Virus record (IMG/VR): IMGVR_UViG_3300036783_000047
Coordinates: 1-27,127 of that record
Reading direction: 5' to 3' (one strand)
From: a virus
Lineage: Duplodnaviria; Caudoviricetes
Length of the DNA: 27,127 nt
Made by a program: the position numbers and the translations under genes. Below are positions 1-27,127 of the stretch, piece by piece (positions within the stretch are counted from its first letter, which is position 1; each line of letters opens with the position of its first letter). Below the pieces are notes generated by a model, which worked only from the letters and a program-made list of their open reading frames with translations, made no database searches and was not told where the DNA came from.

Positions 1-99
1 GGGTCTTCAGGTCGTCAACCGAGTCAGGGTTGCTCTTGACGTACTGCTTGGCGTACGCGTCGAGAAATGCCTTGGTGTCACCACTCGCGACGGATGCCT
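1..99. repeat. Terminal direct repeat, left copy (99 bp, identical to 27028-27126); circular-assembly overlap
   Basis: gggtcttcag...cggatgcct is identical at both ends. The capsid reading frame is continuous across the join, giving a 27027-bp circle. Confidence 0.95.
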
Positions 100-187
100 G
101 GCTGAAGTAATCCTTCAGCTTAGTCGGATTGGACAGCAGCTCCGTCAGACCTTCAGACGAGGTCGGAATTTCGAGCTTCGGTGCCAT
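1..187 (-). CDS. 5' part of the major capsid protein gene (continues across the circular junction at 27027)
   Basis: ATG at 187 overlaps the protease TAA (TAATG) and has GGAGG upstream. It reads MAPKLEIPTSSEGLTELLSNPTKLKDYFSQ...DDLKTQVQSV, in frame with MFDMIREN at 27013. Confidence 0.9.
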   Translation of the reverse strand, partial: MAPKLEIPTSSEGLTELLSNPTKLKDYFSQASVASGDTKAFLDAYAKQYVKSNPDSVDDLKT

Positions 188-1242
188 TACTTACCTCCCA
201 TGAAGTTTGCAAGCAGCAGTGAGCCCAACGACTGCGCGCCTGCATCGTCCAGGTCGCTAGACTTGTTAGTCGAGTGGCTATGCTGATGGTCCGCATCGCC
301 GTCGTGCGAATGGCTGTGCGAGTGTGTGTCGTCGTCACCCTGACTGCCAAAGGCAGGATGCGGATGGGTGTGCGTACCTGTCATTGCGGCGTGCGAACCA
401 TCTGCCGAAACAGGAGGCGTAGCACTGTTACTCGAGGCAGGAAGCGGCTTCGCTGGCTTGTCCGAACCAGGAGGCCCTGCCGGGATCGCCTTCAGCTGCG
501 TACCGTCTTCAGACCAGTAGTCGTGGTCGGTGTCAGTCGAAGCTTGGTAGTCGTCGTCCGCGGCTCCACCATCGGGATCGAAGACCCACTTGCCGTCACG
601 CTGCAGCCAGCCATTGTCGCTGTCAGCGTTCTTGAAGTCGGAATGGCGAGAGAGGATGTTGCTGGGACCCTGCCGCGGATCGTAGACGTAGTCGCACAGA
701 CCCTGCTTGACTGCGTCTTCCGAACCTAGCCAGGTCTCGTCAGCCATCAGGTTCAGGAAGTACTCCTTGGTCTTCCCAGACCGCTTGGCGTAGATGCTAG
801 CGATGTTGTCGGTCTCGCCGTCAAGGATCTCAGCCATCTTGCGAAGCTCGGCAGCGTCGCCAGCAGCGAATGCCTGACCGTTGTGGATCATCATCCGAGC
901 CGTCTCAGCCATCGCGAGCTTGCCAGGAGAGGCAGCCTGTGCGATGAATGAAGCGGCAGAAGCGGCAATGCCGTCGATGAAGATCGACACGTCCTGCTTG
1001 CGGAGCAGTGCGTTGTAGATCGTCAACCCGTCGAAGATCTCTCCGCCTGGCGAGTTGATGTACACGCTTACGGGTCCGTCGAGAGGATTCAGCTGATCGA
1101 CGAAGTCCTGGGCAGTAATGCCCCAGAACCCGATCTCGTCGTACATGTGAATCGCATTCACACCGGCGAGGTTCTGGATCGTGAACCACTGCCTGTTGGC
1201 CGTGAGCTGTGAACGTGCGTAGTTGCGGAGACGATACCGCAT
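187..1242 (-). CDS. ClpP-like (S14) prohead maturation protease with acidic/His-rich C-terminal extension
   Basis: Motifs YDEIG, INSPGG, IDGIAASAASFI, MMIH, ETWL..EDAV..GLCD. Lies between portal and capsid. Confidence 0.93.
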   Translation of the reverse strand: MRYRLRNYARSQLTANRQWFTIQNLAGVNAIHMYDEIGFWGITAQDFVDQLNPLDGPVSVYINSPGGEIFDGLTIYNALLRKQDVSIFIDGIAASAASFIAQAASPGKLAMAETARMMIHNGQAFAAGDAAELRKMAEILDGETDNIASIYAKRSGKTKEYFLNLMADETWLGSEDAVKQGLCDYVYDPRQGPSNILSRHSDFKNADSDNGWLQRDGKWVFDPDGGAADDDYQASTDTDHDYWSEDGTQLKAIPAGPPGSDKPAKPLPASSNSATPPVSADGSHAAMTGTHTHPHPAFGSQGDDDTHSHSHSHDGDADHQHSHSTNKSSDLDDAGAQSLGSLLLANFMGGK

Positions 1243-1252
1243 TTCGTTCGGA

Positions 1253-2635
1253 TTAATGGCGCGCCCCCTTAAATTCCTTCCCGTTTATGCCAATGAGATG
1301 CTTCATGTAGTTACCGATTACATCATCGTCAGACTGCTCAGCACCTTCTGGCGCAGGAGCTGCAGACGGGAGAGGTGGAACTGGTTCCGGGGGAGCTGCT
1401 GGTGCTGTACCAGCTACGCCAAGGAAGTCCATGTAAGGTAGGCCGACAGATTCACAGACCTGCTCGGGATCGTAGCCTGCGTCGACGAGCGTCTTGGCTG
1501 CGTTCGCCTTCGCCGTCAGCTCGGCATTGTCCTCTTCACGGTCGAGAGCCACAGGCGGTTCGTAGTCGAACTCGACCGTATCGTCGCCGTACATCGGCAG
1601 GAGCTTGAAGTTCAGAGTGTCACGACGACGATCGAGTCGAGGTATAAGCGTGTCGTCGTTGAACATCTCCTTGGCCGTCTGTGCATTGGCTCGGTTGATG
1701 TTATCGCTCAGTCCAAGGGATGCGCCGTGGATCCGCCAAGCTTCGCGGATCTCTTCACGAGCGTTCTGCCTCAGAGATCCATACTCGAGGTCACGGTTGT
1801 TAATCTGGTTCGGAGTGTACGTGTTACCGTTCTCCAGAACACCTACGCGACCTGCACGAGTGTAGCCGAGGTGACTCTCACGCCAGCGGTTAATCAGTTC
1901 CTTGAACTCAGGGTCACGAAGCTTATTCGGAACGGTAATCAGTCCTGACGGCTCAGCACCATTCAGGAACAGGTTACGCTGATACTCGGTCGCATACCTG
2001 ATCTGCTGCACGTTCGGAAGTAGAGGAGCAATCGGACCGCAGCCGCGGTAAGGGTCTTCAGGATCAGGCATCTTCTCCTGAATGACCTCGTCGAGCGTGA
2101 GCGGAACCTGTTCACCGTTAGGTCCTGTGTAGATGTAACCGACGAGGTAGTCATCAGGATCCGGAACAGGCTGCATGCGGTCGGGTCGTACGTACCACAT
2201 CGAGGTGGGGAAGGAGACCATCTCGCGGTCGAGGACCCACCACGTCTCGCCGGTGAGCTCCATGTGCTGGTTGATACCTTCACGGAACTCGAAGCCCGAC
2301 ATGAACCCGTTAGGCTTGTTCCAAAGCTGTCGAGCCGGATGACGCATGACCTCTGTACGCTGGTCCGAACCTTGGTCTGCTGTCGTGTAGCGAACTCGGC
2401 CATCCTGAGGCGGCTTCTTGTAAAGGTGCCAAGTCGGTGAGGCAGCACTGGACTGGAGTAGCGAGACGATCGAAAAGACGGTCGAGGAGGCCTTGTACTG
2501 GCGAAGGTACGTCCCGTAGTTAGCAGTACCGCCAGACAGGTTGAAACTACCACGCGAGTAACCGTACGGAGCCATCGGAATAGGGGGCTTCGAACCGGTG
2601 ACAACGTTAGCAAGTCGCCTTAGGCCAGACTGCAC
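1253..2635 (-). CDS. Portal protein (HK97-family)
   Basis: 460 aa. HP...L..KPN.FMSGFEF, LTGE.WW, DPYRG.GPI, F.NGA.PSG, NRANA motifs. Follows terminase. Confidence 0.92.
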   Translation of the reverse strand: MQSGLRRLANVVTGSKPPIPMAPYGYSRGSFNLSGGTANYGTYLRQYKASSTVFSIVSLLQSSAASPTWHLYKKPPQDGRVRYTTADQGSDQRTEVMRHPARQLWNKPNGFMSGFEFREGINQHMELTGETWWVLDREMVSFPTSMWYVRPDRMQPVPDPDDYLVGYIYTGPNGEQVPLTLDEVIQEKMPDPEDPYRGCGPIAPLLPNVQQIRYATEYQRNLFLNGAEPSGLITVPNKLRDPEFKELINRWRESHLGYTRAGRVGVLENGNTYTPNQINNRDLEYGSLRQNAREEIREAWRIHGASLGLSDNINRANAQTAKEMFNDDTLIPRLDRRRDTLNFKLLPMYGDDTVEFDYEPPVALDREEDNAELTAKANAAKTLVDAGYDPEQVCESVGLPYMDFLGVAGTAPAAPPEPVPPLPSAAPAPEGAEQSDDDVIGNYMKHLIGINGKEFKGARH

Positions 2636-2922
2636 TACATCTCACCGCCCTCAGATGGGTGAGGGTCCGATATGAGCAGCTCGAGGATGACAAGGAGAAC
2701 GCCTGCTGAGAAGAGGCCAACGATAGGGTCCCACCACACCGCTGCAGCGTCTGCAGTAGCGAAGCCAATGACCGTGAGTGGCATTTCCAGCAGTCGTCGT
2801 AGCGGTGCGTAACTGGCAACACGACCTCCGAGCTGAAGGAGCCACAAGCTCGTACGAAACCTACGAGGCTTCCTATCGTGAAAGTTATAAGGCCGAATCC
2901 GCGGAATGGTCTGCGTAGCCAT
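2635..2922 (-). CDS. Small membrane protein between TerL and portal (95 aa)
   Basis: Start re-called to ATG 2922 (TGATG overlap with TerL stop). Basic N-terminus followed by two hydrophobic segments (LTVIGFATADAAAVWW; IVGLFSAGVLLVILELLI). Confidence 0.7.
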   Translation of the reverse strand: MATQTIPRIRPYNFHDRKPRRFRTSLWLLQLGGRVASYAPLRRLLEMPLTVIGFATADAAAVWWDPIVGLFSAGVLLVILELLISDPHPSEGGEM

Positions 2923-4241
2923 CAGAAGAACCCCCTGAAGCCGTGTCCATGAGTACCGAGGTCTCGATCGGCTACGATGTAGCGCATAGCGTCCGCGCCG
3001 TGGTCGTCTTCCTTCACCGGAGTATCCTGCTTCTTGTCGGACCAGATATATCCGGGGATCTCTTCCTGCGTACACGTCGGCCTCTTCCGGTCTACAAGAT
3101 CGGGATCACGACGAACTACACAGTTCCTGACAATGAAGAGGCGGTTCTCTTTCAGACGTTCCTGCACGGCCTGAATACCTTCAACGACTGCCTTATACGC
3201 TGCGGTTGTGCTTCCGAAGTGCGACGAGAAGACGTCTCGACCTTCAGCGTCGTGGTCACAGATAATCGCCTGAGGCTGTGCTTCTTTCCACTGCCCTTCG
3301 GTGTGACCGTCCTCACCCTCAACGGTATCTTGCCAGATTAGTGCCTGCTCGATCTCGACGCACATGTTCTCGACCGTACGATGGGTGTGATACCACTCAC
3401 GATACAGCCACAGTCGGCCATCCGGATCTTCGGCCCAGCACTGCACAACCATAGGGTTTGTGAATCCAAAGTCAACAGCCCAGTAACGAGTCCAGCTGTC
3501 ACTGTTCTCAGGCAGCTTGTCAACCATGTGAGCGCCGGGGTCGAAGTCATCGTAGATCATTCCCTCGGCAGCGACCCATTGACCCTTGCGGAGGCGAAGG
3601 AAGCGTACGCCCGTTAGCGCGTCAAGCTTCTTGAGGTAATCTTCGCCGACCTGAGTCAGAACACCATCGTTACGGAACAGAATCGGGTTATCTTCGTGCC
3701 GAGTAGGCAAGGAACGCGTCTGTCCCTTATCCGTACGCTGCTTGAGCCAGTGCATCGGAGTATCGGGGTTGCAGTCGGCGAGAAGCTGCTGGAAAGACAC
3801 CTTGCCGTTACGAAGGCGCGTCGTCAGAGCTTCCCAGTCATTCTCGGCTAGCTCCGTAGCTTCCTGAACGTAGATGACGTCGTACTCGGACGACATGATG
3901 CGGGACGCTTTGTCCATCCCGCCAAGCTGAACTTCCGAACCGTTCTGATACTCGTACCGCATATCGGCTGAACGATAGTTCAGTCCGTCTGCTAGAAGCA
4001 GTTCGTTCACGACGTACGTTCGCCACGTCTTGTCGGCTGTCGTCTTTAGGGACGTTGCCGTCTTGCGGACAATCAGAGCTCGCATACCTGGATTCATCAA
4101 GCACATCAGATTGAGCTTCTCGAGACAAGCTCGCGACTTGCCAGTCCCAGCCGGACCCTCAAGCAGTACCTCTGCGTCACGGCAATGCAGAAGGCCTAGT
4201 GCGTTACCACGCGGAGCGTACTTGTGCTCGAGTACGGTCAA
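2922..4241 (-). CDS. terL: Terminase large subunit (PBSX-like)
   Basis: Walker A GPAGTGKS, Walker B VIYVQE, coupling motif DCNP, nuclease VDFG and DDHGADAMRY. Confidence 0.95.
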   Translation of the reverse strand: MTVLEHKYAPRGNALGLLHCRDAEVLLEGPAGTGKSRACLEKLNLMCLMNPGMRALIVRKTATSLKTTADKTWRTYVVNELLLADGLNYRSADMRYEYQNGSEVQLGGMDKASRIMSSEYDVIYVQEATELAENDWEALTTRLRNGKVSFQQLLADCNPDTPMHWLKQRTDKGQTRSLPTRHEDNPILFRNDGVLTQVGEDYLKKLDALTGVRFLRLRKGQWVAAEGMIYDDFDPGAHMVDKLPENSDSWTRYWAVDFGFTNPMVVQCWAEDPDGRLWLYREWYHTHRTVENMCVEIEQALIWQDTVEGEDGHTEGQWKEAQPQAIICDHDAEGRDVFSSHFGSTTAAYKAVVEGIQAVQERLKENRLFIVRNCVVRRDPDLVDRKRPTCTQEEIPGYIWSDKKQDTPVKEDDHGADAMRYIVADRDLGTHGHGFRGFF

Positions 4242-4699
4242 GACAAGTCGCCTCGCAATCCCTCTGTCGTCGTTCCGACAATGGAATAGTGGAAGACGTT
4301 CTCGTCAACCTGCGGAGTGGTCGAACGCGTAGGCAGCTGTGCTAGCTCTTCCGCAACGGACTTGAGAGCATTGTGCTTCGTCCGAATAGCCGTAAGCGTT
4401 GCCGGTTCAAGTTCGTCTTCGTCCTCGAGGTTCGCCAGCCTTATATTTATAAGGTCAACATCCTCTTGGTACTCGGCGATGCGCTTGGCCTTGTGACTGA
4501 TCCAGAGCCCAGCTGTCTCGTTGACAACCTCTTCGAGAAGCGCTAGCCGAATCTCCTGAATCGCGTCGTAGTTACGATCCTCGAACGACTTGACTTCAGA
4601 CGTCTTTAGGTCGAACCGTGCCGCTACGACGTCGTGAGGTGCAGACTGCATAGCGAGCTCTCTCATCAGCTCAAGCTTGACGTGACCACGTACTTGCAT
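4238..4699 (-). CDS. Probable terminase small subunit (153 aa)
   Basis: Directly upstream of TerL with ATGA overlap. N-terminal HTH-like segment and helical body. Start re-called to ATG 4699, which has GAGGAGG 8 nt upstream. Confidence 0.65.
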   Translation of the reverse strand: MQVRGHVKLELMRELAMQSAPHDVVAARFDLKTSEVKSFEDRNYDAIQEIRLALLEEVVNETAGLWISHKAKRIAEYQEDVDLINIRLANLEDEDELEPATLTAIRTKHNALKSVAEELAQLPTRSTTPQVDENVFHYSIVGTTTEGLRGDLS

Positions 4700-4722
4700 C
4701 TTCTGCACCTCCTCGTACTTCA

Positions 4723-4752
4723 ATTATATATGATGTCCTCGATGGAAGTCAC
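4723..4752 (-). promoter_or_regulatory. Putative sigma70-type promoter for the packaging/structural operon
   Basis: GTGACT-18 bp-TATAAT on the minus strand. Aligns with the two promoters in the control region. Confidence 0.55.
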
Positions 4753-4934
4753 TAGGGTCCGCTAAGGAACTTTTTGTTTCTTTGGAGACTGTGTAACAAG
4801 GATGTCCTGTGTAACCAACGACTGCGCGCTGATATGATCCGACACTATGGGTTCCGGAGCGTGGATCACATTAGCATTGTGTTTGCATCTACAGTGCCAG
4901 ATGTGACATAGCGGACAAGCTATGAGGCCATGGT

Positions 4935-5267
4935 TCACATTGACTGCTTGACTTGTGCTAGCCTGGCGTGGATGTCGGCGATCTGGGTAAGCAGCGTAGC
5001 TGCCTGGTAGTGCTCGACACCATCCTCGATGGCCAGGTTGAACTGCTCTTCGGCACGAGTGAGAGCACCTTCGGACATCTGAACGTGCTGTTCCACCGTG
5101 AGGTCCTTGTCGCTACCAGAAAGCTTCTCGGCAAGAGCATTCAGGCCTACGCGCTCCTTGTGGTCTTCCCACGTCTCACGAGTCAGCACGCCAGGGACCT
5201 GCTCGACGAGCTCGTCAGAACTGGGAACTACATTGCGGATCTCATCGTTATCGAACATGCCCATCAC
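4935..5267 (-). CDS. Hypothetical helical protein
   Basis: 110-aa ORF with GAGGAGG RBS, overlapping the upstream stop. Confidence 0.75.
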   Translation of the reverse strand: MMGMFDNDEIRNVVPSSDELVEQVPGVLTRETWEDHKERVGLNALAEKLSGSDKDLTVEQHVQMSEGALTRAEEQFNLAIEDGVEHYQAATLLTQIADIHARLAQVKQSM

Positions 5268-5542
5268 TTCTTGTCCTCCTCGAGTCGTTCCTTGATGTAG
5301 GCTACGGATGTGATCGGCACTGTCATACGAGACGGACGGTCACTGCTGTCGAGAACGAGGAAGACGATCTTACCATCTGCCTCCTCGTACGTCGTAGTCC
5401 TGTAGCAGTCCTCATTGTTGAGCGCTATCGTGTACTTCAGAAGACTATCGTCGGTTAGATGCTCGAACAGATCTTTCCTGCTCATCTTCGGAGGCGCACA
5501 CCGTTCGCCGTCGATCCATATGCCTGAAGTGCTATCAGCCAT
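5264..5542 (-). CDS. Hypothetical protein
   Basis: 92-aa ORF overlapping both neighbours. Confidence 0.7.
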   Translation of the reverse strand: MADSTSGIWIDGERCAPPKMSRKDLFEHLTDDSLLKYTIALNNEDCYRTTTYEEADGKIVFLVLDSSDRPSRMTVPITSVAYIKERLEEDKK

Positions 5543-5741
5543 CTTCGGCCTTCTTCCGCTTCTGTTCCAGGTCTTCTTCGATCAGTTGCTCGGCTAGCAT
5601 TCTAGCACCGAGACGGTAAATGTCTGATTCATTGAGATTAGAAACGCTTTTAGCTTTCTTGACGAGACGGTCCAAGTCTTCGTCAAGCCATAGCAACTTG
5701 CTCTTTGTCTGCGGCATCGTCTTCTCGATCGTTGCTAGCAT
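5535..5741 (-). CDS. Ribbon-helix-helix (CopG/Arc-like) DNA-binding protein
   Basis: KSKLLWLDEDLDRLVKKAK...NESDIYRLGARMLAE fits a beta-alpha-alpha pattern. AAGGAG RBS. Confidence 0.65.
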   Translation of the reverse strand: MLATIEKTMPQTKSKLLWLDEDLDRLVKKAKSVSNLNESDIYRLGARMLAEQLIEEDLEQKRKKAEDG

Positions 5742-5761
5742 TTCTTTCTCCTTCTCTTCTA

Positions 5762-5791
5762 ATTATATAATACGTCCAAAGGGAAAATCAA
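5762..5791 (-). promoter_or_regulatory. Putative leftward promoter
   Basis: TTGATT-18 bp-TATAAT just upstream of the RHH gene RBS. Confidence 0.65.
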
Positions 5792-6233
5792 GGTGTCCTC
5801 TTGGAGCTCTTTTATTTAATAAGGACATCCTTCACCCTGTGTTACAAAGCTTCAAAATCTCATAGTAGTTTAACACGACTAGGCAAAAAAGTTCTAGCAC
5901 TCCTCTCACTCCACACCACCCATCCTTAATATAAAGTAAGGGTGTAGTGTGTATAGTTATGTACTTATTCTCTCCTTTCTCATCTTTGGGACCACCTTAA
6001 CTTTTTTATCTCAGAGGGGGGGTGGGGTGGTGTGCTTTCTTTACTTAACACTCCGCGAGGAACCCACAGTTAAAGCGCTATGTCTTACAAGGAACCACAG
6101 CACTAAAGCACCTCACTATGTTCCACAGGTTTCCCATGAACACTCCAAAGCTATTCCTTCATCTTTCCTTCTAGCTTTCACGCCTCTTTCCTTCCTTTCT
6201 CCAATTATTTTTTAAAAAACCTTTGTCGCCCTC

Positions 6234-6263
6234 TAGCTTTTCCCATTGGAGACCCATTATAAT
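6234..6263 (+). promoter_or_regulatory. Putative rightward promoter
   Basis: TAGCTT-18 bp-TATAAT. Shares TTTTCCCwTTGGA with the leftward promoter at the same offset. Confidence 0.6.
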
Positions 6264-6296
6264 AAAAATATAAGCGAGTGAAGCTTAGGGGGAACA

Positions 6297-6443
6297 ATGA
6301 TCGCCATATCAATGCCACCGGAGCTCGAGATCAAGTTCAGGGAGAAGGTGAAAGCTGAGAACCTATCCATTTCGAAAGCAGGCATAACTGCTATCGAAGC
6401 CTGGATTGATTCTGAGGCAGACCTAGTTACTGAGGACGTTTAA
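6297..6443 (+). CDS. Small RHH-like DNA-binding protein (48 aa; absent from the ORF track)
   Basis: MIAISMPPELEIKFREKVKAENLSISKAGITAIEAWIDSEADLVTEDV. AGGGGG RBS; TAATG coupling to the primase. Confidence 0.75.
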   Translation: MIAISMPPELEIKFREKVKAENLSISKAGITAIEAWIDSEADLVTEDV

Positions 6444-8674
6444 TGCCAGGCGCGGAGGGGTTGGGCCACCTCTCGGCGCTGTCGTTGGGCATCAATGCCC
6501 TGCAGCAGGGACTAGCCGTATTCCCTGTGTCTAAGAAAGATAAGTCGCCTCTAACCCCCAAGGGCCACTCTTGGGAAGAGGTCGCAACCAGTGAAGAAGA
6601 CACACTCCACTCACTGCTCCCACCGCACCTAAATTATCTCATAGCAGCCATACCTGGTCCTGATTACATAGTTATAGACGTAGACGTCAAGCCTCACACA
6701 GACGGATCACCTTCACAAGGTCTAGCATCATTCCAGCGGTTGAGGGGAGATGTCAAGCTACCAAACACTGCACATTACAAGACACGCTCTGGTGGATACC
6801 ACATCTGGTATCAGAAAGACGCAAACCTCACAATCGGTAACGACAACGATGAATGGGATAAACTTTACCCAGACATCGACATCAGAGCCGACAAGGGTTA
6901 CGTAGCTCTACACTACGACATTAACCTTGCAGATGTAGTTCCTGCAAGCAAGTCGCTAGTAGAGTTGTTCGAACGCGTAGGAATGACTGGTGAACGGTCG
7001 CTTCCTGCCAGTGAGTATGACCACACACTCCTTGAGGGTGACATACTTGCCACCGTTAAGCAAATGGAGGCTTGGGGTTGGCAAGCGTACAATCTCATTC
7101 AAGGAACTGAATATTCCAAGGAAGCTTATCAGGTTCGCATGCGCCGAACCGACTCAGAGCACGGACAGAGAGGTGCATGCGTAGGATTCAAGCATCCAGA
7201 GTTCATCGAGATATTCACGCCTAACTGGCTCGTTCCTAAGGGTCACTACGACCTTGCACAGCTTCAAGAGATGCTCAAAGAGGCTGAAGAATGGCCAGTA
7301 GCCAGTGAGGAATGCTACTACGGCATCCTAGGCGAGATAACAGAAGCACTACAGGATTCTATCGAAGCCGATCCGATTCATATCTACGCAACGCTTCTAA
7401 CCTGTGTAGCAGCTTCACTCGAAGGTCCTGTTATTCCAGAGCAGCCAGGCATTGACCTTCATCTCAACATGTTCTCGGTGATGGTCACCTTTACAGCTTC
7501 TGGTAAGGGTGCTTCCTGGTCGACAGTAAAGCCGATACTCAAGATCGCCGATCCTGTGATGTTCGATCCGCAAGACAGCGCGAAGAACCGAGTCGTTGGA
7601 GGCTTTGGTTCCGGCGAAGCGTTCGTTGATCTGGTGTATACTTTGTCACAAGCCGAACTGGGACAAGTGACAAATCAGAGTGGCACAATGTCGATTCGTG
7701 CAGATCGTCGAGTGCTTATCAAGGAGTCCGAGTTCGCGAAGATTACGTCGGCAGCTAATCGAGAGGGGTCGACACTCAGTCAGAACATCCGAGACGCTTT
7801 CGACGGAGAGCCCCTTCAAGCACGAAAGCGGAAAGAGCAGCAAGTCGCTCTGGAGCATTACGTGTCGGTCTTCGGACAGGTCACGATAGGCGAACTGGAA
7901 AGGTGTATCACAGCCAACGACGCCCTCAACGGTTTCGCCAACAGACATTGGTGGGTTCTGGGCCGTCCAGCAGGTCACGTACCGCAAAGAGCTCTGGAAT
8001 ATACGTCTGAAGAACTAGCCAGTCTGTCAGAAGTGGAAAAGCTTCAGATAGATGTAGGTGAAGTCGAAGAGGATCGACGTAGGCAAGAGCGACTCGAGAA
8101 GCTAGCATTTCGTCTTCGTGCTGCACTAGATGGAGCACGGAAGATTGAGAGGATTAAGCTTCTTCCGTCAGTTAAGCCGTTGCACGCAGAGATGGACCTT
8201 GAACTCAGGGACTATAATCCAGGAGGCCTAGCCTCTTCGATACTCGGACGCTCACGTGTCTACCTGTACAAGATGGCGGGTGTACTTGCAGCTCTTGACG
8301 GGTCGCAGTGGATTAATGTCGACCACCTCAATGCAGCGTATGCGCTCCTGAAGCATAATCAAGCGTCGGTCGAATACCTATGGAAGGGTAAGGAAGTGGG
8401 TGTCAAGCTAGGCAAGGGCGCTCTCAAGGATGGAAACACACCAGAAGCCGAAAGAACTCTTGACAAGCTCATTCGCATTCTCCAGACCAATGGTGGTGAG
8501 TTGGAGAACGGTCTTCTCCAGCGAGGAGCTAAGTACTTCAATAGCACTGACAGGAAGTACAAGGCGCAGGCCTTCGACCTGGGCACTAGTAAGGGTCTGA
8601 TCGAGATCGTCGAGCAGGAGACAAAAGCCAAGGGCTTGCCGAAGAAGATCATCCGACTGAGGGGTAACTCATGA
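6443..8674 (+). CDS. Bifunctional primase/polymerase (Prim-Pol) fused to a DUF3987/YfjI-like P-loop helicase domain
   Basis: AVFP...DK.P, IVIDVD, TRSGGYHIWY, IDIRADKGYV. C-terminal half has TASGKG, SGE, IKESE, NGFANR. Confidence 0.85.
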   Translation: MPGAEGLGHLSALSLGINALQQGLAVFPVSKKDKSPLTPKGHSWEEVATSEEDTLHSLLPPHLNYLIAAIPGPDYIVIDVDVKPHTDGSPSQGLASFQRLRGDVKLPNTAHYKTRSGGYHIWYQKDANLTIGNDNDEWDKLYPDIDIRADKGYVALHYDINLADVVPASKSLVELFERVGMTGERSLPASEYDHTLLEGDILATVKQMEAWGWQAYNLIQGTEYSKEAYQVRMRRTDSEHGQRGACVGFKHPEFIEIFTPNWLVPKGHYDLAQLQEMLKEAEEWPVASEECYYGILGEITEALQDSIEADPIHIYATLLTCVAASLEGPVIPEQPGIDLHLNMFSVMVTFTASGKGASWSTVKPILKIADPVMFDPQDSAKNRVVGGFGSGEAFVDLVYTLSQAELGQVTNQSGTMSIRADRRVLIKESEFAKITSAANREGSTLSQNIRDAFDGEPLQARKRKEQQVALEHYVSVFGQVTIGELERCITANDALNGFANRHWWVLGRPAGHVPQRALEYTSEELASLSEVEKLQIDVGEVEEDRRRQERLEKLAFRLRAALDGARKIERIKLLPSVKPLHAEMDLELRDYNPGGLASSILGRSRVYLYKMAGVLAALDGSQWINVDHLNAAYALLKHNQASVEYLWKGKEVGVKLGKGALKDGNTPEAERTLDKLIRILQTNGGELENGLLQRGAKYFNSTDRKYKAQAFDLGTSKGLIEIVEQETKAKGLPKKIIRLRGNS

Positions 8675-8802
8675 AGCTACATCTACTATTCAACGGTCGT
8701 AGCCTCTGCGACACTCCTGGAGAAGTCACTACTACAACCGATCCCAAGAAGGTAACATGCATCGAATGCCTTCACCGTCACCAGATAGGACAAGACCTGT
8801 GA
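8671..8802 (+). CDS. Small putative zinc-finger protein (43 aa; absent from the ORF track)
   Basis: MKLHLLFNGRSLCDTPGEVTTTTDPKKVTCIECLHRHQIGQDL. ATGA and GTGA overlaps on both sides. Confidence 0.7.
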   Translation: MKLHLLFNGRSLCDTPGEVTTTTDPKKVTCIECLHRHQIGQDL

Positions 8803-9215
8803 AGAAGCTTCTAATCCTGCCAGCCCTAACGCTGTCGTTGGCCGCGTGTACGCACACAACTAGTCATCCGACAGATGTAGTCCCAACGACTGCTCGTACT
8901 CCCGCGCATGTCGTCCAGACACAGCGTCCTTCTCTAGTATACGTGCCTTACGAGCCTCCGGCGATTCCAGTCGTAGCGAAGTTTTACAAGCTCACAAACG
9001 TCAGCATCTGCGGCCCAGCGCCTATGGGTGGCGTAACAGACTCAGGTACTGCCTACCAAGGTCACGAGAGGGTAGGCATTAACACGTTCCCTACCACGAC
9101 ACAGCTCACCAGCTGGATCGCACAAGCTGCCGACTTCGGTGTCGTTCCTCTCCAGAAGGGTAAGAGCTGGGTCATCTACAAGGCTACTGACCAGACAGCG
9201 AAGGGATGTAACTAG
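8799..9215 (+). CDS. Putative lipoprotein (138 aa)
   Basis: Start re-called to GTG 8799: MKKLLILPALTLSLAAC is a signal peptide plus lipobox, followed by a Thr/Pro linker. Confidence 0.8.
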   Translation: MKKLLILPALTLSLAACTHTTSHPTDVVPTTARTPAHVVQTQRPSLVYVPYEPPAIPVVAKFYKLTNVSICGPAPMGGVTDSGTAYQGHERVGINTFPTTTQLTSWIAQAADFGVVPLQKGKSWVIYKATDQTAKGCN

Positions 9216-9583
9216 TGAGTCGGCCTAGGATCATAACGGCTCGAGCATTCTCCGCAGCTCTAGTCAAGGCAGGTATTCTGCCAGAGGACGCACCTGACAG
9301 GATATCAAGAATCGTCATCGATGTCAACCCGCAAGAACCTGTCAAGATGTATGTAGAGTACATCGCAGATGAGCGTCTACTCGACGTAGCTCTAGGTCTT
9401 GGCGGGATCGAGATCGTAGGAGTCGACTACGACGAGAAGAATCAACTAGACAAGCTACGCACCATCGCCACTTCACACGACGGTGTCCTTCAGGAACTAG
9501 ACGAGGCAGTGAGGATAGACCAGGTCACTGCAGGCCAGGCAATCCTGCTCAAGCTACTAGAAGAACTAGGGGCCAGATCATGA
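9215..9583 (+). CDS. Hypothetical protein
   Basis: 122-aa ORF coupled to both neighbours. Confidence 0.75.
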   Translation: MSRPRIITARAFSAALVKAGILPEDAPDRISRIVIDVNPQEPVKMYVEYIADERLLDVALGLGGIEIVGVDYDEKNQLDKLRTIATSHDGVLQELDEAVRIDQVTAGQAILLKLLEELGARS

Positions 9584-9822
9584 CTCCTAATGAGAAGGCC
9601 AACCAGGCTGCAGCAGAGCTAGTCGAAGCGGTCCGCTCAATGAATCCTCTAGATCCTGCAGGCGAGTATATCATCCCTGTTCGCTGTTCAGTAGATCCAG
9701 ATCAGTCTTACATGTCTTGGGACTGGTTCTGGCGTCCGAAGACTGACAAGGAAGCAGATCTGGATACACATCTAGTCGAGCAAGAACGACGTAGATTGGA
9801 TGATGAAGATGACGGCAGTTAA
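9580..9822 (+). CDS. Hypothetical protein
   Basis: 80-aa ORF with ATGA overlap. Confidence 0.7.
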   Translation: MTPNEKANQAAAELVEAVRSMNPLDPAGEYIIPVRCSVDPDQSYMSWDWFWRPKTDKEADLDTHLVEQERRRLDDEDDGS

Positions 9823-9994
9823 GCATGTCAGACACTCAAGGGTACAAGGTGTCAAGCTGACCTCCATGGGCCGTGTTCTTACGAAGTGTAACGAATACGT
9901 TCTGCAGACTAGGATCGTCTCAGACATTATGCTCATTACCTGCTCAGAGTGCAAGCACCGCGTTCGCTCGGAGTCACGAGCCAATGGGTCTTGA
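9800..9994 (+). CDS. Small putative zinc-finger protein
   Basis: H...C...ITCSEC pattern resembling 8671-8802. Exact start uncertain. Confidence 0.55.
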   Translation: MMKMTAVKHVRHSRVQGVKLTSMGRVLTKCNEYVLQTRIVSDIMLITCSECKHRVRSESRANGS

Positions 9995-10277
9995 AGTTGC
10001 AATGTGCTGCAGATGTCACGAGAGGCCTAGAGTCTCTACCTCATCGTACTGCCAGGAGTGCAGACGTGACAAGGCACAAGAAGCTCGTCAGGCTAGAGCG
10101 TACAAGCCTCTTGACGTCAATGACCCAGAGATCGGTGATAGTCTCAAGGCATTCATCAAGAGGAACCCTCCAGACAAAAAGGTCGTAGCACCCGAGCTCG
10201 AAAGTCACAGGCGCTACATGAAGACCTACAATGCTAGGAAGAGGCAAAGGAAGAATGTCCAGCACCCCGCTTCCTGA
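9984..10277 (+). CDS. Cys-rich basic protein (CxxC...CxxC)
   Basis: Start re-called to ATG 9984 (GGAG upstream). CCRC...YCQECRR motif and basic tail. Confidence 0.65.
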   Translation: MGLEVAMCCRCHERPRVSTSSYCQECRRDKAQEARQARAYKPLDVNDPEIGDSLKAFIKRNPPDKKVVAPELESHRRYMKTYNARKRQRKNVQHPAS

Positions 10278-10473
10278 AGCTGCACAGAAGGCCGCACGTC
10301 GCCTCGGTAAGGTCAACGACTACGTCGAGAAGATTAAGTCTGAAGGGAAAGAGCCATCGCCAGCACTGATCCAGGCACAGAAGCGGGCACAGGCCAGTTC
10401 GAACACCCTCGCGCTGTTCTACCTTGGAGCGACGTTTCGAGAGCTAGGCCGTCTCTCTCAGAAGGAGAGCTGA
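10255..10473 (+). CDS. Hypothetical helical protein
   Basis: MSSTPLPEAAQ...; AAGGAAG upstream; TGATG coupling downstream. Confidence 0.6.
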   Translation: MSSTPLPEAAQKAARRLGKVNDYVEKIKSEGKEPSPALIQAQKRAQASSNTLALFYLGATFRELGRLSQKES

Positions 10474-10709
10474 TGAACTACAGCATCACGACGTTCTACA
10501 ATCACGCAGTCCTAGCCCACACGACAGAGGAGGAACGTCTCACTCACGCTAAGGTAAGCCTCCTGAATAACCTACCTGCAGGCCTAACGCCTGAAGTCGT
10601 CGAAGCGAACATGAACAAGGTGGAACACGACGTCAACTTCGTCCAGTTCAAGGGAGGCTGTTGGCCTCTCTCGATCAAGTCAAGCATAACCATTGATCCA
10701 CAGTTGTAA
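10473..10709 (+). CDS. Hypothetical protein
   Basis: 78 aa with AAGGAG RBS; last gene of the rightward operon. Confidence 0.7.
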   Translation: MNYSITTFYNHAVLAHTTEEERLTHAKVSLLNNLPAGLTPEVVEANMNKVEHDVNFVQFKGGCWPLSIKSSITIDPQL

Positions 10710-10729
10710 AACACTCATGAACAACCTAC

Positions 10730-10770
10730 AGCGGCAGTCGTTGGATCACAGCGGCTGTCGCTTTGTTTTT
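10730..10770 (+). terminator. Intrinsic terminator of the rightward operon
   Basis: AGCGGCAGTCG / CGGCTGTCGCT 11-bp stem with 2 G-U pairs, followed by TTGTTTTT. Confidence 0.75.
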
Positions 10771-10784
10771 ACCAGAAACATCTT

Positions 10785-10943
10785 GTGCTTTTTAGAAGCA
10801 TCAACAGCGATTTGTCATTAGGTCTAACTAAGTCTAAATATGGAATCACAAGGACAAATACCCATCCTTATAAGTTACGACTGAGACGCGAGATATTGAT
10901 TAGACTCAGTTAGACAGTTGGAGCTAAGGCATAAGAAAAGCCC
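10785..10943 (-). ncRNA. Unassigned structured non-coding element, copy A
   Basis: 16-bp stem 10822-10837/10900-10915. Homologous to 19637-19795. Strand inferred from G-U pairs. Confidence 0.55.
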
Positions 10944-10955
10944 TCCGAAGAGGGC
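10933..10955 (-). terminator. Intrinsic terminator of the structural operon
   Basis: Minus strand GCCCTC-TTCG-GAGGGC-TTTTCTT. Confidence 0.85.
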
Positions 10956-10980
10956 GATTCTTACCGAAAGGGTAACTCTT

Positions 10981-11280
10981 CTAGCGCGGCCCAATGATCT
11001 GACGCTGAGACGCTCCGTACACGTAGGATGACGCAGGCTGCGGGTAGGACGACGGCGGAAGACCTGTCGAGTAGAAATCTGCTAGGGCGTTCGCGTCAGC
11101 AAACGCCGTCTGCAGGGCCTGCGCGTCGGCCTGAGCCAGACCCAGTGTCTCGAGTTCTGACTGCTGAACACCCGCGATCCAGGCATAAAAGCCTGCGCAG
11201 TCGTTGAGAGCATCTCTCAAGGCCTGAAGCTTGTTGGCCGCTGAGCTGCTCGTGTCGTTGAGTGTAATTGCGTAGTACAT
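10981..11280 (-). CDS. Hypothetical protein (99 aa), end of tail module
   Basis: Start re-called to ATG 11280 (AGGAG RBS): MYYAITLND... Confidence 0.75.
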   Translation of the reverse strand: MYYAITLNDTSSSAANKLQALRDALNDCAGFYAWIAGVQQSELETLGLAQADAQALQTAFADANALADFYSTGLPPSSYPQPASSYVYGASQRQIIGPR

Positions 11281-11287
11281 GTTTCTC

Positions 11288-11659
11288 CTAAGAAGGAATG
11301 TCGCTCGCGACCGATGTATTTGTCGAATATACGCTGACGATTGAATAGCCAGAGTAGGTAACAGGAGTTGCGACTGCGTCACTGGAGAGCTGAGTCGCTA
11401 GAATTGTATTCCAGTCAGCAGCTGCTAGCCACGACGCGATTGAAGCCGCCCAGGGAGTAGTATCTTCGTGCGTGAACGATTGGCCACTGTCGGTAAGATC
11501 GGCCATAGCGACTGTACCTACATCAGCCATAATGAACATGAAGTAAGGCACAGGATTCGGAAAACCTTGATCAACTCCGTAGTTGGAGCCGACATCCTTC
11601 CCATCGGCATCCTTTAGATAGACGCTGACAGTCCAATAAGGAACTGCTCCTACTTCCAT
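11288..11659 (-). CDS. Hypothetical protein, possible tail-fibre accessory
   Basis: 123 aa with AGGAGGAG RBS; follows the large tail protein. Confidence 0.75.
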   Translation of the reverse strand: MEVGAVPYWTVSVYLKDADGKDVGSNYGVDQGFPNPVPYFMFIMADVGTVAMADLTDSGQSFTHEDTTPWAASIASWLAAADWNTILATQLSSDAVATPVTYSGYSIVSVYSTNTSVASDIPS

Positions 11660-11668
11660 GATCTCCTC

Positions 11669-14600
11669 CTAGTTGACGGGGACTCGTTGAGTACAAGTTA
11701 CGACAGTACCTGAAGGCAGTGATGGAAGCTCCATTTCCACCACACCACCTGTCGTTACTCGGAGTGTGGACGTATTGACAGACGCTGCAACAGTTCCGTT
11801 CCAACCTAGCGGGTACGAACGCCCATTCGATGGAGCCGTAGGTAGAGCATTGGCGAACGCTATCGTCGTCCCTGCAGTTGTCGTAGCTGTAGCAGTCATT
11901 ACAATGTCTACTTCGTAACGACCATCAGTTGTAAGTTGGTACCGTCCTTGGTTTACTGTCCAGTTAGCTGAACCCGTTCCCGATAGCGTACCGAGCGAAT
12001 GCCAAGTGTCGGTAGTGATAAGCGTCGGAGTAGAAGTACTACCACCTGTTGAAGTGACAGTACCAGAGACGTTGACGTTGCCAGTTACATGGAAAGCTCC
12101 GTCAGTACTACCAGACACAGAGCTGCTACCTGACGATGTACCATGGAACCCGATACCGATTGGATAAGAAGTTCCATAGACGTCAGTTCCTGCTACAGCT
12201 GCAATAGAAAGGATCAGAGTACGTTGGACAGCCGTAACGATGATCTTTCCGTTAGCTCCAGCTCCAGCGTTAGCAGTATTTCCACCGACATAGGCGCCCC
12301 CGCCACCCGCTCCAGGAGAAGAGCCCGCAGTACCATTAGTCGTAGTACTAAGCTTTCCCCCTGTACCGCCACTACCTCCACCAGTAGGTGCTATGCCTCC
12401 TGCGCCTCCTGCGCCTGTCGTACTGTTAGGATCGGCATCGGCACCACTTGTTCCAGCAGCTGAAGGTCCTGCAGAAGATCCTCCACCTCCACCTCCACCA
12501 CCAAGTGTTGTCGAGATCGTGTAGCTGATATTGACTAGACCAGTACCTCCTGCGCCGCCAGCCTTTCCAGCTGCTGTTGTAGACCCACCGCCACCCCCGC
12601 CACCCCCGCCAAAGTTGCCTCCAGAACCACCTGCAGTAGGTGCACCTGTTCCCCAGCCTCCTCCGCCACCTGAACCGCCTCCAGAAGGTGCTGTCGTTCC
12701 TGCACCAGGAGTAGCACCAGTGCTATTCTTTCCAGCAAAGCCGTTAGCACTTTGTCCTGCTCCAGTGCCGCCACCAGAGCCTCCGGTGGACGAGATCGAG
12801 CCACCATGACCACCTGTAAATAGAGTGTCACCTGTAGCACCCGCACCTCCCGTCCCACCTGCGTTAGTTGTTGCTGCATTGCCACCAAAAGCTGATGCAA
12901 CCGTAGTACCACTGTGAATAACGGCCGACGAGCCACCGTTACCACCTAGATGGCCTGCAGATCCGGCGGTGCCAGGAGCTCCGACGTTTATCTGGATAAC
13001 GTCGCCAGGCGCGACGGTGACACTCGACGTCTTTATAGCATAACCACCACCGCCTCCAGCAGCACCACCACCTGTACTAGAAGTAGAACCTCCTGCACCA
13101 CCACCACCTGCTCCCCAAGTCTCTATCTGAGAGAGCGAAGTGACGCCATTTGGAACTGTCCAGAAAGTAGTGCCCGGAGTAGTATAAGAATCTGTCTGAG
13201 GCGTTCCGGAGCCGCCAGAGGTGACAGCAAATTTACCAGCTGCACCGCCATCAAAATGGATTGTGTTCGTACTACCTGTACCGCCTGTGTCTGGAGGAAA
13301 TACTCCATAACCTGTACCGTCTGCACCTCCTTTACTGTCTCCACCACCATGTGCACGCACAGTTACAGAGTCACCTGTAAAGAGACTTCTGCTACCTCCG
13401 AAGTTTGGAGAATGTCCAACATGTACGCCTACAACATAGGCGTACGAATTACCAACGGTGACAGCAAGTTGTGGCTCCTCAGAATATTCGGCACCTCCAC
13501 CAGCACTAGTGAAGTTCAACCCAGGCGCAGGCGCATCATCTGCGCCCAGTCCGTCACCGCCCGCGCCCCATGCCTGGACACGTGCGTAGAGAGTACCAGA
13601 AGGGCAAGTCCAGTTACCTGAACCGCTAGTGTACGTCGTGACAGTGTTTACCTGCTTGTAGACTAGGAGACGCCCGCCGTTCTGGTCATCGAATATGATA
13701 TCCGACTCAGTGATAGACGCACCAATGATGGTAGCCGCAATAAGTGTGGCGACACCAATGCTAACTGCAGAAATCGAAGCTGCAGTAATGGATCCGCCGT
13801 TGATCGTGGCAGCATTGATTTCCGTCGAGTCTACAATGCCTGAGACAACTAGTCCAGCAGCTAGAAGCGAGGCATCGATTGTGCCTGCGACGATTAGCGA
13901 ACTGTCGATCGTACCAGCATTGATGACAGAACCAGCATCCCAAGTAACAGGGTTCCAGTTAGTTCCATCGAACTGGTTGATCTGATAGCCTGACGAAGCA
14001 TCGATCCAGATATCACCAGTGTTAGGCGAACCAGGAGCTGTCGTGGCTATGGTAGTCGATATCCCACCAATTGCACGAGCTGTAACAGAGCCATCAAGTA
14101 GAGTGACCGAGATGGACCCACCAGCTATAACGTCAGTACCTGTCCAGGTAATCGCATCCCAGCTAGATCCATTCCAACGGTTCATCTGGTTACCGTTAGC
14201 GGAGTCGATCCAGATGTCTCCGACGTTCGGACTGGCTGGAGCCGAAGCTGCAATGGTAGTAGTTACTCCACCCAACGACCGCGCTGTTATACCAGTACTG
14301 AGAGCCGAGACTCCCACCGAACCGACGGCAAGCTGCGAGCCAGAAACCGATCCAGCTGCAGACTGTGAAACAGCCGATCCGACGGTCTGTCCTGCAACAG
14401 TAGTGCCAGGGTTGAAGGCAGATTCCCAAGGGTCTTCAGGAATAGCATTGAACGTGATCTGCCACTTGTATGCATTGAAGACTTCCGTCCAGCCCCAAGC
14501 TAGCTGCTTGACAGTAGCTTCGCCGCCATAAGCTGGCAGGTTTGAGATCGTGAAGTAGTCGCCCTGCCGAAGCGATGGTACCGAGTCGAAGAGTGATTCT

Positions 14601-16291
14601 GTTTCGACACGAGAGAGATCGATAGTAACACTCGGGTATCGGAGTTTGTCAACGACTCCACTGAAGAGTATCTGCTCGGCGAGTGCAGTCACATCCGAAT
14701 CTGTGCTGCATGAAACGTTTTGTGTGTAAGCGTAGCCAGAGCCTACACCGCTAGGCGGATCGAGAAGCGAGCGATCACCTGTAGCCAGGTAAGCCCGAAC
14801 AGAGTAACCGTCCCAGTTAGTGAGTGTGACATCGTTACGAATAAGCGAGTCATCAAACACCGGAGAGAACGTCGGACTGATCTGTGCTGCCGTATAGTTA
14901 ATCGTCAGTGACGAAGTCTGATTCTGGAGAGAGAACCTAGACCTGAAGCCTAGACCGAACTGGTCACGAGACTCGTAGAGGAAGCCGCCGTCACTCTTCT
15001 CGATTACCGTAAGGACATTAGCGAGAGTATCGTCAGTCTGTGGTCCGAGCTCTACACCAACTCCTGAACCAATTACTTCTGCCCCGATACCTTCCTCGCC
15101 GCAGAGTCGTTGGAATCGAGTTATCGAACCTTCTCCAACGTAGCCACCAAGTGAAAGGGCTGCCGTGACATATGCAGAGGAAGCAGCTGCGGAGAAGGCA
15201 GCTAGGTGGCCGATGGCTACATCGTGTAGAGCATTGCTCGTCGCGGAAGGACTGAACGTCGGTGCGAAGGTTGCCTTCGTCATTGCTGCAGCTGTGCCGG
15301 CGATAGTCCCTGTCTTGGACTGCCAGATAGCTGTATCGCCCTGCCTGATGAGGTCGATAGTCCAAGCGACGTTCGAACCAGACTGCGCTAGACTAACTCG
15401 GACGAGAACAGGTACGCCTGTAACAGCTGTCGTGATTACCTGGTTGGAGATAATCACTGCCTTGGACGAGTTGTACATGTTCGCGTACAGCTGTCCTGTC
15501 GTCCCGTTAAGACTAATGACGACGTAAGCTATCGTCCCGCCTGATTGGATCGAAACGATGTCACGGTTCGCACCCTGTGCACCTGAATCACCTCCTGCCG
15601 GCACAGAGCATGCGAACCAGCATTCAGGCTGCGTGGAGGTGAAGGTAGGAAATGTACAGATGATCTCTGAGCCGTTGAGCGTTGCTAGAGCATCGGCACC
15701 CTTGAAGTCCGAGTTAGCAGCCAGAGAAATGTCGAACCCTGTAGGCCACGTACCTGCCGAGATCGTAGTCGGATACCCAGCAAGGTTGGTGGAACCAGTA
15801 CCATCCTCCATTGTCCAGTAAGCCACCAGCGGTATAGCGGACAGTGACTGGATGTACCGACGAATGGGTGAACCGAGCATCTTGGTTGACTGCGAAAGCC
15901 TACGCCAAATTCCTGCAGCTACGATCGGGACGTAGATGTCATTACCGCTTGTGTCCCACGTGGGAGGCCACTCGCTTACCTCGCCCCAGAATCGATATCC
16001 TGAGTAGGCTGTTGAGTTAGCGGAGGTGTCATTGATGGAGACACGGATTCGAGTATTCTCGGTAACGTACGGGTAGTAAGCACCGCTTGAGTTGAGAGGC
16101 GTGAATCGGCCATCGCGGTTGTTCAGGGTAAGCGTCAAGCCCATAGGAGCCATGGCCGACTGCTCGTTAGTACGACCTACTGGTGTAACGGAAATGTCTG
16201 AGCGCTGCTGCACGTAGGTGGAGATATCTGTCCACGTACCATTGAGGAGCAGCTCGACCTTAATGCCTAGTGGAGAAGCAGGAAACACCAT
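11669..16291 (-). CDS. Large multidomain minor tail / receptor-binding protein (1540 aa)
   Basis: Follows TMP. N-terminal WTDIS..V, GR..E, LNNRDGRFTP, AYW.MED motifs; GDIWID repeats; Gly-rich domains; beta-rich C-terminus. Confidence 0.85.
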   Translation of the reverse strand: MVFPASPLGIKVELLLNGTWTDISTYVQQRSDISVTPVGRTNEQSAMAPMGLTLTLNNRDGRFTPLNSSGAYYPYVTENTRIRVSINDTSANSTAYSGYRFWGEVSEWPPTWDTSGNDIYVPIVAAGIWRRLSQSTKMLGSPIRRYIQSLSAIPLVAYWTMEDGTGSTNLAGYPTTISAGTWPTGFDISLAANSDFKGADALATLNGSEIICTFPTFTSTQPECWFACSVPAGGDSGAQGANRDIVSIQSGGTIAYVVISLNGTTGQLYANMYNSSKAVIISNQVITTAVTGVPVLVRVSLAQSGSNVAWTIDLIRQGDTAIWQSKTGTIAGTAAAMTKATFAPTFSPSATSNALHDVAIGHLAAFSAAASSAYVTAALSLGGYVGEGSITRFQRLCGEEGIGAEVIGSGVGVELGPQTDDTLANVLTVIEKSDGGFLYESRDQFGLGFRSRFSLQNQTSSLTINYTAAQISPTFSPVFDDSLIRNDVTLTNWDGYSVRAYLATGDRSLLDPPSGVGSGYAYTQNVSCSTDSDVTALAEQILFSGVVDKLRYPSVTIDLSRVETESLFDSVPSLRQGDYFTISNLPAYGGEATVKQLAWGWTEVFNAYKWQITFNAIPEDPWESAFNPGTTVAGQTVGSAVSQSAAGSVSGSQLAVGSVGVSALSTGITARSLGGVTTTIAASAPASPNVGDIWIDSANGNQMNRWNGSSWDAITWTGTDVIAGGSISVTLLDGSVTARAIGGISTTIATTAPGSPNTGDIWIDASSGYQINQFDGTNWNPVTWDAGSVINAGTIDSSLIVAGTIDASLLAAGLVVSGIVDSTEINAATINGGSITAASISAVSIGVATLIAATIIGASITESDIIFDDQNGGRLLVYKQVNTVTTYTSGSGNWTCPSGTLYARVQAWGAGGDGLGADDAPAPGLNFTSAGGGAEYSEEPQLAVTVGNSYAYVVGVHVGHSPNFGGSRSLFTGDSVTVRAHGGGDSKGGADGTGYGVFPPDTGGTGSTNTIHFDGGAAGKFAVTSGGSGTPQTDSYTTPGTTFWTVPNGVTSLSQIETWGAGGGGAGGSTSSTGGGAAGGGGGYAIKTSSVTVAPGDVIQINVGAPGTAGSAGHLGGNGGSSAVIHSGTTVASAFGGNAATTNAGGTGGAGATGDTLFTGGHGGSISSTGGSGGGTGAGQSANGFAGKNSTGATPGAGTTAPSGGGSGGGGGWGTGAPTAGGSGGNFGGGGGGGGGSTTAAGKAGGAGGTGLVNISYTISTTLGGGGGGGGSSAGPSAAGTSGADADPNSTTGAGGAGGIAPTGGGSGGTGGKLSTTTNGTAGSSPGAGGGGAYVGGNTANAGAGANGKIIVTAVQRTLILSIAAVAGTDVYGTSYPIGIGFHGTSSGSSSVSGSTDGAFHVTGNVNVSGTVTSTGGSTSTPTLITTDTWHSLGTLSGTGSANWTVNQGRYQLTTDGRYEVDIVMTATATTTAGTTIAFANALPTAPSNGRSYPLGWNGTVAASVNTSTLRVTTGGVVEMELPSLPSGTVVTCTQRVPVN

Positions 16292-16300
16292 CAGACACTC

Positions 16301-18934
16301 CTAGTTCTTCCCAAGAGCTGTTTGCACGTTGCCGCCACCAATAGTCCTGATGGTGTACCGGATGTCTTCGAGCTGGTCTTGAGTAAGGCCTGCCTTGCGG
16401 AAGGACTCTCCCAGCTCTAGTGTGATGCGCAGCTCCTGCTTTCCGCTGCCTAGAGCAGAGTTCGTCTGAGAGTTGTTGAAGACCTGAGAGCCTACTGGCA
16501 GCTTGACAAGCTCGCGACCACGTTCACCAACGACTGCCCACGGAGAAGTTGTAGGCCCGCCCTTTTGGTACCAGCCAGCAGACACTTCGTGCGCCCACGC
16601 ATTGACTGGGTTGCCATAACGTTGCCTGATGTAGTTCACCATGGCGACAGCTTGGCCTGCTGCCGTAGTCGAATTACCTCCGTATTGTGCATACTCGGAA
16701 GGCCCATTGATAAACTGGGCCATTCCATAAGCGCCCGACGAAGGGTTCTGAGCATGAATGTTGTAGCCCGCTTCGCGCATTTCCACGTTATTGAGAGCTG
16801 ACCACTGACCGCCCGTCCATCCTGCCTTAGCGGCAGCGGACTTCAGGGCTGCGAAGGCCGAGCTATTCGAAACTCCTGCACCACTAATTGCTGAGGCAGC
16901 AGCCGCCGCGATCTTCCCAGCAGTCGAGTGGACAACTGCCTTAGCCTTGTTCATACCGATGCCGAGACCGTTCATGATGTGCACACCGGCGTCGATTGCC
17001 CACTGCGGTGGCGAATGGATCCCTAGGGCGTTGAGTATGTCCTTGGCTAGCGACTTGAAGAAGCCTGTTACAGCGTTCCACACGCTCCTGAATCCTTGGA
17101 GCATGCCATTCATAACGCCCTTAGCCCATCCTACCATCCACGAGCCTACACCATGCAGAGTACCTTCGATGCCTCCCGGGACACCTCGGAACCATCCGAT
17201 GATCGAGTTCCAGATACTCCTGGTAGTGTTGAAGACACTGTTCCAAGCATTTCGGAAGCCATTTTCCTCGGTGCTCCAGAAGCTCGAGGCTATAGAGTGT
17301 ATGCCGTTCCAGACACCGTGCAGGAAGTTAGAAACCGTATTCCAGACGCTCCTTGCCGTACTGTAGACACTGTTCCAGGTGTTCTTGAATCCTGCTACCT
17401 GCTGAGCGCCGAACGCGTTAGCGGCACTCTCGATGTCGTGCCACAGACCCTTCAGGAAGTTGAAGATGGTATTCCAGATCAGCTTGATGAAGGCCCAGAT
17501 CTGTTCATGATACTTGTAGATCAGACCAGCAGTTCCGAAGATCAGTGGCCACCATTGCTTGGCGAAGTTCAAGAACCCATCCCACAAGTTCTTGAGCCAG
17601 TCAACAATTGTAGTCCACGTCGTCTTGATGAAGTTCCAGATCTGCGTGTGGTACTTGATGATGATTGCCGCAAGAACAACGACTGCTAGCCCAATCGCCA
17701 CGAATGGGTTCATATCCATCACGAGGTTCAGTGCAGCTTGTGCTATGGCAACTGTCTTAGCCACGATTGCATATGCTGCTAGAGCACCCATGACAGCTGC
17801 AATAGCCTTAGCCAGATCCTTAACAGTGCCCTGGTTGTGTGAAATCCACCCCAAAACTGACTGCAGCATCGGCATGAGCTTGTTACCAAACTCGATAGCC
17901 AGAGAACCTGCTTGAGCTTCGACTTCAGACAGCTGCTGCTTGAAGGACTTCTGAACCTCTGAGAAGCCTGCGACGTTGCCTTGAGCATCCTTAGAGGCTC
18001 CTGAGATCCCTGCTATAGCTGCCTGGGTTCCCTTAGCATTCTCGCCTGTAGTAGCCAGCGCTACCTGGAGTCCGTTAGCCGACCCCATCAGCTTGGCCAG
18101 AGCCTGCGGTACAGTCATGCCTAGTGAGGGAGCCATCTTGTCTGCTACACCACGCAGCCACTCCAGTGTACCGCCCAGGCCCTGCGTGGCTAGATGCTGG
18201 TGAACCTGATCGGCACTGATACCAAATGCACCGAAGTTCTTGATCATCACATTGGTAGGAGCTTCCAGGTGACGCATGGCATTAGCCATCTGCTGTGAGG
18301 CCTCTTGTGCCGAGATACCATGTGAGGTCATCTCTGCTTCGACGCCTGCTACGTCAGACAGCTTGAGGTGCATAGCGGAAGCCAGAGGAAGAATGACCGA
18401 CATCGACTGCGAGAAGTCCTGGAAGTTAGTCTTGCCGAAGCTAACTGCCTTCACCAGCTTCGACGTTACATCAGCTGCGTCGCTAGCCTTCATGTGATAG
18501 TCGACCAGTACGTCGGTAACGGCGTTAGCAACTGTTCCCAGATCAGCGTTCTCATCCTTAGCACCTTGAGCAGCAGCCTTCAGCACGACTAGACCTGCAG
18601 CTCCATGGTATCCTGCAGACTCGACCGTGTACATGCCCTTAGCAAGACTGTCAGCAGACATACCGACCTGGCCAGCCATGTCAAGCATTCCCTGGCGAAC
18701 CATACCAATGTTCTTGTTCGACTCATTGGCGCTCGTGACGAGCCGTGTCGTTGATGACTGGAAGTCCGTTGCCATCTTCACGGAGGCTACTGCAATCGCC
18801 GCCAGAGCTAGGCCTCCGACGGCGCCGACCTTGGTGAGCTTGGAACTAAGCCCTTCACCAGAAGCTGCTGCCTCAGTCATCGCCGCTTTGCTCTGGTTGG
18901 AAGCCTTGATAACTACTTCGACGATGTTAGGCAT
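16301..18934 (-). CDS. Tape measure protein with C-terminal lytic transglycosylase (SLT-like) domain
   Basis: Ala-rich TP901-like core, NP motif, periodic W/F repeats; REAGYN..AQNPSSGAYG.AQF...YI..RYG; VGERGRELV. Confidence 0.93.
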   Translation of the reverse strand: MPNIVEVVIKASNQSKAAMTEAAASGEGLSSKLTKVGAVGGLALAAIAVASVKMATDFQSSTTRLVTSANESNKNIGMVRQGMLDMAGQVGMSADSLAKGMYTVESAGYHGAAGLVVLKAAAQGAKDENADLGTVANAVTDVLVDYHMKASDAADVTSKLVKAVSFGKTNFQDFSQSMSVILPLASAMHLKLSDVAGVEAEMTSHGISAQEASQQMANAMRHLEAPTNVMIKNFGAFGISADQVHQHLATQGLGGTLEWLRGVADKMAPSLGMTVPQALAKLMGSANGLQVALATTGENAKGTQAAIAGISGASKDAQGNVAGFSEVQKSFKQQLSEVEAQAGSLAIEFGNKLMPMLQSVLGWISHNQGTVKDLAKAIAAVMGALAAYAIVAKTVAIAQAALNLVMDMNPFVAIGLAVVVLAAIIIKYHTQIWNFIKTTWTTIVDWLKNLWDGFLNFAKQWWPLIFGTAGLIYKYHEQIWAFIKLIWNTIFNFLKGLWHDIESAANAFGAQQVAGFKNTWNSVYSTARSVWNTVSNFLHGVWNGIHSIASSFWSTEENGFRNAWNSVFNTTRSIWNSIIGWFRGVPGGIEGTLHGVGSWMVGWAKGVMNGMLQGFRSVWNAVTGFFKSLAKDILNALGIHSPPQWAIDAGVHIMNGLGIGMNKAKAVVHSTAGKIAAAAASAISGAGVSNSSAFAALKSAAAKAGWTGGQWSALNNVEMREAGYNIHAQNPSSGAYGMAQFINGPSEYAQYGGNSTTAAGQAVAMVNYIRQRYGNPVNAWAHEVSAGWYQKGGPTTSPWAVVGERGRELVKLPVGSQVFNNSQTNSALGSGKQELRITLELGESFRKAGLTQDQLEDIRYTIRTIGGGNVQTALGKN

Positions 18935-19163
18935 AGTCCTCTGGCACCTCCGATTCTTCCTCTTGCTCTGGGTTGCCTAGCTTCTGAATCCTCATCAACT
19001 GGAGAAGTCGTACATCTTCTTCTAGGAGCGTCTGGAGTGTATAGCCTCCGAACTTCTCTAGCGCCCCTAGAAGAAGGTTGGCCTCTGCTAGCTCTGCGGG
19101 CTCTGAGACGATGTCTCCATCGGCATCGATACCTCCTGGAACTGCTTGCCAGAGCTCGAGTCT
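18927..19163 (-). CDS. -1 frame extension of the tail assembly chaperone (GT-like product, about 226 aa in total)
   Basis: After G GGA AAA the -1 frame reads RLELWQAVPGGIDADGDIVSEPAELAEANLLLGALEKFGGYTLQTLLEEDVRLLQLMRIQKLG...EDYA* and overlaps the TMP start. Confidence 0.8.
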   Translation of the reverse strand, partial: RLELWQAVPGGIDADGDIVSEPAELAEANLLLGALEKFGGYTLQTLLEEDVRLLQLMRIQKLGNPEQEEESEVPEDYA

Positions 19164-19606
19164 TTTCCCAGGTCTTCACTGACACCGCTCATGGCCTTCT
19201 GCCACTCATTGAAGATCCTGAAGATGAAGTCCGTCTCCTGTGCCAGCACACCTGTGATCGTACACGTGTCATCTGCGTCCTGGTGCGTGCCACACTTCAT
19301 CGTCTCGGTGTTAACCGGATCGCCAGAATGTGAGCACTGTGCGAGAACCGCAGGTACGTCCTGATCGAACTCGTCCTGAAGGTTCCACTCAGTCAGCGCT
19401 GAGGCGAAGATCCCGAACATCCTCTTGGTTAGGACGTTCTGCTTGCTGAGATCGTTCGCTGCAGACGAGGAAAGGTCTACGACCTCGAGGAACTGCGAAA
19501 TCGGAAGGCTGCGCATGTTGACTTCGAGGCCATCCAGCTCCTCGTCATCCGCCCAGCGCAGCTTGTAGATTGTTGCCTTTTTCTTGAACTTGCTACGATT
19601 TCCCAT
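19088..19606 (-). CDS. Tail assembly chaperone (G-like)
   Basis: Between tail tube and TMP; WNL.DE motif; contains the slippery heptamer. Confidence 0.8.
   Translation of the reverse strand: MGNRSKFKKKATIYKLRWADDEELDGLEVNMRSLPISQFLEVVDLSSSAANDLSKQNVLTKRMFGIFASALTEWNLQDEFDQDVPAVLAQCSHSGDPVNTETMKCGTHQDADDTCTITGVLAQETDFIFRIFNEWQKAMSGVSEDLGKDSSSGKQFQEVSMPMETSSQSPQS
19163..19169 (-). promoter_or_regulatory. Programmed -1 ribosomal frameshift site GGGAAAA
   Basis: X XXY YYZ heptamer in the correct phase (CTG GGA AAA) with an open -1 frame downstream. Confidence 0.85.
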
Positions 19607-19636
19607 GATGGCCAGCCGCTTTCCGTGGCAGTCGTT

Positions 19637-19795
19637 GGGCTCTTCTGTTTGCTTTACTCCGATGGTCTAACTAATTCTAACTGATATCTCGCGTCTTAGC
19701 AGATCATTAGAGAAGAGGATTTATCCTCTGTGATTCCCTATTTAGAATTAGTTAGACCATATGACTAAAAGCTTTGTGAAGCACTTTTAAGTGCT
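19637..19795 (+). ncRNA. Unassigned structured non-coding element, copy B
   Basis: Perfect 19-bp inverted repeat 19662-19680/19742-19760, inner hairpin 19714-19729, 3' hairpin around 19780-19795. Homologous to copy A. Confidence 0.55.
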
Positions 19796-19801
19796 GTGGA
19801 C

Positions 19802-20230
19802 CTACGCGTGTGTCGTCCAGGTAGGAACAGCTCCGTCAGCGAGCTGTCCAGGCACCTGCCAGGTAAGCTGTCCAGTGTTAGAGCGCGTGATCTGGTAGTC
19901 CGTGAACACACAGTTGTTCACGAGTGACGGGTTACCAGTGGTGGTGCCGATCGGGTCGATCTCCGTGCTGCGGTTGACCGAGGTGGACGGAACCGTCTTG
20001 AAGACGTCGTGAGACATGTTCGAGGCGAAGTTGCACACGCCGTTAAGCGTCACCGAGAAGTCTGCCAGGAGAAGCAGCGTCTCGTGTGCGCTCTTATCGA
20101 CACCAGTCGTGTCCTGATTGTCACGCGGCGTAGTGAACGCATAGTTGGTGATGTCGTTGGAGATCGTTCGTGCAGTACCTGCAGAGTCCGCGACGAGGAC
20201 AGCAGATCCAAGTCCACCAGACTTAGCCAT
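19802..20230 (-). CDS. Major tail tube-like protein (142 aa)
   Basis: Start re-called to ATG 20230 (GAAAGGGG RBS). D.T.VD, DFSVTLNG, DYQITR...G.LTW motifs. Precedes the chaperone. Confidence 0.7.
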   Translation of the reverse strand: MAKSGGLGSAVLVADSAGTARTISNDITNYAFTTPRDNQDTTGVDKSAHETLLLLADFSVTLNGVCNFASNMSHDVFKTVPSTSVNRSTEIDPIGTTTGNPSLVNNCVFTDYQITRSNTGQLTWQVPGQLADGAVPTWTTHA

Positions 20231-20232
20231 GA

Positions 20233-20709
20233 TTAACCCCTTTCGATCCTTGTGTTGATTCGATCCTGATGTCCGGCGAAGTCTTCGACCCAATCTTCAG
20301 GTCGCTTGTGGACCTTTACAGGCCCTGTCTTCAGACGGAAGTCACCAGAGTGCGTGATGAACCTGCCAGGACGTGAGAGCTGGATCTTGTGATCAGCTCG
20401 AGCGAAGCACGGCTGACCAGACGCGAAGGTGAACTTAACCAACGACTGCCCGATCTTTTCGGCCGTGTAAGTGCGCTCTTTGTCGTGTGTGATGAAGTGG
20501 TACTGCTTCTGCCCGAGCTCAGTTGCAGTGTCGACTGTGGTTGCCCATCCGAACAGGAAAGGCTCACAGTCGATCTCTTCGCACGTAGCCTTCCTGAAGT
20601 GCGTCTTGACAGGGAAGAGGGCCGAGTACGTCTTGTAGGCGTTCGGAGGTGCAGCAGGCTCGATACGAGTAACGAAGCCGTGACCGAACGGAATCTTGAT
20701 CATGCCCAT
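20233..20709 (-). CDS. Hypothetical virion-module protein with Cys/His residues
   Basis: 158 aa, TAATG coupling; ATCEEIDC...QPCF..DH. Confidence 0.7.
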   Translation of the reverse strand: MGMIKIPFGHGFVTRIEPAAPPNAYKTYSALFPVKTHFRKATCEEIDCEPFLFGWATTVDTATELGQKQYHFITHDKERTYTAEKIGQSLVKFTFASGQPCFARADHKIQLSRPGRFITHSGDFRLKTGPVKVHKRPEDWVEDFAGHQDRINTRIERG

Positions 20710-21665
20710 TAGAAGTTCACCGCCTGAAGGTTGCGCACTAGGGTGACAGCGAAGACAGCGTTCGTGAACGTACCTGTCGTAGTCACCTTAAGGAAGGGGT
20801 TGATGGTAACGCCTGCTGCCGTCGCCAGCCTCACGCCAGTGTGTGCAGCTGTCAAGGCCGAAGTCGCTAGACCTGTGATGTTCGAGTACGAGCCGCCGAG
20901 TGTCGTAGCATGCTGTACGGCTATCGTGACAGACGTACCAGTGAGAGCGAACAGCTGAACGTATGCCTGAGCACCGAAGGCTGTTGCCAGTGACCATGTC
21001 CACGTCGGTGCTGCCGAGTAGGTCATGGAGATCGCTACACCAGATGGAACGGTATACGTGCCAGCACCTGTGCCTACTGTAACGCCGCCTACCGACACGT
21101 TCGTCATCGTGCCACCAGTGATGACCACCGTAGCAGGAAGCGGAGAGGTGTTCGTAACTGGTGTCGTAGACGACGGAATCGACGGCGTAGCGAACGCTGC
21201 AGACTCGTCGATAGCAGCGCCTGCTGTGGCAGTGGTATCGGTACGCTTGCCCGGAGTAAGCTGCTCGCCCCACTCCATACCGAAGCCGTTAGCCATCAGC
21301 TCGGCCTTGAATGTTAGCGAGGCATCGGTGCCACGAGTCGGGTCGTAGTTCACCTGCTTACTGTTCAAACAGGCTGATGGCGACAGGACTGCAGCGCCTC
21401 GGAAGTACTGAGCAACCGTGTCAGTGCGAGGCAGAGTGCTCAGGATCGTGTGCTCCGCATCGACAGCTGACGACGGGTTGAAGTACGTCGTGAACTGCCA
21501 GTCAGCGTCTCGGATCAATCCAACCTGCTCGTGACCCAAAGACTTGATCCCTGTGACATCGCCAAGGGCTGGACCACCTCCAAGCTGGTCGACAGATCCT
21601 ACATCGCCTGAGATGTCGTAGCCGCCGATGTAGAAGTTGTCTCCGAGTCCTCCAGTTTTAGACAT
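20709..21665 (-). CDS. Tail-tube-like protein with C-terminal beta-rich extension (318 aa)
   Basis: N-terminus MSKTGGLG...DISGD...DVTG parallels MAKSGGLG...TISND...DTTG of 19802-20230. Confidence 0.6.
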   Translation of the reverse strand: MSKTGGLGDNFYIGGYDISGDVGSVDQLGGGPALGDVTGIKSLGHEQVGLIRDADWQFTTYFNPSSAVDAEHTILSTLPRTDTVAQYFRGAAVLSPSACLNSKQVNYDPTRGTDASLTFKAELMANGFGMEWGEQLTPGKRTDTTATAGAAIDESAAFATPSIPSSTTPVTNTSPLPATVVITGGTMTNVSVGGVTVGTGAGTYTVPSGVAISMTYSAAPTWTWSLATAFGAQAYVQLFALTGTSVTIAVQHATTLGGSYSNITGLATSALTAAHTGVRLATAAGVTINPFLKVTTTGTFTNAVFAVTLVRNLQAVNF

Positions 21666-22148
21666 CTAGTCTCCCTGTGTGAAAGCGTCGTTGAAGACTA
21701 CAGGGACAGTAACCGTTATGACACGATTCATCTGTCCGCCAATGTTAACGTAACCTGCCTGAGCCATCAATCCATTACCGAACTCGCCAAGCAAGTCGAT
21801 CTCACGGACTACAGCCTTACTCCTCTGAGGATCGATCAACTCGAAGTCCTCCGAATAGGCCAGCATCAGATCGCAAGCTGCCGTCATCATGTTCGGGTCG
21901 ATAGCGTCTTGCGGATCCTGCAGCATGTTCGTGTAGATACGTGCATTGAACGTCAGGAGTAGCGAAGTGGCATTGAGACCTGAACTCCTGATAGGCTTGA
22001 CAGTGTCGAGCCAAATAGCACAAGTGACATCGTTGCCTGGAGAAGATTTGGGCTCGGCAGTGTTGACGGAATCGAAGTCGCCTGTAGCTAGAGCCTTCGA
22101 CTGGATTAGATCGAACAGCAACTGCACCTGCGTGGCGTCTAGACTCAT
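21666..22148 (-). CDS. Probable tail terminator/completion protein
   Basis: 160 aa; synteny; G.F..V...EPKS.P motif. Confidence 0.55.
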   Translation of the reverse strand: MSLDATQVQLLFDLIQSKALATGDFDSVNTAEPKSSPGNDVTCAIWLDTVKPIRSSGLNATSLLLTFNARIYTNMLQDPQDAIDPNMMTAACDLMLAYSEDFELIDPQRSKAVVREIDLLGEFGNGLMAQAGYVNIGGQMNRVITVTVPVVFNDAFTQGD

Positions 22149-22516
22149 TCGTTCATCGCCACCACATAAGGAACTGCTTCCTCTTCAGCGATAGCAGTCG
22201 CCTCCTGATCTAGTTGCTGCGTGACGGTCCGGAAGGTTGCATAACCCTTGAACCTTGTCGTCTGGTTCCTAGAGCCTACGCCTTCAAGCCAAGGACCGTA
22301 GATCACGCCGCCATCAGTCACGACTGTATCGTTCACTTGACGTTCGGTCTGAACCATCGAGTCGTAGTAGCCGTCTCCCCAGACCTTGATAACCTGACGA
22401 AGGCGTGCGTGGATTCGGTTGACAGCTTCCTGTGCAAGCGTCGTCTCGATGGAGATAGTGTACTTCTCCATCTCGGCTATAGCTCTGCCGTCGAAGAGAG
22501 GTCCGATAGCTACCAT
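22145..22516 (-). CDS. Probable neck protein (HK97 gp10-like)
   Basis: YGPWLEG.G, FKGY..FR motifs; synteny. Confidence 0.6.
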   Translation of the reverse strand: MVAIGPLFDGRAIAEMEKYTISIETTLAQEAVNRIHARLRQVIKVWGDGYYDSMVQTERQVNDTVVTDGGVIYGPWLEGVGSRNQTTRFKGYATFRTVTQQLDQEATAIAEEEAVPYVVAMNE

Positions 22517-23598
22517 CAGATCACAGCCGTTCTTGCCTTGCGCGCATAGCCGGTGAAGACACGATCGCGAATGTCGGCTAGACCAGCACCGGAAGCATTG
22601 GCTATGTTACCGCCAGCTGCTCCAATCGTACGAGCGTAACCGGAAGTCTTCTGCAAGACGTTGTTAATCGCCTCGGCTACATTCAGCTCACGAATAGGGC
22701 CTGGGATAGCTACACGGTTCAGGACAACGTTCTGGGTATGTGATGCAGCAACAGTTCCCAGCGACGCGCGTTGTACCTGAAGTGTGCGGTAGACATAGAT
22801 GCCATCGCCGCTCGTGTGGGCTGCAAGAGTTGATCCGCCCCAAGCACGTCGGACAATGAGGACGTTGCCTGCAATGTCCGTGATGTACATCTTCTCGGAA
22901 CCGACTAGGAGCTGCTCGCCTACGTTGAAGAAGGCTCCAGAAGCGACTGTCAGCTGATCGTCAGCCTTCGAGCTGGTCGTAGCTCCTGACACCACAGTCT
23001 GATTCGAAGTGACAACGCTCTTGCCTGAGACGATCATCCGCTCAGAGTCGACGACTAGGATATCTCCTACGCCTAGGCCTGTCACGAGCCCGCCATCTGA
23101 ACAGACCAACGACTGCGCACTAGCGTTGATCGTGCCGTAGAGAGTGCCACGCGCTTCGGTTCGAGTCCAGTAGCCGAAGGTTCCCTGGACCTTGACATCT
23201 TGCTGCGGAGTGTCACCCTGACCGAAAGAAGCGTTGCCACCACGGTTCAATTCCATGAACGTATAAGGTGGCGCTTCATCATCCCAAGGACCCCAGAGGA
23301 CTTGGTCTGCTGTGATGACGTTTCCACCAGAAGTAACAACTGGAACGTTCGTAGTGACGTCGGCGAGCTCAGCACGCTCAAGCCAGATACGCCAAGGGTA
23401 CGCTCGCTGGAAGTTAGGCCAGTCGAAAGAGCGGATTGTGTCGTCAGGGTAGAACTGCCGATGGCACAGGTCGTCAACATCACGGGCTCCGCCTGCAATA
23501 GCGGAATCAACCGAGGGAATGCGAAGTGTGCTCTCTCGAAAGTCCATTGCATCGAGAACTTCTTCCCGAGTACAATAAACTGGTTCAACAATTGCCAC
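22516..23598 (-). CDS. Head-to-tail adaptor with inserted beta domains (360 aa)
   Basis: YCT.EEV, R.VD.LC.R.F, V.GTFGY, IP..I adaptor motifs plus an internal duplication. Confidence 0.7.
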   Translation of the reverse strand: MAIVEPVYCTREEVLDAMDFRESTLRIPSVDSAIAGGARDVDDLCHRQFYPDDTIRSFDWPNFQRAYPWRIWLERAELADVTTNVPVVTSGGNVITADQVLWGPWDDEAPPYTFMELNRGGNASFGQGDTPQQDVKVQGTFGYWTRTEARGTLYGTINASAQSLVCSDGGLVTGLGVGDILVVDSERMIVSGKSVVTSNQTVVSGATTSSKADDQLTVASGAFFNVGEQLLVGSEKMYITDIAGNVLIVRRAWGGSTLAAHTSGDGIYVYRTLQVQRASLGTVAASHTQNVVLNRVAIPGPIRELNVAEAINNVLQKTSGYARTIGAAGGNIANASGAGLADIRDRVFTGYARKARTAVI

Positions 23599-23645
23599 TG
23601 TCTCACTGCTTTCTGGAGTGCGGCTGTCGTTGGATTCAGTTGTAA

Positions 23646-23677
23646 CCTGGCTTGCTGTGTCGCGTCAGCAAGCCAGG
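23646..23677. terminator. 12-bp perfect hairpin (attenuator/terminator or mRNA-stabilising stem)
   Basis: CCTGGCTTGCTG-8 nt-CAGCAAGCCAGG directly after the stop at 23680. No clear U-tract. Confidence 0.6.
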
Positions 23678-23679
23678 CG

Positions 23680-23880
23680 CTACATTCCCGACATTGACTC
23701 TTGGTCCCAATCGTCTGGGTACCGGAAGTCTCCCATCGGGCAATACAAGACGTTCGCCTCGGAAGGCGGACCCTGCTTAAGCGGTGTACCGTCGTGCGGA
23801 CAAGCTACGGGAGGCTGAGACTTGTAGTAGTTGGCCAGCTCTGACTGCTGAACTAGCGTCGCGTACAAGTCCCAGCCCAT
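23680..23880 (-). CDS. Small Cys-containing hypothetical protein
   Basis: MGWDLY...ACPHDG.PL...LYCPMG. Start uncertain (23880 or 23925). Confidence 0.65.
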   Translation of the reverse strand: MGWDLYATLVQQSELANYYKSQPPVACPHDGTPLKQGPPSEANVLYCPMGDFRYPDDWDQESMSGM

Positions 23881-23927
23881 CACGGCAAGGTTAAACCGTA
23901 CCAGGAGTACGATCAACCTAATCATGA

Positions 23928-24272
23928 TTAACTCCCTTGAGGCGCCGGAGGCTGCTGCTGCTGCGGAGGAGTAGGAGCCTGTTGAGGCTGTGCCGGGAGA
24001 GGAGCGGGAGTCTCCTCCTTCTCGACCTTCGGAGTTTCCTCCTGCTTGACTTCCTGCTCGTCGACCTTCTGCTGAGCGTCGACATCGACGACAGGCTCTG
24101 CCTTCGTCTCTTCGACTTCAGGTTCGACGTAGCCCGGCTCACCAGGCTGTGCGTGCTGGTTGCTTGCGCCACCAATCGTCGCTCTGGGCATCTCCCTCTC
24201 CTTGTAGCACATTGGGCAGGACGTGAGATCGCCTGCGATGTTCTTGCACTTACATGCTGGACAGTCCCACAT
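23928..24272 (-). CDS. Zinc-ribbon protein with Pro/Glu/Gln-rich disordered tail
   Basis: W.CPAC...N......CPMC (RanBP2-like spacing). AGGAGG RBS. Confidence 0.75.
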   Translation of the reverse strand: MWDCPACKCKNIAGDLTSCPMCYKEREMPRATIGGASNQHAQPGEPGYVEPEVEETKAEPVVDVDAQQKVDEQEVKQEETPKVEKEETPAPLPAQPQQAPTPPQQQQPPAPQGS

Positions 24273-24280
24273 ACTGCCTC

Positions 24281-24796
24281 CTAAGCTGCCGTGATGAACG
24301 CACCCGTGTCATAGGGTACGTACGTAATAGACCACTGAATAGCGCCAGTGTTCGTCGCGCTGGTCGTGATCTGAACAGTTCCCGCCGGAACGATAGCTAG
24401 GCCACCGCTAGTTACCGGGAAGCCTTGACCGCCAGTACTACCGTTCCACACGAGGGTTCCATCAGCGGCACTGAGTATCAGCGCGCTGGTCTTAGCCTGA
24501 GGAACAGCTAGTGAGGCACCTACCGGCAAGCCTGACACCGAGGCACTGGCGATAGACAGAGTCGTAGTCGCTGATGATCCGCCGGAAGGCTTGTTGCCCA
24601 CCGATATGGTGCACGCCTGTGCCTGAATTGCTGTCGTCACCGCACCCGTCAGAGACGTGACGATAACCCTGCCGCCTACGACGTTGAAGATGTCGCCGCT
24701 ACCACTTGCCGGAAGGGTCTTAGGAGACCCGGTGACCAGCGCACCGTAAGTCTCGGCGAACTTCTGAGCCGCAGCAGCGGCAGGGCTCACGGGCAT
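24281..24796 (-). CDS. Putative capsid decoration protein (paralogue 2)
   Basis: Beta-rich; clearly similar to 24798-25253. Confidence 0.6.
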   Translation of the reverse strand: MPVSPAAAAAQKFAETYGALVTGSPKTLPASGSGDIFNVVGGRVIVTSLTGAVTTAIQAQACTISVGNKPSGGSSATTTLSIASASVSGLPVGASLAVPQAKTSALILSAADGTLVWNGSTGGQGFPVTSGGLAIVPAGTVQITTSATNTGAIQWSITYVPYDTGAFITAA

Positions 24797-24797
24797 G

Positions 24798-25253
24798 TTA
24801 AGCTGCCACCACCGATGCGCCGTCGTCCAGCGGGACGTAGATGACTTCCCAGGAAACGGTTCCCGTCACAGTAGACAGCGTCGTGACGGTAATGGCTCCA
24901 GCAGGCACGAGGACAGGAGTAGGCGCGATGACGCCACCGCTGACCACGACTGCTAGAGCGCCGCCTGCTAGGTTCGAGATGAGAGGCGATCCAGCAGCTA
25001 CTGGAATTGTTCCTGCGGATGATAGTACCGCTGGCGCTGAAGAACCACCAGAAGGCGTAACGCCTATCGTAGTGGAGTTCGTGCCGGACAGCAAGGTTGC
25101 CACCTGACCGGTCAGCGAGACAACCAGGACTCGGCCACCCGTGACGGTGAAGATAGACCCGATGGTCGTAGACGGCAACGCTGCCGCAGCACGCTTGACC
25201 AGAATCCCCGCAGCGATCGTTCGGACGTCAATTCCCTTGATGAGGGAGGGCAT
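24798..25253 (-). CDS. Putative capsid decoration protein (paralogue 1)
   Basis: IFTVTGGRVLVVSLTG.V.T...VPAG.I..TT..T.TG...W...YVP.D.GA. Confidence 0.6.
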   Translation of the reverse strand: MPSLIKGIDVRTIAAGILVKRAAAALPSTTIGSIFTVTGGRVLVVSLTGQVATLLSGTNSTTIGVTPSGGSSAPAVLSSAGTIPVAAGSPLISNLAGGALAVVVSGGVIAPTPVLVPAGAITVTTLSTVTGTVSWEVIYVPLDDGASVVAA

Positions 25254-25255
25254 GA

Positions 25256-25711
25256 TCAGACTCCCAGCTTGGCCAAGTTGGCCGGAGTGCGCTGGACGGC
25301 GAGGTCGTGGACGACGGCTACGAGGTCGCCAGCAGCTGCGGTGGCCTGGATGTAGGCGAAGCCGTCGGCGAACTGCGTAGCGTAGAACGTCACGACGTCG
25401 ACCTTGCCTGACGAGCCAAGCGTGAGCGTCTGGCTAGACCAGGAAGCAGGCGTCACCTTAGTCCACGCAGCGGTTCCATTCGCTACGCTGTTCTCGAAGT
25501 AGAACCCGGGCTGAGCGAAGCCGTTCGCCGGAGTCCAGTTCGTAGTGGAGCCACCAAACGTCTTAGCGGCCACGACAGCCAGCGTGTTCGATCCTGACGA
25601 CTTGCTGATGAACGACACCGCGTTCGCGTCGCGAAGTCGGAACATGTTGCCAGAGGCGTCATGCACGACGTCGAAGACGCGACCTAGACCAATCGCGGGA
25701 ATGTTCGGCAT
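25256..25711 (-). CDS. Putative capsid cement/decoration protein
   Basis: 151 aa immediately after the capsid gene; AGGAG RBS; beta-rich. Confidence 0.6.
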   Translation of the reverse strand: MPNIPAIGLGRVFDVVHDASGNMFRLRDANAVSFISKSSGSNTLAVVAAKTFGGSTTNWTPANGFAQPGFYFENSVANGTAAWTKVTPASWSSQTLTLGSSGKVDVVTFYATQFADGFAYIQATAAAGDLVAVVHDLAVQRTPANLAKLGV

Positions 25712-25759
25712 ATCTTGTTCTCCTGTCCCCTAGGGGCGTTACTGCCTAGGATTAACCTG

Positions 25760-27027
25760 CTAGCGGGATGCCAGCTGGACGAACGGGGTGAGTGTGGAGC
25801 TCGAGCCGTTGTGCGGCGTCAGCGCGCTCTGGATCCACGGACGGCCGTCGACGCGCTCGATGATCTTGTAGGCGGTCTGATCGTTCTGGAAGAAGGCGTG
25901 CTCGCTGGCCGAGACCTCGACCTGCTGACGGTCGCCGATCAGGTAGTACGACAGGTCGACGTAGCTGATGTCACCTGTCGTGCCGAGCGGTCCAACCTTC
26001 TCAGTGAAGATGACCGGACGACCGAGGATCGTGATCGGAGGAGTCTGGCTGCCAGGCTGGTTCGGCCCACCAATCCAGACAGGTCCACCACCGGTACCGA
26101 CGGACAGCGCCATCGTGGCGAGCTGCGGGAAGGAATCGTGCGAGGCGAGCCACACAGCGTTGCCATGGCTCGTCGGCAGCATCCGCGAGTACATCTTGAC
26201 GATGTTCTCCCACAGGATGGTCTGCGTCGCCTGGCCAGACTCGATTGCGACCTGCACGGAGGCGGGACAGTTGATGAAGCCGAGAGGAGCGCCGACGCCA
26301 TCCTCGTTCATGAACGAGTTGTCCTCGAACCACGACAGGCCCATCGGAACGCGCGTGTCGAAGAACGTGCTGAAGGCCGGAGCGTCGTTCAGGAGCTCGT
26401 TCGGGACCTTGAAGAACCCTGCAAGCTTCTTCGCGGTGAGCGTCACCTTGCCGAACGTGGCCTGCGACTCCGTGAGCTGGCCCGACTCTTCGGCCCAGTA
26501 GAACTGGATACCTCCGAGGACGGAACTAGAGTGGCTCGTGTCGTCGACGGTCGGAATGGGTACCGAGAGAGTGCTCATCGGAATGACCGTCGCACGGCTA
26601 CGAACGTTCGACTGCTCGAGCGAGAGCTGCAGGAGCTCGGACCGCATCGTCTCCGGGATCAGGAAGCCACCAGCTCCAGGGTCCTCAGAGCCAAACGAGT
26701 TCATGAACTCACGGACGTTTGCCAGCTTCTTCAGCAGGACGTCACGGTTGCGAGAGGCAGAAGGACGAGCCTCTTCGCGGATGGCCTGGCAGTACTCGCC
26801 AATCGAGTTGAAGCGATCGTCGGCAGAATACTTCGCCTCGAACTGAGCGCCAGCGGAGTACTTGTTGTAGACGGTTCCACGACCGCGGGAAATCGCAGCC
26901 GTGCCGTCAGCGTCGAGCTGAAGCTGTGGCTTGCCGCCCTGGAACGTGATCGCGTTGCGAAGGTCGACGTTGCTACGCCGTCCGCCACCGTTCTCGCGGA
27001 TCATGTCGAACATGACCGACTGGACCT
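25760..27027 (-). CDS. Major capsid protein (HK97 fold), 3' part; full length 484 aa, starting at 187 across the junction
   Basis: GGFLIPE, W.EE, F..VTL.AKKL, G.G.PLG, ILGRPV, F..DQ.AY....RVDG motifs. Confidence 0.95.
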
Positions 27028-27126
27028 GGGTCTTCAGGTCGTCAACCGAGTCAGGGTTGCTCTTGACGTACTGCTTGGCGTACGCGTCGAGAAATGCCTT
27101 GGTGTCACCACTCGCGACGGATGCCT
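27028..27126. repeat. Terminal direct repeat, right copy
   Basis: Matches 1-99 exactly. The last base 27127 (a) differs from position 100 (g). Confidence 0.95.
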
Positions 27127-27127
27127 A

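What the first reader, a model, noticed from the sequence alone, without database searches (positions are those of the whole stretch)
10785..19795. Two diverged, inverted copies of a ~160-nt structured non-coding element with compensatory base changes, bracketing the tail-tip module
Seen in sequence: copy A (minus strand of about 10785-10943) and copy B (plus strand of 19637-19795) align along their whole length. A reads TGCCTTAGCTCCAACT-GTCTAACTGAGTCTAA-TCAATATCTCGCGTCTCAG...AAGGAT(gggtattt)GTCCTT-GTGATTCCATAT-TTAGACTTAGTTAGAC-CTAATGAC...TGCTT(ctaaa)AAGCA. B reads TGCTTTACTCCGATG-GTCTAACTAATTCTAA-CTGATATCTCGCGTCTTAG...AGAGGA(ttta)TCCTCT-GTGATTCCCTAT-TTAGAATTAGTTAGAC-CATATGAC...AGCAC(ttttaa)GTGCT. 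The long stem has one true covariation (G-C versus T-A) and one A-U to G-U change. The inner and 3' hairpins keep their pairing with different sequence. TCGCG/TGTGA can pair through two G-U pairs only in this orientation. ATATCTCGCGTCT, GTGATTCC, CTCC and ATGAC are invariant. Both copies are much more AT-rich than the surrounding genes. Inference: selection acts on a single-stranded fold (long stem, internal loop, multi-way junction, 3' hairpin). This could be an undescribed phage ncRNA family (protein decoy, anti-defence sponge, packaging-type RNA) or a non-autonomous mobile or folded-ssDNA element. I cannot match it to any family I know.
Basis: partly seen in the sequence, partly recalled or inferred. 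Interest (0 to 1): 0.88.

Follow-up and report, generated by a model that had tools for sequence, protein, structure and literature searches.

The report
Repeated DNA-wrapping sites, likely for gyrase
Two matching non-coding stretches in this small soil phage belong to a family of roughly 110-base elements, found in no database or paper we searched, that recur every 9-36 kb in two unrelated phage groups; their helically spaced repeats suggest double-stranded DNA sites likely wrapped by the host enzyme gyrase rather than a folded RNA, which is untested.

Summary
The two copies are real and homologous (alignment score 133.5 vs at most 36.5 in shuffles). They are not unique. The same architecture occurs 2-5 times per complete genome, always between genes, in this 27-kb phage, one relative, and a family of 45-73 kb phages that shares only distant terminase and tail genes with it. 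The conserved feature is geometry: TCTAA/TTAGA boxes at -38, -28, +28, +39, +50 and +62 around a variable core. All 16 new loci found by one arm alone had the far box 56-57 bp away, in 3 cases pointing the wrong way to pair. There is no consensus fold, no strand preference and no fixed orientation to transcription, so the ncRNA reading is weak. Box positions, the box-free centre, the one long arm and the central bases fit the published gyrase motif, and one copy sits at the early/late convergence. Best reading: phage-borne strong-gyrase-type sites (0.45); a dsDNA protein site of any kind about 0.7. Against: single copies score modestly on the E. coli matrix, known gyrase sites lack the box, arms are self-complementary beyond consensus, and copies evolve in concert. 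Nothing was tested experimentally.

The parts
10808..10918 (-). Copy A, extent under the family model (short arm at the high-coordinate end, centre near 10873/10874, long arm towards lower coordinates); lies between two convergent terminators
   Evidence: (family matrix from the other lineage: top hit 24.4 at 10873.5)
10900..10915 (-). Copy A short arm: two boxes 10 bp apart (slots -28 and -38)
   Evidence: sequence
10884..10896 (-). Copy A block ATATCTCGCGTCT, identical in A and B, not shared with the other lineage; an alternative gyrase-matrix centre falls at 10896.5
10842..10849 (-). Copy A block GTGATTCC: aligns with the family's +28 box, likely a worn box
10822..10837 (-). Copy A long arm: two boxes (slots +38 and +48)
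10786..10800 (-). Copy A small 3' palindrome (5-bp arms), outside the modelled footprint
10730..10762 (+). Terminator-like hairpin ending the rightward early genes; holds one CAACGACTGC copy
10940..10955 (-). Terminator-like hairpin ending the leftward tail operon
19660..19770 (+). Copy B, extent under the family model (centre near 19705/19706), between the tail tube gene and the likely tail assembly chaperone gene
19665..19680 (+). Copy B short arm: two boxes (slots -38 and -28)
19684..19696 (+). Copy B block ATATCTCGCGTCT
19730..19737 (+). Copy B block GTGATTCC, likely worn +28 box; best GC-debiased gyrase-matrix centre falls at 19737.5 (rank 2 of 26998)
19742..19757 (+). Copy B long arm: two boxes (slots +38 and +48)
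19780..19795 (+). Copy B small 3' palindrome, just after the tail tube stop codon on the coding strand

Best explanation
Each copy is likely a double-stranded DNA site that the host's DNA gyrase binds and wraps, a phage-borne strong-gyrase-type site, rather than an RNA gene. Shown: a box-free core of about 52 bp flanked by TCTAA/TTAGA boxes every 10-12 bp, two on one side and four on the other, at fixed distances but in either orientation; 2-5 intergenic copies per complete genome; one copy near the point where early and late transcription converge. Inferred: the core would lie across the gyrase DNA gate, the TA steps of the boxes would kink into the minor groove against the GyrA C-terminal pinwheels (long arm fully wrapped, short arm partly), and spaced copies would keep gyrase on the circular phage DNA to remove positive supercoils made by transcription and replication. 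Host (probably an actinomycete), binder and benefit are all inferred.
For: Geometry: boxes at -38, -28, +28, +39, +50, +61/62 against A+T peaks at about 18.5, 30, 39, 50 and 60.5 bp from the centre in the published E. coli matrix; r = 0.74 at zero shift for the outer long arm, which was not in the search pattern. Structural paper: 35-bp gate segment, about 9-bp link, 49-bp wrap, and one pinwheel fully, one partly wrapped on Mu SGS; Mu needs only one arm. Unbiased spacing: 16 of 16 new loci (11 distinct) found by the long arm alone have the far box 56-57 bp away, 3 in direct orientation. Core bases, never in a pattern: inner-core matrix score 2.26 vs 0.52 +/- 0.25 (0 of 1000 shuffles, 22 copies), repeated in new loci at 1.69 vs 0.55 +/- 0.35 (2 of 1000, 12 rows); the rule -4G/-2A/+6T/+8C, shared by E. 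coli, Bacillus and M. tuberculosis enzymes, peaks at the geometric centre, 2.21 vs 1.60 +/- 0.12 (0 of 2000; 16 of 42 copies with at least 3 of 4, null 5.1). With the GC-debiased matrix 14 of the 24 copies whose inner boxes lie 53-58 bp apart score best within 1 bp of the centre, and B and A rank 2 and 12 of 26998 positions; the same code ranks Mu and pSC101 sites first. Position: A lies between convergent terminators; all 13 records that hold the DNA polymerase gene have a copy between it and the early/late junction. Host factor: profiles of 137 protein clusters of the large family hit the window convincingly only in terminase, tape measure and tail tip. TA steps flanked by AG/CT are described as the loosest stacking context.
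Against: With the published background, A and B rank only 312 and 268 of 26998; the debiasing was my choice. Only 7 of 27 copies beat their own shuffles at p<0.05. For A and B the best gyrase centres (+28, +26.5 from the midpoint) are not homologous to each other and differ from the family register, where the full-matrix score is negative. Whole-profile correlation is only 0.2 and the short arm beyond -44 is out of phase. Mu and pSC101 sites lack the box (5.8 and 15.0 vs 33-73), and E. coli gyrase selects GC-rich motifs while these elements are AT-rich. Inner spacing (55-58) is 1-3 bp tighter than the matrix. Halves of one element are more complementary than cross partners (spacers 0.64 vs 0.50, 0 of 2000; cores -13.2 vs -9.1 kcal/mol, 0 of 5000). 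Copies resemble their own genome's copies more than same-position copies elsewhere (0.59 vs 0.44), which a purely mechanical host site does not predict. The copies are related, from two lineages only, so shuffle counts overstate independence. Streptomyces phage Dagobah and most tail-tube relatives lack the element.
Confidence: 0.45

Rival explanations
1. A dsDNA site for another protein: a host nucleoid protein (Lsr2, mIHF, HU-type), RNA polymerase with an upstream activator array, or a phage protein that co-evolves with its sites.
For: The box is far more sequence-specific than gyrase is known to need (matrix). Copies evolve in concert, nearest neighbour in own genome for 27 of 35 (two contig pairs from one metagenome id were counted as one genome). 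The -28 box reads TANNNT, like a promoter -10 (recalled consensus), towards the short arm in 32 of 38 copies, and that direction faces the chaperone and resolvase genes. One copy always adjoins an HTH_17 gene in the large family. Lsr2 is reported as needed for mycobacteriophage infection (listing only).
Against: The window, a complete genome, has no homologue of that HTH protein. TANNNT is also common at +39 and +62 (24 of 38, 22 of 38), is missing in direct-arm copies, no -35 is conserved, HTH-side copies would point antisense, and copy A would have no gene to drive. Does not explain the gyrase-like central bases. Box arrays are not enriched in 401 sampled Actinomycetota genomes (16 with a match, fewer than with the reversed control).
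Confidence: 0.27
2. A DNA secondary-structure element: a cruciform or single-strand hairpin used in replication priming or recombination, for example cut by the phage resolvase encoded next to one copy.
For: Strand-neutral self-complementarity within elements beyond consensus; dyad symmetry in cores 0.44 vs 0.36 +/- 0.01; B has a perfect 19-bp inverted repeat; one copy precedes a RuvC-like gene in the large family and a weak endonuclease VII match lies 0.5 kb from A.
Against: Direct-arm copies keep the 56-58 bp spacing though they cannot form that stem. Only 4 of 25 cores fold as DNA at z<-2. The pairing axis in A, B and G013 differs from the family's. Template switching between arms could make the symmetry as a by-product (recalled mechanism, not tested).
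Confidence: 0.14
3. A structured non-coding RNA family.
For: Whole-copy fold z about -5; one compensatory pair in the long stem and changed-but-paired small hairpins between A and B; no Rfam match.
Against: 0 consensus pairs on 24 copies; both strands fold alike; mixed orientation to transcription; direct-arm copies; fixed helical spacing; no promoter-like site on either side of B and none pointing into A.
Confidence: 0.07
4. Replication-origin iterons (P4 ori/crr or SaPI type) or a site-specific recombination site (attC-like, inversion site).
For: The window encodes a prim-pol/helicase. Box ends fit the recalled attC consensus RYYYAAC...GTTRRRY. Earlier scan notes describe a second origin cassette in the tail operon of other phages.
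Against: The relative G005 has a separate dense iteron array of another sequence upstream of its terminase genes, the likelier origin. The same box serves lineages whose primases do not hit each other. No recombinase found in the window. attC needs facing boxes in each arm, not direct repeats. Many copies are in direct orientation to each other, where recombination would delete genes. No strand-changing joint in the listed contigs.
Confidence: 0.07

Closest known systems
Strong gyrase site (SGS) of phage Mu, and the pSC101 par gyrase site
   Same: Intergenic, about 110-130 bp, phased flexible steps with about 11-bp period, one dominant arm; box positions +39, +50, +61 match Mu right-arm TA steps at about +40, +52, +60 read from the sequence.
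   Different: No sequence similarity; Mu uses A/T tracts and scores 5.8 on the box model. Mu has one central site for synapsis of prophage ends; these phages show no transposase and carry 2-5 spaced copies. No cleavage data here.
E. coli genome-wide gyrase motif (Sutormin et al., PMC6379681) and cross-species cleavage rule (PMC12324340)
   Same: Central part without periodic signal, arms ending near 63-66 bp, same phase; central -4G/-2A/+6T/+8C enriched at the geometric centre.
   Different: The motif is degenerate and GC-rich; this family has a fixed hexamer and is AT-rich; single-copy scores are modest.
Widom 601 nucleosome-positioning sequence (PMC3401446)
   Same: TA steps in CTAG/TAGA-type context at helical intervals as soft spots for tight wrapping.
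   Different: Period here is about 11, the centre is empty of boxes, and the host is bacterial.
Integron attC site (recalled)
   Same: Ends read RYYYAAC and GTTRRRY; imperfect long inverted repeat.
   Different: Boxes in each arm are direct repeats, arms can flip, no integrase or cassette array.

Membership tests
Strong gyrase site (Mu SGS type) | Preferential gyrase binding and strong 4-bp staggered cleavage | not testable with these tools
   needs enzyme assay
Strong gyrase site (Mu SGS type) | About 130-bp layout: central part plus arms with 10-11 bp periodic A+T, in phase with the cleavage dyad | tested here: met
   family level, long arm r=0.74 at zero shift; short arm only to -38
Strong gyrase site (Mu SGS type) | Top-ranking score on the published gyrase matrix within its genome | tested here: inconclusive
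   A, B rank 312, 268 with published background; 12, 2 when debiased; 7 of 27 copies beat shuffles
Strong gyrase site (Mu SGS type) | Cleavage-domain bases -4G/-2A/+6T/+8C at the dyad | tested here: met
   family 2.21 vs 1.60, 0 of 2000; B 3 of 4, A 2 of 4 within 1 bp
Strong gyrase site (Mu SGS type) | Sequence homology to Mu SGS; single central site in a transposable phage | tested here: not met
Structured ncRNA family | Consensus secondary structure across homologues | tested here: not met
   0 pairs
Structured ncRNA family | One preferred strand | tested here: not met
Structured ncRNA family | Covariation within molecules | tested here: inconclusive
   excess complementarity present but strand-neutral and open to kinship
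Structured ncRNA family | Discrete transcript | not testable with these tools
   no RNA holder listed
Known Rfam family | Covariance-model match | tested here: not met
Integron attC site | Facing L and R boxes, obligatory inverted arms, integrase nearby | tested here: not met
   definition recalled
IS end, MITE or REP/REPIN | Scattered positions, target duplications, copies in host chromosomes | tested here: not met
   positions conserved; none of 43 exact four-box hits in species genomes is in an actinomycete and nearly all are AT-rich; target duplications not tested
Iteron replication origin (P4, SaPI type) | Lineage-specific iterons bound by the phage initiator | tested here: inconclusive
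   same box across lineages with unrelated primases; separate iteron array in G005; binding untested

The most novel reading that the evidence does not exclude
Unrelated non-transposable soil phages tile their genomes with dedicated, sequence-optimised gyrase-loading sites about one per supercoiling domain, kept alike within each genome by concerted evolution, so that a lytic phage captures host gyrase and sets the topology of its own DNA; the TCTAA box would be a natural readout of what an actinobacterial GyrA pinwheel prefers.
Probability: 0.4. Interest if true: 0.85.

Novelty: new variant of a known kind. Interest (0 to 1): 0.7.

Why it matters
Among the papers and earlier scan notes my searches returned, phage strong gyrase sites appear only for Mu-like transposable phages. 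A multi-copy, evenly spread version in two unrelated groups of non-transposable phages would show that phages hard-wire DNA topology control into their genomes, give about 50 natural variants to define wrapping rules for a non-E. coli gyrase, and offer parts for raising plasmid supercoiling in actinomycetes. If the binder is another protein, the element is still a sharply defined, uncatalogued phage DNA site with a measurable geometry. It also shows how a symmetric protein site can pass for a covarying RNA when only two copies are compared.

Tried and rejected
Rfam on the window: one chance snoRNA match elsewhere; none on 10 homologous loci. BLAST of the elements against cultured phages and plasmids: chance-level only. 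Pattern from the blocks shared by A and B: 0 hits in viral contigs and 10 hits in metagenomes, none matching the profile; this spent the only metagenome scan. First box pattern: 76 loci, 4 family members, the rest set aside as chance. Second pattern: 39 loci, the 17 with G+C of 0.50 or more were followed; 22 AT-richer loci were dropped unanalysed. G008 was left out of most statistics as a near copy of G007b, G014 and G017 as duplicates, G009d and G013 where the centre was unclear. Tail-tube relatives: of 80 loci kept (170 found) only L002 carries a recognisable element. Prim-pol gave no viral relative. No RNA holder listed among 2 runs; copy B not covered by listed contigs. GC skew has a raw minimum near B but is weak and confounded by genes; not used. 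No cultured close relative of the large family. Literature searches for this element found nothing; most subscription papers, including the original Mu dissection papers, were not searchable. Earlier scan notes: no look-alike. The supplement of PMC12324340 was listed but not read, and bioRxiv supplements were closed; an M. tuberculosis arm profile there could bear on the phase test. No covariance model was built, since no consensus structure existed.


Full report
Setting. The window is a whole circular contig: 99-nt terminal repeat, one contig in G000. It encodes terminase, portal, protease, capsid, tail tube, tape measure and a 1540-aa tail tip leftwards, and a prim-pol/helicase plus small genes rightwards. 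No integrase or lysin was recognised. The closest cultured capsid protein is that of Streptomyces phage Dagobah, 50% identical, and both holding runs are soil metagenomes, so an actinomycete host is inferred, not shown.

Observation. Confirmed as written. A sits between two convergent terminator-like hairpins. Both strands of both copies fold better than shuffles, as any long inverted repeat does. The arms are tandem boxes, (G/T)TCTAA, 10 bp apart.

Finding the family. Searches with the blocks shared by A and B found nothing. One of 80 tail-tube relatives (L002, G005) has a related spacer with the boxes re-arranged. Searching for boxes alone gave 4 G+C-rich loci among 76, then 17 among 39, with cores of 51-54 or 61-63 bp. 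Whole records showed several copies per genome, all intergenic: before an HTH gene, between DNA polymerase and a RuvC-like gene, between tail tube and chaperone, and elsewhere. Six complete or near-complete genomes carry 2, 2, 3, 4, 5 and 5 copies, with gaps of 8.7-36 kb; in the three with 4-5 copies the smallest gap is larger than random placement gives (P 0.002-0.012), in the other three it is not. These other phages form one family of 45-73 kb with polymerase I, helicase and Que genes. Profiles of 137 of their ORF clusters hit the window convincingly only in terminase, tape measure and tail tip. So there are two lineages. A box model trained on the large family alone scores A 45.5 and B 33.1, the next site in the window 12.0, and MAFFT aligns the 'invariant' GTGATTCC with the family's +28 box.

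What is conserved. TA steps of the boxes fall at -38, -28, +28, +39, +50 and +61/62. To avoid circularity I searched with the long arm only: 23 loci, 7 already known; all 16 new ones (11 distinct) had a box 56-57 bp beyond the core, 13 inverted and 3 direct. At the -28 slot 4 of 38 copies are direct. Spacing is kept when pairing is impossible, which points to double-stranded geometry. RNAalifold finds no pair; 9 of 25 cores reach z<-2 as RNA on their better strand and 4 of 25 as DNA, with no strand preference. In favour of pairing: halves of one element are more complementary than cross partners, equally on both strands. Kinship or template switching could cause this; I could not separate them from selection.

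Which protein. A symmetric site with an empty centre, about 11-bp phased arms ending near 62 bp and one dominant arm is the layout described for gyrase (PMC6379681: passages, section 23, supplement parts 3, 238, 242; PMC11626157 passages; PMC13284261 passages; PMC10052514 passages; bioRxiv 2025.10.21.683783 abstract, first part of Results and section 15; PMC12324340 passages and section 12; PMC3401446 passages). My copy of the published matrix ranks Mu 17876 and pSC101 4740 first in their genomes. On the family, arms and core both peak at zero offset. The core was in no search pattern, yet beats shuffles in the first set and in the new set, and the four-base rule shared with M. tuberculosis gyrase peaks at the same point (same DNA positions as the matrix test, so not independent of it). 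All 13 records holding the polymerase gene have a copy near the early/late junction, and A lies exactly in it; gyrase is reported to gather downstream of active transcription.

Limits. Single-copy scores are modest (7 of 27 beat shuffles). A and B stand out only after removing the matrix's GC bias, and then at centres other than the family register. Known gyrase sites lack the box. Copies evolve in concert, which needs gene conversion or a phage partner. The -28 box resembles a promoter -10 in 32 of 38 copies. The element is absent from Dagobah, so it is not universal. It is not enriched in 401 sampled Actinomycetota genomes and no exact four-box hit lies in an actinomycete among the species genomes. 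attC, P4 and SaPI origins, the TANNNT consensus and template switching are recalled, from no call.

Verdict. A real, uncatalogued family of phage DNA sites. dsDNA protein-binding site about 0.7; gyrase specifically 0.45; DNA hairpin or cruciform 0.14; ncRNA 0.07. It likely works like a strong gyrase site but is not a Mu SGS homologue, and membership of the functional class awaits a cleavage assay. Not found in print in searches, within the limits of that library.

Noticed in passing
window 226, 3182, 4816, 8884, 10734, 11197, 16528, 17677, 19628, 20440, 23107: The 10-mer CAACGACTGC occurs 11 times exactly (0.08 expected, at most 1 in 60 shuffles), on both strands, inside genes and next to both elements and the terminase upstream region; variants lie at the same places in L002/L091. 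Possibly a repressor or stoperator-type site.
   Followed up: partly
window 6288-6443 (+): Small ORF just before the prim-pol/helicase gene with ParG/Arc-like ribbon-helix-helix look-alikes, a plasmid-like replication module.
   Followed up: partly
window 5750-6280: AT-rich gap between divergent operons with short CACACCACC-type and GGAACC repeats; likely origin or packaging region.
   Followed up: no
L091 1-250: Dense array of AGGCTTCTAGAG repeats in two opposed sets upstream of the late genes of relative G005; looks like an iteron origin.
   Followed up: no
window whole: No integrase and no lysin recognised in an apparently complete 27-kb tailed phage.
   Followed up: no
window 8671-8802 and 9800-9994 (+): Two small ORFs share an H...C...TCxxC pattern, possible zinc-binding paralogues.
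   Followed up: no
L212 / G020 1048-2121: Three separate arrays of TCTAACAGA repeats in opposed sets within 1.1 kb of an AT-rich viral contig.
   Followed up: no
L255, L261, L285 (each 301-390): Phased TCTAA/TTAGA arrays with GC-rich spacers in three bacterial genomes of other groups; possible chromosomal wrapping sites.
   Followed up: no
G001, G009 (L168, L222): The large phage family encodes QueC, QueE and GTP cyclohydrolase, suggesting 7-deazaguanine DNA modification; in G001 QueC appears in one reading frame with the primase. No cultured close relative.
   Followed up: no
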